This document shows positions 1 to 64,000 of a stretch of 64,000 nucleotides of DNA, one piece after another. Under the pieces are notes generated by a model. That model ran no database searches, was not told the origin of the DNA, and saw only the letters and a list, made by a program, of their open reading frames with translations. The position numbers were made by a program, and so were the translations under genes. Source of the DNA: an uncultured Verrucomicrobiae bacterium (GTDB lineage: Bacteria; Verrucomicrobiota; Verrucomicrobiia; Limisphaerales; Palsa-1400); assembly GCA_963764165.1 (NCBI GenBank), contig CAVXRD010000002.1, positions 896,001 through 960,000 of the forward strand, in the 5' to 3' direction. The first letter of the stretch is position 1. Every line of letters begins with the position of its first letter.

Positions 1-2131
1 CAAGGCGGCGACATTGTTCCGCGCATGACGATTTACCGGACAGACGGCCCGAACGGCGACACGAATTTCAATCCGCTTTATCCCTTCAAGATGCGCGGCC
101 GAGTCGATCAAAACGGAAACGTCATCACCGGACAAAATGTGAGCAATCTCACCTACGCCATCGACATCCCCATCCTCACCAATGGTCCATTCGACATCAT
201 CATCCGAAATGACGCTTCGTCTTCCAACACGCTGGTAAAACTGGACGGCGGAATCGATCTCAACAGCCAGATGGGACTTGGCGTTTCCAACACTTACACG
301 GCGCAAGCTCGCGATTTGCGAGACAACAAGCCCGGCTACGCGGACGATGTTTTCCTGGGTTACGAACAGAGCGCCTTTGATTTCCGCCTACGGCCCGGAA
401 AAATTTGCGGCGGAGAATGTCGTGCGCAACAACGTGACGGCGTCGAACGCGGAAACGTACTCTTACATCGTCGGAGGAACGAACTCGGTCGTGCTGGGAG
501 CGGGAAACGGAAGCGCCATCACCAACAGCGCCGCAACCTGGGTGTATCACAATCCCGCCGACATCGTGAACATCAGCAGCGGCGCTCCACCGACGCAGCT
601 TAATCCGATCTCCCCCACTAATGGTCAATCAGTTGATGTCTGGGTGAAGGTTGGCTACCAATTTCAAATCAACCAATGCACGTTGTATTATACGACAGAC
701 GGAACCGCCCCGCAGGGTTCCTTCGGCAATGGCGCGGGCACCACCAAAACTGCCGCCGGAGTGTGGATCGCGCACGATCAAACGGATTCGACCATTGACT
801 GGTGGAAGGCGACCATTCCCGGGAGCGTCAATACTACCGGCAAAACGATCCGTTATTCGGTGGCGTTGTTCAACAACAGCGTTAAGCCTATCACGAATGC
901 TGTTGCGGATAAACTTTATGGCCTTACGGAGGCTTCAATTACGAATTTCAATCCGGCGACCGCCCTCGTTTGGACGGCCAATGATTTGAGCACAAACAAT
1001 CTTGTGACTGGTTTGCAGCCGGGCATGCACATCGTTCGCGCCCGGACATTTCTTCCGCGGCCGGGGCAATCGAGCGCCTACAATACGTTTTTGAAATCCT
1101 TCTTTTTCGACAGCGCCACTCCGTCTGGTGTGATTGTTTCTCCGCCTTCAGGCTCAACCGTGACCAACGGCACATGCACGATCATCGTCCGCGCGGATAG
1201 CTCGGCGACAGGAGCTTCCATTAACATCCAGGACAGCAATCCGGAGAACGACGACGCCATCACCGGCTATCGTTTCGGCAACGGCAACCGGAATGGCGTT
1301 CCCGTCTTCGTCAGCGCGCAACCCGTGTCAACAACAACACCCGCGCTTGACGCGCTTTACCCAAACCTTCCCGAGGAATATCACTTCACCTATCCCGCGG
1401 TGCCTTCCAGCGGCACGGCCAGCATCACCGTTCTGTTGAGCGAAATCACCACGCCCATTTTGACCAACCGAGTGACGACGCTGACCAATTCATTCATCAC
1501 AGCCGCGCCACCATCCTCATTGCAAATCACCGCGCCAGCCACTGATGGAACAGCCCTCCTGCTCGGCTCGAATTCGACTTACAACGTGCAGGCGTGCTTC
1601 ACCTCGACGCTCGACACCAACAACATCACCGATTTCACGGTTTGGATTAACGGCGCGGAACAACCGCGCTTTGGGGCGAATCCCGGCTCGCCATATTCCA
1701 TCGGCGGCTCGGCGTGCGGGGTGGGATTGCGCACATTTAATTTCGCATGGAGCGCGCCAACGCCCGGCACCAACACGATCCAAATCACGTTCAACGGCGA
1801 TCAAGTATTAAGCGCACAGCGCACGGTTTTGGTTTTCGATCCGGCCAGCAATTCCACGAATTTTGGATTGCCCGGTTATGATTTTTACGTGGCGGGCTCC
1901 AATCCTTCGAACACCAACACGTGGCTGAGGATTACCAGCGTCAACCAGGGATTGGTGAGTTGGAACAGCGTCGCCGGAAAGACATATCAAGTGCTCGCAA
2001 GCACGAATTTGAGCGCCGGCTTCCAATCCATCAGCCCCGTGCTGACTGCGACCGGCACAAACACAACATTCCTCGACAGCGCTTATACGAACGCGCCAGA
2101 TCGATTCTATCGGATTCAGGTTTCGCCGTAA
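1..2131 (+). CDS. C-terminal part of a large secreted Thr/Asn/Ser-rich beta-sandwich protein (possibly carbohydrate-active); 5'-partial, with an apparent +1 frameshift at 387-388
   Basis: Frame open from base 1 to ...YEQSAFDFR. One extra C at 388, then frame 278..2131 continues YGPEKFAA.... Ends in a Verrucomicrobia-type tail (WNSVAGKTYQVLASTNL...RFYRIQVSP). Confidence 0.7.
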
Positions 2132-2322
2132 ATCTGCTATCGGCCTGAGGATATGCGGCTAATCTGAGCGGCCGTGCTATGTCAGGATGCAGGCATGTAT
2201 CTATCCGCCGATTTTTAGCGCACAAGCAAACCAGCGCCGTGCGGAAGTTGATTAACTTATTGTCATGTTCTCCGCTATTTAGTTTGACAGTGATCATAAA
2301 AAATGTTTATTCCGTGCCGCCA

Positions 2323-3759
2323 ATGAAGAGGCTCTCTTTTTTCGGATTTGGGTGCGTCCTTGCAATCGCTTTATCCATCCCTCCCTGCGCTCATGCGCAA
2401 TCTGCGGCTGGGCCTAAAATCGATTCTCCCGCGGTGGCGGTTCCTGCAATTTCGGCGGCCGCACTCTCAACTACCGTGACGCCCGGCCCTCTGGCAGCTT
2501 CGGTTTGGTTTGAATGGGGGCTGGACGCTACTTATGGCAACGCAACCCCGATGGCGGCTATGGCGGGCACGGACGCACAAACCGTCCAGGTTGTGATTCC
2601 AGGTCTCACGCCGTATACCACTTATCATTTTCAGGCGTATGCCTCGAACGCCAATGGCGTCGTTTCGAGCGGAGACGCCAGTTTTATCACTGTGCCTAAG
2701 TTTGTTCAGGCAGGCACAATTTCGAATTGGACCGCGGCTGTTCTTTCGGGAGACGGCCATGAGCTGGTTGCCACATTGAATGACGTCATCTACATCTCGA
2801 CGAATTTCGGAGGGACATTTACTCCGACGGCAGGGACCGGTTCAGTGGCTGCAACTTCTTATGATGGCTCAGTGATCCTCGCTTTGAGCGGGGCAAACCT
2901 GATTAAGTCCAGTGATGGAGGCGTTAGCTGGGCGACCAACGGGACGCCCGCAACATTTGTTTGCCTGTCAGCCTCGACAGACGGGCATACAATAGTCGCC
3001 ACGGACGGAAATCGAAGCTTCTACACGACCACCAGTTTTGGCCCGCCATGGGATGAAGTCACGGTTTTTTACCCGCCCATAACTCACGTGGCGTCATCAT
3101 CGGATGGCAGCTATTTCTACGGCGATTGCATTGATTACGGCACGCTCTACGTTTACGGCGTGGAAAACAGAGGAAGAACCTGGTCTATCTTTAACTCAAT
3201 CTACGGAGCCTCGAACGACGGGGGGATTGCATGCTCTGGGGATGGTTCAGAAGTTGCCGTCGGCACGAGCGGATTCTGGCTTTCCCAGGATTTTTGCTCT
3301 TCATTCACTGATCTCGATCCGTCGCCGACGAACAACCTGGCGGTTGCAGTTTCCCAGGATGGATACACGTTTGTCAGCTCTGTCGGCAGCGCAATAGAGG
3401 TGGCGCCGTACGGAGGAATGGTCTTCTACAGCGCCACCGTCGTTCCGGCCGTTTCGGCCAGTCATCCGTTCACCAGCGTGATGTCCTCCGGCGATGGCAG
3501 CATCCTCGCCGCGTTCAATGGTTGCATATATATCTCCATCCCACCCGTTTTGCTTTCCGCCCCGACGGCGGCGGGGGGCATGTTGACGTTTGAGGTATAT
3601 GGCCAGGCCTACAGCACATACCAAGTACAGGTTTCCTCGGATTTGTTGAACTGGTCGAATCTCGACGCCGTTTCAACTGGCGGCGACGGAACAGCGCAAG
3701 TCAGCGAATTGACCTCTACCAGTTCGAACTGCCAGTTTTTCCGAGTTGTCAGCCAGTGA
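2323..3759 (+). CDS. Secreted protein: signal peptide, fibronectin-III-like domain, BNR/Asp-box propeller-like repeats, Verrucomicrobia-type C-terminal domain
   Basis: MKRLSFFGFGCVLAIALS...AHAQ signal; GLTPYTTYHFQAYASN FN3 motif; STNFGGTF and SSDGGVSW Asp-box-like motifs; YQVQVSSDLLNW...FFRVVSQ tail. Confidence 0.75.
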   Translation: MKRLSFFGFGCVLAIALSIPPCAHAQSAAGPKIDSPAVAVPAISAAALSTTVTPGPLAASVWFEWGLDATYGNATPMAAMAGTDAQTVQVVIPGLTPYTTYHFQAYASNANGVVSSGDASFITVPKFVQAGTISNWTAAVLSGDGHELVATLNDVIYISTNFGGTFTPTAGTGSVAATSYDGSVILALSGANLIKSSDGGVSWATNGTPATFVCLSASTDGHTIVATDGNRSFYTTTSFGPPWDEVTVFYPPITHVASSSDGSYFYGDCIDYGTLYVYGVENRGRTWSIFNSIYGASNDGGIACSGDGSEVAVGTSGFWLSQDFCSSFTDLDPSPTNNLAVAVSQDGYTFVSSVGSAIEVAPYGGMVFYSATVVPAVSASHPFTSVMSSGDGSILAAFNGCIYISIPPVLLSAPTAAGGMLTFEVYGQAYSTYQVQVSSDLLNWSNLDAVSTGGDGTAQVSELTSTSSNCQFFRVVSQ

Positions 3760-3855
3760 CAAAAATTCAGCAACCGCCGCCCCTGCGAAACTGTGGCGGT
3801 CGCGCCTGCGTCGCTGCCAAAAAGTAATATGCGCCCTCCCTAACCGTCGCCGCTA

Positions 3856-3887
3856 TTGACTGGTGCAGATGTAAAACGTAGTATTAC
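3856..3887 (+). promoter_or_regulatory. Sigma-70-type promoter with overlapping operator dyad; leaderless transcript of the antitoxin
   Basis: TTGACT (3856-3861), 17 nt, TAGTAT (3879-3884), ATG at 3891. Imperfect dyad GTAAAAC-GTA-GTATTAC at 3871-3887. Confidence 0.65.
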
Positions 3888-3890
3888 GGT

Positions 3891-4118
3891 ATGATTAAGA
3901 CCATTTCCAAAGTTGGAAACTCAAACGGCATCATATTCGACGCGGCGATCATGGACTTGGCGCGACTTCAGACTGGCGATCAGGTCAACCTGGAGATCCA
4001 TGAAGGCGGCACCATCACGCTGACCCCGATCCGTCCACACCCTTCGCGCGAAAAGATTACCAAGACGATCAAATCCACGGTCAAGAATTACGCCCGCACC
4101 CTGAAACGGCTGGCGTGA
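3891..4118 (+). CDS. AbrB/MazE/SpoVT-family antitoxin (Doc-associated type)
   Basis: MIKTISKVGNSNGIIF...GDQVNLEI...ITLTP AbrB signature; C-terminal KNYARTLKRLA; stop overlaps the next GTG. Confidence 0.85.
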   Translation: MIKTISKVGNSNGIIFDAAIMDLARLQTGDQVNLEIHEGGTITLTPIRPHPSREKITKTIKSTVKNYARTLKRLA

Positions 4119-4196
4119 GTGTCACCCCAAATCATTGTATTCACCTCACGGTGGAGATTGTCCGCGAGATGCACGCGGTGGTCATCGAATGTTTTC
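4115..4196 (+). pseudogene. doc: 5' fragment of a Doc/Fic (death-on-curing) toxin gene
   Basis: GTG overlapping the antitoxin stop reads MSVTPNHCIHLTVEIVREMHAVVIECF, like the Doc N-terminal helix. Similarity stops before the GG..G.RD and HPFxxGN motifs. Confidence 0.65.
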
Positions 4197-4224
4197 ATGT
4201 CGCACAATATAACTTGGACGACGT
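4197..4224. other. Xer/dif-like 11-6-11 recombination dyad at the doc breakpoint
   Basis: ATGTCGCACAA-TATAAC-TTGGACGACGT; the arms match at 8/11 as inverted repeats. A second half-site ACGTCGCACAA lies at 4270-4280. Confidence 0.45.
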
Positions 4225-4415
4225 GCCAGTTGAAAAAGGCTCAATTCGGTGACGGTTTTGGCACAAACTACGTCGCACAATAATTCGACATCACGTTCGG
4301 CCATCGCGCAGAGATAGACAAAGCCCATTTGCATCTCGGAGCGTCAGCGTCTTTGGAACTATGAAAATGGTCCCCTTGACAGCCCGACCATGTGTGTGTT
4401 GTTGTCACGCTTTGC

Positions 4416-4448
4416 TTGCTTTTCGGTGAAGCGCGGTGGTATTATAAT
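4416..4448 (+). promoter_or_regulatory. Sigma-70-type promoter with extended -10, not followed by an ORF
   Basis: TTGCTT (4416-4421), 18 nt, TG-n-TATTAT (4437-4445), with overlapping TATAAT (4443-4448). Confidence 0.65.
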
Positions 4449-4451
4449 CCT

Positions 4452-4540
4452 GCACTTGTGAGAGCATTAGTTCTCCAGCGGTCGACTCAAAACCGCAGAC
4501 GAGTGCTTGACAAAGGCCACCGGAAATCCCGGTGGTTTTT
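4452..4540 (+). ncRNA. Candidate structured small RNA (three-way junction plus terminator)
   Basis: P1 GCACTTGT/ACGAGTGC (4452-4459/4499-4506); P2 GAGAG/TTCTC (4460-4464/4471-4475); P3 GCGGT/ACCGC (4478-4482/4492-4496). Starts 7 nt after the -10 and ends in a hairpin plus T-tract. Confidence 0.55.
4512..4540. terminator. Intrinsic terminator, probably bidirectional
   Basis: AAAGG-CCACCGG-AAATC-CCGGTGG-TTTTT, 3 nt from the stop codon of the convergent 4544..5023 gene. Confidence 0.8.
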
Positions 4541-4543
4541 GCT

Positions 4544-5023
4544 TTAGTCCAGTGCCGGTGTCCCGCTGTGGATAAGCCGCTTTCCATACTCGTTCTGCGT
4601 CCAAAACGGAATGATGCTCCAGAATATTCTCATGCCGCCCGGCAATTGTTTGACAATGACTTTGAATCGTCGACCTTCCAGAACGGCGATGAACTCGTAA
4701 TAGGTGACTGAAACCAGCAGCTTTTCCCATTTGCCGTGCCTCTGTCGCCGCTGCCATTCGTTGACTTCCTCGATGCCCTGCACGGTCCGCGATAGCCGGA
4801 GAATTGCTGGCGCATTGGCAATCTGTTTAAGACGCATAAACTGGTCTGGCCTGTGACGCCCTCGATTCCAAGTCTGATGGCGAATATGCTCGAATCCTTG
4901 AGCGTTGAATTTGACCGGGCCGGAAAAGTAAGGGCAATGCACGGTGTCGATACTCTCGTAGAAATCGTGTGCTTTTTGAAGGACGGCGGAAAATTCCGAT
5001 TCGGTAAATTCAAGGCCAGCCAT
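4544..5023 (-). CDS. Hypothetical protein, putative BECR-fold (barnase/EndoU/colicin D-E5/RelE-like) ribonuclease
   Basis: 159 aa. VHCPYF..VKFNAQGFEHI, R..DQFMRL, YYEFIAV...RFKVIVKQ...IFWSIIP: a strand-His-helix start and a C-terminal beta-meander, as in PBECR/LPD3-like domains. The fold call is inference. Confidence 0.6.
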   Translation of the reverse strand: MAGLEFTESEFSAVLQKAHDFYESIDTVHCPYFSGPVKFNAQGFEHIRHQTWNRGRHRPDQFMRLKQIANAPAILRLSRTVQGIEEVNEWQRRQRHGKWEKLLVSVTYYEFIAVLEGRRFKVIVKQLPGGMRIFWSIIPFWTQNEYGKRLIHSGTPALD

Positions 5024-5273
5024 TTTAGAATTGAATGATGGCTATCGGCGATTTCGACTCTGCATCAAGCAAGCGGCGATTCTTTGAGCGAACAGCGATC
5101 CTCGTTTGAATAACCACGTCACCACTGTTTTCGGCTGCCTGAGATCGAAGCCATTCAAGGAGGGTCTGAATTGTAAGCGGTTGCACTTCCATGATGTTTC
5201 ATTCTACCGCATTTTGTCGCTGTCGCGCAACTTGACGCCTTCGGCTTGGCCGCTATTTCGCGACGTTCCCGAG

Positions 5274-5394
5274 TTATCCCCACACCTTAAAAGGAAATCT
5301 CTTATTCTTTATCTGTATATTCTTATATAGAGAGAGGTAAACCTACTTACCTTAAGATGTCGGCAGGTTTACGTCTTGAAGTAAACCTATTTAC
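5274..5394. other. Putative replication origin of the integrated element
   Basis: DnaA-box-like TTATCCCCA (5274-5282), an AT-rich tract (~5285-5335) and three 14-bp iterons at 5337, 5359 (inverted) and 5381, with 22-bp period. Confidence 0.55.
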
Positions 5395-5757
5395 ATCTGG
5401 ATGCTCCCAACCTCCGTTTTGACCGTTAACCTGGAAATGAATTGTATAAAGGTTGGTCTTGCCCTGGCCGCGACGGTTAATGGTTACAAGGCCAAAGCGC
5501 ACCAATTCCCCAATCAACTGCGTGACACGAACCCGTGTCACGCCCATATCGTCGGCGAGCCGTTCTTGCCCCGGAAAGCATGAGTCGTTGTGCCATGCGT
5601 AGCTCAAAAACATCGCGTAAGCAACCTTCGCGCCGATTGACAACTTTGGATCTCTTAAAATGAAATTCGGAACCTGGGTAAATCCGCCTCGCAACACCGG
5701 ATTGTCTGTGTCCAGTTGCAGGTTCTTCTCCTTGATGATTTCACCTATGGTTTTCAT
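5347..5757 (-). CDS. Winged-HTH (HTH_36-like) phage/plasmid replication-initiator-type protein
   Basis: GFTQVPNFILRDPKLSIGAKVAYAMFLSYAW...CFPGQERLADDMGVT...LIGELVRFGLV...RRGQGKTNLY. Confidence 0.8.
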   Translation of the reverse strand: MKTIGEIIKEKNLQLDTDNPVLRGGFTQVPNFILRDPKLSIGAKVAYAMFLSYAWHNDSCFPGQERLADDMGVTRVRVTQLIGELVRFGLVTINRRGQGKTNLYTIHFQVNGQNGGWEHPDVNRFTSRRKPADILR

Positions 5758-5797
5758 TTGTGGTATGATTGTCCCATAAGTCCGCGTGCGCTCCAAA

Positions 5798-5806
5798 TGT
5801 GGATAA
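5798..5806. promoter_or_regulatory. Perfect DnaA box between the two divergent genes
   Basis: TGTGGATAA is the reverse complement of TTATCCACA. Confidence 0.5.
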
Positions 5807-5839
5807 CCCGGACTTCCCCACCTTCATAAAAAAATCTTT

Positions 5840-6529
5840 ATGGATCATAACAATGAAAATCAATCCGGCACGGTGCTGCCAGATAACGCAGAGTTCGGAA
5901 ACGTGCAGAACAATTCCGAATCGTTCGGAAAGATTCCGCACGTTGCGGAAAGGTTCGGAAGAATTCCGAACGATGCCGAAAGGTTCCGAAGCGTTCCGAG
6001 GGCTTCCGCAAGGAACGAAAATCACACGCTTACAGTCCGCGACTCGGCTCGGATGTTCGAGGCCGCAGGGGTCGCTCGGACGGAACGGAGCATTGTTAAT
6101 TGGTGCCAGCCTAACAAATCAGGTATCGCCAGATTGGACGCGTATTTCGATCCAAATGAACGTCGGTATTTTATTACGTCCCAAAGTGTGGAATCCGCAA
6201 TCGCGGAAGAATTGGCCAAAGCGGCTAAGGGCGGCGAGCCTTCCGAACCTGACGGCATGCTTCGGAAAGGTTCGGAAAAGCCGCAAACCGATAGCGAGTC
6301 GCATAGCGACAGCGACCGGAGCAGGGAATTGGAAAAGGAGAACCTGGATTTGAAGATCACCAACCGGGGCAAGGATTTTTTCATCGAGCAACTTCAGAAA
6401 GAACGGGAATCCTTTGCCCGGGAGCGCGAGAATTATGTCGAAAAATTGATGTCCTTCAACCGGCAAGTTGGTGAACTCGAGGCCAAGTTACATCAATTAG
6501 ACTCTCCAAAATCAAGCCCTTCCTCTTGA
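5840..6529 (+). CDS. Putative DNA-binding protein: repeat-encoded N-terminus, HTH/excisionase-like core, C-terminal coiled coil
   Basis: HTLTVRDSARMF...RTERSIVNWCQ...RRYFITSQSV, then a heptad-rich ELEKENLDLKI...LEAKLHQL. Confidence 0.7.
   Translation: MDHNNENQSGTVLPDNAEFGNVQNNSESFGKIPHVAERFGRIPNDAERFRSVPRASARNENHTLTVRDSARMFEAAGVARTERSIVNWCQPNKSGIARLDAYFDPNERRYFITSQSVESAIAEELAKAAKGGEPSEPDGMLRKGSEKPQTDSESHSDSDRSRELEKENLDLKITNRGKDFFIEQLQKERESFARERENYVEKLMSFNRQVGELEAKLHQLDSPKSSPSS
5891..6000. repeat. Eleven tandem 10-bp repeats, consensus nnnTTC(C/G)GAA
   Basis: gagttcggaa acgtgcagaa caattccgaa tcgttcggaa agattccgca cgttgcggaa aggttcggaa gaattccgaa cgatgccgaa aggttccgaa gcgttccgag. Further copies at 6241, 6261 and 6271. 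Confidence 0.9.
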
Positions 6530-6759
6530 CAACCGCAATCGCGCCTGCAAAATCGAAGCATCATCAATGATCCAATCGCCTCGCAAACGTAAACCGAGGC
6601 GAGCAGTGAAATACTCCGGTGCTCGCGCGCGAAGGGAAAATTGGTTTTTTCGCGTCCTGGGAGAATCCCGAAGTGAAGTGAATTGCTTTGCCCCCTGATT
6701 TTTAACTAAAGTGGCCGTGTTCCCGACAATCGAGGACAACAACGATAAGGCATTGAGAC

Positions 6760-7524
6760 GTGATGAACAGAGGCAATAAAGCGAGTTTGGATCAGGGAGC
6801 AGATTTGCTCGACGCCGTTGCAGCGGATGGCGGCGATGGGCGCGAGTCCCTTTCTGGTTTGGAGATAGCCCGATCTGAAAGCGCGGTGGCCGCTGGATTT
6901 AAATTCGGCACAAACGGTCCTCATTCGAGCCGGACGATGATGATCAATGACCTGTGCGTATTGCTGGAACGGACTCCTCCGGAAGCCTCGCTCGCTGATT
7001 TTCGGCGAATTATCGTGGACGAAAATCTGCTGAACAAAAAAACCGATTCCACTCGACGCGAAACTTTGCGGCGACTGCGGGAGCTTTACGCGCTTGACGG
7101 GGATACACCGGTGTTCCGCGTCCTCCGAAATTACTGGTCGCACGACCCCGTTGGACGCCCTCTGTTAGCTCTACTCGTCGCGCTTGCCCGTGACCCGTTG
7201 TTGCGAATTTCTTCGTCGGTCATTTTGAATGCGCGGCTTGGAAGTGAAGTGCCTGTCAGCTTATTTGACGAGGCCCTCTCGCGTGCCATGCCAGGCCATT
7301 TCCGTCCCAAGATACAGGCCGCGACGGCGCGGCACATCGCCTCCTCTTGGGAACAGTCTGGTCATCTCGCAGGGAGATTGCGCAAGACACGCGCTGTTGT
7401 GTCTCCGACGCCGTGGACTGTTGCTTTGGCGGTGTTTCTCGCATATCTTGCGGGTGGGCGAGGCGAATACACCCGGTCTGTTTCCAAAAAGCTGAAGGTT
7501 CTGTCGTTATCCTCAAGTTTTTGA
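6760..7524 (+). pseudogene. BREX BrxA-like protein, C-terminally truncated near 7468
   Basis: GFKFG..GPHSSRTMM, IVDENLLNKKT, LRELYALD, GRPLLALLVALARDPLLR, SSWEQSGHLAGR and FLAYLAGGRGE resemble the BrxA-like first gene of BREX loci. Sequence after GRGE is unrelated and no brxB/C follows. Confidence 0.65.
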
Positions 7525-7745
7525 GCGGCTTCCGATTCCCGGATTCCTGGCAAAAATCGTTTCTTCTTGAGGTGTTTCCCAAGGGGTGTAGGCCCTTTTC
7601 GGTGTCCATATAGGCGCAACGTCCTTTCGAGAGACGAATACGATGCAGTCGCAAAAAAGGCAATATCGCGCACGCAGGACAGCGAAATACGAGGTTTGTC
7701 ACCGAATGGAGTCTCAGGAAATGGATTCCGAGGAAAACGGGCATC

Positions 7746-7949
7746 TTATTCTCACTCCGCACGTTGTGAGAATCGCTTTAACCTGCTGCAAATGCAGGGC
7801 TTTCCGAGGCGACTTCAAAAATCTCGCTGCTGTTATTCTCACTTTTATTCTCATTATGTGAGTTTTGGGAGTGCGTTAATTTCATAAGCGCTTGAACATC
7901 AACGCACTAATTGTGAATGGAGCGGGTGAAGGGAATCGAACCCTCGTCT
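7746..7949 (-). mobile_element. att-site remnant of a tyrosine-integrase element: 3' fragment of tRNA-Gly plus arm-type repeats
   Basis: 7918-7949 (-) reads AGACGAGGGTTCGATTCCCTTCACCCGCTCCA (T-arm, acceptor 3' strand, U73, CCA) with no D or anticodon arm. TTATTCTCA at 7746, 7833 and 7845; inverted TGAGAAT at 7767. Confidence 0.7.
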
Positions 7950-8063
7950 CGATGACTCGCATTGAGTGCATAAAAATTCGCCGCGCTGGCGCAAATGAAT
8001 GCGCTGATCGATCGCACCGGCATCGGTGCTTGAAAATCCGCCGGCGTATGGGAAGATAGCCGC

Positions 8064-8300
8064 ATGAACTCGGACGACCTGCGATTAATTGACAGCCGTT
8101 TTTGATCCCGCGCCAGAGAGCAGCTACACCTGCCACTTCGAGAATTGCCAGAGATTTTTTCCGAAGGCGAAACCGTGGAGCAGGCCAAGGCAAACCTTTT
8201 GGATGCGCAGACGCAAGTGATGGAGTATCACCGGGATGAAGCGCGGAAGAACCCCGTACACGGCTCGATGCGCGAAGAATTCGAACTTGCGGCTTCGTGA
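8064..8300 (+). pseudogene. hicB: HicB-family antitoxin pseudogene (two frameshifts)
   Basis: Manual joining of frames gives MNSDDLR/LTAVFDPAPESSYTCHFE/LPEIFSEGETVEQAKANLLDA...EEFELAAS*. Confidence 0.7.
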
Positions 8301-8365
8301 AACGGCTGGATTTGGAACGCCACCTTCGCGCTCATGGCTGTCTTCTTGTCCGCGAGGGCGGGCAA
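8297..8365 (+). pseudogene. hicA: 5' fragment of a HicA-family toxin
   Basis: GTG overlapping the hicB stop reads MKRLDLERHLRAHGCLLVREGG, then diverges exactly where the catalytic His is expected. Confidence 0.7.
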
Positions 8366-8430
8366 CCGACGAAAAGCGCAGAACGAAATATGGATTGCCG
8401 GTCACTTCTGACAGCCTTATATTGCGGAGC

Positions 8431-8652
8431 GTGACTACGTTAGCCAAAATCCAAGCCGCCACAGAAATCTTGCCTCTGAAACAGCAAAAGGAATTGTATC
8501 GTTTCCTGGGCGCACGTCTGCGCCCGGCGCATCGGCGGATTCGGAAAGCGCGCCTCATTCGGAAGGGCGGTGACACGCTTCTCGCGGCCCCGTCCGGCGC
8601 GCCGCCCATGACCGCGGAAAACGTGAAGCGGATGTTGGAAGACTGGCCCTAA
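8431..8652 (+). CDS. Putative VapB-type antitoxin
   Basis: 73 aa from GTG 8431, preceded by TTGCCG-17-TATATT; ends 2 nt before a PIN gene. Confidence 0.7.
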   Translation: MTTLAKIQAATEILPLKQQKELYRFLGARLRPAHRRIRKARLIRKGGDTLLAAPSGAPPMTAENVKRMLEDWP

Positions 8653-8654
8653 GC

Positions 8655-9068
8655 GTGAAGTGGCTTCTGGATGTAAATTTCATCTTGGCATCGCGATGGA
8701 CAACTCATCCCAACCATCGGGCGGCGACGGCTTGGATTAATTCGATAAACGGGTTTTGCACGTGCGCGATTAGTGAGTTGGGATTCGTCCGAATCAGTTT
8801 AAGCAGCGCCTATGGGGCTACGTGGGGCGACGCCCAAGAAAGCCTGAAAAGACTGCACGCGCGTAACGGCCATCAATTCCTTGCGGATGATGTAAAGGGC
8901 ACTGACGCCCCGGAGACTGGTTCAAAGGATACAACCGATGCACATCTCGTAACGCTGGCGAAGCGGCACGGATTGAAGCTGGCAACTTTGGATACTGCCT
9001 TGGCCAGCAAACCATGGGCCGCAGATGTGGCAGAGAATCCATTGGCCCGTTCAGCGCAATCTCCCTGA
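8655..9068 (+). CDS. vapC: VapC PIN-domain ribonuclease toxin
   Basis: WLLDVN...ISELGFVRI...TTDAHLVTLA...LATLD PIN motifs. Confidence 0.9.
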   Translation: MKWLLDVNFILASRWTTHPNHRAATAWINSINGFCTCAISELGFVRISLSSAYGATWGDAQESLKRLHARNGHQFLADDVKGTDAPETGSKDTTDAHLVTLAKRHGLKLATLDTALASKPWAADVAENPLARSAQSP

Positions 9069-9161
9069 TTGCATTTGCCTTCAGAAGGGCGGCCCGCTAA
9101 TTTGACCCGAGTGACCCAACAATTGCTTTGCAAAGAGCAGCCTTCGCATTAACTATTGTTT

Positions 9162-10940
9162 ATGACGGAACACGGTCAGTCGGGTGAGCGCGTTTACAAA
9201 GGGATTCCTGTCTCCGCCGGCATTTGCCAGGGCAAAGCCTTCGTGCTTCACAAAGCTCAGACCCACATCCCTCACTACGCTGTGGCCGAGGCCGACCTTC
9301 CCCATCAGGTCCAGCGCTTTCACGACGCCCTCGTCCTGACCCGCCAGCAAATCCAGGGCGTGCAAAACAAAGTCAGCCAGGCTCTCAACGCCCAGGAAGC
9401 CTCTATTTTCGACGCCCACCTGCTGGTGCTGGATGACCCGACCTTGATCGATTCGGTCACGGAATTAGTGTTTACAAAGCGCATCAACGTCGAAGCCGCG
9501 TTCCATGAATTCACGCAGAAATACACCGCTACCCTTAGCGCCATCGACGATGCCTATTTGCGCGAGCGCGTGGCCGATCTGCGCGATGTGACCTCCCGCG
9601 TGATGAGCAACCTTCTCGGCAACGCCCAGCACCAGGCGCTCGAGGATATCACGGAGCCATGCATTATTCTGGCCGACGACCTAAGCCCGTCCGAGGTCGC
9701 CATTGTGGATCGAAAGGTCGTGCTCGGTTTTGCCACGGACAGCGGCAGCAAGACATCGCACATGTCCATCATGTCGCGCTCGTTGAAGGTCCCGGCGGTG
9801 GTGGGATTGAAGGACACAAGCGTCAAGATAAAATCCGGCCAGCAAATCCTGCTCGATGGGTATAACGGCACGATCGTCGTCAACCCGAGCGACCAGACGC
9901 TTTTCGAATACGGCAAACTCGTTCGCCAGCAGGCGTCCATCGAGGAAAAGCTTCGCTCACTTCAGGATCAGCCGGCCATTACGCTGGATGGGCTTCACAT
10001 TACGCTTTCCGCCAATATCGAGCAGCCTGGCGACGTTGCGGCAGCGCAGGATTGCGGAGCGGAGGGTGTCGGGCTCTTTCGCACCGAGTTTCTGTTTCTG
10101 AACCGCGACAATTTGCCGACGGAAGAGGAGCAATACGAAGCCTACCGAACGGTTGCGGAAGGCTTGAAGCCGGCGGCGGTGATCATTCGCACGCTGGATA
10201 TCGGCGGCGACAAATTCCTTTCGCACCTCCAAATTCCGCTGGAGATGAATCCGTTCTTGGGCTGGCGCGCCATTCGTTTTTGCCTTGAGGAAAAAGACGT
10301 CTTCCGCGCCCAGCTTCGCGCGATCCTTCGCGCCAGCGCGTTCGGGAATGTCAAAATCATGTATCCGATGATCTCGCATCATTCGGAAATCGATAAGGCG
10401 AACGAACTGCTCGAAGCTTACAAAAAGGAACTCGAAGCCGAGAATATTCCATTCGACAAAAACATCGAAGTTGGCGCGATGATCGAGATTCCGTCCGCGG
10501 CGGTAACGGCGGACATGCTGGCCAAGCGCGTGAAATTTTTCAGCCTGGGCACAAACGACCTCATTCAATACACGCTGGCGGTGGATCGCTTGAACGAGCG
10601 CATCGCGCATCTATACGAGCCGACGCATCCGGCGGTGTTGCGCTTGATCAAATGGACGGCCGAAGCGGCGCAGAAAAATGGATTGTGGTGCGGTGTCTGC
10701 GGCGAAATGGCAGGCGATCCCTACATGACGCCGCTTCTGCTCGGCTTGGGCGTGCGAGAATTGAGCATGTCCCCGCCATCGCTGCCGCGCGTGAAATTTT
10801 TGATTCGCCGCCTGAAAATGGAGGATGCGACAGAATTAGCCAACTTCGCCTTGAGCTGCGAATCAGGGTGTGCGATTTTGGAACGATCTATCGCATTGGC
10901 GCGCCGGACCGCGCCGAGTTTATTCGAGAATGAGACATAA
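9162..10940 (+). CDS. ptsI: Phosphoenolpyruvate-protein phosphotransferase (PTS enzyme I)
   Basis: GSKTSH phospho-His motif; GLFRTEF, RTLDIGGDK, EMNPFLGWRAIR, FSLGTNDL, CGEMAGD. Confidence 0.95.
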   Translation: MTEHGQSGERVYKGIPVSAGICQGKAFVLHKAQTHIPHYAVAEADLPHQVQRFHDALVLTRQQIQGVQNKVSQALNAQEASIFDAHLLVLDDPTLIDSVTELVFTKRINVEAAFHEFTQKYTATLSAIDDAYLRERVADLRDVTSRVMSNLLGNAQHQALEDITEPCIILADDLSPSEVAIVDRKVVLGFATDSGSKTSHMSIMSRSLKVPAVVGLKDTSVKIKSGQQILLDGYNGTIVVNPSDQTLFEYGKLVRQQASIEEKLRSLQDQPAITLDGLHITLSANIEQPGDVAAAQDCGAEGVGLFRTEFLFLNRDNLPTEEEQYEAYRTVAEGLKPAAVIIRTLDIGGDKFLSHLQIPLEMNPFLGWRAIRFCLEEKDVFRAQLRAILRASAFGNVKIMYPMISHHSEIDKANELLEAYKKELEAENIPFDKNIEVGAMIEIPSAAVTADMLAKRVKFFSLGTNDLIQYTLAVDRLNERIAHLYEPTHPAVLRLIKWTAEAAQKNGLWCGVCGEMAGDPYMTPLLLGLGVRELSMSPPSLPRVKFLIRRLKMEDATELANFALSCESGCAILERSIALARRTAPSLFENET

Positions 10941-10945
10941 TTGAT

Positions 10946-11698
10946 ATGAAGGTACTGATTTTGGCCGCCGGCTACGCAACCCGGCTTTACCCCCTGACAC
11001 TGAACCAACCGAAACCGCTCTTGCCCGTCGCGGGGAAGCCACTGATCGACCATGTTCTTGACAACATTGCACCCATCGGAGTGGATCACGTTTATGTGGT
11101 CACGAACGAGAAATTCGCCGGCCACTTCCAGAAGTGGGCGGACAATTACCGCGCCACCAAGCACAAGCTCGATTTCACGATCGTCAACGATAAATCCACC
11201 GACGACACGAACAAGCTCGGCGCCATCGGCGACCTGCACCTCGTGTTGACCAAGGAAAAGGTGGACGATGATTTGATCGTCGTTGCCGGTGATAACTTGT
11301 TCAGCGAGACCCTCGAAAAATTCGGAGAAGTCTGCCGCAGCAAAAACGCCCCCGTGCTGGCCGTTTACGACGTCGGCAATTTGGAAGAGATTAAGAAATA
11401 CAACTCCATTTCCGTTGACGAATCCGGCAAAATCACGTTCTTCGAGGAAAAACCCAAACAGCCGACGAGCACGCTCACCGGCATTGCGCTTTATTACTAT
11501 CCGAAATCGACCCTGCCCCTGATCCATCAATACATGGCCGAAAAGAACAACCCGGACCAACCGGGCCGCCTTGTCCAATGGCTTTACACCCGCACCCCCG
11601 TGTACACGTGGAACGTGCCGGGAATCTGGTTCGACATCGGCGCGAAAGAAAGCCTGGAAGAAGCCGACCGCGTATTTTCGAAAAAGAATGTGGCTTGA
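10946..11698 (+). CDS. Sugar-phosphate nucleotidyltransferase (NTP_transferase family)
   Basis: LILAAGYATRLYPLT..PKPLLPVAG, FEEKP, WFDIG. Confidence 0.9.
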   Translation: MKVLILAAGYATRLYPLTLNQPKPLLPVAGKPLIDHVLDNIAPIGVDHVYVVTNEKFAGHFQKWADNYRATKHKLDFTIVNDKSTDDTNKLGAIGDLHLVLTKEKVDDDLIVVAGDNLFSETLEKFGEVCRSKNAPVLAVYDVGNLEEIKKYNSISVDESGKITFFEEKPKQPTSTLTGIALYYYPKSTLPLIHQYMAEKNNPDQPGRLVQWLYTRTPVYTWNVPGIWFDIGAKESLEEADRVFSKKNVA

Positions 11699-11725
11699 CC
11701 TTTCGAAAGGTAGGGACGCCTCGCC

Positions 11726-13408
11726 GAGACTGTCTCAAAACGTTTTAGTCTGGCCGATCTGGTTATATGGGCACCAATAGGGGCTGTGGAAACGGGTGTC
11801 AACTTTTAGTTGTCAGAGCGTGGCTGGCGTCAGCGATGACGCCAAGCTTCCCTTTCCCTCCTTTTTTAGGCCGCCATCGCCAAATTTCCTTCAACCGCGG
11901 CGGTTTTGACTTCCATTTTCGGCGTCTGGACCCGGGCCTGCCACTTTTTATAGAGGATTCGCAGGTTCAAGGTGGCGCATAACAAGGCCCATTGGGCTTG
12001 CACGGCTTCCAGACCCCAAACTGTCCAACGCCGAAAGCCGTCGTGTTGCTTGAGCTGCCCAAACCGGCGTTCGATGATCTCTTTGCGCTTTCCATAAAGC
12101 GCGGCGGGTCCTGGCTCTTGCAGCCGGGCCCGCATGGCTTGCACCAGCGTGGTGTGCGGCCACACTTCGACTTGCCGCCCTTTGGGATCGCGGCTGCAGA
12201 GGGCGCGCACGGGACAGTCTCGGTGATGGCAGCGGAAGCGCTCAACGGTCTGGCCTTTCTTGGTGGTCTGGCCTTCGTGGTCCAGAAGGCGCTCTTGCGG
12301 GCAGGTGACGGTGTGGGCCGCCTCGTCATAATGAAAATGCTGCGTCGCGTAGGCGTTGTCGTGGGCTGGCTTGCCCTCCGCCGGCGGGGCCAGCACATTC
12401 ATCTGCTGTTCCACGGCCGCTTTCAAGTCGGCCCCGCCCCCATAGCCGGCGTCGGCGGCGGTGAGGGTTGGAATGGCCGCCGGACCGAGGTTTTGCCTCG
12501 CTTCTTCAATCATGGGGACCAGCTGGCCGGCGTCGGTTTCCTGGCGGGTGGCTTGACAGGCGACCATGATGCCCTCCTGGCTGTCGGCCACCGCCTGGGC
12601 GTTGTAGGCAAAGCGGTTGGTGTCGCCGACTTTCATCCGGCGCGCCTCCGGTTCGGCTGGATGGTAATGGTGGCGCCCGTCGGCCTGCAGCTGGGCCAGG
12701 CCTTTTTTGATTTCCTCGCGCAGGGCCTGGCGCTGGGCCAACCCGGCGGGCAGCCGGCAGCCCGGTGCGCTGGAATCCTGGTTCTCCGCCACGACTTTGA
12801 GCTCGATTTCCTCCAAGGCGCCATCCAGCTGGGCCAGGAGCTTCTCCATGTAAACCTTGCTCCAGCCCTGCGGCCCGCTGCAGGCGGCTTGAATCTTGGT
12901 GCCGTCCAACGCTTGCAAGGCAAATCCCACCGCCCCGGTGCGGAGGGCCAGCTGCACGGTTTGCTTGAAAACCTGGCGCAGGGCCTTTTTGTTTCCGTCC
13001 CAGAACCGCCAGAGGCTGTTGTGGTCGGGGGCGTTGAGCCCCGTCAGCCACAGCAGCAAGACATGCTCCGTGCAGGCGGTTTCCAGCTTGCGGGTGGAGC
13101 GAATGCGGTGGAAATAACCGTAAAGCCAAATCTTGAGCAGGAGGCTGGGGGCATAGGGCGGACGGCCTTCGGCGGCGGCGGGAATGACAAACCCAAGCTG
13201 GGGCAGATCCAACTGGTCGACAAATTCGCGCAGGAAGCGGGCGGGATGGTCGGCGGACACCCAGTCCTCCAGGGCGGGCGGGAGGAGGAACTGCTGTCCG
13301 TAATCAGGGGCAATCGGTTGAGCCATATTTGTTGAACGGCATTGTCAACTAAAGGCTCACATATTGTCAAATACATTCCTCAAAAAACAGAAGTTTTAAG
13401 ACAATCTC
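11726..13408 (-). mobile_element. Complete IS1182-family insertion sequence
   Basis: Terminal inverted repeats GAGACTGTCTCAAAAC (11726-11741) and GTTTTAAGACAATCTC (13393-13408) match at 14/16. 4-bp direct repeat CGCC at 11722-11725 and 13409-13412. Confidence 0.9.
11866..13326 (-). CDS. IS1182-family DDE transposase
   Basis: LLPPALEDWV..DHPARF, GRPPYAP.LLLKIWLYGY, PDHNSLWRF, LDGTKI, ADAGY, IERRFGQLK. Confidence 0.92.
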   Translation of the reverse strand: MAQPIAPDYGQQFLLPPALEDWVSADHPARFLREFVDQLDLPQLGFVIPAAAEGRPPYAPSLLLKIWLYGYFHRIRSTRKLETACTEHVLLLWLTGLNAPDHNSLWRFWDGNKKALRQVFKQTVQLALRTGAVGFALQALDGTKIQAACSGPQGWSKVYMEKLLAQLDGALEEIELKVVAENQDSSAPGCRLPAGLAQRQALREEIKKGLAQLQADGRHHYHPAEPEARRMKVGDTNRFAYNAQAVADSQEGIMVACQATRQETDAGQLVPMIEEARQNLGPAAIPTLTAADAGYGGGADLKAAVEQQMNVLAPPAEGKPAHDNAYATQHFHYDEAAHTVTCPQERLLDHEGQTTKKGQTVERFRCHHRDCPVRALCSRDPKGRQVEVWPHTTLVQAMRARLQEPGPAALYGKRKEIIERRFGQLKQHDGFRRWTVWGLEAVQAQWALLCATLNLRILYKKWQARVQTPKMEVKTAAVEGNLAMAA

Positions 13409-13560
13409 CGCCCAGGCGTCCGGAGACGGGAAGGTTTGTGGGCGCATAATTTCGCGCCGAGATCTGGCAAACCGAAGACTTTTCGTGCGGAGCTATTTGA
13501 GAAATAGATCGCACTCTGGATTGTCATGGCATCGGACGCCTCAGCGAGGCGTCCCTGCCT

Positions 13561-14445
13561 TCAAATGGCCTTCGGCGTGTGCCGGCCCTTGAATGTCAAT
13601 TCAGCCACGCCAGATTTATCCAATTCGCCCAGACCTTCGGCGATCATTTTGTCGAATTGCTTTTTTGTGGCGGCGGCCAGCGGGAGATTCAGCCCCAGCT
13701 CTTTCGCCAATCGGAGCGCGATGCCCGAATCTTTGGCGGCGTGCGCGGCGGAAAAAAAACAGCAATGCTCGCGGTTCTGCATGTCTTCGCCGTCGGTCTG
13801 CAAGACACGCGAGTTGGCGCCGGTTTGCGAAAACACCTCGCGCAAGAGCGTCAGATCCAAACCGAGCGCCGCGCCCAATCCAAGACCTTCCGCCAACCCA
13901 GCCGTGTTAATGTTCATCACCATGTTGACGAGCGCCTTGACCTGCGCGGCCTTGCCCGCCGCGCCGATGTACCGAGTGGAATTGGACAATTTCTCGAGAA
14001 TGGGCTTGGCGCGATTGAAGGCGGCCGCCGTTCCGCCGCACATCAAATAGAGCGTGCCTTCACGAGCCTGCGTTATGCTTGACGCCATGCACGCCTCCAA
14101 AACTTCCGCCCCGGTCTTATCGGCTTTTTGCTGCACCCAGGCGTGGATGTCCGGCGACACGGTGGCGCAATTGATGAACAACTTGCCCCGGCTGCGATTC
14201 AACAAACCACCGAGATAAATTCCCTTCATCGCCTTGTCGTCCGTCACGACAGTGATGATGACGTCCGACAATTGTGTGATGCTTTTCAAATCCGACGCCG
14301 CCTCGCAGCTCAATTCAAGAGCAAGGGCTTTCGCCGCTTCCGGGTTAATGTCATAAACGGCGGAGACAGTGAACCCCTGTTCTTTGAGGCGGCGCGCCAT
14401 GTTGGCGCCCATCCGGCCCACTCCGACAAATCCGATCTTTTCCAT
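13561..14445 (-). CDS. NAD(P)-dependent beta-hydroxyacid dehydrogenase (3-hydroxyisobutyrate/6PGDH-like family)
   Basis: KIGFVGVGRMGANMARRL Rossmann motif; VKALVN catalytic Lys; KD..IAL. Confidence 0.88.
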   Translation of the reverse strand: MEKIGFVGVGRMGANMARRLKEQGFTVSAVYDINPEAAKALALELSCEAASDLKSITQLSDVIITVVTDDKAMKGIYLGGLLNRSRGKLFINCATVSPDIHAWVQQKADKTGAEVLEACMASSITQAREGTLYLMCGGTAAAFNRAKPILEKLSNSTRYIGAAGKAAQVKALVNMVMNINTAGLAEGLGLGAALGLDLTLLREVFSQTGANSRVLQTDGEDMQNREHCCFFSAAHAAKDSGIALRLAKELGLNLPLAAATKKQFDKMIAEGLGELDKSGVAELTFKGRHTPKAI

Positions 14446-14454
14446 AAATTTATT

Positions 14455-15207
14455 CTACTTCACCAGCCGCTTCGCCTTCCAAATCCACCAGCGATCCCGT
14501 TTGCGCTGGAAGCCCGGGGCGTGGCGGTCGTCGCTGATGGTTGCTCGAAATTCCGCCTGCGCCAAATCATTTTGTCCTGTGGCCAGATAGAGTTCGCCAA
14601 GTTGAACGCGGGCGCGAGCGTAGTTGTGATCCTTCAATACTTGCTGCCAGACACCAATCGCGCCTTCCTTGTCGCCCAAAGCGCCGAGCGCCTCGGCATA
14701 CGCCATCAGCGAATAACCGTAATCGTGCTTGGGATTTTCCGTGCAGACGTTGTAAAGCAGCGGACACGCTTCCTGCGCTCTTTTCTGCCGCAGCAAGCAT
14801 TGGCCTAGGTGCGCGCGGGCATCGATGTCCTGCGGATCGCGTTCCAATGAAGCGCGATAGCACGACTCGGCTTTCGTCATCTTGCCCTTGCGGAAATAGA
14901 TGTCACCCAGCTCGAAATAATGGTGGGGTTTGTCGAGATTATGAATCAACGCTTCAAGCTCCTTGATGCGCACGCGGCTGCCGGCGCCGGGAAGTTCAAA
15001 GGCCCCCACCGACGAGGGCGTGCCTCGATAAACGTAGAAAAAATACCAGATTGCGCCGATTCCGGGAGGGATGAAAATGACCAGCGCCCATAAATATTCA
15101 CCGCGGCGAATGGCATCGACGATCATCCAAAGCTGGAACGCGAATACCAAAAGCATCCACGGCTTTTCGCGCACCAAGCCTATATAATACTCCGGATTAA
15201 AACCCAT
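14455..15207 (-). CDS. Membrane-anchored tetratricopeptide-repeat protein
   Basis: Two N-terminal hydrophobic segments followed by TPR-like helices (YFELGDIYFRKGK..KAESCYRASLERDP). Confidence 0.8.
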   Translation of the reverse strand: MGFNPEYYIGLVREKPWMLLVFAFQLWMIVDAIRRGEYLWALVIFIPPGIGAIWYFFYVYRGTPSSVGAFELPGAGSRVRIKELEALIHNLDKPHHYFELGDIYFRKGKMTKAESCYRASLERDPQDIDARAHLGQCLLRQKRAQEACPLLYNVCTENPKHDYGYSLMAYAEALGALGDKEGAIGVWQQVLKDHNYARARVQLGELYLATGQNDLAQAEFRATISDDRHAPGFQRKRDRWWIWKAKRLVK

Positions 15208-15253
15208 TCGCGCCGAATGCTCCACTAACGGACAGCGAGAGGTCAAATGCAAA

Positions 15254-16495
15254 TCATATAACGGGCGATAGCTTCTGCGCCATGGCTTTGCCCGCGATCC
15301 CCCCTGTCGTCCAAGCCGCTTGGAAATTGAATCCGCCGGTGATGCCGTCGATATCCAGCAATTCTCCACCGAAATAAACGCCCGGGCAAACGCGGCTCTC
15401 CATCGTCTTGAAATTGACTTGGTTCAAGCTGACACCTCCGCACGTCACGAATTCATCCTGGTTCAATGTTTTGCCGGAGATATTTAGCTGGGTGTTTGCC
15501 AGTTGCTGGACGAGTTGATGGCGCGCCGAGCGTGAAAGATCCGCCCAGCGAGTCTCGCGATTCAAGCCGGACGCCAGCACCAGCCGCTCCCATAATCGCG
15601 CCGTCAGCGGGGCCACCGGCACGTTCACGACGAATCGCGCGGGATGAGCGGCGCGGCGGGCCTCTAAATGTTCCGCAATGCGTTCGTGATTCAATTTCGG
15701 GAGCCAGTTGATGTGCAGCGGAAACTGGTAATTGAGCTTGTGCAGCTCGCGCGCGCCCCAGGCAGAGAGCTTTAGAATCGCGGGCCCGCTCACTCCTGCG
15801 TGTGTGATTAATATCGGGCCGCTCTCGCGCAATCCAGCGGCGGGAATGCTCGCTTCCACGGGATCAATCGAGATGCCTGACAATTCCCGCAGCCAATCCT
15901 CTTTTGCGTGGAACGTGAAAAGCGAGGGCACCGGAGCTTCGAGCGCGTGTCCGAGCGACACAGCCAACTGTCCCGCTGCCGCCGACCGGCAGCCGCCAGT
16001 GGCGAGCATCAATTGCCCGCATGAAATCGTCTTTCCCCCAGCGAGCGTCAACGCGAACTTAGCGCCGTCCCGCGCCACCCTTTCAACACCGCTGTTCGCC
16101 AGCATTTCAACTCCCGCCGCGCGAGCCGATTGAGCAAGGCAGTCGATAATCGTTTGCGAAGAATCGGTGATGGGAAACATGCGCCCGTCCTCTTCGGTTT
16201 TCAGCCGAACGCCGCGCCCCTCGAACCACGCCACGGTGTCGCGCGGTTGAAAGGTGTGAAACGGCCCGCGCAGCGCCGATCCGCCGCGCGGATAACGGCG
16301 GCTCAATTCGCGCGGATCAAAACAGGCATGGGTGACATTGCAGCGCCCGCCGCCGGAGATGCGGACCTTGGCGAGGAAATGCGAACTTTTTTCGAGGACG
16401 GTAATACGCGCGCCGGGAGCGGCCTCAGCGCAGATAATAGCGGCAAACATCCCAGCCGCGCCGCCTCCCACAATCACAACATCACGTTCGCTCAT
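15254..16495 (-). CDS. HI0933/BaiN-family flavoprotein
   Basis: IVGGGAAG, KVRISGGGRCNVT, GRMFP, ITHAGVSGPA, VTCGGV, GITGGFNFQAAW. Confidence 0.92.
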   Translation of the reverse strand: MSERDVVIVGGGAAGMFAAIICAEAAPGARITVLEKSSHFLAKVRISGGGRCNVTHACFDPRELSRRYPRGGSALRGPFHTFQPRDTVAWFEGRGVRLKTEEDGRMFPITDSSQTIIDCLAQSARAAGVEMLANSGVERVARDGAKFALTLAGGKTISCGQLMLATGGCRSAAAGQLAVSLGHALEAPVPSLFTFHAKEDWLRELSGISIDPVEASIPAAGLRESGPILITHAGVSGPAILKLSAWGARELHKLNYQFPLHINWLPKLNHERIAEHLEARRAAHPARFVVNVPVAPLTARLWERLVLASGLNRETRWADLSRSARHQLVQQLANTQLNISGKTLNQDEFVTCGGVSLNQVNFKTMESRVCPGVYFGGELLDIDGITGGFNFQAAWTTGGIAGKAMAQKLSPVI

Positions 16496-16555
16496 TCGCG
16501 AGAACGCTACCGCATCGCAGGCCCAAAACGAAGCCGCTTTGACAGAATAAGCATG

Positions 16556-16665
16556 GTAGGGCGAGGCTCTGCCGAGCCGTCCCATTATTCCCATGCCTCG
16601 CATGAAACTGGGAGTTATGGGACTAATGGGAGTAATGGGAAGGCTCGGCGGGAGCCTCGCCCTAC
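16556..16665. repeat. GTAG-type inverted REP pair enclosing short TAATGGGA-type repeats
   Basis: GTAGGGCGAGGCTCTGCCGAGCC ... GGCTCGGCGGGAGCCTCGCCCTAC. Confidence 0.8.
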
Positions 16666-16675
16666 CGAGCTTCAA

Positions 16676-16906
16676 TTAAGGCCGCTTGCGAAAATACGCA
16701 AACAGCGCGGCCAATCCGCCAACCAGCGCCACCGCCCGGAGCACCCGCATGAGCGCGAGCACCCAGGCGAGGCCGATTCCGAGCGCAGCCCACTTCACCC
16801 ACCATTCGCCGTGATAAGTCATCGCGTTCACGATGAGCAGAAAAACCAAAATGACCGGGCCTTTGATCAGGAACCTTGCCGAGCGGAATGTTCTGCAAAA
16901 GAGCAT
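16676..16906 (-). CDS. Small membrane protein (2TM-like)
   Basis: 76 aa with hydrophobic helices around WWVKWAALGIG. Confidence 0.6.
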   Translation of the reverse strand: MLFCRTFRSARFLIKGPVILVFLLIVNAMTYHGEWWVKWAALGIGLAWVLALMRVLRAVALVGGLAALFAYFRKRP

Positions 16907-16934
16907 AATTTTGCCTTTCCGTATGAGTTGGTTG

Positions 16935-17891
16935 TTATCGTTGGTTTACAAGCGGTAGCAGGTCGCTGACGTTGACCTGCCGGGACTGTTGCAAAATGTC
17001 GCCGGAATACCGGCTTTGAAGGGATCGGCCGTTCGCGAGCATTTGCGAGAAGGCATCTTTTAGCTGACTGGTAGTGAGCGTGCGGCCGCTCGCATAATAC
17101 CGCCGCGCCACTTCGCCGAGCGCATAGGTGGAGGCAAACGCCATCGCAGACCCAGTCGCTTCGCCGATCAATCCGCCAATCAAGCCGCCCGCCAAATGGT
17201 GGGCAAATCCTCCTATGAGCTGGCGCGTGAAGCCTTCCAAAACCTGCGAGCTTAAACCGACGCCGACCGTCGCCAGAAAATCCTTCACGTGGCCGCCGTC
17301 CAATTCAAATCCGTACTCCTTGCCAATTCGATACACCAGTCGCATCTGCAACGGGACAATCGCCATCGTGGCCAGCGTGTGCGGCATGATCTCCAGCGCG
17401 CCGTTCAATATCGCAGCGTTCAAAATCATCTTGTCGATCTCCGTTTCACGATTCGCATTCACGCCCGCGCTGGCAGCGGGAGGAGCCCCGATCGGCGGCG
17501 CCGCTCCAAGGGATTCGGCAGTTTGCTGATGAACGGAAGTGGAGGCGCTGTCAAGGCGAAGGGCTTGATGCAAATCCGCGAGAAATTTCTTTTCGGCGTC
17601 CGTGGCGACTCCATCGGCGTCGCAAACGCACACGGCCATTTCGTAGGCCAGCGCCCGGCCTTGCAGCGATTGGATTTGACTCGCGGCCGCGGCCAGCGTG
17701 AGGTTGCCGCTGAGGACGTTTTGATAGACTGGCGCGGGGTCGAGCGCTTCGCCAGAGAATCCCTTGGCGATTTGCAGGATGCGGGCGCGTTCACTTTCCA
17801 CCTGCACGCCATCCGCAAACGCCGCCAAAATACAGACAGCGAGAACCGCCCGGCGTTCCTGCTGATCAATCGGAGAAATTGTATTTGTCAT
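16935..17891 (-). CDS. TerB-like domain fused to a DUF697/YcjF-like domain
   Basis: AAFADG...ER and CVCDADG...EKKFL TerB motifs; PLQMRLVYRIGKEYG and ASTYALG DUF697-like motifs. Confidence 0.75.
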   Translation of the reverse strand: MTNTISPIDQQERRAVLAVCILAAFADGVQVESERARILQIAKGFSGEALDPAPVYQNVLSGNLTLAAAASQIQSLQGRALAYEMAVCVCDADGVATDAEKKFLADLHQALRLDSASTSVHQQTAESLGAAPPIGAPPAASAGVNANRETEIDKMILNAAILNGALEIMPHTLATMAIVPLQMRLVYRIGKEYGFELDGGHVKDFLATVGVGLSSQVLEGFTRQLIGGFAHHLAGGLIGGLIGEATGSAMAFASTYALGEVARRYYASGRTLTTSQLKDAFSQMLANGRSLQSRYSGDILQQSRQVNVSDLLPLVNQR

Positions 17892-18028
17892 GGGCAGACT
17901 ATGATGCAATCCAAGTTTGTCATCTATTCCAAAGGGAAGGGAGTTTTGTAATGTGCCAAAGGATCCAAAAGGCGGCGGCTGGCTGAAACAAAATTGCATT
18001 CTGGACCGGGTGAGGGAAATTCCTGACA

Positions 18029-18259
18029 ATGGAAGTTCTGTATATGAAGAAAAAGGGCCAGGTGACCATTCCCAGCGCGGTGCAAGCGCGGCGGAACCTC
18101 GGTTACAAGTCCACCTTGGTGTTTTTGGAAAGCGCCAGTGGCGACATGATTTTGCGTCCGTCGAAGGCCAACCCGGAGCTTGATCTTGTGGATCATCTGC
18201 GCCGTTTCAAAATGCTGGAAATTCCGGAACGCCAGCACCAGGCGCCCCCGCGCACATGA
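18029..18259 (+). CDS. AbrB/MazE/SpoVT-family DNA-binding protein (orphan antitoxin)
   Basis: KKGQVTIPSAV...NLG....LVF....GDMILRP. Confidence 0.75.
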   Translation: MEVLYMKKKGQVTIPSAVQARRNLGYKSTLVFLESASGDMILRPSKANPELDLVDHLRRFKMLEIPERQHQAPPRT

Positions 18260-18267
18260 ATTTCGGC

Positions 18268-18403
18268 GGAGCGCGGCTGTGTCGAAGACCAGCCGCAGCA
18301 ACGTGGAATTGACCGACGCGCCTGGAGGGTCAACGCGCTGCGGCTGGTCTTCGACACAGCCGCGCCTAACGGGCAGCGACCCTCACCCACTTCTAATCAC
18401 ACC
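18268..18403. repeat. Palindromic REP/MITE-like element, copy 1
   Basis: GCGCGGCTGTGTCGAAGACCAGCCGCAGC ... GCTGCGGCTGGTCTTCGACACAGCCGCGC plus tail TTCTAATCACACC; near-identical to 58833-58971. Confidence 0.9.
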
Positions 18404-18425
18404 CCATTAGAATGGCTCGGCAGAA

Positions 18426-19100
18426 TCAGCTCGCTTTGCGCAGGGACTTGGCTAACTCACTCTTTCGCACAAGCGGTTCGACCAGTTTCCAAATCGATTC
18501 CGTCACAGCTTCGCGCGTTGCCGTGGCGTCGACGGTGCGGACGCGTTGTGGTTCATCGATAGCCAATTGCTTGTAGCCTTTTTCGACGCGCTCGAAAAAG
18601 CTGCGATCCGCTTCTTCCATGCGGTCGCGAATGACTTCCAAGCCGGGCAGCATCCGCGCTTTGCGCCGGTCTTCGCTCAGCTGAACGGGCACCATCAGCA
18701 ACAGGGTCAAATCCGGCTTTGTTTCGCCGACGGCGCACTCGACAATCGCGCGGACGATTTTCAAATCCAACCCGCGCCCGTGCCCCTGATAGGCGATGGT
18801 GGAATCGTAGAACCGATCTGTCAGTACCGATTTCACCAGCGGCCAGCGCGGGGCGGATCAATTCGCGGACCAATTGGGCGCGGCTGGCGTTCATGAGCAG
18901 CAACTCCGTTTCCGGCATCATGGCGTGATTGACGTTGCTGTGCTTCAGCGTGTGCCGGATTTCTTCGCCAATGTCCGTGCCGCCGGGTTCGCGAAATCTC
19001 CGAACCACGCAGCCTTCCTCTTGCAGGCGTTCGGCCAGGATTCCGATTTGGGTGGATTTTCCGCTGCCTTCCGTGCCCTCGAAGCTGATGAAAAGGCCGC

Positions 19101-19104
<4 letters not shown>
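18426..19104 (-). CDS. tmk: Thymidylate kinase, split by an apparent 1-bp insertion at 18827-18828
   Basis: FEGTEGSGKST, REPGGT and RPALAAGEI in one frame; VLTDRFYDSTIAYQG in the next. Removing one base restores GEIVLTDRF. Confidence 0.9.
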
Positions 19105-20516
<1,412 letters not shown>

Positions 20517-20618
20517 TGGACGGCTATCTAATCCCTTGCTCGAAATTATTTCAATCCCCATTCGCGGCAGGTTGTGAAACGGGTGTAAGACAAAATTCTT
20601 CATTCCGCGTTGCCGCCA

Positions 20619-20783
20619 AGCGCCGTAGGCGCGGCACCGTTGCAGAAATGATGCCAAAAGATTTTCAAGCTCCGTCAGGAGCGGCGCCTGCCCCGCACGA
20701 GTGCTTGCCTCCAGTGCCGCTCCTGACGGAGCTCGAGAATGTTTTCGGATGCTTTTCTACAACGGTGCCGCGCCTACGGCGCT
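20619..20783. repeat. Nested inverted REP-like palindromes
   Basis: Outer AGCGCCGTAGGCGCGGCACCGTTG/CAACGGTGCCGCGCCTACGGCGCT; inner AGCTCCGTCAGGAGCGGC/GCCGCTCCTGACGGAGCT. Confidence 0.85.
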
Positions 20784-21006
20784 TCGGAGGTTCCGAGATT
20801 TTCCCGCGCGCCCGGCACTTCTTCCAGCGCATCTTCAATGCCTGGATACTCTGGCGAGGGAAATATGCTTAATGAAGAATCTGGTATCATCCCCTAGTGA
20901 AACAAGTTCTTCGTTTGCTTCGTTTCCTTGTTGTAGAAAGTTTCATGCAGTCTATTTTTTGGAAGAAAAGGCGGCGCGTGCCGAACCGGATCAGGGCCGC
21001 GAGCCC

Positions 21007-21108
21007 GAAAATGTTGCCGGTTGTTGCCACCTTGTTGCCATTTTTGTTGCCACTTAAATGCCTTATAATCAACAGTGTAACGGATGTTGCCACTTTTTGG
21101 AGATTATA
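21007..21108 (-). repeat. Iteron-like ~100-bp element, copy A (GGCAACA units)
   Basis: Five TGTTGCC units on the plus strand around TAATCAACAGTGTAA; same layout as 44954-45056. Confidence 0.65.
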
Positions 21109-21265
21109 GCATATTGCGCATTCGATGGCGCTTCACACGGACCTTGCAATGTCTTTTTCGCCTCAGAAGAAAACTTGCGCAGCGGCACTTCTGCGTCTAA
21201 CTATCTTAAAGCCGGATAAGGCTCACCTCTTGTTTGGCCGGACAGAACAATTGTCTATTTGACGC

Positions 21266-21736
21266 ATGAGCGAGCCTTACGAAGAAATTGTGCATGGGGA
21301 GACGGTGATGCGTTCACCGCCCGGTATGCGCCACGAAAAAATCTGCGCCCGGCTCCACGCCCGAATGGCCCGGGGCCTGGCCAATACCAGCGTCACCCGA
21401 TTGCTTTCCCCACGCTCCATCGTGCAGATGTCGGCGGGAACGATGGTCCGGCCCGATCTCGCGCTGGTAACCGCGGCGACTGGAAAATTGTGGCTGGCGG
21501 TGGAGGTCATCGATTCGGAAGACCATCACGTTGACACGGTTCTGAAAAAATCGATTTACGAGGACTCCAGCCTGCCGCGCCTTTGGATGGTGGATCCACG
21601 CTACGACAACGTGGAGCTTTACCACGGGATGCAATATGGTCTGGCATTGCGCGGAATTCTGGCGGGCAAAGAAAAACTGGTGGAAGCGTTGATACCGGAG
21701 TTCGACATTGTGATTGCTGAGTTATTCGATGTTTGA
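21266..21736 (+). CDS. Uma2/DUF820-family PD-(D/E)XK protein
   Basis: EIVHGE..MRSPP..RHE, VRPDL, LAVEV, K..IY, LWMVDP. Confidence 0.85.
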   Translation: MSEPYEEIVHGETVMRSPPGMRHEKICARLHARMARGLANTSVTRLLSPRSIVQMSAGTMVRPDLALVTAATGKLWLAVEVIDSEDHHVDTVLKKSIYEDSSLPRLWMVDPRYDNVELYHGMQYGLALRGILAGKEKLVEALIPEFDIVIAELFDV

Positions 21737-21739
21737 CGT

Positions 21740-22984
21740 ATGCGACGCGCGATGATTTTGCTTTTCCTTCTATGCTGTTTCGCCGCCTCCGGGCTGCGCG
21801 CTGCGGATTGGCCGCAATTTCTTGGGCCCACCCGCAATGGCGTTTATCCCGGATCGCTCACCAACACATGGCCGAAAGACGGACCGCCGGCTGTTTGGAA
21901 GAAATCGGTCGGCCACGGTTTCAGCGGACCGGTTGTTGCAGGCGGGAATTTGATTCTTTTCCAACGAATTGATGACAAGGAATTGATCGATTGCATGGAT
22001 GCGCGAACCGGAAATCCGAAATGGAGCAAATCCTACGCAACTTCTTACCGCGACGACTTCGGATTCGACGATGGACCACGCGCCACTCCCTGCATCGCGG
22101 GCGGCAAGATATATACGTACGGCGCGGAGGGAATGTTGAGCTGCCTTGATCTCGCGGACGGAAAAATCATCTGGCAAAGCGATACAAAAAAGCAGTTTCA
22201 CCAATCGAAAGGATTTTTCGGAGCCGCTTGCTCGCCGTTGGTGGAAGGGCGCGCGGTCCTGATGAACATTGGCGGCGAGGATGGTGCGGGCATCGTAGCC
22301 TTTGACGCCGCGACTGGAACCGTGCTTTGGAAAACCAGCCATGATGAAGCCGGATATTCGTCACCCATCGCCGCCACCGTCGAAAACCATCGTTGCGCGC
22401 TTTTCTTCACGCGGGCCGGATTGGTAGGGCTGGCCCCGGGCGACGGAAAAATCCAATTCGATTACCATTGGCGCTCAATGATGAATGCCTCCGTCAACGC
22501 CGCCACTCCGCTGGTTGTCGACGACATGATTTTTCTCTCCGCTTGTTATGGAACCGGCGCAATTCTGCTGCGCGTCCACGACAACAAATTGGAAAAAATC
22601 TGGTCGGGCGACGACCTGCTTTCGAACCATTACGCCACCAGTATTTACGCCGACGGATTTCTTTACGGCATCAACGGACGAGCTGACCCCGGTTTCAGCC
22701 CTTCGCCGAGCCTGCGCTGCGTCGAGTTCAAGACAGGAAAAGTGCGTTGGGACGAGAGTTCAGTGGGCGCAGGGACGGTGGTGTTGGCCGGCTCTAATTT
22801 GCTAATCCTAACCGAGGGAGGCGAATTGATCCGCGCCGCCACCGCTCCCGACGCATTCAAGTCTTCCGACCGCGCCCAAGTGATGCCGAATGGTGTTCGC
22901 GCTTATCCGGCACTCGCGGACGGCTTTCTCTACGCGCGCAGCACGGACAAACTCTACTGCGTCGACCTCGGTTCCAAGAAATAA
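21740..22984 (+). CDS. Secreted PQQ-like (BamB-family) beta-propeller protein
   Basis: Signal peptide, ADWPQFLGPTRNG, repeated D..TG...W motifs. Confidence 0.88.
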   Translation: MRRAMILLFLLCCFAASGLRAADWPQFLGPTRNGVYPGSLTNTWPKDGPPAVWKKSVGHGFSGPVVAGGNLILFQRIDDKELIDCMDARTGNPKWSKSYATSYRDDFGFDDGPRATPCIAGGKIYTYGAEGMLSCLDLADGKIIWQSDTKKQFHQSKGFFGAACSPLVEGRAVLMNIGGEDGAGIVAFDAATGTVLWKTSHDEAGYSSPIAATVENHRCALFFTRAGLVGLAPGDGKIQFDYHWRSMMNASVNAATPLVVDDMIFLSACYGTGAILLRVHDNKLEKIWSGDDLLSNHYATSIYADGFLYGINGRADPGFSPSPSLRCVEFKTGKVRWDESSVGAGTVVLAGSNLLILTEGGELIRAATAPDAFKSSDRAQVMPNGVRAYPALADGFLYARSTDKLYCVDLGSKK

Positions 22985-23034
22985 TTTCGTTCGTTGGACA
23001 GTCTTTGTCCAACCCCGTCCGTTAGTGTTCTCGC

Positions 23035-23229
23035 ATGAATACGAACACGAATGGACAATCCGAAATCAAAAACAAAAAACAAAAAGTCATCGCCCGCTTC
23101 GGTGGCGCTGCCCTCATTCGCGGCCAAAATGGAATTTGGCAGTTACAGGGCGGCTCGAAAGATGACAAAGTTTCCGCCCAGGAATGGGCCAGCCTCTTCC
23201 AGCATGAGGCGGTGTTTCAGTTCAATTGA
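23035..23229 (+). CDS. Small hypothetical protein
   Basis: 64-aa ORF filling the intergenic gap, with plausible composition. Confidence 0.5.
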   Translation: MNTNTNGQSEIKNKKQKVIARFGGAALIRGQNGIWQLQGGSKDDKVSAQEWASLFQHEAVFQFN

Positions 23230-23323
23230 TTTTCTTCGCCACGCTAAAAAGTAAACTCGTCCTCCGCCACGCGCACGGATCGGCCCCGCTTCCGATTCGT
23301 GCGCGAATTTATTTCATGGGACT

Positions 23324-23641
23324 CTACGGGACGGCGCCGTGAATGGAGCACAATGTTTTGTCTCCAATGCGGCCTAACGAAATTTTCCCGCCAGAGGGAC
23401 ACGTCGGCAAATCACCGTTCGGCCCTTTTCCAAGGTATGGGCGCAAATCATCCATAGTCACTTCGTTCGTCAGCTTTTTACCATTCTCGTCAGCCCATTG
23501 CTTTTTCGACGTGTCATAGAGCCGAAGATTATTCAAGCACGCGTAGGAATAGTCATGCGGCGGCAGCCTGCCCTGCCGTGAGCAGGAAACGCAGAGGATG
23601 GCGCTTGCCAAAATTACCAAGAATGCGGCACTCGGCTTCAT
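23324..23641 (-). CDS. Small lipoprotein with a pilin/pseudopilin-like globular domain
   Basis: Signal ending CVSC; ACLNNLR....[21 protein letters not shown]. Confidence 0.65.
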
Positions 23642-23803
23642 GGTGGTAAAACAATACCGACGTTATCGCGCGTGTTCAAGAAAGTAACGCAAACTGCGTT
23701 CGCAAAAAATATTTTCATTTGTTTCGCGATTCGCATTGAACCGCGGCGCGGAGAATTTCAATATCGGCGTTGGCGCGCTATCCAGCCGCCATTCACAAAT
23801 GCC

Positions 23804-25093
23804 ATGAGCGCGAAGAACGAACGATTTCACGTGGTCGGCGGAGCGGTTGTTTCCGGCGAAATCACGCCGCAGGGAAATAAAAACGAAGCGCTGCCCGTCT
23901 GCGCCGCCGCCTGCCTGACCGATCAACCAGTGACGATTGATAATCTTCCCACCATCGAAGATGTCACCATCATGCAGCAGATTCTGCGCAAGCTGGGCGT
24001 GAGCGTCGAGGTGACCGGAAATTCGGCCACGATTTGCGCGGCGAATAATCCGAAGTCCGATCTGCCGGCGAAACTTTGCGCGCAACTGCGCGGCTCCGTA
24101 ACGCTGGCCGGTCCAATTTTGGCGCGCAGCGGCCGCGTGTTTCTGCCCAAGCCAGGCGGCGACCGCATCGGACGCCGGCGCCTCGATACGCATGTTCTCG
24201 CGTTGCAAGCGCTCGGAGCCCAGGTGGAAACGCGCCCGGACGGATTCGAGTTGAAGGCAAGCAAACTCCGCGGGGCCGACGTTCTGCTTGACGAAGCTTC
24301 GGTGACCGCGACGGAAAATGCGGTTTGCGCCGCCTCGCTGGCCGAGGGTCAGACGATTTTGCGCAACGCCGCTTGCGAACCGCACGTCCAAGGTTTGTGC
24401 CGGATGCTGGTGCAGATGGGCGCGAAGATCGAAGGCATCGGGTCAAACATTTTATACATCCAGGGCGTTGATCGCTTGCATGGGACACGGCACAAAGTCG
24501 GGCCGGATTATTTGGAAGTTGGCAGTTTCATTTCCGTCGCGGCGGTGACCGGCGGAAAATTGCTTATCAAGGATGTCTGCCACGACGACAACCGGATGCT
24601 GCTGCAAATTTACAATCGCCTCGGCATCGAAGTGGTCGCACAAGGCAATGACCTGCTCGTACCCTCCGGGCAATCGATGAAAATCACCCACGATCTCGGC
24701 GGAGCGGTTCCAAAAATTGACGACGCGCCGTGGCCAGGTTTCCCGGCGGACTTGACGTCTATCGCGCTTGTAACGGCCACCCAATGCGCAGGCACGATTT
24801 TGATCCACGAGAAAATGTATGAATCACGCCTGTTCTTCGTGGACAATTTGATTGCGATGGGCGCGCAAATCATTTTGTGCGATCCGCATCGGGCCGTCGT
24901 GATCGGCCCCGCGAAATTGCGTGGCTCCACGCTCACCAGTCCCGACATTCGCGCCGGCATGACGATGCTAATTGCCGCGCTTTGCGCCGAGGGCGAATCG
25001 ACAATTCACAACATCCGGCAGATCGATCGCGGCTTCGAGCGCATCGACCAGCGGCTCAATGCGCTGGGCGCGAAGATTCAGCGGCTGGATTAA
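23804..25093 (+). CDS. murA: UDP-N-acetylglucosamine 1-carboxyvinyltransferase, Asp variant
   Basis: [50 protein letters not shown]. Confidence 0.95.
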
Positions 25094-27210
25094 TGCACCG
25101 GATCGAGCGCGGATTTTCGCGCCACAATCGTGGTGTCGTCCACTGCGCCCGCTGTTTTGTCCGCGAGGTGCTCATCCAAAACGAGCACCCCGTGCGGCGG
25201 GATGTCGTAATTGCCGCTGAACGTTCGCTCGGTCAGGAAATCGTGCATCGGCTTGTAAAACGTGATGCGCACCGGGGTGTTTTGGTGATTGAGCAGGAAG
25301 AAAATGCGCGTCCCCTCCTTTTGCCGCATGCTCACTTCCACGGAATCCGGAACCTTCAACAACGAACCCAGCAGGCACAAATTTCTCAGCCAACTCACCA
25401 GATCGTAATAGAAATATTGCTGCGAGACCGTCCCGACGTAAATAGCCTTGCCAAGGCCAAATTCATTCAGGGTCAGCGCGGGTTTGCCCGAGTAAAAATC
25501 CTTCGTGAATGTCGAAAGAATCTGGCAGCCGTTCGCCTCGATGACATCGCACCACAAACGCGCCGTATGCAGATGGCTCGTTGCGAACCCGCCCTTGAAC
25601 GCGAGATGATTTTCCTCGTCGGGCGCCAGCGGATCGAATTCGACGACCTCCAAGCCGAACAAATCCGTCAGATCGTGCGGATATCCTGTGTCGGCGGCAA
25701 TGTGATGCTCGTCGACGAGACCGGTATTGCACGTCGCCACCAGCGTGCCGCCGTTTTGCACATACAATTTCAGCGCGTCGGCTTCGCAGCCCGCCAGCAA
25801 GCTCATCGACGGTGCGATGACAAGCTTGTACTTGGACAGATTTTCGCTGGGGCGCGCAAAATCGACCGGGATGTTGCGGTCATGCAGCGCGGTGTAAAAA
25901 AGCTGGACGTGGTCGCGCAGCGAAAAATGCTTGTTTGGCTGGCGCGGCAAACCCATCGACCAGGCATTTTCGTGGGTGTAAAGAATTGCGACTTCGGGCT
26001 GGACGGTTGTTCTCTCCAGGGCGGGAGCCAGGCGCTTGATCTCCTGCCCAATTTCGCTGATTTCCTTGTACATGCGGTTGTCCCCGCGCCCGTTATGCGA
26101 AAGGATGCCGCCGTAGAATTTCTCCTGGCCCATGCGCGGCTGCCGCCAGTAAAAATAGAGCATTCCGTTCGCGCCGCGCGAAAGCGCCTGATAGGTGAAC
26201 AGCCGCACCACACCCGGACGCACCACAGAATTCACGTCCTGCCAATTCACCTGCCCCGCCTTCTGCTCGATGCCCCAAAAACCACTCGAGGCGCCCGGCA
26301 TATTGACGTTTTCCTTTTTCAACGAGCGCAAGAAATCCAATTCACAGGCATTTTCGGCGGACTTGGATTTGATGGTGGCGGCGCTTGTCAGCGACACAAA
26401 ATCAAGAACGTCAGCCACGTCAAATAAATCCAGATTCTGACCAAAGGCGCGCATGTTCGTGGTGACGGGAATATTGGGAGAAAGCTCCTTCAGCAATTCC
26501 GTCTGCATCCGCACGAAAGCGACCACGGTATCGCTGCAAAAGCGATGCCAGTCCATCAGCAGCGCCGGATTGTGCGGGGCCGGAGCGGGGCGCGGCATCG
26601 GGATGTGCGACCAATCATCAACAGTCTGGCCCCAAAAACGGCAGCCCATCATGTTGTTGAGGTTGTCGATGGTTTTGTATTTGGCCTCCAGCCACAGGTG
26701 CCAGTCGCGTTCGGTTTCCTGGTTGAAACACGGCTGAAGTGAATGCGCACCGATGTTATTATCAATTTGCCAGGCAATCAGTTGCGAATGTTTGCCCAGT
26801 GCCTCGCCCAGCGCCCGAATAATCCGTCGCGAGTAGTCCCAATAGAGGTCACTGTTCAAGCAGCATGAGTGGCGGGTTCCGTTGCAAAGCGGATGGCCGC
26901 GCTCGTCAGTCGGCAGGATTTCCGGATGTTTTTTTGTCAACCAAACGGGCGGCGCGGCGGTCGGCGTGGCGAGGACGACTTTGATGTTTTCCTCGCGCAT
27001 CAAATCCATCACGCGCTTCAGCCAGGAAAAATCGAATTCACCGTCGCGCGGTTCGCAGAGGCCCCAGACAAATTCCCCCATTCGTGCCACGTTCATCCCG
27101 GCAGTCACCATGAGGGCAACGTCTTCTCGCCAGCGGGATTCGGGATTTTCCGCTGTCCCGGCGAACGGATGGACCCAATGTTCAGGGTGGTAATCGGCTC
27201 CGAAATACAT
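25090..27210 (-). CDS. GH42 beta-galactosidase-like protein with an altered active site
   Basis: [15 protein letters not shown]...[19 protein letters not shown], trimerisation domain; DNN in place of DNE. Confidence 0.88.
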
Positions 27211-27378
27211 AAGCGATTCCTCTGGTTAAAAGCATCACCGACTGAGACGACTGGATTATACCATATCCACCCCAATGCTGGCAAATGAAATTGACAAGAA
27301 CAAAGTTTTTGACATTACCCGAGGCCCGAACGCTCAATCCATTTGGCAAGCCCTGTGGAAAGGCGTAGTTTTGCGGGC

Positions 27379-27678
27379 ATGAGTGCAACTCGACATTGCC
27401 ATCGGTGCGGCTGGGAATGGAATCTGGCCGGACAGCCGGGCCGCGGCGATTCGTGCCACCGCTGCAGCGCGGATCTGAAAGTTTGCTTGAATTGCGTCAG
27501 CTACGACGCGCGGGTGGCCCATCAGTGCAGGGATCGCCGGGCGGATCCGGTTCAGGAGAAAGCGGTGGCGAATTTCTGCGAGTATTTCGAGATGGCACGC
27601 CGCGAATTTGCCGCGAAAGGCGCAAGCCCGCGCGAAAGCTCAGCACGCGATCAATTGAAAAAGCTGTTCGGCGATTGA
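27379..27678 (+). CDS. Small Cys-rich putative zinc-binding protein
   Basis: CHRC...CHRC...CLNC...C...NFCEYF, ends LKKLFGD; TTGGCA-17-TAGTTT upstream. Confidence 0.75.
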   Translation: MSATRHCHRCGWEWNLAGQPGRGDSCHRCSADLKVCLNCVSYDARVAHQCRDRRADPVQEKAVANFCEYFEMARREFAAKGASPRESSARDQLKKLFGD

Positions 27679-27680
27679 GG

Positions 27681-28943
27681 TTACGCGATCAGGGCGCGCC
27701 GAATCATGTCCAAAGCTTGCTGTGTCGTGACGTTTTTGAATGTTTCGCGGTCGAACGGGTTGAATTGGCGCTGCGCTTCACTCCCCTTTTCGCTCGCAAT
27801 GGCCAGGAAAACGGTACCAACTGGTTTTGACTCGGTGCCGCCATCCGGCCCGGCAATGCCTGTTATGGCAATTCCAAAATCTGCGACGGAATTTTTTCGC
27901 GCGCCTTCGGCCATTTGACGGGCGACGGTTTCGCTGACGGCGCCATGTTCCTCCAGACTGAAACGGCTGACGCCAAGCATTTGTTCTTTGGCTTCATTGC
28001 TGTAGGTGACAAAGCCGCATTTCAAGACGCTTGATGCTCCAGGGATATTCGTAATTCGGTGCGCGAGGAACCCCCCTGTGCAGGATTCAGCCGGGGCGAC
28101 GGTTTTGCCTGCAGCTTTCAGCAAATTCACGACGACGGACTCAAGAGTCTCATCGCCAACGGCGTAAATTGAATTTCCCAGGATGCGCCGCGCAATATGC
28201 TCAGATTGCTGGACGATGTTGACCGCCTGTTCGCCCCGGGCGGCGAGGCGAATTTCCACTTCGCCGATCCGCGCACAATAGCCCAAGTCCAAACCAGCGT
28301 TGACGAATTCCTCCAATGGACCCGAAATCGCCTGCTCAACGGCGGATTCCCGCAATCCCGTCGTCCGCAATATCAGGCACACGGACACTTCGGGCAGCGG
28401 CATCTCCTGATTTAGCAGTGGAACAACACATTCCGCGAACATTGGACGAAGTTCCCGAGGAGGTCCGGGCAGCAAAATCAGCCACGAGGCTTTTCCGTCG
28501 GCACGAAGTTTGTTTGGACTCACATGAATCGCAAGGCCTGGCGCTGTCCCATTGGAATTTGTCAAAACCCGTGCGCCCACGGGAATCATTGCCTGAACTT
28601 TCATGCTTTCGAGCAATTTTCCTTTGCGACGGGCAACGAAGTGTTCCAAACGCTCCAAAGTTTCTGGATGGAGAATCAGTTTCCGGTCGAGAAGCTGCGC
28701 AATTAACGTGCGGGTGATGTCATCGGAAGTCGGCCCCAGCCCGCCAGTGGCAATTACAAGATCGGCACGGGAAAGTGACTCCGCGACGGTGGATTGGATT
28801 TCGCGGGCTTGGTCGGCGATGGCGATTTGCCTTTTCACTTCGTAACCGAGATCGGTAAGCTGCCGACAAAGCCACTGCTGATGGGTGTTGAGAACCCGGC
28901 CGATCATCAACTCGCTGCCCGTATTGACAATTTCAATATGCAT
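27681..28943 (-). CDS. cinA: Competence/damage-inducible protein A (MocF plus PncC domains)
   Basis: GSELMIG, TGGLGPTSDDIT, LPGPPRE, AESCTGG, HGAVS, ITGIAGPDGG. Confidence 0.93.
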   Translation of the reverse strand: MHIEIVNTGSELMIGRVLNTHQQWLCRQLTDLGYEVKRQIAIADQAREIQSTVAESLSRADLVIATGGLGPTSDDITRTLIAQLLDRKLILHPETLERLEHFVARRKGKLLESMKVQAMIPVGARVLTNSNGTAPGLAIHVSPNKLRADGKASWLILLPGPPRELRPMFAECVVPLLNQEMPLPEVSVCLILRTTGLRESAVEQAISGPLEEFVNAGLDLGYCARIGEVEIRLAARGEQAVNIVQQSEHIARRILGNSIYAVGDETLESVVVNLLKAAGKTVAPAESCTGGFLAHRITNIPGASSVLKCGFVTYSNEAKEQMLGVSRFSLEEHGAVSETVARQMAEGARKNSVADFGIAITGIAGPDGGTESKPVGTVFLAIASEKGSEAQRQFNPFDRETFKNVTTQQALDMIRRALIA

Positions 28944-28962
28944 CGGGTGGAAATATAGGGCT

Positions 28963-29007
28963 GAAAAACAAAAAAAGCCGAAACAATAAAGATTTTGTTT
29001 CGGCTTT
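28963..29007 (-). terminator. rRNA operon intrinsic terminator
   Basis: AAAGCCGAA...TTCGGCTTT stem followed on the minus strand by a T-tract. Confidence 0.7.
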
Positions 29008-29016
29008 AATTAAAGA

Positions 29017-29131
29017 TCTGGCGGCGTCCTACTCTCGCAGAAGCTATACAACTACTACCATCGGCAAGACTGTGTTTGACGGCCGTGTTCGGGATGGGAA
29101 CGGGTCGGACCACAGCTTCATAGCCACCAAA
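29017..29131 (-). rRNA. rrf: 5S rRNA
   Basis: Conserved CCCGTTCCCATCCCGAACACGG and GCCGATGGTAGT segments on the minus strand; ends approximate. Confidence 0.93.
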
Positions 29132-29252
29132 AAATTGTCAAAAGATCGTGCTGGAAACGATTCCAGGAATATTCACTGAAAACTACACACAGAACAAAGG
29201 ACACAGCAATCCAATTCGCGAGTTGAAATCACTTATTCTCCGAAGAGAAAAA

Positions 29253-32121
<2,869 letters not shown>

Positions 32122-32275
32122 ACAAAGATAACCATCTTAGGATGGTCACTCAGCGAATTGTAATTATCTATGCCCTTAAATTTCTATGTGTAGTTGTCAA
32201 AGAACATTCCCGAGTCTTCCGGCTTGAGCCTTTTAAACCCAAACCTTTGTCTCCAGGTAAAGTTATGTCAAAAAG

Positions 32276-32352
32276 TGGTGGGCGTGACTGGATTCGAACC
32301 AGTGACCCTGCGCTTATCAAGCGCATGCTCTAACCAACTGAGCTACACGCCC
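32276..32352 (-). tRNA. tRNA-Ile(GAT)
   Basis: Full cloverleaf, anticodon loop TTGATAA, CCA end. Confidence 0.97.
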
Positions 32353-32465
32353 CGCCTTCGCGCTGCGCGCTTCGGCGCGGCAAGCCCGCTCGCCGCCGAT
32401 AAAGGGTACTGTCCGCCGTCACTCCCCGGCTTGCCGAGCCGCAGCTCGCGTTAGCGAGCGAAGGC
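32353..32465. repeat. REP-like palindromic element between the spacer tRNAs
   Basis: GCCTTCGCGCTGCGCGCTTCGGCGCGGCAAGCC ... GGCTTGCCGAGCCGCAGCTCGCGTTAGCGAGCGAAGGC. Confidence 0.7.
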
Positions 32466-32541
32466 TGGTGGAGCTGAGGAGAGTCGAACTCCTGACCTAT
32501 AGCTTGCAAAGCTACCGCTCTACCAACTGAGCTACAGCCCC
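32466..32541 (-). tRNA. tRNA-Ala(TGC)
   Basis: Full cloverleaf, anticodon loop TTTGCAA, G3-U70, CCA end. Confidence 0.97.
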
Positions 32542-32761
32542 ATAAGGCTCCATTTGAGTTCGGATCCCATCCACTTTTTAAAGAACAAATTCGCACGGCT
32601 CAGATCTTAACCTGACCGTAACGAACGGGTGAACAAGCACCCTTGGCCTCTGTATGAGAACCATTGAATACTGAATTGTGCGAATGTGAAAGCCATATCA
32701 GGCCGGCATTTCTGCCGTTCTGACCGACCTAGGAGCACGGTTTTTACCCCGTGTCCATTTA

Positions 32762-34339
<1,578 letters not shown>

Positions 34340-34644
34340 TAAAAACGTTAGCTTGAATCTTGTCCGGTGGTTAACCCGGACTGATTTTGCAATTAAAACT
34401 CCTCAAATCTCACCAACTAACTAGGCGAGACTTAAAGGGGCTCTCACTATTCGCACAATTCAATTTTCAATGATCATCCGGCGCGTTTAGCGCGCCAATT
34501 TGTTCCCATACAGGGGACAAAAAACCTGAGCGCCGTGTCTTTTAACTTTAACTCGGCATCTCAGATACCTTAGCTTTAACTTCAAACATAATTAAACATT
34601 TGAAGCGGGTTGTCAACAGGTTTTGTTTACCAACCACTTTCTTT

Positions 34645-35367
34645 CTAAAGAACGAGATCAAGATAGCCAGCACCCACCAAGGCCGCAAGAGTTTTTTTCA
34701 TTTTTTTTGCACTTTTTTGAATTCCCCTCGTAGTTGAGGCTCTTAAACCGAGGTAAGGGAGCCTGAAAATCGGTGTTTTTGGGCTCATTTTTGCGATGAT
34801 TTCAGCATTTTTTGCCGAAGATTCGTCTGAATGACGGGTTTCCATCATGACGACCCTAAAATTCTTTGTTCCAACATTTTGCAGCGATTCGACTGTCAAT
34901 AACGTATGATTTATGACGCCAAGCCGGTTCGGACAGGCAACGAATACGTCACATTTCAGCGACGCGATGAGGTCGCGAATTAGGAATTTTGGCCCTAGCG
35001 GGACCATGAGTCCGCCGGAACCCTCGACCAACAGCAAGTCGCACCGGTCTGAGAGTGCTCGAATCTTTTGCACTGCGACCTTCAACGAGACTTGCAGGGC
35101 GCTTGAGGCGGCGGGGGCCACGGGTTCCGGGTAATAGAATGGGTTGATTTCGTCCAACGCGGCGGTGGGCAGGCCAGCCCGCCCGTTGAATTCCTCGGCA
35201 TTCTGCAAGCTGTAGAGAAGTTCCGCGTCCGCTTGCGAACCAGAGCAAAACGGCTTCATGGCGAGCGCGTTGCAGCCCTTTTCACGGAGGAAAGCGAGCA
35301 GCAACGCCGTCAAGACTGTTTTTCCCGCGCCGGTGTCAGTTCCGGTGACAAATATAATTTTTTTCAC
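34645..35367 (-). CDS. bioD: Dethiobiotin synthetase
   Basis: FVTGTDTGAGKT, MKPF, LVEGSGG, LGVINHTLLT. Confidence 0.92.
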   Translation of the reverse strand: MKKIIFVTGTDTGAGKTVLTALLLAFLREKGCNALAMKPFCSGSQADAELLYSLQNAEEFNGRAGLPTAALDEINPFYYPEPVAPAASSALQVSLKVAVQKIRALSDRCDLLLVEGSGGLMVPLGPKFLIRDLIASLKCDVFVACPNRLGVINHTLLTVESLQNVGTKNFRVVMMETRHSDESSAKNAEIIAKMSPKTPIFRLPYLGLRASTTRGIQKSAKKMKKTLAALVGAGYLDLVL

Positions 35368-35447
35368 TTTGAGAATTGCCGCCTGCCCTTTGGAATAAGA
35401 GTCAACACAGCGGCTTCCGCCCAAAACTGCTACACGCCCCCCTCCCG

Positions 35448-36842
35448 TCAGCCTTTTATCCAACGCAGCAGTTCGATGATTTTCGGCGGCTGGCCGGTGC
35501 GCAAAATGCCGATGCGAAAGACTCTGCCGGCCATCCACAGGGCCACGGCGGTAGTGGCGACCATCAGGAGGGTTGTGCCGATCACATCAACCAGGGGCGG
35601 GTTGGCGTTGACCCGGTTCATCATGGTGAACGGGGTATAAATCGGAATCCAGGAAAGCACCCGGGCCAGAGTTCCGTTGGGATCTTTCGGAATGAAGGCC
35701 ATGGTCAGCATCGGGACCATCATGATCATCGTGAGCATCCCCATGTAACTCTGCGCTTCCTTAATGGTGTTGCACACACTGCCGAGCGCAAGGATCAAGG
35801 TCGCATACAGCAGGTATCCAAGCAGGAAATAGAACAAAAACATCGGCACCAAATTCGATGTCTGCACCGCCTGCAAAAGCTGGCCGGGGATATCCGTGGC
35901 GCCGCCGGATTTCCAGACTAGAGCGCCAAACAGGGATCCCATCCATACGCCCACAGTCGTCATGCCTGTGGCGGCGATGCCAAACAATTTTCCCATCATC
36001 AATTCGCCGGGTGTCACCGAGGACAGCAGCACTTCGATGATGCGATTGGATTTTTCCTCGATAATGTTGTTGAGAAGCATTTGGGAGATGCCAAAAATCG
36101 CCACCCACAGGAGATAGACAAACCCGCTGGGCGCCCATTGGCGGATGATGTCCGCGCTGCTGACCGCTTCTTTGCCTGCTTCCTTGTTGGGGTTGAGGCT
36201 GGCAAAAGGCGCGTGAGTTTGCTCGACCTCCAGAATAGCGGCGATGTCCACTCCGCGCGCCAGGTATTCCCGACGGCGAATTTCTTTATTGACTGCCTGC
36301 TCAACGGCGTCGCGCAGGGTGCTGTCGGCCAGGTTGGCGGACCAGTATTCGATTCCAATGGGAGCGGTGTTCGTGTCGTGCGGCCCTGCATGGGGGCGGA
36401 CAATTTGTTTTTCAATGTCGCGTGGAATCAGGATGGCGGCGTACATCTCGACCTCGGGGCCATCCGACCCGGCCTTGATGTTCTTTTCGCGCCGAAGATA
36501 CGGTTTCAACTCGCGGTCCAACGTGGACATATCGGCATTCGTATCAATCCCCGCAGGCAAGGTGATGGCCTGGTAGGACCGAGGTGGCGCATTGGAGACC
36601 GACGCGCCCTGTTCCGGACGAGGCCTGAGCTGATCCAGGCAGGATTCCACGACCGATGCAAACTTTCCCGATTGATCGACAAAAGCATAATGGCGGATGG
36701 GCGTGCCTTTGGTCTGCAGCAGGAAAGAAACGTTGACGGCGAGGAAGAGAATCAACGGAAACATAAACAATCCGATCCAAAACCCCTTGGTTTTGGCGTT
36801 CTCGGCGTACTCGCGCCAGGCGACCAGAAATATGAATCTCAT
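35448..36842 (-). CDS. ABC-2 exporter permease (NatB-like)
   Basis: AWREY N-terminus, IIEEKSNRIIEVLLSSV.P.ELMMGK, multiple TM helices. Confidence 0.9.
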   Translation of the reverse strand: MRFIFLVAWREYAENAKTKGFWIGLFMFPLILFLAVNVSFLLQTKGTPIRHYAFVDQSGKFASVVESCLDQLRPRPEQGASVSNAPPRSYQAITLPAGIDTNADMSTLDRELKPYLRREKNIKAGSDGPEVEMYAAILIPRDIEKQIVRPHAGPHDTNTAPIGIEYWSANLADSTLRDAVEQAVNKEIRRREYLARGVDIAAILEVEQTHAPFASLNPNKEAGKEAVSSADIIRQWAPSGFVYLLWVAIFGISQMLLNNIIEEKSNRIIEVLLSSVTPGELMMGKLFGIAATGMTTVGVWMGSLFGALVWKSGGATDIPGQLLQAVQTSNLVPMFLFYFLLGYLLYATLILALGSVCNTIKEAQSYMGMLTMIMMVPMLTMAFIPKDPNGTLARVLSWIPIYTPFTMMNRVNANPPLVDVIGTTLLMVATTAVALWMAGRVFRIGILRTGQPPKIIELLRWIKG

Positions 36843-37813
36843 CGGAAAGAAGCCTCTCTTGCTTCCGGCCCCACCAGCCACATGAAAACTTCGTGCAGGG
36901 TCGGATCGGATTGGTTGAAACCGCGCAGCCGGATTCCTTTGGCGAAGCACATTTGCAGGATGGCCTGCGGGTCAGCGCTCTCGCGAATTTGCAATTCCCA
37001 AAGTGTCGAACCATTCGCGCCGACCGCGCCGCGAGGCGTTTCGACCGGCCCAACGGAAATCACTCCATCCAATGCGCGCAACGGCCCGATGTCATCGTCC
37101 GTCTCGATGCGCACGCGGCGGGGCAGCATCCGTTTCGCCTCGGCAATGGTGCCGTCGAATACTTTTTTGCCTTTGGCGATGAGCAGGATCCGTTCGCATA
37201 AGCGTTCAGCATGCTGCATGACGTGGGTGGAAAAGAGTATCGTGCGCTTGCGCCCGGCCATGTCCCGGATGATTTCCTCCATGACTTGCTGATTGACAGG
37301 ATCGAGGCCGGAAAACGGTTCGTCGAGGATGATGAATTCCGGGTCGTGGGCGATGGAGGCGAGCATTTGCACTTTCTGGCCCATGCCCTTGGAAAGGGCC
37401 TCGGTGGGTTTTAGGGCAAAACCCTTCAAGCCATACCGTTCGAGCAATTCAAAAGCCCTCTGCCGCGCGGCTTTTCTCGACATCCCCTTCAAAGTGGCAA
37501 AGTAGGCAATGACCGCCCAAGCCTTCATCTTTTTGTAAAGGCCCTTTTCTTCCGGCAGATAACCGATGCGCTGCCGCACTTCGAGCGCCGAAGGCCGCCC
37601 CAGCACGGTGATGGCGCCGCGGGTCGGCTGGATGATATCCAGGATCATGCGAATGGTGGTGGTCTTGCCCGCGCCATTCGGCCCCAGGAAACCGCAGATC
37701 GAACCGGCGGGCAGCGTGAAGCTGACATCATCCACCGCCTTGAAATCGCCGTAAAATTTGGTGACGTTGCGCAATTCCAGCGGCGGCGCGTCTGCCTGTG
37801 GGGGAATGTCCAT
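36839..37813 (-). CDS. ABC exporter ATP-binding protein (NatA-like)
   Basis: GPNGAGKTT, LSKGM, ILDEPFSGLDP, STH. Confidence 0.93.
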   Translation of the reverse strand: MDIPPQADAPPLELRNVTKFYGDFKAVDDVSFTLPAGSICGFLGPNGAGKTTTIRMILDIIQPTRGAITVLGRPSALEVRQRIGYLPEEKGLYKKMKAWAVIAYFATLKGMSRKAARQRAFELLERYGLKGFALKPTEALSKGMGQKVQMLASIAHDPEFIILDEPFSGLDPVNQQVMEEIIRDMAGRKRTILFSTHVMQHAERLCERILLIAKGKKVFDGTIAEAKRMLPRRVRIETDDDIGPLRALDGVISVGPVETPRGAVGANGSTLWELQIRESADPQAILQMCFAKGIRLRGFNQSDPTLHEVFMWLVGPEAREASFR

Positions 37814-37972
37814 TAACTTTTCATGATTGTGCCTCAAAGATTGGCTCAAGGAAACACTCATTTTCGCGCTGAAATGGAGACGGCAGCAGGACAGAATTCT
37901 CCTTGAACGCAAAAATGAGCCGGAAATGAGTATCTCCCAACGTAGATACGCAGCGCGAAGGACGGACCTCTC

Positions 37973-38115
37973 ATTAACACACGGCTTCAGCCGGGTGTTC
38001 GGCCGCGCCGAAGGTTCCTAAACCGCTTCAGCGGTTTTCCGGCGTAACTGGAAGCGGTTAAAACCGATGACATCCGCTCACTCCCGGTGGCACCTGGCTG
38101 AAGCCGGGTGTTAAT
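37973..38115. repeat. Composite inverted REP-like element
   Basis: ATTAACACACGGCTTCAGCCGGGTG ... CACCTGGCTGAAGCCGGGTGTTAAT with inner AAACCGCTTCAGCGGTTT hairpins. Confidence 0.8.
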
Positions 38116-38179
38116 CCGCACAACTAGAAAGAGCACGAATTTGTTTGACTTTACCGTCGGAATTGCCAGCATAAGAGAT

Positions 38180-40075
38180 ATGCCTATTCGCGTCGCATTA
38201 GGTCTAGCAGCTTTCCTATTCTCGTACATCTCGTGCCTAGCGGATGGGTGCTTTGTCGGGGCGCCAGCATGGAACAAGCAACGAGATATTAATGAGCCTA
38301 CCCAAAAAGCCATCCTGTTTTTCGACCAAGGCCAGGAGGATATGGTCTTGCAGGTGAAATACGAGGGGCCTGCGGAGTCATTTGGCTGGCTGGTTCCAGT
38401 CCCGTCACTGCCCGAGGTGCGCAAAGGTTCGATGGATTGTTTCTATGAATTGAGCCGGCTCACTCAGTTGCATATGAACGATGGCGCAATGATTATGTCA
38501 TTGTCGATGGGATCGCACGGGGCGGAAGCTCCAGCGGTGGACGTCATCAAGATCAAGACAGTCGGAGCATACGAAGTGGCTGTTCTTGCAACGACCAATA
38601 GCGGAAGCCTCTCCGAATGGCTGAATACGCATGGCTTTGCATTTCCCGCGGACAAACAATCCATCCTGGACGAATACATCAGCAAGCATTGGTATTTTGT
38701 CGCGGCCAAAATTGATCCGAGCAAAAGCGGTTTCACGCTTCAACATGTTTTGCACCCGGACAACCCTGAAATCGCCAAGTCTACCCGCGAGAAGCTGGCC
38801 AACGGAGAATTGAATCCGCTCGTCATCAGTTTTCCCTCGGAAAAGTGCGTTTTTCCACTTTCGATCTCCGCCGCCAACGGAAAAAAATCCGAAGTCTCGC
38901 TTTATGTTCTGTCACATGAACCACTGATCAGCCCCAAAATCTTCGGCCGTAAAATTGCGAAAGCAAGACAGTTGGAGGAGCGGGCCACGTCGCGCGCCGT
39001 CCCGCAATTTAATTCGGAAAGGCTGAACGCCTACCGAAAGGCCCACCCTGCTCCTTCCGATGATCCAAACGACCCGCAACCGGAACTTATAGTGCAAAGG
39101 CCGATCGATATTGTGCGGGAACGATACCACGATCCATTTATGTATCGTTCCCTCCTTGAAAGCATGGACGCCAGTCCGTCCGAGTTGAAAGCGTGTGCCA
39201 AGCTTCTTCCGCGTTTAAAAGAGAAAGCGTGGAATTTGACGAAGGAAACTGAGATGTTTGACCCGGAGGAAATGGCGGACCTTGAGTTTGAGCCAGCGGT
39301 TCCGTGGCTTCTGCATCAACTCCAATTTACTAATGCCTCCGCTGCCGCCGTCTGCCTCGCAGAGACTGGCAAGCATGCGCTGCCTGCGATCTGCGATTAC
39401 TATGAGGGTGCGAACGAACGCTCGCGAAGGTTTGCCGTGGCGGCACTTGCGCGAGTAACGAGGCCGGATGCCATTACCGGCACGACTCCAGCGTCGCCAC
39501 TGACAAGCTGGGTGTCGGCCCGGGCTTCTGAACTGGCCGGAATGCTAGATGATCCAGAACCCACCGTCCGCAACAGCGCTGGGGTCTTGCTGAGCCGTTA
39601 TCCTGATTCCAATTCCGCCCTGGCGGCCACTTATAAGAAGATTGTCATCTCTCAGGCTGAAGGCGCACAAACCGCTTTCGGCCTGATCCCGACCAACCAA
39701 ATTTCCAAGGACGATTGGAGAGACTTTCTAAACACGACCAATGCCTCTATGATTTTGGAGGTCATGCGCCGCCTGAAATCGACACGCCCAACCGTCGATG
39801 CCTATTATCCGCTGACGACGAACAGCGTTCAATTTGCCCGGTTGCTTTGCCTGCGAGAAATTTCTGAGGCGAACAATTCGGCCGCGATGGACATGCTGGT
39901 TTCCATGCTGCACGATCCCGATGAAACTGTGCGGTGGAGGGTTCGACAGACATTCAGGAAGCTAACTGGCCAAAAGCTCGGAGCAGACCCCGCCGTTTAC
40001 GAAAAATGGTGGGCTGACTTCAAGGATGCGTGGAAACCCATACCCCGACGGGACCCGAGGGATCGCAACTCTTAA
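38180..40075 (+). CDS. Exported DUF2330-like domain protein with C-terminal HEAT-like repeats
   Basis: Signal peptide; INEPTQKAI, FGWLVPVPS.P, VGAYEVAVL, L.EWL..HGF; LDDPEPTVR and LHDPDETVR HEAT motifs. Confidence 0.75.
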   Translation: MPIRVALGLAAFLFSYISCLADGCFVGAPAWNKQRDINEPTQKAILFFDQGQEDMVLQVKYEGPAESFGWLVPVPSLPEVRKGSMDCFYELSRLTQLHMNDGAMIMSLSMGSHGAEAPAVDVIKIKTVGAYEVAVLATTNSGSLSEWLNTHGFAFPADKQSILDEYISKHWYFVAAKIDPSKSGFTLQHVLHPDNPEIAKSTREKLANGELNPLVISFPSEKCVFPLSISAANGKKSEVSLYVLSHEPLISPKIFGRKIAKARQLEERATSRAVPQFNSERLNAYRKAHPAPSDDPNDPQPELIVQRPIDIVRERYHDPFMYRSLLESMDASPSELKACAKLLPRLKEKAWNLTKETEMFDPEEMADLEFEPAVPWLLHQLQFTNASAAAVCLAETGKHALPAICDYYEGANERSRRFAVAALARVTRPDAITGTTPASPLTSWVSARASELAGMLDDPEPTVRNSAGVLLSRYPDSNSALAATYKKIVISQAEGAQTAFGLIPTNQISKDDWRDFLNTTNASMILEVMRRLKSTRPTVDAYYPLTTNSVQFARLLCLREISEANNSAAMDMLVSMLHDPDETVRWRVRQTFRKLTGQKLGADPAVYEKWWADFKDAWKPIPRRDPRDRNS

Positions 40076-40076
40076 C

Positions 40077-40913
40077 CTAGTGCCGCCACCAGGCGCGCAG
40101 AATCAGGCCAATTTTTTCCGCCTTGCTAAGACTGACCCGCTTTTCTCCAAAGACGTTGTAGCGCCGCCGTTCGAGTTCATTTAGCAACCGTGAATAGACG
40201 GCGGACATTAGCTCCGCGGCGATCATTGAGCGGCGGTCTTCTTCGGGCAACGCTTTTCGGGCGAGGTCGTAGTAGCTTTTTGCTTTGGCGGCGACGCTTG
40301 CAGCGAGCGCAACAAAGCGTTCCGAATACTCGAATCGCAGAATCTCTTCCTGCGTGACCTTGAATTTTTCCAATTCCGCCAGCGGAAGATAAATGCGGCC
40401 GCGCTCAGCATCGTCTCGGACGTCGCGCAAAATATTCGTCAACTGCAAAGCGTGGCCAAGGTTGATGGCGTAATTCCGGCAATTCGGATTCTTATACCCA
40501 AAAATTTCGATGCTTAACAAACCGACGACCGAGGCTACCCGGTAGCAGTATTTCTCCAAATCCTCGTAGGTTTGGTAGCGCATGATGTCCAAGTCCATTT
40601 CGACGCCGCGGATAAGATCGTCAAAGTCGTGAAATGGAAGATGGTATTGCGCGATGATTGGCTGCAATTCTTTGTTTACCGCGAAGGAAGGCTTTTTGCC
40701 TTCGCAAGCAAGGCGAACGTCCTCGTGCCATGCAGCGAGACCTGCGCGGCGCTTTTCGACCGGCACCGTTTCCTCGTCCGCCACGTCATCAACTTCGCGG
40801 CAAAAGGCGTAAAGCGCTGCCATGGCTTCGCGGCGGGGCTTCGGCAATAAGATGAAAGCCAGCGCGAGGTTAGAGGCGCTTTTTCGGGTTATCTCCTGGC
40901 TTTGTTCCGTCAC
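40077..40913 (-). CDS. hpnD: Presqualene diphosphate synthase (squalene/phytoene synthase family)
   Basis: LYAFCREVDDVAD, YCYRVASVVG, LQLTNILRDVRDDAERGRIYLP. Confidence 0.85.
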   Translation of the reverse strand: MTEQSQEITRKSASNLALAFILLPKPRREAMAALYAFCREVDDVADEETVPVEKRRAGLAAWHEDVRLACEGKKPSFAVNKELQPIIAQYHLPFHDFDDLIRGVEMDLDIMRYQTYEDLEKYCYRVASVVGLLSIEIFGYKNPNCRNYAINLGHALQLTNILRDVRDDAERGRIYLPLAELEKFKVTQEEILRFEYSERFVALAASVAAKAKSYYDLARKALPEEDRRSMIAAELMSAVYSRLLNELERRRYNVFGEKRVSLSKAEKIGLILRAWWRH

Positions 40914-40915
40914 AG

Positions 40916-42343
40916 CTACGCGTTGCCCGCCGAGCCTGATCCGGAGCCGCCGTCATCGTCCGGCCCGAGCGAAATCCCAAGCCGCTGCATGCGGTAACGC
41001 AGGGCGTGCCGGCTGAGTTTCAGTTGCTCCGCCGTTTTGGAAATGTTGTATCGATTCTGCTCGAGCGAGGTCACGATGACGCGGCGCTCAAACTCCGACA
41101 TGACGTCATCCAGCGATTGATTGCCGGAAATGGTGATGCCCTCCGATTTCCGCAAGCGGCCTTCCAAATTGAAATCCGGCAGGCTCTGCGGCTGAATTTC
41201 TCCTGTTGTTTCCAGAATGACGGCGCGTTCAATGACGTTGCGCAATTCGCGAACGTTGCCGGGCCAATGGTGGCTCATCAATTTCTGCCGCGCCGTCTGG
41301 CTGAACCCGCGCAAGTGCTTGTTCATTGTCGCGTTAAAATGGTGCAGGAAATTCTCCGCCAGCAGAATGATGTCCTCGCCGCGCTCGCGCAACGGAGGCG
41401 GTCGAAATTGCACGACGTTCAAGCGATGAAACAAATCCTCGCGAAAATTATTCTGGCCGATGGCTTCAATGATATCGCGATTGGTGGCGGCGATAAGGCG
41501 GACGTCCACTTTCAATTCGTCATTTCCGCCGACGCGCGTAAAAGTTCCATCTTCCAAAAACCGGAGCAACTTCGCCTGCAACGGGCGGCTCATATCGCCA
41601 ATTTCATCGAGGAAAATGGTGCCGCCGTGGGCTTCCTCGACGCGGCCGAGTTTCTGTTTGACGGCGCCGGTAAATGACCCTCGCTCATGGCCAAACAGCT
41701 CGCTTTCGAGCAGGTTTTCGGGAATGGCGGCGCAGTTGATGCGGATGTAATTGTTTTGCCGCCGCTGGCTCATGCTATGAAGCGCACCCGCGATCAATTC
41801 CTTGCCCGTGCCGCTTTCGCCGAGAATCAAAACGGTGGCATCGGTCGGCGCGACGCTGCGAATCAATTGCCGCAATTCGTGTATCTTGGGCGATTCGCCG
41901 ATGATTTGCTCCAACCGGTAAGCCTCGCTGACGGTGGCGCGAAGGGCGGCATTGTCGCGCAGCAGCCGATGGCGCTCCGCGCATCGCGAAACCGCGTGCA
42001 GCAATTCCTCGGGCGCGAACGGCTTCGCGAGATAATCCATCGCGCCGGATTTGATCGCTTCCACGGCCAGCTTGGGCGTGGCGTAAGCTGTGATCATCAG
42101 GAATGGCGTGTTGGGCCAGCGCTTGCAGGCCGTGGCCAGGAATTGGTAGCCGCTCATGCCACTGCCAAGACGGGCGTCGGTGATGACCATGAAGAATTCC
42201 TCTTTTTCCAGGGCGGCCAGCGCTTCCTCGGCGGATTCGACCAGCTTCAGCTCGTAGCCCTCCCCCATGAGAATCGAGCGCAGCGAAAGGCGCATGTTCT
42301 TTTCGTCGTCGACGACCAGAACGGGGGGCAATGACAAGTTCAT
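40916..42343 (-). CDS. NtrC-family sigma-54-dependent response regulator
   Basis: REC domain; GESGTGKE, ESELFGHERGSFTGA, FLDEIG, WPGNVREL; Fis-type HTH. Confidence 0.95.
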   Translation of the reverse strand: MNLSLPPVLVVDDEKNMRLSLRSILMGEGYELKLVESAEEALAALEKEEFFMVITDARLGSGMSGYQFLATACKRWPNTPFLMITAYATPKLAVEAIKSGAMDYLAKPFAPEELLHAVSRCAERHRLLRDNAALRATVSEAYRLEQIIGESPKIHELRQLIRSVAPTDATVLILGESGTGKELIAGALHSMSQRRQNNYIRINCAAIPENLLESELFGHERGSFTGAVKQKLGRVEEAHGGTIFLDEIGDMSRPLQAKLLRFLEDGTFTRVGGNDELKVDVRLIAATNRDIIEAIGQNNFREDLFHRLNVVQFRPPPLRERGEDIILLAENFLHHFNATMNKHLRGFSQTARQKLMSHHWPGNVRELRNVIERAVILETTGEIQPQSLPDFNLEGRLRKSEGITISGNQSLDDVMSEFERRVIVTSLEQNRYNISKTAEQLKLSRHALRYRMQRLGISLGPDDDGGSGSGSAGNA

Positions 42344-43902
42344 TTGGACGTCCTCATCAGAATTCTTGATGGAAACTCTAACACAAAGCGGGTGCCTATT
42401 CCAAGCTTGGATTCCACGTGGACGGAGCCGCCGTACATTTCGGTATTGTGCTTGACGATGGCCAGGCCCAGGCCAGTGCCCTTTTCGCGCGTCGTAAAAT
42501 AGGCCTCAAAAATCTTGTCGATTTTATCCGCCGGAATCCCGGGGCCGGTGTCGGCGATCAAGATTCGGACGGAATCGTTCTCGCCGTATTCCGTGGCCAG
42601 GCGGATTTCGCCGCGCCCGTTCATGGCTTCGCGGGCATTCTGGAGAATGTTTACCAGCACGCTGGACAGGTGGCGCTTCTGCATCAGGAGGGCAGGCAAA
42701 GCCGGCGCGAAATTCCTCTGGACAACGACCTGGTATTTGGCGGCGGGCGGGTAGACTTCCTGGACAGCGGCGTTGAGTTCTTCCACCACGTCCAATCGCT
42801 CGACGATGCCTTCGGCCAATTGGGCGTAGCCCATCAATTCCGTGAGGATCTGGTCCGCCCGATCCACTTCCTCGCGGATAATCTGAATTTGATCTTCAAC
42901 CGCCGTCTCACCTTCCTGCACGGATCGATTCAGGCAAAAAGCGGCGTTGGTGATGATGCCAAGGGGGTTTTTGATTTGGTGGGCGATTTCCGCCGCAAGG
43001 CGCCCGGCGGTTCGGAGACGCTCCTGGCGGACGGCGAGCTCGGTGGCCTCGGCCTCCGCGCGCTTTTGCTTTTCAAAGAGCATTTGGATGCCGTAACAGC
43101 AGAGCGCCCACGCCACCAGGACGATGATGCGCTCGATCGGGCGTTCTTGGGACAGGCTCTCCACATCCATGATCGGCTTCGGCGGGTTGAATTTCTTGTC
43201 AAGAATTCCCGCCGCCACGAAGCTGCCGATGGAGATAAAATTCAGCAGCAATTGCGGAAAAGCGACGGGAATGGCCAGGGCATTGTGGAGAATGAGCGCG
43301 ACAAACACGGCCCACAGCGGGCTGATGTAACCGCCGCTTACGAACGTAAAAGTTCCCATCAAGGCGCAGTCCAGCACTCCCGCCGCGAACACCATCCACT
43401 CGATCCTCGTCAGGTTGATCGGCTTCGACCAAATAAAAATCGCCCCAAGGATCAGGTTGAGCGCGGCGTAGATGGCAAAGGAAACGCGCAGCGCCGTGGC
43501 ATGGCCAAGGCTCCAATCGGATTTCTGCGGTGGATCAATCTCGCCCGGGGGCTTCTTATGTGGAGAATCAGCATGCGCCACTGGCGCATTGGTGGCTGGG
43601 CGGCCCATTTCGGCGGTTGGATTTGTCGAAATCGCCAGACTCGGGGAGTTCGTCATGGCCGCCATCGCGCCGCGATCCTCTGCTATCGAGTTGCCTCCCG
43701 AATAATCGAGCCAGCCCGAAAAGAACAGGTAGTAGCAAAGGAAGGCAATAATGAGCAGGCGCAAAGGCAGGACGATGTCGCGCTCGACCGCTTGAATGCG
43801 GGCCGCGCGCTGGCTCGGCTCCACCACTGGCGCCGCCAGCAGGCGCGTCAATTTCTGGAGCGGGCCAAGATCGGCCTGGTTTTGTTTGGGTTCCTCGTTC
43901 AC
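42340..43902 (-). CDS. Membrane sensor histidine kinase
   Basis: Multiple TM helices; EIAHQIKNPL H-box; NAREA, DTGPGI, GTGLGL. Confidence 0.93.
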   Translation of the reverse strand: MNEEPKQNQADLGPLQKLTRLLAAPVVEPSQRAARIQAVERDIVLPLRLLIIAFLCYYLFFSGWLDYSGGNSIAEDRGAMAAMTNSPSLAISTNPTAEMGRPATNAPVAHADSPHKKPPGEIDPPQKSDWSLGHATALRVSFAIYAALNLILGAIFIWSKPINLTRIEWMVFAAGVLDCALMGTFTFVSGGYISPLWAVFVALILHNALAIPVAFPQLLLNFISIGSFVAAGILDKKFNPPKPIMDVESLSQERPIERIIVLVAWALCCYGIQMLFEKQKRAEAEATELAVRQERLRTAGRLAAEIAHQIKNPLGIITNAAFCLNRSVQEGETAVEDQIQIIREEVDRADQILTELMGYAQLAEGIVERLDVVEELNAAVQEVYPPAAKYQVVVQRNFAPALPALLMQKRHLSSVLVNILQNAREAMNGRGEIRLATEYGENDSVRILIADTGPGIPADKIDKIFEAYFTTREKGTGLGLAIVKHNTEMYGGSVHVESKLGIGTRFVLEFPSRILMRTSK

Positions 43903-44441
43903 TTGAGCAGAGCCGCGGCCCGCCTGGCTATTTCATCCACGGGCCATAATCGCCCGATCCCCTCGTATCCGCAAGAGAGGAGGCCCTCCTCGGGGCCAAT
44001 AAATTCCGCTCCGCGCTTCTTTAACACCTCGACATTTTGCTGCGTGGCCGCGTGAAGCCACATCTTCCCGTTCATGGCGGGCGCGATCAGCGTCTTTGCC
44101 TCCGGCCGAAGCGCCAGCGCAACGCATCCGAGCGCGTCATCAGCCATGCCGTGGGCCAATTTGGCCAGCGTATTGGCGGTGGCGGGCGCAATCAGCAAAA
44201 GATCCGCCGAATCCGCGAGTTCGATGTGGGCTGGTTTCCATCCTTCATCAACATCGTAAAGGTCAGTGACGACAGGGTGGCGGGAGAGCGTTTTGAACGG
44301 AAGCGGCGTGACAAATCGTTGCGCATCGGCGGTCATGACGACATGAACATCGCACCCTGCCTTGACCAGCAAGCTGGCCAAATCGACCGCCCGGTGAGCG
44401 GCAATGGAACCGGTCACTCCCAATACAACGACCTTGCTCAT
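43899..44441 (-). CDS. coaC: Stand-alone phosphopantothenoylcysteine decarboxylase (HFCD flavoprotein)
   Basis: LGVTGSIAA, HIELA, APATANTLAK, APAMN..MW, LSCG..G.GR. Confidence 0.88.
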   Translation of the reverse strand: MSKVVVLGVTGSIAAHRAVDLASLLVKAGCDVHVVMTADAQRFVTPLPFKTLSRHPVVTDLYDVDEGWKPAHIELADSADLLLIAPATANTLAKLAHGMADDALGCVALALRPEAKTLIAPAMNGKMWLHAATQQNVEVLKKRGAEFIGPEEGLLSCGYEGIGRLWPVDEIARRAAALLK

Positions 44442-44953
44442 TTTCAGGTTTGCCAATGTTAACGTGAACTTTCGAGTAAACAAGAACTGGATTTGAGCGC
44501 GGCCTGAAAGGGTGCAAACACCGGCATGTCCACCGCCCAGGCGAGGCTCAAAAACCGCAAAGTGCAATAGGGTGAAATAGGGTGCAACGATCTCCGTCCG
44601 GCGAAACCCGTTTGGCCGTCTCAATAACAGGACAGCCACGTTGCGAGGCATGAACACGAATTGGCGCGCTGCGCTGCGTCCCTCAATATAACCTTGCACA
44701 TACATGACCGCACTTTGGCACGTCTGGGTCTGGATGGAAAACCTACCAGAGTGTTTTCAGCGCGATTTTAGGAGAAATATTGGGAAGAATTGCACATGGA
44801 ACGACCGAACGCAGGAAAAGAGACTGAAGTTGATTTCACGCGCATCGTTGATTCGGGTCTGGGCGGCTGACCCGTCATGCACCGAACCTCCCATCCTCCA
44901 CAAAAGGAGAGTGGCCTCCTTTCCTGATTTTGTGACTCTCAGATTATATAATA

Positions 44954-45056
44954 TATAATCTCGAAAAACCCGCTACACCCGCTACACGGTTGACCATCAA
45001 CGAGATAAGGGGCAACATTTGCCGCTACAGAGCCGCTACAAACCCGCTACATTTTC
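44954..45056 (+). repeat. Iteron-like ~100-bp element, copy B (CCGCTACA units)
   Basis: Five CCGCTACA units plus one GGCAACA around GTTGACCATCAACGAGATAA. Confidence 0.7.
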
Positions 45057-45371
45057 TTTTCGGCGGGGCGGTAGCCGGTTGAATGAACCAATGATTGCCC
45101 TGCCCCACCGCCCGCCGCGAGGGTGCGCAGCCGACAGGTTCCAACTTCAACAAATTGCAGGCCGGGTCCCCCGCCCCGGCGTCCCGAGGGATGGGAGAGT
45201 CAGCGGCTGATGGAGTCACACGCCGAACCATTTGCGAAAAACAGGAAGTGCAAAAAGTGAGGATTGACACCTGTTCCCCAGGTTTGGAAAGGATGAAACA
45301 ACTTAACGAAAAACAGAGCCTTGATTTGACAGCGCCATCGTGTTTTAATCAAGAAGATCTTCATGCGCTTG

Positions 45372-46526
45372 ATGAAGAACATCCTTTTCGGTCTTGCCTT
45401 GGCAACGAGCTGCGTCATGCAGTCGATGGCGCAGCAAAATCCACCTTCTGACGCAGCTGATCATTCAGCACCCACCACATTCGCCCAGGCAGTGAATCAA
45501 TACTTCGATCAGTGGGACGCCAACCGAGATGGAAAGCTGTCGAAGGAGGAAATTGACGCTGCGGTAAACAACCCAAAAGTTCAGGGTGATTCCGCAGCCG
45601 CCATAGCCGCAGTTGAAAAGGTTGTTCGAGGCGGCAAATATACAATACCGGCGATCACGAAAGAGTTTCTCGTCAATAGTCCTGTGCATGAGCCTGACCA
45701 GGACGATCAGGCTGGTTCTGCAGACGATGATTCAAAGTCTGAGAAATTCACCCATGCTCCCGCCTTTCAACCCCGTTTTGTCGGGTCGCTTCACAAATTG
45801 CGTCAGACATCGCGCGATTTGTTCTCCCAAAACTTGCCCTCATTTGAGGCCACCCACCAAGGAAAGCTGGGTGATTGCCCATTCGTTTCAACAGTTGGTG
45901 CCATGGTTTACCGCGATCCTGCCACTATCAAGGCCATGTTCACCCAAAACGACAATGGCTCGATCACTGTTCAATTTGGGAATGGTCGCAGTATCAAGAT
46001 CGCTCACATCACAGACGCTGACATTGCGATATGGTCCAGCGCCGGTTCGAACGGGCTTTGGTTGACGGTTTTGGAAAAGGCTTATCGGCGGGAGGTGTTG
46101 AAATCACAGCCTCCTAAACAGGAAAAGAAAGCCGACATTTACGAGAAATTTCCCAGCACGCGCACAATCGAGATTCTGGACGGCCATCAAACGCGCAAGG
46201 TCGATCTTCGTGGTGCTCAATTAGTGACGTTGCGCAAGGATTTGGAGTCTGCGATGCGTGAACACAGGTTGGTCAAGGCTGGAACCGGAGCAGTCAAGAA
46301 GGCACCTGGCATTCCACACACTCACTCATTTGCAATCCTCGGCTACAACATAGATACGGATATGGTTCATGTCTGGAATCCCTGGGGCAACGACATTTCA
46401 CCTAAAGCGGACTCTCTACAAAACGGCTATACGACAAAACATGGCCTGTTCGACATTCCATTAAAGGAGCTGGTTCAAGTTTTTAAGGATGTCACATTTG
46501 AAACACCAGCATTGGAACGCAATTGA
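45372..46526 (+). CDS. Secreted EF-hand plus calpain-like (peptidase C2) cysteine protease
   Basis: Signal peptide; DANRDGKLSKEE EF-hand; QGKLGDC, LEKAY, HSFAI and WNPWG catalytic-triad motifs. Confidence 0.85.
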   Translation: MKNILFGLALATSCVMQSMAQQNPPSDAADHSAPTTFAQAVNQYFDQWDANRDGKLSKEEIDAAVNNPKVQGDSAAAIAAVEKVVRGGKYTIPAITKEFLVNSPVHEPDQDDQAGSADDDSKSEKFTHAPAFQPRFVGSLHKLRQTSRDLFSQNLPSFEATHQGKLGDCPFVSTVGAMVYRDPATIKAMFTQNDNGSITVQFGNGRSIKIAHITDADIAIWSSAGSNGLWLTVLEKAYRREVLKSQPPKQEKKADIYEKFPSTRTIEILDGHQTRKVDLRGAQLVTLRKDLESAMREHRLVKAGTGAVKKAPGIPHTHSFAILGYNIDTDMVHVWNPWGNDISPKADSLQNGYTTKHGLFDIPLKELVQVFKDVTFETPALERN

Positions 46527-47004
46527 ACTTTTAGTATGTCCGCACAAGCTTACAATGAGGAGCACCAACAATTTGTCGGCTGCAAGATCGTTGCGGCGGT
46601 TAGGTGCATCGTTTCAGGCAGGATTGGTATCTTTGCTGGGACACGACAGCTCTATGGTTCTTGAAATGGGATTATTACTGTCCGAGATCAGGGGGCCGGA
46701 GGCCGGTGTCAAGGCCGGTGTCAGTCACTCACTTTTTTGCGCTATTCGTTTTCGTGCTTTTATCCGTCGTCCGTTGGCTCGGAAGCGGATGGAGTAGGTC
46801 GCCCAAGCGAAGCGCGTTACTTGTTGAAGAACCGGTTTGCGATTTTCCAAGGCGCGATGCAATCAGAGGACGACCGACGTCACTTGCTCTCAATTGGATT
46901 TTTAACATCATTTGATCGATGCCTTGAATGTGAGAATCACTTCGCGAGACGTTTCCATCTGGAGCAGGCTTGCCTGCGCGGTTTTCCGCGAGTAATAAAT
47001 AGGC

Positions 47005-47160
47005 GTGCGTCAGTTCCTTAAAGAAGCGCTGCTTTTCTTGCGCCGGGAGAAAAAATGGTGGCTGATTCCGTTGGTGGTTTGTGTCTTGATTCTGGCCGCG
47101 CTCGTTTTCTTCACGCAAGGTTCGTCGCCGCTCTCGCCATTCATGTATTCGGGCAAATAG
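47005..47160 (+). CDS. Small membrane protein, DUF5989-like (not in the ORF track)
   Basis: GTG 47005 reads MRQFLKEALLFLRREKKWWLIPLVVCVLILAALVFFTQGSSPLSPFMYSGK*. Confidence 0.8.
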   Translation: MRQFLKEALLFLRREKKWWLIPLVVCVLILAALVFFTQGSSPLSPFMYSGK

Positions 47161-47170
47161 CGTGGCTGCG

Positions 47171-48760
47171 ATGGCGTGGCTTCCGCAATTATTTCTGCTT
47201 GGCCTGGCTTTTGTCCTGGCGCGCTGGGTGCAAGCGCCAACGGTCGCTTTAGCAGGGCTGGGCGCGATCACGGCGGGTGTCTTGCTTCAATCGAGGACAG
47301 GTCGCGCGGCCTATGCGATAACCATTGTCGGAAGCATTGCCATGTGGGCCAGCGTTTTTGGCACTGGCGTTACCTGGAGTTTGTATTTCCTTGCGCCAGC
47401 CTCGTTGATTTTTCTGGCACTGGCAGTTTCCCGCTTCCGGGTAAAGGACGCTTCGCTGAAGCCAAGATTGAATTTTCTCGCGGCCCAGTGGCTTCTGGCT
47501 GGCTCTGTTATGTGGCTGGGCGCGGGTTACGCGCATAACGAAAAATTCGTTTTCTTTACCGGCCTGGCGGCGGTTATCGGATCGCTCCTGATTTGGCGAT
47601 TCGCCTTCCCGTGGAGTGCGCTGGCCGCGCAAAGTCTCAGCACGCTTATTCTCCTGCTTATCGGACTTCCAATGGTTGATGCTGTCCTTCGTCCCCACTC
47701 AGCGACGGTTCAAGCCGGGAACTGCCAGCGTTACTATTCCTTCAATGCGGCCAAGGGCGACCCGGAGGCGTTTGGCCGCTGGGAGGAATTTTACACGACG
47801 CAGTTCGACAAGCTGGGGACAGCGCTGTTTACGCCCGCGCCGGGGACGTCGCTGCCGTTTCGCCTGCAGCCCGGCGCCAGCACGGTATTCATCAATTGCC
47901 CGATCTCCGTCAACAGCCGGGGCTTTCGCGGCTCCGAGTTTTCGAACCCAAAGAGCGATGTCTATCGCATCGTCGCGCTCGGCGAATCGACTACTTTTGG
48001 AATGACAGTCCAGCGCGGCGACAAGCCGTGGCCGGAAGTATTGGAACAACTCATTCACGAACGATTGAAAACCCGAAAACCGGTGGAAGTGATCAATGCC
48101 GGCGTTCCTGCCTATAGCATTGTCAACAACGTATCCCGTTTGCACGGCGAAATCCTGCCGCTGCAGCCGGATATGATCATCTCCTATCACGGGGCGAACG
48201 CCTTTACCATGCTTGACGCTTCCGTGCTGCCACCGCTGGGACCGCCGCCGCCGATTTACCGCGAGCGCCCGCTCAAGATTGCGGCGAACCTGGAACACAA
48301 ATTGCGAATGGCTTTATTCCGCCGCGCCGCCCTTAAGCTGGGCAGCCGAGCCGCCAATTCATTCAAAACCGGCGATCCATTGCAAACGCCATACGCCGCG
48401 GCCTACCGGCAGCTTATCGGCTGGAGCCGATCAAACGGAGTCAAGCTCGCGCTGGCGAATTATTCGATGGCGGTCAACAAAGAAAGCCCGCAAAACGTGA
48501 TCGATTTCTATCAGGGCGGCGGAAGCCGGGCTGCCTACGGTTTTATGCGGGCAAACGCTGTCCACTCCGAAATCGCGCGCGGCCTGGCCGCGGAAAATCC
48601 AGGTGTGTGTTTTATTGACACGCATCCCCGGCTGGACGGCGACCACGAGAAGTTCATCGACCTCATCCATTTCACGGGCGAAGGCGACCGCCAATTGGCG
48701 GAAAACGTGTTCGCCGGCATCAGCAACACGCTGGCGCGGGATCTTTCTCCCGCGCCATGA
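47171..48760 (+). CDS. Membrane-anchored SGNH/GDSL hydrolase-family protein
   Basis: N-terminal TM bundle; NSRGFRG, ALGESTTFG, VINAGVPAY, YHGAN, DLIHF. Confidence 0.82.
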   Translation: MAWLPQLFLLGLAFVLARWVQAPTVALAGLGAITAGVLLQSRTGRAAYAITIVGSIAMWASVFGTGVTWSLYFLAPASLIFLALAVSRFRVKDASLKPRLNFLAAQWLLAGSVMWLGAGYAHNEKFVFFTGLAAVIGSLLIWRFAFPWSALAAQSLSTLILLLIGLPMVDAVLRPHSATVQAGNCQRYYSFNAAKGDPEAFGRWEEFYTTQFDKLGTALFTPAPGTSLPFRLQPGASTVFINCPISVNSRGFRGSEFSNPKSDVYRIVALGESTTFGMTVQRGDKPWPEVLEQLIHERLKTRKPVEVINAGVPAYSIVNNVSRLHGEILPLQPDMIISYHGANAFTMLDASVLPPLGPPPPIYRERPLKIAANLEHKLRMALFRRAALKLGSRAANSFKTGDPLQTPYAAAYRQLIGWSRSNGVKLALANYSMAVNKESPQNVIDFYQGGGSRAAYGFMRANAVHSEIARGLAAENPGVCFIDTHPRLDGDHEKFIDLIHFTGEGDRQLAENVFAGISNTLARDLSPAP

Positions 48761-48972
48761 GACCAACGCGAGTGCGGGACAAAATTCTTCTGCCTCCGCG
48801 TTCGTTGAGAGTGGCAGAGGTGGACATGGAAGGGCGTGATCAAGAGTGGGTGATGCGTGCAGGCAATCCGTCGGAGCGGGGCTGTCGCTCACCCACGTCT
48901 AACCACAACCAGATGGAAGTGAATCGTGTTAAACGGCTGGAGTGACGAGCCCTTTGTGATTATATTGAATCG

Positions 48973-49476
48973 TTGAGTGGTTTTGATGATTGCATGGCTT
49001 ATTACCTTGCCACAGAACGTGAAGCAGACGTCACCGGCTCATACCGGCGCTATCAGGATTATTTGCGCGAGAACCAGCGGCGGTTCCCGCCGGGAGCGTT
49101 TGCTCTCGCCACGGCGGAATGGTGGCAAAACGGCGAAGACCATCGCTCCCCGCATGATGCCTGCCTGGTGAGCGCTGCGTTTTCTGAGGCATCTGCCGGT
49201 GAACGCTTTGAGCAAAGATTAACGGCGCTCCGCGTCAGGTTGTCGGGAGCATACGGCGACGGTTTCCTCGAGCTTTTCTACTCGCGCGTATTCAGCTATT
49301 CGTTCCAAAGTTCGTCGTGCGCGCGTGGTTTGGGTGGATGGCGGTATGACGAATTTAGGTTGTCGACGGCCGGCCACGTGATTCATGAGATTGAATGGTC
49401 CGGGTTTCCTCACTGCGAGGGTTCGCGCTGGATTATCGAGGCGGAAGATATTGATTATCGGTGGATCCCAAAGTGA
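48973..49476 (+). CDS. Hypothetical protein (immunity-protein-like); start uncertain
   Basis: 167-aa ORF with PHDA.L, WRYDEF, HEIEW, WIIEA.DI...W. Confidence 0.6.
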   Translation: MSGFDDCMAYYLATEREADVTGSYRRYQDYLRENQRRFPPGAFALATAEWWQNGEDHRSPHDACLVSAAFSEASAGERFEQRLTALRVRLSGAYGDGFLELFYSRVFSYSFQSSSCARGLGGWRYDEFRLSTAGHVIHEIEWSGFPHCEGSRWIIEAEDIDYRWIPK

Positions 49477-49829
49477 TGTTTTCTATTGCAGGCGAAGGCG
49501 ATAGTGCTGTTGGAATCACGCTATATGTTTCAGCCCTTCGCCCACATGGCGGCAATTTCCAAAATTTCCCAATCGGATGCGTGCCAGCCGGGCGTCAACT
49601 GCGGCTCATTCTTTTTTCAAGAAGCGAGTTTTTCCATTCACTAAACGGAACGCGGCCGTTGGCGAGTTCCAGCTTTTGGATTTCGCGCTCCATCATCACC
49701 CTGGTGTAATCTATAGTTCACATCTGTCAAAGGGTTTCAAGAAATCCTGCTCGCGGCGATCTCCGGCGGCGGGCGTTTTGGCGGCAGGCAAGCTTTCTTT
49801 TTCCCAGCCGTCCCGCTTCATTTTGCGCT

Positions 49830-50564
49830 TCACCCTGTGAGTCGCATTCCTTGATAAACCATCACAGAGGAACCTTCCGCCAGAAATGCCGACGATGGCT
49901 TGTCATTCAGGCTGTCACAGAATTGTTCGCCATAAAGACCCGCCACATTGCAATCCAAAGTTGCGTCAGAGACTTCACAAAACCGCCAGCGTGGATGTTC
50001 AACTTTGTACTCGAGCGTCGCGCCATTCTTCTGTTTGTTGTAACCCCAATAATGTTCGGTGATGAATTCGGCTTCCGTGCCTTCGCGCAATGGCTGCGCT
50101 TCTCCACGAGTGGTCAGTTTTAAACTATTTTGCCTCCCGGCGAACGTCCAAGAGTATTCCACTGATCGCGCCAGGCTGGATTCGGGATCGATTTGGTGGG
50201 ACATGGAAAGTGCGATGTAGGGTTCGTTGTAAAGCTTGCGGGCAGCGAGCGCTATGGCCGCGCGGGGAACGATCTCCTTTATGAACACTACGCCGCGCCG
50301 CCAGCCGTCTGCCGCTTTGCGGCGGACGTAAAACCGAAGATTAACTTCCTCAAAATTGCGATGAAAGGGAATGGGGATGCCAAATACGCGGGTCTTCAAA
50401 AACAGAAAGCCCACCATGGAAACCAAAACCTTTCCGTTCCAATGATCCAGTTCTGTTCCAGACGGCACGAAAGGCAGGAGCAAAGACGGCTCGATTTCGA
50501 AATTTAGCATCGCCAGATGCCTCCATTCAGCGGTGAGAAGCGGTCTTGGCGCGCTATTAGACAC
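49830..50564 (-). CDS. DUF2071/YqjF-family protein
   Basis: LTAEWRHLAMLNF, FEEVNLRFYV, FITEHYWGY, VEHPRW. Confidence 0.85.
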   Translation of the reverse strand: MSNSAPRPLLTAEWRHLAMLNFEIEPSLLLPFVPSGTELDHWNGKVLVSMVGFLFLKTRVFGIPIPFHRNFEEVNLRFYVRRKAADGWRRGVVFIKEIVPRAAIALAARKLYNEPYIALSMSHQIDPESSLARSVEYSWTFAGRQNSLKLTTRGEAQPLREGTEAEFITEHYWGYNKQKNGATLEYKVEHPRWRFCEVSDATLDCNVAGLYGEQFCDSLNDKPSSAFLAEGSSVMVYQGMRLTG

Positions 50565-50775
50565 TTGGCCGACAATCAAACTGCTTCAGGGTGTGGCTCG
50601 CAAGCTCATTTCAGAATCACGGTGACCCCACTGATGAATATTCTGCGCGTTCCACCTCGGCACATCTGCCACAGGGCTGCATCCAACGCTGCTTTTGGTT
50701 GACGTGAATGAATGGAGGCATTTTCCTTAAAGGCATGACGGCCACCTGGGATCCCGCCACACCACTGCATTGGCT

Positions 50776-51200
50776 ATGATTCGTGCCGTGATGGATACGA
50801 ATGTATTGGTAGCGGGCTTGCGTTCGCGGAATGGAGCGTCGCATGAATTGCTGACGCGGCTAAGAGCCGGCGATTGGTCGCTGGTGATAAGCAATACGGT
50901 GCTCGGAGAATATCATGAGATCCTGCATCGGGAGGCGCGGATTCGGTTAAGCTGACGCATCGCGAAGCTGATTTTTACATTGATGCTTTGTGCGCGCTGG
51001 CTGAGAGATTCTCTCCCGCCACGCCGTGGCAACCGGCGGCAACTGATCGAGACGATGAAGCTATCATTCAACTGGCGCGCGAGGCGCGAGTTCTGTATCT
51101 TCTAACGCACAATGTCCGGGATGTCAGCGGGGCCGCGCAATTTGGAGTTCGAGTCGTGCGGCCGACTGAATTCCTGGCAATCTTGAGGCAAACGAAATGA
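50776..51200 (+). CDS. PIN-family toxin, split by an apparent frameshift at ~50935-50940
   Basis: RAVMDTNVLVAGLRSRNGAS...EYHEIL joins DSVKLTHREADFYIDALC...DRDDEAIIQLA...LTHNVRD...VVRPTEFL. Confidence 0.8.
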
Positions 51201-51460
51201 CGAAAATCGAAGCAAACGTGCCGGACTATTTAGCTCGGCAGGCTCTCGCGGCGGCGGAACGGGAACGGGTTCCAATTGACCAAATCGTCGCCTTGGCTCT
51301 TTCGGCCCAGATCGCTGCCTGGAAGGGAAGCGACGACATGGAAACGCGCTCCAAGCGCGCGAACCTGGAGGTTTTTGATCGCATCATGGCCAACGCGCCC
51401 GACGTGCCTCCCGTTCCCGGCGACGAGTTGCCGTCCAAAAAAGGCGTCAGTCAAACATAA
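51197..51460 (+). CDS. Ribbon-helix-helix-like antitoxin
   Basis: ATGA overlap with the PIN gene; VPDYL...AERERVPIDQIV..AL; PDVPP.PGDEL tail. Confidence 0.75.
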   Translation: MTKIEANVPDYLARQALAAAERERVPIDQIVALALSAQIAAWKGSDDMETRSKRANLEVFDRIMANAPDVPPVPGDELPSKKGVSQT

Positions 51461-51498
51461 CGGGTGCTTTAGACCCGTGCCGTCATATTTGCCTCGCC

Positions 51499-51957
51499 TC
51501 ACTCCCCCGCCTGCGCCGTCGCCCACTTGATGAATTCCGCCCGTTGCTCGTCGGTGAGGCGCGCTTCGGGGTGCATGCGGGTGTATTGCGGCATGGGCAT
51601 GTCGCGGCTTTCGAGATCGTCGGCGACGTTGCGCCAGCGTTTGCGGACGCGCTTCTCGTCGCCGCGGGGCCAGTCGGAGAAATTCATGACGGCGCGGGCG
51701 GCGGTGACGTCTCTGACGATATACCACGAGACTGGCGCCACGTAGCTATACCACGGCCACTTGGTTTCGTGAGAATGGCAGTCGTAGCAGGAGTTTTTCA
51801 GCATGGCCGCGATGGCGGGCGGCGGCGGGTTGCTGGCCATGAGATCGTGTCCGGGAAGGATCGGCGGGTTTTCGTGGCGCGGATTGGTCAACTGAAGTCC
51901 GCCGAAGCCCAGCGCCATCAGCGCCGCGCTCCATTTTAGCCACTTCTTGATTTTCAC
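51499..51957 (-). CDS. Heme-binding (Haem_bd) cytochrome c-type protein
   Basis: CYDCHS heme motif; PWYSYVAPVSW, NFSDW, MPMPQY..MHPEARLT. Confidence 0.88.
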   Translation of the reverse strand: MKIKKWLKWSAALMALGFGGLQLTNPRHENPPILPGHDLMASNPPPPAIAAMLKNSCYDCHSHETKWPWYSYVAPVSWYIVRDVTAARAVMNFSDWPRGDEKRVRKRWRNVADDLESRDMPMPQYTRMHPEARLTDEQRAEFIKWATAQAGE

Positions 51958-53000
51958 GGTTCGGGATGCGGAGGCAGAATGCGACGCCCCATTTCCTCCA
52001 ATCTTCCGGCAACCCGGCTGATTAAATCCAGACTAATCGCATCCAAATCATCGCCGTCTTCCACGAATTTGGCCAGGTACTCGGCCGATTGCGTCTTCAA
52101 CCCGGCCCGCGTGCAAACAATGTAAGCCACTGATTCGGCCTCGATTTCCGCCACCGCCTCGGACAAGTTCAGCCGGAACGGCCAAGAACCGTCCCGGTCG
52201 GCCCCGACGTGTCCCAGAAAAATATGCGCCAGCTCATGGCAAAGAACGCCGTAAGCCGCCGCGTCGTCGAGATCGTCGCGCACGCCGACGCGCATTTTCC
52301 AATCCGGCTGGCGCGAGCGCGCGGTGGCAAACCCTCCGTTCCATTGGCTCATCGGCACGCGCTTGACCTGAATGCGGTCGCGCTCGCAATTCTTGAGGGT
52401 CTTGTCAAGAATAGCCGGGTCGAAGCGTCCGCCGGCCCTGGCGATGCCGCGCATTTGCTCCGGCAGCGGAGGGCCTTCGGTGTCAACAATATCGTAGACA
52501 AACAGCACAGGCGTGCGCGGGGCCAGGATCACCATCCCGCGCGCCTCCGGCTTGATCGCGCGGCCGAATTCCTTGCGCCAATGATTGGCGGTGGCGTAGA
52601 AAACGGCCTGCGGGTTCTGGCTGTAAACCAGCATGTTGTTGAACGGCGAATATTCACGGAATTTCGCGACAAATTCCACCGCCTCGGAAAATTTCCGCGA
52701 TTTCCGAAAGCGCCGGCTGCGCGCGAAAAGCTCGTCAATCGAGGATTGATGCTGCTGGGAAGGATCGCCGCCTTCGGCCAGCGCCTCGGTGATCGCGCCC
52801 GCGTTCAGCGTGTAAATAAGAAATTTGCGCTGGGCGTCCGGAAGATCGCGGCGGGCGCGGAGTTCGTCCAGGACGCCTGGGAGAATGAGCCGGGCGGGCC
52901 AGCCGCCCTCGGCCTCGATGTCGCGCAGCAAGTCGGCGGGCGAACCGTGGCGGCGGCCAATCCAACCGAGCACAAACGTTGCCGCCTCGCCGCGCGTCAT
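51954..53000 (-). CDS. ArdC-like N-terminal domain plus zincin (ImmA/IrrE-like) metallopeptidase domain
   Basis: KFREYSPFNNMLVYSQNP.A...AT..HW...GR.IK...ILAP...VYDIVDTEG; HELAH; EIEAESVAYIVC. The ATG at 53000 overlaps the kinase stop. Confidence 0.78.
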   Translation of the reverse strand: MTRGEAATFVLGWIGRRHGSPADLLRDIEAEGGWPARLILPGVLDELRARRDLPDAQRKFLIYTLNAGAITEALAEGGDPSQQHQSSIDELFARSRRFRKSRKFSEAVEFVAKFREYSPFNNMLVYSQNPQAVFYATANHWRKEFGRAIKPEARGMVILAPRTPVLFVYDIVDTEGPPLPEQMRGIARAGGRFDPAILDKTLKNCERDRIQVKRVPMSQWNGGFATARSRQPDWKMRVGVRDDLDDAAAYGVLCHELAHIFLGHVGADRDGSWPFRLNLSEAVAEIEAESVAYIVCTRAGLKTQSAEYLAKFVEDGDDLDAISLDLISRVAGRLEEMGRRILPPHPEP

Positions 53001-55804
53001 GTTTTTTGGCGGTCCAGGATGCGGCGAACCTTGGTCAGGAAGGCGTCGGGATGAAATGGTTTCTGCAGGAACTGGAATGGCCGGTTGAGCTTGCCCCATT
53101 GCGAAGCCTCCTGGTCGGAATAGCCGGAAATGAAAAGCACGCGCAGCGCCGGGCGCGTTTCGCCGAGGCGCCGGGCCAGCTCGAGTCCGCTGAATCCGGG
53201 CATGGTCACGTCTGTCACCAATAAATCAATCCCCTGCTCCCGGGATTCGGCGAGGGCCAGGGCGTCTTCGCCGTGCCGGGCGTCAAGAACACAATAACCC
53301 GCGGCCTTCAAAACCTCCACCAGCATCATGCGCACCAGCTCCTCGTCTTCCACCAGGAGGACGGTTTCGCTCCCGCCGCCGCCCTTGGTTATCAAATGGC
53401 TTGATTCTTCGTCTCCGGCCTGGCCTTCGAAACGAGGCAGGTAAATGTGGAAGCACGTTCCTTTTCCAACAGCGGTTGTGACCGTGATTTCGCCGCCGGA
53501 CTGCTTGACGACGCCGTAGACATTGGACAGGCCAAGCCCGGTTCCTTTGCCGGCCTCCTTGGTGGTGTAAAACGGCTCGAACAAATGCGACATCACTTCA
53601 TCGCTCATCCCGCATCCCGTATCGCACACGCTGAGCACCGCATACGAACCCGCCGGAAGATGGCCGGACGAAAACATTTTTTGCTCCGCGAAGGCGGCAC
53701 GGCTGGTTTCGATTTTCAGGACACCGCCTTTCGGCATGGCGTCGCGGGCGTTGATGGCGAGGTTCAAAATGATCTGCTCCATCTGGCCCGGATCGGCCCG
53801 GATGCACGAAACGGGCTCGCCGAGAACAAGTTTCAATTCGATCGTTTCGCCGAGCACGCGCTCCATCAAGTGCGTCATTTCCGCCACAATTTTGTTCAGC
53901 GCGAGGAGCTTTGGTTTCACCACCTGCTTGCGGCTGAAGGCCAGCAATTGGCGCGTGAGCGAACTGGCGTGGGCCAGGGACTTTTGGATGTTCTCGACGA
54001 TTTCGTGGTTCGGATCCTTCGGGGGCAAGCGGCGATCCAGCAAGTTGCTGTAGCCGAGGATCGCCTGCATCAAGTTGTTGAAATCGTGCGCGATGCCGCC
54101 AGCCAGCCGCCCCACCGCTTCCATCTTTTGCGATTGGCGGTATTGCTCCTCCAGTTGCTTGCGCTCGGCAATGTCACGCACCACCACGATGAGCATCGGC
54201 GAGCCGCCGCGAAAAATTTCGCTGATCGCCAGATCAATTGGCGTGGGAATGCCATTGCCGCGAAGGGCGGTCATCTCGATGACTTTGGGCGGATTTTCTC
54301 CCAGGTTGCGCGCGAGGTAATCGGTGTATTTGGGCCAATCATTGGGCTCGAAAAAACTCTGGATCGACTTATGCAGAACCTGGGCCGAGGAACGGATGAA
54401 GATGCGCTCGGCGGCCGGGTTGATCATATTGACGGTGCCATCACGGTCGAGCACCATCACCCCGTCCACCATGCTGTCAAGAATAGCGCGAAAACGCTCT
54501 TCTCCCAGGCGCAGCGCCTGCTCGGATTCCTTGCGGCGCGTGATGTCCTGCATGACGGCTTGGAACTCGCAAAGCTCTCCAATGTCATCGAAGAGGGCGC
54601 GCACGGTGCATTGCTGCCAGATCAGGCGGCCATCGCCGAGCAGCACTTTGTTGTCGAAGGCTTGCAGCGGTTCGGAGGGAGTCAGTTTCGCGAATTGCTG
54701 CAGCGGAATTTCGCGATCCTGCTCCGCCAGCGATGGGAAGAAATTGGCGCCGATCAGTTGCGCGCGCGTTTTTCCATGAAAACGGCAGTAAGACTGGTTG
54801 ACGAACGTCAGCGTGCCATCGCGGCGGAAACGGCAGATGAGATCCGTCTGATCTTCAACGACGGCGCGGTAGCGTTTCTCGCTTTCCTCCAATTCGCGCT
54901 TGGCGACTTCCCGTTCCACCGCCGCGCTGGCCAAGAGCAGATTTCCCACCGCCACCACGCCAATGTAACAGCCGATCAGCGTGAGGCTGTAAGTCAGGCC
55001 AGCCTTGTCCGTGCCAATCCAAAACGGCCCGCGCCGATGCAGCAATTCAAAAATCGACATGGCGGCGACGGCGAAGGTCCCGGTGGTGGCTCCGCGCTGT
55101 CCGAAGCGCAAGGCGGCCCAGACCATGAACGGATAAGGCAGAAATGCGAGTGGATAACTTTCGATTCCGTAGGAATTGAACGATAATTGCGTCCCCGCCA
55201 CCAGGCCCGCCGCGCAGCAGACCGCTTCAAACGGCCACCGCTTGTAAAGCCGCAGCGCGGTCGGAGTGCTCCAGGCGAGAATGATGGGCGTCACCACCAG
55301 AGCGCCCATGGCATTGGGAACCCACCACGCGGTGACATTGGCGAGAAGCTGGTCCCAGGGCAGCACATGGCTGAAGCACAAGCCCATGGCGTTGAAAGCC
55401 GCGTTGACAGTGGTGCCCAAAAAGCAGGCGAACAAAATAAAACCAACGGCGTGGCGCAAACGCTCCATCGGATTCTGAAAATGGACGAAGCGTTCCAGCA
55501 GGTAGGCGCACACGAGCGCGCCAGCGGTGTTGCCAATGGCGGTTGAAACGGTGAAAAATCCGAAGGGCGATCCGAAACTCGAACCTTGCGCCAGCGTGAA
55601 AACCCAGGCCCCGATGGCGACTCCCCACCACATCCGGTAGCCAAAGAGAAGAATCCCCGCCAGCGCGATGCCCGAAGGCGGCCAGACCAATGCCACCTCG
55701 CCTCCCATAAAAGAGGATTTGCTGCCCAGCACCCCGCCTACCACATACAACGCCGCCAACAACAGTGCTCCCACTGGCGTGGACAGGCGGGACGATTTCT
55801 TCAT
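52997..55804 (-). CDS. Hybrid sensor kinase MASE1-PAS-PAS-HisKA-HATPase-REC
   Basis: [14 protein letters not shown]1 motif; two PAS domains; [26 protein letters not shown]-terminal REC. Confidence 0.93.
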
Positions 55805-55807
55805 GCT

Positions 55808-58675
55808 TTATCTGGCAGCCCGCACCGCAGTGACGCATCGCCCGCATAGCAGCGGGTGTTCGGCGCAAGCGCCGACGTCCATCTCCCAATGCCAGCAGCG
55901 CTCACATTTTGTCCCCAAGGCCTTGACGGCTTCGGCGGACACGGCTCCGGCTTCCCCAGACGTGCTCAAAACGAGCTGGGACACATTTAATAATTCTCGC
56001 AACGACTCTTGTTCTTCAACGGTCAGGGTTCCTAGTTCCTGGGCCGCGCCGCTCAGTATAATCTTGGCATCCAATGCTTTGCCAATGTTTTTTGCCTGCC
56101 GTTCCTTTTCCAGGCAGGCCAGCGCGGCGGGCCGGATTTCAAAAATTTGCTTCCAAACCGCGCTCTCGCGCTCGGACAACGCAAACGGCTTCGGCTCCCA
56201 AGTCGATAAATGCACCGAGGCAGCACCGTGGCCGGGAATGAATTCCCACGCTTCGTCTGTTGTGAAAACGAGCATCGGCGAAAGAATCTGGCATAGTCCC
56301 CGCACCATGCGCCACAGGGCGGTTTGAGTGGAACGGCGCCGAAGGGAATTGGCAGCGTCGGTGTAAAGACGATCTTTCACCGCATCGTGGTAAATGGCGG
56401 AAAGTTCGACGCCGGCGAACTGGCTGACCTTCTGGTAAACGACATGGAATTCGTGGCGGTCGTATGCAGCGGCCACGTCAGTTTCCAATTTGGAAAATTC
56501 CGCCAGCACCCAGCGATCCAGCGAGGTCAATTTTTCGTCGGGCGCCGAATGCTGCGCCGGGTCGAAGTCGTATAGATTCGAGAGCTGATAGCGCAGCGTG
56601 TTGCGCAAATGGCGATACGTCTCGCCGACGGTGTTGAGACGCTCGTCGCTGACAACGATGTCGTTGCGGTAATCCTGCGAGGAGACCCAGAGGCGGACCA
56701 CGTCCGCGCCGTATTTCTTGACGTAGGCTTCGGCGGTTTGCGGTTTGTCGTAGCCGCCCTTGCCTTGCTTGCTCTTGGAAATTTTCTCGCGATCCGCGTC
56801 CACCATGAAACCGTGCGTCAACACAGTTTTGAACGGTGCCGCGCCGTTGCCGGCCAGCGAGAGCAGGAGCGAGGATTGGAACCAGCCGCGATGCTGGTCG
56901 CTGCCTTCGAGATAAATGTCCGCCTGGAACGGTTTTCCCGCTCCGCGAATTTCCTCCCGGCGCGCGATCACGGCCCGCGACGAACTTCCCGAATCGATCC
57001 ACACGTCGAGCGTGTCGACGGATTTGGTCGCGGCTTCCGCGCCCTTCCAATTTTGCGGACGCACGAGGGGCCACAATTCGGCCACTGGCTTTTCAAACCA
57101 AACGTTCGAGCCGTGCTGATCAATCAGCGCTGCCGTGGCTCGGACGATTTCAGCGTCAAGCATAGGTTCGCCCGTGCTGTCATAAAACGCCGGGATCGGC
57201 ACGCCCCATGTGCGCTGCCGGGAAATGCACCAATCCGGCCGCGATTCCACCGCGCCTTTGATCCGGTTGACGCCCCAATCCGGAATCCATTTGACGCGGT
57301 CGATTTCGGCGAGTGCCTGCTGCCGGAAATTCTCGTGGTCAATTTTGATGAACCATTGATCCATCGCGCGAAAAATGATGGGCGTCTTGCTGCGCCAGCA
57401 ATGCGGGTAACTGTGGCGGTAATCCTCCAATTTCAACAGCGCCCGCTTCCGGCGCAGCGTGTCAAGAACAATTTCGTTCGCGTCGCTTTTGCCATTCTTG
57501 GCGAGGATGGACTTGCCCAGCATCTCAGCGGGCATCTGCTGTTCCACCGGCAATTCGTTGGAGTAGGCGAATGCGCCGTCATCGTTGACGGGCGAGTAAA
57601 TCGCCAATCCATTTTGGCGGCCGAGATTGTAGTCGTCCAACCCGTGGCCCGGCGCGATATGCACGAAGCCCGTTCCTGCGTCGGCGGTGACAAAAGAATC
57701 ACCGGCGTAAAGTTTGCCCCAGCGCTCGATGAACGGATGTTTATAACTCAAATGCAGGAACGATGCGCCCGCATAGCGTGTGTCAGCAATTTTCGCGCTT
57801 TTCAGCTCCGCTTTGTCGATGAGATTTTGCGCGAGCGCGGTCGCGACGAGCAAATACTCCACGCCGTCTTCGGTCAGGTGTTCGACGAAGCAGTAAGTCA
57901 GATTGCTATTGAACGCGACCGCCAAATTAGCCGGAAGCGTCCACGGCGTGGTCGTCCAGATGACGACATACGCGTTGTCGGGAATGAGGCCGCGCGTTTC
58001 CGGCGCGGATTTCTCAACGTCAATGCGAAATTTTACAAAGATGCTCTGGCTGACGTGATCGGCATATTCGACTTCCGCCTCGGCCAGCGCGGTGCGGCAC
58101 GGGATGCTCCAGTAAACCGGCTTTTTGCCGCGATACACAAAGCCTTTTTCCACGATGTCCGCAAACAGCCGCAACTCGTCCGCCTCGTAAGCCTTGTTCA
58201 GCGTGAGATACGGATGCTCCCAATCACCCAGCACGCCGAGGCGCTTGAATTGCGTGCGCTGGAGATCGATGTATTTGCGGGCATACGCCTCGCAGGCCGT
58301 GCGAATGCTCGCGGCATCGGCGGCGGTGTTGCCGGCTTTGCGCATTTCCTGCGAAACTTTGAATTCGATGGGCAAACCGTGGCAATCCCAGCCGGGAATG
58401 TAGGGCGCCTCGAAATCGCGCAGGCTTTTGTACTTGATGACGAGGTCCTTGAGAATCTTGTTCAGCGCGGTGCCGATGTGGACATCGCCATTGGCGAAAG
58501 GCGGCCCGTCGTGCAGGACGAAGCGAGTTTTTCCCGCGCGCGCCGCCTGGATTTTTTGGTAGAGCTGGCTGCTTTCCCACTGCTGAAGACGCTGCGGCTC
58601 GCGCTCGACCAATCCCGCCTTCATGGCGAAACCGGTGCGCGGCAGGTTCAACGTATCTTTATAGTCCGTCGTCAT
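55808..58675 (-). CDS. ileS: Isoleucine--tRNA ligase (type 1, C-terminal Zn finger)
   Basis: LHDGPPFANG, PGWDCHGLP, WTTTPWTLP, DWCISRQR, EGSDQHRGWF, KCERCW...CGRC. Confidence 0.97.
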   Translation of the reverse strand: MTTDYKDTLNLPRTGFAMKAGLVEREPQRLQQWESSQLYQKIQAARAGKTRFVLHDGPPFANGDVHIGTALNKILKDLVIKYKSLRDFEAPYIPGWDCHGLPIEFKVSQEMRKAGNTAADAASIRTACEAYARKYIDLQRTQFKRLGVLGDWEHPYLTLNKAYEADELRLFADIVEKGFVYRGKKPVYWSIPCRTALAEAEVEYADHVSQSIFVKFRIDVEKSAPETRGLIPDNAYVVIWTTTPWTLPANLAVAFNSNLTYCFVEHLTEDGVEYLLVATALAQNLIDKAELKSAKIADTRYAGASFLHLSYKHPFIERWGKLYAGDSFVTADAGTGFVHIAPGHGLDDYNLGRQNGLAIYSPVNDDGAFAYSNELPVEQQMPAEMLGKSILAKNGKSDANEIVLDTLRRKRALLKLEDYRHSYPHCWRSKTPIIFRAMDQWFIKIDHENFRQQALAEIDRVKWIPDWGVNRIKGAVESRPDWCISRQRTWGVPIPAFYDSTGEPMLDAEIVRATAALIDQHGSNVWFEKPVAELWPLVRPQNWKGAEAATKSVDTLDVWIDSGSSSRAVIARREEIRGAGKPFQADIYLEGSDQHRGWFQSSLLLSLAGNGAAPFKTVLTHGFMVDADREKISKSKQGKGGYDKPQTAEAYVKKYGADVVRLWVSSQDYRNDIVVSDERLNTVGETYRHLRNTLRYQLSNLYDFDPAQHSAPDEKLTSLDRWVLAEFSKLETDVAAAYDRHEFHVVYQKVSQFAGVELSAIYHDAVKDRLYTDAANSLRRRSTQTALWRMVRGLCQILSPMLVFTTDEAWEFIPGHGAASVHLSTWEPKPFALSERESAVWKQIFEIRPAALACLEKERQAKNIGKALDAKIILSGAAQELGTLTVEEQESLRELLNVSQLVLSTSGEAGAVSAEAVKALGTKCERCWHWEMDVGACAEHPLLCGRCVTAVRAAR

Positions 58676-58832
58676 TTTGGATTCCGTGCGATAACGATAA
58701 TAGCGCCGCAGGAATCCAACGACTCATGCGGCGGCGCACAGTTTAAGCCATCCCAGCCCCGCCGCAAAGCGATAGTTTTGGCAATCCGAGGCAGCGGGTG
58801 CAACGAGAAGCGGGTGATGCGCACAGGCATTT

Positions 58833-58971
58833 GGCGCGGCTGTGTCAAAGACCAGCCGCAGCCACGTGGAATTGACCGACGCGCCTGGAGGGGCAACGCG
58901 CTGCGGCTGGTCTTCGACACAACCGCGCTCCGACCAAAGGGCTGCGTCCCTCGCCCGCTTCTAATCACACC
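58833..58971. repeat. Palindromic REP/MITE-like element, copy 2
   Basis: Near-identical to 18268-18403, including the spacer ACGTGGAATTGACCGACGCGCCTGGAGGG and the tail. Confidence 0.9.
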
Positions 58972-59128
58972 GCAACGACGCCGCATTTCGATTCGCATTC
59001 GAAGCTGTCAACTATTGCCCGTCGCACCGTGTCTTCGCTTAACTCTTTTCAAGGCAGCCCCCCGCGAAAAGCCGTTCCAATTTGCCGATTGGCTTTGCGC
59101 CGAGAATCCGTATTCTATCGGCCACTCT

Positions 59129-61894
59129 ATGAACGAAGAAGTGTCACCCAAACAAAAAAAGTTCAGGACCAGTTTGCTTTTGCTGCTGTTGCTGCTCGGC
59201 GGGTCATTGGCCGTCCTGTGCCACGAGGGCTTCAAGCCTTACGAGGTTTTCTGGAACAACGACCTGCCGATGAGCGCATTGATGGAAAGCTCATCGCGGC
59301 TGCCCGCTTCGTTTCTTGGCAGTTGGGCGGATTATTACTGGCTCGGCGGGGCGACTGCCGCATTTCCCCCTACGCTGTCAAACATGAGCCTGGCCATTTT
59401 TTCACCGGTCCACCAATACAAATTCTACACACCATGCAGCATGTTATTCCTCGGCTTCGGCGCGTGGTTTTTCTTCCGGCAATTGCGGTTCAGCACCATG
59501 GCGTGCGTCATTGGCGGGCTCGGAGCCGGGTTGAACATGCACTTTTTCTCCAACGCCTGCTGGGGGCTGGGGGCGTGGGAAGTTTCGTGCGGCCTGACTT
59601 TTATCGCGCTCGGCATCCTCGTCAGTCCAGGCATCGGGAAGCTCTGGATCAAAGCGGTGCTGGCGGGGTTGTGCGTCGGCATGGCAGTCATGGAGGGCAA
59701 TGACGTCGGGGCGATCTTTAGCATTTACGTCGCCATTTTTCTCCTGTTCCGATTCGTCGTGACGGATGCCAATCCGGCCGCAGGCGCGGGCAAGGCGGTT
59801 TACGTTGGTCTTATTTTGGTGCTGGCCGCGCTGCTGATTTCCCTCAGCACCCTCTCCACGCTGATTGGCACGCAAATGACCGGCACGGTCGGCGGCGGTC
59901 AAAGTGAAGCGGAAAAACGGGCGGCTTGGGATCACAACACCCAGTGGAGCATCCCCAAGATCGAAACCCTCCGCATGTTCATCCCCGGCCTCTTCGGCTA
60001 CCGGCTGGACATGTACACTACTTCGACCAATCCAGCGACTTACTATTGGGGAAGAATCGCCGAAGACCCGACGGTGGGTGAATTGGAAGACAGCGATCCA
60101 GTCGTGCGCAGCAATGCGGTGGCCGCCATTCCGGCTTCGCCCCAGATGCTTGCGCAAATTCAGACGATCATGGCGGGCAATGACCTGTCGGCGCGTCAAA
60201 GCCTCATCGACCAGGTGAAAGGGGCGCTGCAGCGACGCCATACAGGGAGCGGCGAATACACGGGATTGCTGGTCTGCATTCTCGCGGTGTTCGGGTTGGT
60301 CAACGCGTTTCGGAAAACCGGCTCGCCTTACACGCTAGTCGAGCGCCGCATGGTGTTTTTCTGGGGCGCGGTGGCGCTGTTCTCACTGCTGGCGGCCTGG
60401 GGCAGATATGGATTTGTTTACGCTCTCATCTATCACCTCCCGCTGGTGGCCAATTTCCGAAATCCGATGAAATACATGCATCCGCTGAATGTCTGCATGA
60501 TGATTCTGGCCGCCTACGGATTGGAAGCAATGAGCCGCAAGTATTTGACAGGCGCAAAGGACCAAGTGGCAAGCTGGTGGCAGCGGGTCACAAAGTTCGA
60601 GCTCTGGTGGGCCGGGGGCTGCGCGATCTTTTTCGCCCTCGGCGTGGTCGGCTATTTCGAGATGGCCTCGTCGAGAACGCAGCTGATCAACCATCTTGAG
60701 CACAATGGATTCGACATCACGTCCTCCCCTGCTATCGCGGATTTCTCGATTGGCGAAGTGGGTTGGTTCCTCGTTTACGCCGCTGTTTCATTCGCGGTGA
60801 TATTTGGGATCCTGCTCGGATTCTTCTCGGGCAAAAAGGCCGCTGTGGCGTGGACGCTTCTTTCCATCATCATGATTTGCGATTTGTCGCGGGCGGATGC
60901 CCCGTGGGTCCGTTACTACAACTACAAGGAAAAGATCGGCTTGAATCCGGTCACGGAGCTTTTGCAAAAAGAGCCGTGGGAGCATCGCGTCAATTCACGA
61001 GTGTGGCCGGCCGGAGCTTACATGACGCAGGAGCTTACCTATCTGTGCCATTGGTGGCTCGAGAACGATTATCCGTTCCACGACATTCAATCGCTGGAAA
61101 TCGACCAAGCGCCTCGCATGCCAATACTTGACAACAGATACCTTGGGCTGTTCGCGGGGATCTCCGATCATGACCTTTCGCCAGCCACCCGGCTGTGGAG
61201 GCTGACCAACACCCGTTATCTGGTGGCGGGCTACAATTGGGTCGAAGGCCTCAACCAGCTCGGGCAGCCGAAGAACAGCTTCCGCCCCGTGATGCGCCTG
61301 AACCTTGTCAACAAACCTGGCATAACCGTTCCGGAAGATTCAGGCGACCGCACGCTTCTGCCCGCCGACGATGGCCAATATGCCTTGATCGAATACACCG
61401 CGGCATTGCCCCGCGTGAAGCTCTATTCGGATTGGAAGGTTGTCGACGACGAAACCGCGCTGCGCACGCTCGGCTCGGCGGCGTTCGAGCCGGCAAATTC
61501 GGTCTTGGTGGCCAAGGATACGCCGGTGACCGGCTCGACAACGAACACTGTGACGAACGCCGATCCCGGCACGGTGAAAATCACGCAATACCAACCCAAA
61601 CATATCGTCATGGATGCCGACGCGAAGACTTCCGCCGTGCTCCTGCTCAATGATCGAACCGGAGATTCCTGGGAGGTCACCGTGGACGGCCAGCCCGCTC
61701 CGTTCCTGCGCTGCAATTATATTATGCAGGGGACGTTCCTGCCAGCGGGCCATCACAACGTGGAATTCCGCTATCGTCCGCCGCTGAAATTGCTGGCCGT
61801 TAGTTTGACAGCCTTCGCCCTCGGCTTGGTGCTTGCGGGCTGCGTCATCGTGACAAATTTCAGGCGCAAGCCTGATGAGGAGGCGGTCGTCTAA
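59129..61894 (+). CDS. YfhO-like polytopic membrane protein (GT-C-type glycosyltransferase-like)
   Basis: Many TM helices; FRNPMK; C-terminal VLLLNDR...WEVTVDG...RCNYIMQG..LPAGHHNVEFRY. The true start is MNEEVS, not 56609. Confidence 0.8.
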   Translation: MNEEVSPKQKKFRTSLLLLLLLLGGSLAVLCHEGFKPYEVFWNNDLPMSALMESSSRLPASFLGSWADYYWLGGATAAFPPTLSNMSLAIFSPVHQYKFYTPCSMLFLGFGAWFFFRQLRFSTMACVIGGLGAGLNMHFFSNACWGLGAWEVSCGLTFIALGILVSPGIGKLWIKAVLAGLCVGMAVMEGNDVGAIFSIYVAIFLLFRFVVTDANPAAGAGKAVYVGLILVLAALLISLSTLSTLIGTQMTGTVGGGQSEAEKRAAWDHNTQWSIPKIETLRMFIPGLFGYRLDMYTTSTNPATYYWGRIAEDPTVGELEDSDPVVRSNAVAAIPASPQMLAQIQTIMAGNDLSARQSLIDQVKGALQRRHTGSGEYTGLLVCILAVFGLVNAFRKTGSPYTLVERRMVFFWGAVALFSLLAAWGRYGFVYALIYHLPLVANFRNPMKYMHPLNVCMMILAAYGLEAMSRKYLTGAKDQVASWWQRVTKFELWWAGGCAIFFALGVVGYFEMASSRTQLINHLEHNGFDITSSPAIADFSIGEVGWFLVYAAVSFAVIFGILLGFFSGKKAAVAWTLLSIIMICDLSRADAPWVRYYNYKEKIGLNPVTELLQKEPWEHRVNSRVWPAGAYMTQELTYLCHWWLENDYPFHDIQSLEIDQAPRMPILDNRYLGLFAGISDHDLSPATRLWRLTNTRYLVAGYNWVEGLNQLGQPKNSFRPVMRLNLVNKPGITVPEDSGDRTLLPADDGQYALIEYTAALPRVKLYSDWKVVDDETALRTLGSAAFEPANSVLVAKDTPVTGSTTNTVTNADPGTVKITQYQPKHIVMDADAKTSAVLLLNDRTGDSWEVTVDGQPAPFLRCNYIMQGTFLPAGHHNVEFRYRPPLKLLAVSLTAFALGLVLAGCVIVTNFRRKPDEEAVV

Positions 61895-61905
61895 GGCTGC
61901 CGACG

Positions 61906-62535
61906 ATGTCAGGCGGCGTTTCATTTTACACACGCGTGGCCATCCTGGCAGGGTTGATGATTATCGCCGGAGCGGTGGATGTTCGGGTGCGGGGGAAAGA
62001 CGCAGTCAGGCCGCGCGAATATCTGTTCATTTGCGCCGCGGTCCTGCTGGGCGGTGTGGTGGGATTTGCGAACGATTGCATCACGTCCACCATTTCGCCG
62101 GATTATTTTATCACAGGCAAGGGGCTGGAAGGCGGCGGCGGACTTCGGTGGCGAGCGGGTGAATTGGGATTTCAATCCGGCCTGTCAGCGGGAGCCATCG
62201 GCGGCTCGCTTTGCCTTTTTCTTCGACCGCGGCGACTGGGTTTTTCCTGGCGTCAATGCCGCGAATTGTTTTGCGGCCTTTGGATTCCGGCTGTCGCAGC
62301 AATCGCGTCGGGGGCCATGATGCCGCTGATTGCGGGCCATGCGGACCCGATGAAATTCTCATCCTCATTAACCCCGCTGCTGTCAACGGAACAACTTGCG
62401 AAATTTACTGAAGTTTGGTGGATGCACACCGGGCTCTACGTGGGTTTGGGAATCGGGCTTTTAGTCGTCATCATCCACCAAAGGCGCAAGCCCGGCTCAA
62501 CTCGGCAGGGCGAGACTCTGTCGAGCCCTGATTAA
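61906..62535 (+). CDS. Hypothetical membrane protein
   Basis: 209 aa with several hydrophobic helices, co-oriented 11 nt after the previous gene. Confidence 0.65.
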   Translation: MSGGVSFYTRVAILAGLMIIAGAVDVRVRGKDAVRPREYLFICAAVLLGGVVGFANDCITSTISPDYFITGKGLEGGGGLRWRAGELGFQSGLSAGAIGGSLCLFLRPRRLGFSWRQCRELFCGLWIPAVAAIASGAMMPLIAGHADPMKFSSSLTPLLSTEQLAKFTEVWWMHTGLYVGLGIGLLVVIIHQRRKPGSTRQGETLSSPD

Positions 62536-62590
62536 GTTTTCCGTTGCAGCCGAAGAATCCAGAATGGGCTCGCCGGAGTCTCGCCCTGCC
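62504..62590. repeat. Inverted REP pair related to 16556-16665
   Basis: GGCAGGGCGAGACTCTGTCGAGCCC ... GGGCTCGCCGGAGTCTCGCCCTGCC. Confidence 0.8.
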
Positions 62591-62688
62591 GGGAAACTTC
62601 GGATTTCCTTGATCTTGACCGTTGCCATTGTATCGTCAGGCAGGAATTGAACTTGCCGCCGCCGCGGGCGGGCATCATTTGCTTGCAT

Positions 62689-63849
62689 ATGAAAAATCTC
62701 TGGTTCACGTCAATCGGGACAGCCACAACGATGGTTTTATGCGGCTGCAACTTTCACATCGGCACCAACGTCTCCTTTTCTTCCGGCGATCTGAAATCGA
62801 AAACAAATCTCGTCGAAACCGCGGCGATTCCCGCCAGCGTCAAATCGCTCGAGGTCGTCAATGCCTTCGGCAATGTTCGGATTATCGGATCTGATGGCGC
62901 CGCGGAGACCGGGTGGACGCAGAAACTGGAAGTGCGCGCCAAGACGGATGCGGCTCTCCAAATGGCCACCAACTTTGTGTGCCGCGCTGAACTCGACGGC
63001 GACCATTTGAAACTCATTGTCTCCACGCCAAACATTTCCGAGCCCCATAGCTTCCAATCCGAATTGGAAATTTCCATTCCGAAATCCGTCTCGGTTAAAA
63101 TGCGCAATCAATATGGCCGCAGCGATATCAAAGACATCAACAGCACCGTCGACGCGGCATCGCAATTTGGCGAGATGCGCCTCGGCGACATCAGCGGAAC
63201 GGTGCGCGCGGAAACATCGTATGGCTCGATGGTCATCGGACGCACCGGCGCCGCCAAGTTGCGGAATTCATTTGGCGCGATTGACGCGGCGGAAATTCGC
63301 GGCTCGCTGGAAGCCGAAACGAGTTACGGCCCGCTCGACGCGCGGGACATCGACGGCACAGTCAAGGCGCACAACCAATTCGGGCGCGTCCGCGTCGAGA
63401 AGGCCGGCCAGGCGGATTTGAAAACATCGTATGGCGACCTGAGCGCCAAACAAATCAAAGGCGATGCCCTCTTGATTAACCGATTTGGCCGCGTTGATGC
63501 GAACGACATCACAGGCTCAGTCAAGGCGGAGACTTCCTACGGGCCGATGGATATAGCGGGGCCGGGAACCAATTTTATATGTGACAACCAGTTTGGCAGT
63601 CTATCCGTGCGCGCGACCTCCTCGGTTTCCAACCTCGAGGCGCACACCAGTTACGCGAAATTGGAAGTGAGGCTGCCCTCCTCGGTGAAGCCGTTCGTCC
63701 AGGCCCACACCAGCTACGGAGATATTGATTCGGATTTTCCGATGATTGTGAAACCGCACGGGAAGGGCATTCCGGCGGACGATTCTCCCAGCGGCCCGCG
63801 AGTCGATTTGCGCAACCAGAACGGAAACATCCGCGTGGTGCGGGAATAG
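62689..63849 (+). CDS. DUF4097-like beta-strand-repeat lipoprotein
   Basis: Lipobox-like LCGC; alternating TSYG and NQFG repeats. Confidence 0.8.
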   Translation: MKNLWFTSIGTATTMVLCGCNFHIGTNVSFSSGDLKSKTNLVETAAIPASVKSLEVVNAFGNVRIIGSDGAAETGWTQKLEVRAKTDAALQMATNFVCRAELDGDHLKLIVSTPNISEPHSFQSELEISIPKSVSVKMRNQYGRSDIKDINSTVDAASQFGEMRLGDISGTVRAETSYGSMVIGRTGAAKLRNSFGAIDAAEIRGSLEAETSYGPLDARDIDGTVKAHNQFGRVRVEKAGQADLKTSYGDLSAKQIKGDALLINRFGRVDANDITGSVKAETSYGPMDIAGPGTNFICDNQFGSLSVRATSSVSNLEAHTSYAKLEVRLPSSVKPFVQAHTSYGDIDSDFPMIVKPHGKGIPADDSPSGPRVDLRNQNGNIRVVRE

Positions 63850-64000
63850 GCCGTTGTCATTGAGCGAAAGGCGGGCAGGCGCTTGAGGAACAAGTGTTTT
63901 ATGGGAAAATTCCCGTGTGACGACTGTTGCCAAAGCTGATAAAAGCCGGCTGACCATTCGGGGTTTGGTGGATGGCCAGCACTGCATTGTCCGCGAACAG

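Follow-up and report, generated by a model that had tools for sequence, protein, structure and literature searches.

A conserved three-way-junction RNA faces a putative BECR/LPD3-like RNase gene in a candidate type III-like toxin-antitoxin module

Within a 64,000-nt stretch of DNA (hereafter the window) from an uncultured Verrucomicrobiae bacterium (Limisphaerales; Palsa-1400; GCA_963764165.1, contig CAVXRD010000002.1, positions 896,001-960,000), a small structured RNA with its own promoter faces, tail to tail, the gene of a 159-aa protein, and the pair is a real, apparently undescribed RNA-protein module of a type III-like kind. We consider it fairly probable that the cassette works as a toxin-antitoxin module of type III-like design, its RNA binding and inhibiting an RNase, because RNA and gene are linked, the RNA stems covary, unpaired RNA bases are conserved, the two partners are lost asymmetrically, the protein carries BECR residues and no protein partner accompanies it. 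A sequence-only reading of the window had proposed that a three-way-junction RNA with its own promoter partners a BECR-like protein and that no protein antitoxin is involved, and covariation, linkage, conserved residues and neighboring genes all agree with that proposal.

Results

An RNA transcription unit converges on a 159-aa gene

The RNA in the window is preceded by a sigma-70-type promoter on the forward strand (4416..4448), recognized by its sequence and by conservation in 74 RNAs. It comprises a -35 box TTGCTT (4416-4421), an 18-nt spacer, an extended -10 TG (4437-4438) and a -10 box TATTAT (4440-4445), which is overlapped by a second -10-like TATAAT (4443-4448). The RNA core (4452..4506, forward strand) folds as a three-way junction in which an 8-bp stem, P1 (4452-4459/4499-4506), opened by G4452, encloses P2 (5-6 bp; 4460-4465/4470-4475) and P3 (5 bp; 4478-4482/4492-4496), with a loop AA (4490-4491) and a junction base (A4497) as near-invariant unpaired positions. 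Folding of the core gave -23.3 kcal/mol (z=-4.2 on the forward strand vs z=-0.9 on the reverse strand), and covariation, a 46-bit match to our RNA model and column conservation point to the same element. An intrinsic terminator follows (4511..4541, forward strand; U-tract 4536-4540) that is weakly bidirectional (z=-4.2 on the forward vs -2.7 on the reverse strand). The last base of this U-tract, 4540, is 3 nt short of the stop codon of the 159-aa open reading frame (4544..5023, reverse strand), and the RNA does not overlap the coding sequence of that gene. The frame encodes a predicted BECR/LPD3-like RNase of pI 9.7 with candidate catalytic residues His46, Arg56 and Ser136. By sequence and folding, the promoter, closing stem, hairpins, terminator and convergent frame are all present where the sequence-only reading had placed them. 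The RNA and the gene are each single-copy in this genome.

A further TTGACA (4376..4381, forward strand), ~75 nt 5′ of the RNA, is a candidate tandem promoter; its TTGA is invariant and its distance from the RNA fixed in the loci of the window's own clade (9/9), and it has no good -10 box.

Taken alone, before family conservation is considered, these elements are suggestive only. The RNA promoter of the window scores only 8/12, and a generic scanner run on the window reported neither this promoter nor the terminator. Because they are conserved across the family, the RNA promoter and terminator nonetheless stand far beyond chance. A check of the window RNA against Rfam gave no match at the gathering score and chance-level matches only (E 4-5), and no Rfam family recognized the convergent RNA in 20 related loci.

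The RNA accompanies the gene and its fold is selected

We then scanned genomes with the window protein, which returned 110 relatives, and examined the best 80 of these 110 (protein-first loci). A convergent RNA of 50-65 nt lay just past the stop codon in 77/80 of these best loci; of the three in which it was not visible, two were cut by contig ends and one had a 29-nt flank, and none of the best 80 with enough flank was without the RNA. The earlier expectation of a conserved structure past the stop codons of homologs was borne out in those 77/80, and P1 to P3 covary. All 77 loci with a full match carry a single RNA copy beside the gene, and the distance from RNA structure to gene end has a median of 35 nt (range 10-57). 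Scores of the RNA model on this sample are partly circular, as 73 of the 80 protein-first loci built the model. RNA identity and protein identity correlate (rho 0.73, vs only 0.12 for upstream DNA), a tracking that linkage alone would predict.

Across 78 aligned RNA rows, 98.6% of the stem cells pair and both sides change in 12/17 pairs, a value that none of 500 shuffles reached (0/500), and slid controls were 26-51% paired. RNAalifold independently recovered the same three-way fold, and this nested fold accounts for the observed covariation. In a held-out set of 16 RNAs outside the model, with the alignment fitted to the model, both sides change in 13/19 pairs. The stems hold 154 G-U cells vs 8 A-C cells; therefore, the strand under selection for the fold is that of the small RNA. 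Several unpaired bases are near-fixed (a loop A in 74/74, the next A in 72/74 and a junction A in 72/74), some G-C pairs never vary, and the P3 loop is 5-14 nt long and A/U-rich in the near family. Two other accounts of the conserved sequence were set aside: a protein-coding function was rejected since loop lengths vary in all frames, and a GGAGG/CCUC stem was dropped as a Shine-Dalgarno or anti-Shine-Dalgarno element, being paired in P2 and missing in distant members.

The flanking signals are conserved as well. A TAnnnT -10 box lies 4-11 nt 5′ of P1 in 73/74 RNAs, with a TG extension in 53/74 and a TTG at -35 in 58/74. Promoter scores of at least 9/12 were reached by 53/74 RNAs vs 0-3/73 in each of 11 shifted controls, and vs 15/79 for the facing gene. 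A hairpin follows the core in 72/74 and a tract of four or more U on the RNA strand in 73/74. Before the gene, an SD-like motif was present in 4/79 loci; by promoter and motif counts, the gene's own expression signals are weak.

The facing protein resembles a BECR/LPD3-like RNase

The 159-aa protein has 263 close homologs, and its profile matches 965 representatives at 50% identity. An AlphaFold2 model built from 95 sequences (pLDDT 93) shows an N-terminal helix, a small hairpin, a helix at residues 41-48, two further helices and a four-stranded sheet, along with a long basic beta-hairpin (residues 83-115). His46 in helix 41-48 is kept in 106/106 sequences, Arg56 in 105/106 and Ser/Thr136, in strand 132-139, in 105/106, and the pI exceeds 9 in all 95 aligned proteins. 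In the part of PMC5512222 that bears on this, a helix His together with a strand Ser/Thr is the BECR RNase pattern, and LPD3 is not linked to BECR there. This pattern is present in the family.

In a wide structure search, CdiA toxins led the ranking (Z 5.1 and 4.9), ahead of a Salmonella toxin-antitoxin chain (4.7), BrnT and RelE (4.2) and colicin D (4.0), and another structure search gave a similar picture. Most of these are BECR nucleases, and the CdiA toxins and colicin D are tRNases. The scores are middling, the best match (Z 5.1) having an rmsd of 4.1 over 96 residues. BECR-type matches come first in the ranking, but Z is only 4.0-5.1, and Foldseek with the protein model gave no match at E≤0.001. 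Pfam gave no family for the 159-aa protein at E≤1, Pfam, NCBIfam and PHROGs together gave no useful family, and a profile search of PDB sequences found no match. LPD3 (PF18798) was matched weakly (E≤0.1) by 39/95 homologs, one of them above the gathering score, with the 159-aa protein itself unmatched; among BFVD viral structures, 4 of the top 8 matches were LPD-type polyvalent proteins. No longer or fused forms were found for the protein, which is weak evidence. The 159-aa protein looks like a BECR/LPD3-like RNase with putative activity.

Most distant members keep the RNA, and the RNA often outlives the gene

A distant set of 30 loci, mostly distant homologs (E down to ~1e-17) and 28 of them taken from the broad-profile scan of Patescibacteria genomes, was searched in two ways. 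The RNA model matched 18/30 at 24 bits or more. A scripted search, which picks the best promoter and then a closed three-way fold and is therefore biased towards that shape, found promoter and fold in 24/30, all with promoter scores of at least 9 and energies of -18 kcal/mol or lower; among 100 unrelated gene ends used as a control, the shape appeared in 8 and both thresholds were passed by 0. Of the six loci that the script missed, L221 was matched by the RNA model at 33 bits, L228, L233 and L237 have the promoter with the three-way fold unscored (the L233 and L237 genes are intact), the L223 gene is truncated, and L238 carries the domain as part of a 1783-aa frame that lies at the end of its contig. 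Several distant RNAs do without a separate terminator hairpin, finishing with P1 and a U-tract, and their P1 is 3-12 nt from the stop codon; the junction is therefore the core of the element. In distant members the P3 loop has gained inner hairpins, and their protein hairpins are shorter.

We also searched in the opposite direction, scanning metagenomes for the RNA as an exact pattern, which gave at least 120 matches; 80 loci in 76 distinct contexts were examined. A convergent homolog faced the RNA in 65 of these 80 (stop codon 4-91 nt past the motif), 12 had none and 3 were too short. Of the 77 informative loci among the matches listed, the gene reads intact in 56, is broken in 9 and is absent from 12, leaving 21/77 with the RNA and no intact gene. 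The nine broken genes carry a single premature stop (5), a frameshift (1) or only part of the sequence (3), and by eye the gene's last codons remain in 2/12 orphan loci. Among the protein-first genes (best 80 of 110), 2/80 have an internal stop. Both samples are biased towards their own query, and some of the stop codons may be assembly errors. Still, intact genes nearly always keep the RNA and the RNA often survives loss of the gene, which is the pattern predicted by a toxin-antitoxin pair.

At one locus (L241:1501-1645), two RNA subtypes stand in tandem between one promoter and one terminator, both with z ~-3.7. It is the only such pair seen, and no gene was found in this incomplete genome.

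The family is patchy and has no recurring neighbor

By record title, the best 80 of the 110 relatives are mostly Patescibacteria, with five Verrucomicrobiota and single Rhizomicrobium, Nitrospira and Woesearchaeota bins. A broad protein profile matched in 33/401 Patescibacteria genomes, and a narrower one in 0/400 other genomes of the window's phylum; 1/60 close relatives had a match. The spread of the family is patchy. In a quick midpoint-rooted tree, the 9 rows of the window clade form a group with support 100 that branches among Patescibacteria sequences, and related soil contigs carry copies of the RNA region and gene. No neighbor family was present in more than 7/80 loci (best 80 of 110); therefore, the cassette has no protein antitoxin, and its insertion sites vary. 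Of 22 hand-picked neighbors checked in Pfam, 5 were restriction-modification genes and 4, from the window clade, were HTH_36. The protein was not found in IMG/VR or in plasmid and phage collections, and one RNA match lay at the extreme end of a viral contig. PADLOC returned weak PDC-M04B matches only (7/95 homologs, best E 1.4e-4).

Discussion

Comparison with known systems

The module shares with the type III systems ToxIN, CptIN and TenpIN a small predicted endoribonuclease, a structured RNA as sole partner and a patchy spread, and it has the class feature of a cis-encoded structured RNA with no protein antitoxin; AbiQ belongs with these families. ToxIN, CptIN and TenpIN have an upstream, co-transcribed RNA and a toxin of MazF-like fold, whereas here a single nested three-way junction lies downstream and convergent, beside a BECR-like protein. 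No tandem-repeat antitoxin was seen beside the gene, the window genome having one RNA copy, and none of the 95 homologs nor the 159-aa protein matched a type III toxin family in Pfam. The antitoxins of ToxIN, CptIN and TenpIN are repeats, usually pseudoknots, in the part of PMC12283969 that covers them. We rejected membership of AbiF, ToxIN, CptIN or TenpIN, as fold, RNA architecture and layout differ from what that part of PMC12283969 sets out.

The best functional analog is AbiF/AbiFr, together with AbiF-RCd22 of C. difficile, a standalone RNase with a cis-encoded, non-repetitive structured RNA. In the relevant parts of PMC12737573 and 10.1101/2025.04.15.648962, the AbiF RNA neutralizes the RNase by direct binding. 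AbiF is a HEPN dimer, unlike the alpha+beta, BECR-like protein described here, whose RNA has no Rfam match (window and 20 related loci). Neither the four-helix HEPN toxin nor the abiF motif was found here, the model having a four-stranded sheet with a long hairpin.

The RNA motifs associated with DUF3800 genes (Weinberg 2017) are terminator-ended and accompany a single family of predicted nucleases, whichever way they face, as given in part of PMC5737381, and two orphan copies of the present RNA adjoin DUF3800 genes; DUF3800 is RNase H-like in the portion of PMC10910872 concerned, whereas protein and RNA are both different here. With LPD3 (PF18798) and the PBECR domains of phage polyvalent proteins the family shares the His/Ser pattern, and the 1783-aa frame (L238) carries the family's domain. 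Those domains sit in large virion or conjugative proteins, with no RNA partner described in the portions of the sources that treat them, whereas here a standalone gene is paired with an RNA and its product has a long basic hairpin in the near family. Convergent type I loci (txpA/RatA, C. difficile RCd8-10) are alike in setting a toxin gene and a small RNA tail to tail. Their toxins are small membrane peptides and their complementary region is long in the type I portion of PMC6563280, as against a 159-aa enzyme-like fold and an RNA outside the coding sequence.

A literature search limited to open papers and the main text of preprints found no description of this RNA-protein module. By term look-up, two 2026 genome-language-model preprints, PMC11980606 and PMC10910872 do not mention it, and PMC11980606, a 2025 superfamily survey, has no 'RNA antitoxin', 'type III' or 'non-coding'.

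Alternative explanations

The convergent layout, known from type I loci of C. difficile and B. subtilis in that portion of PMC6563280, invites a type I-like antisense reading in which the mRNA would read through the weakly bidirectional terminator and pair with the RNA, the duplex being degraded and the RNase kept low. The sequence-only reading rightly placed the RNA outside the coding sequence but overstated its conclusion that type I control fits poorly, since convergent type I systems, as far as the same source describes them, act via the complementary region and RNA decay. A U4+ tract on the mRNA strand is found at only 24/74 loci, overlap is likely in the distant loci that have no terminator hairpin and in which P1 comes within 3-12 nt of the stop codon, and the loss asymmetry would fit equally. 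Complementarity in cis is automatic, however, and the stems, junction bases and loop AA nevertheless stay conserved even where the proteins are very distant; a closed, compact fold would offer little for seeding, and the gene-less tandem RNAs of L241 have no mRNA to pair with. A cis-antisense RNA would not need near-invariant unpaired bases or never-varying G-C pairs. We favor the toxin-antitoxin reading and regard antisense control as unlikely. We are similarly doubtful of a ribonucleoprotein in which the RNA, instead of simply inhibiting, serves as cofactor, preferred substrate or sensor, for example as a scaffold licensing or aiming the RNase with the P3 loop giving specificity. The tracking of RNA by protein identity (rho 0.73 vs 0.12 for upstream DNA) would suit such a role, but is expected from linkage; the P3 loop varies in length and has inner hairpins in distant members with shorter protein hairpins, but the loops of the near family are short (5-14 nt) and rich in A and U. 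The AbiF RNA antitoxins are reported as guide-RNA precursors in one part of PMC12737573, whereas no arrays of variable spacers were seen here, and a needed cofactor would leave the decay of the gene unexplained.

Two other readings are weaker. The sequence-only reading had suggested a tRNA-shaped decoy that mimics the substrate of a tRNase with P3 as T-arm, and the CdiA toxins and colicin D among the best fold matches, as well as the possible stacking of P1 on P2 like an acceptor arm, speak for it. The T-arm claim is not supported, however: the P3 loop varies from 5 to 14 nt, and a T-loop-like word, TTC(A/G)A, occurs in 6/74 RNAs and is absent from the window RNA; the terminator follows P1, leaving no free 3′ CCA, and neither ARAGORN nor Rfam finds a tRNA at the RNA locus. 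With conserved T-loop and free 3′ CCA both absent, the RNA does not class as a tRNA mimic, and we hold a decoy of this kind to be very improbable. The structure might also be a DNA element or an mRNA 3′-UTR element rather than an RNA gene, as its constant position where the gene ends (median 35 nt, range 10-57) and the occurrence of the cassette in varied contexts, like a mobile unit, could indicate. Such an element would hardly explain why a promoter and U-tract are conserved on the other strand, why there are 154 G-U vs 8 A-C cells or why the mRNA strand folds poorly, and we give this reading almost no credence.

A probable RNA-inhibited RNase

If the RNA is an antitoxin that inhibits the RNase, the gene would make a weakly expressed, metal-independent BECR-fold endoribonuclease, and the facing promoter would give an excess of a 55-90 nt RNA, as the conserved promoter and terminator suggest. 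This RNA would fold as the three-way junction that covariation supports and may bind directly to the protein, whose basic surface and beta-hairpin are the probable contact sites, so that junction bases and loop adenines could block the active site. By analogy, transcription would halt through cassette loss, stress or phage takeover, the RNA would decay, and the freed RNase would cut cellular RNA, a route to addiction and perhaps to abortive infection. The evidence favors addiction over anti-phage defense, on which weak PADLOC matches and occasional restriction-modification neighbors alone bear.

Protein antitoxins or immunity proteins normally keep BECR/RelE-type toxins in check. The whole module takes up ~600 bp. 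If our reading is true, a BECR RNase under RNA inhibition would bring a new fold into the RNA-antitoxin systems, and its RNA would be one of the smallest RNA inhibitors. It would also give a name to a recurring accessory or defense cassette in ultra-small bacteria (33/401 Patescibacteria) and provide a first functional handle on LPD3. A bolder extension, which we consider distinctly unlikely, is that an LPD3/BECR nuclease domain of phage polyvalent proteins became a standalone toxin once paired with a compact RNA inhibitor, that in Patescibacteria orphan and tandem RNAs of different subtypes (L241, L110, L112, L123) are trans immunity cassettes against incoming related RNases, and that the P3 loop is the start of RNA-programmed specificity, in parallel to the path from AbiF to Cas13.

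Surroundings of the cassette and further copies of the RNA

The cassette lies in mobile-looking surroundings, with an AbrB/MazE antitoxin, a BrxA-like fragment and a PIN gene recognized by Pfam. The AbrB/MazE-type antitoxin (3891-4118; Pfam E 6.5e-5) lies just upstream of the RNA promoter and is followed by a short frame (about 4115-4250) that by eye reads as the start of a Fic/Doc toxin and is then broken, with no Pfam match; 3891-4250 is probably a decayed type II pair. On the other side of the cassette are an HTH_36 replication-like gene (5347-5796) and a gene (5840-6529) with imperfect palindromic repeats of 10-nt period (5888-6006), both of which have counterparts beside the cassette within the window clade. 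Beyond these come a truncated BrxA-like gene (6760-7524), a tRNA-Gly-like 3′ fragment on the reverse strand (7914-7946; no full tRNA), a probable antitoxin/PIN pair (8236-9068; PIN E 1.9e-8) and a GC-rich transposase-like frame (11866-13326). Fragments like that of tRNA-Gly occur elsewhere in the genome, and this one is probably a scar left at an integration site next to the mobile-looking region. Elsewhere (G000:C2:1559019-1561230), we noted a dense cluster of about nine tRNA genes, one of them odd, with the anticodon tta.

Orphan copies of the RNA adjoin convergent DUF3800 genes (L110 and L123) and an NYN gene (L112). On visual inspection, another promoter and hairpin-rich sequence stand at the 3′ ends of L110 and L112 themselves; Rfam does not recognize them, and they may represent other nuclease-RNA modules in Patescibacteria. 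A second, gene-less RNA copy (L016:1125-1181) lies 3.3 kb from an intact cassette, near hicB and fic, in the Rhizomicrobium-labeled bin. At two further loci (L157 and L109), the RNA and its terminator face unrelated non-Pfam genes (182 and 235 aa, respectively), as if the gene had been replaced.
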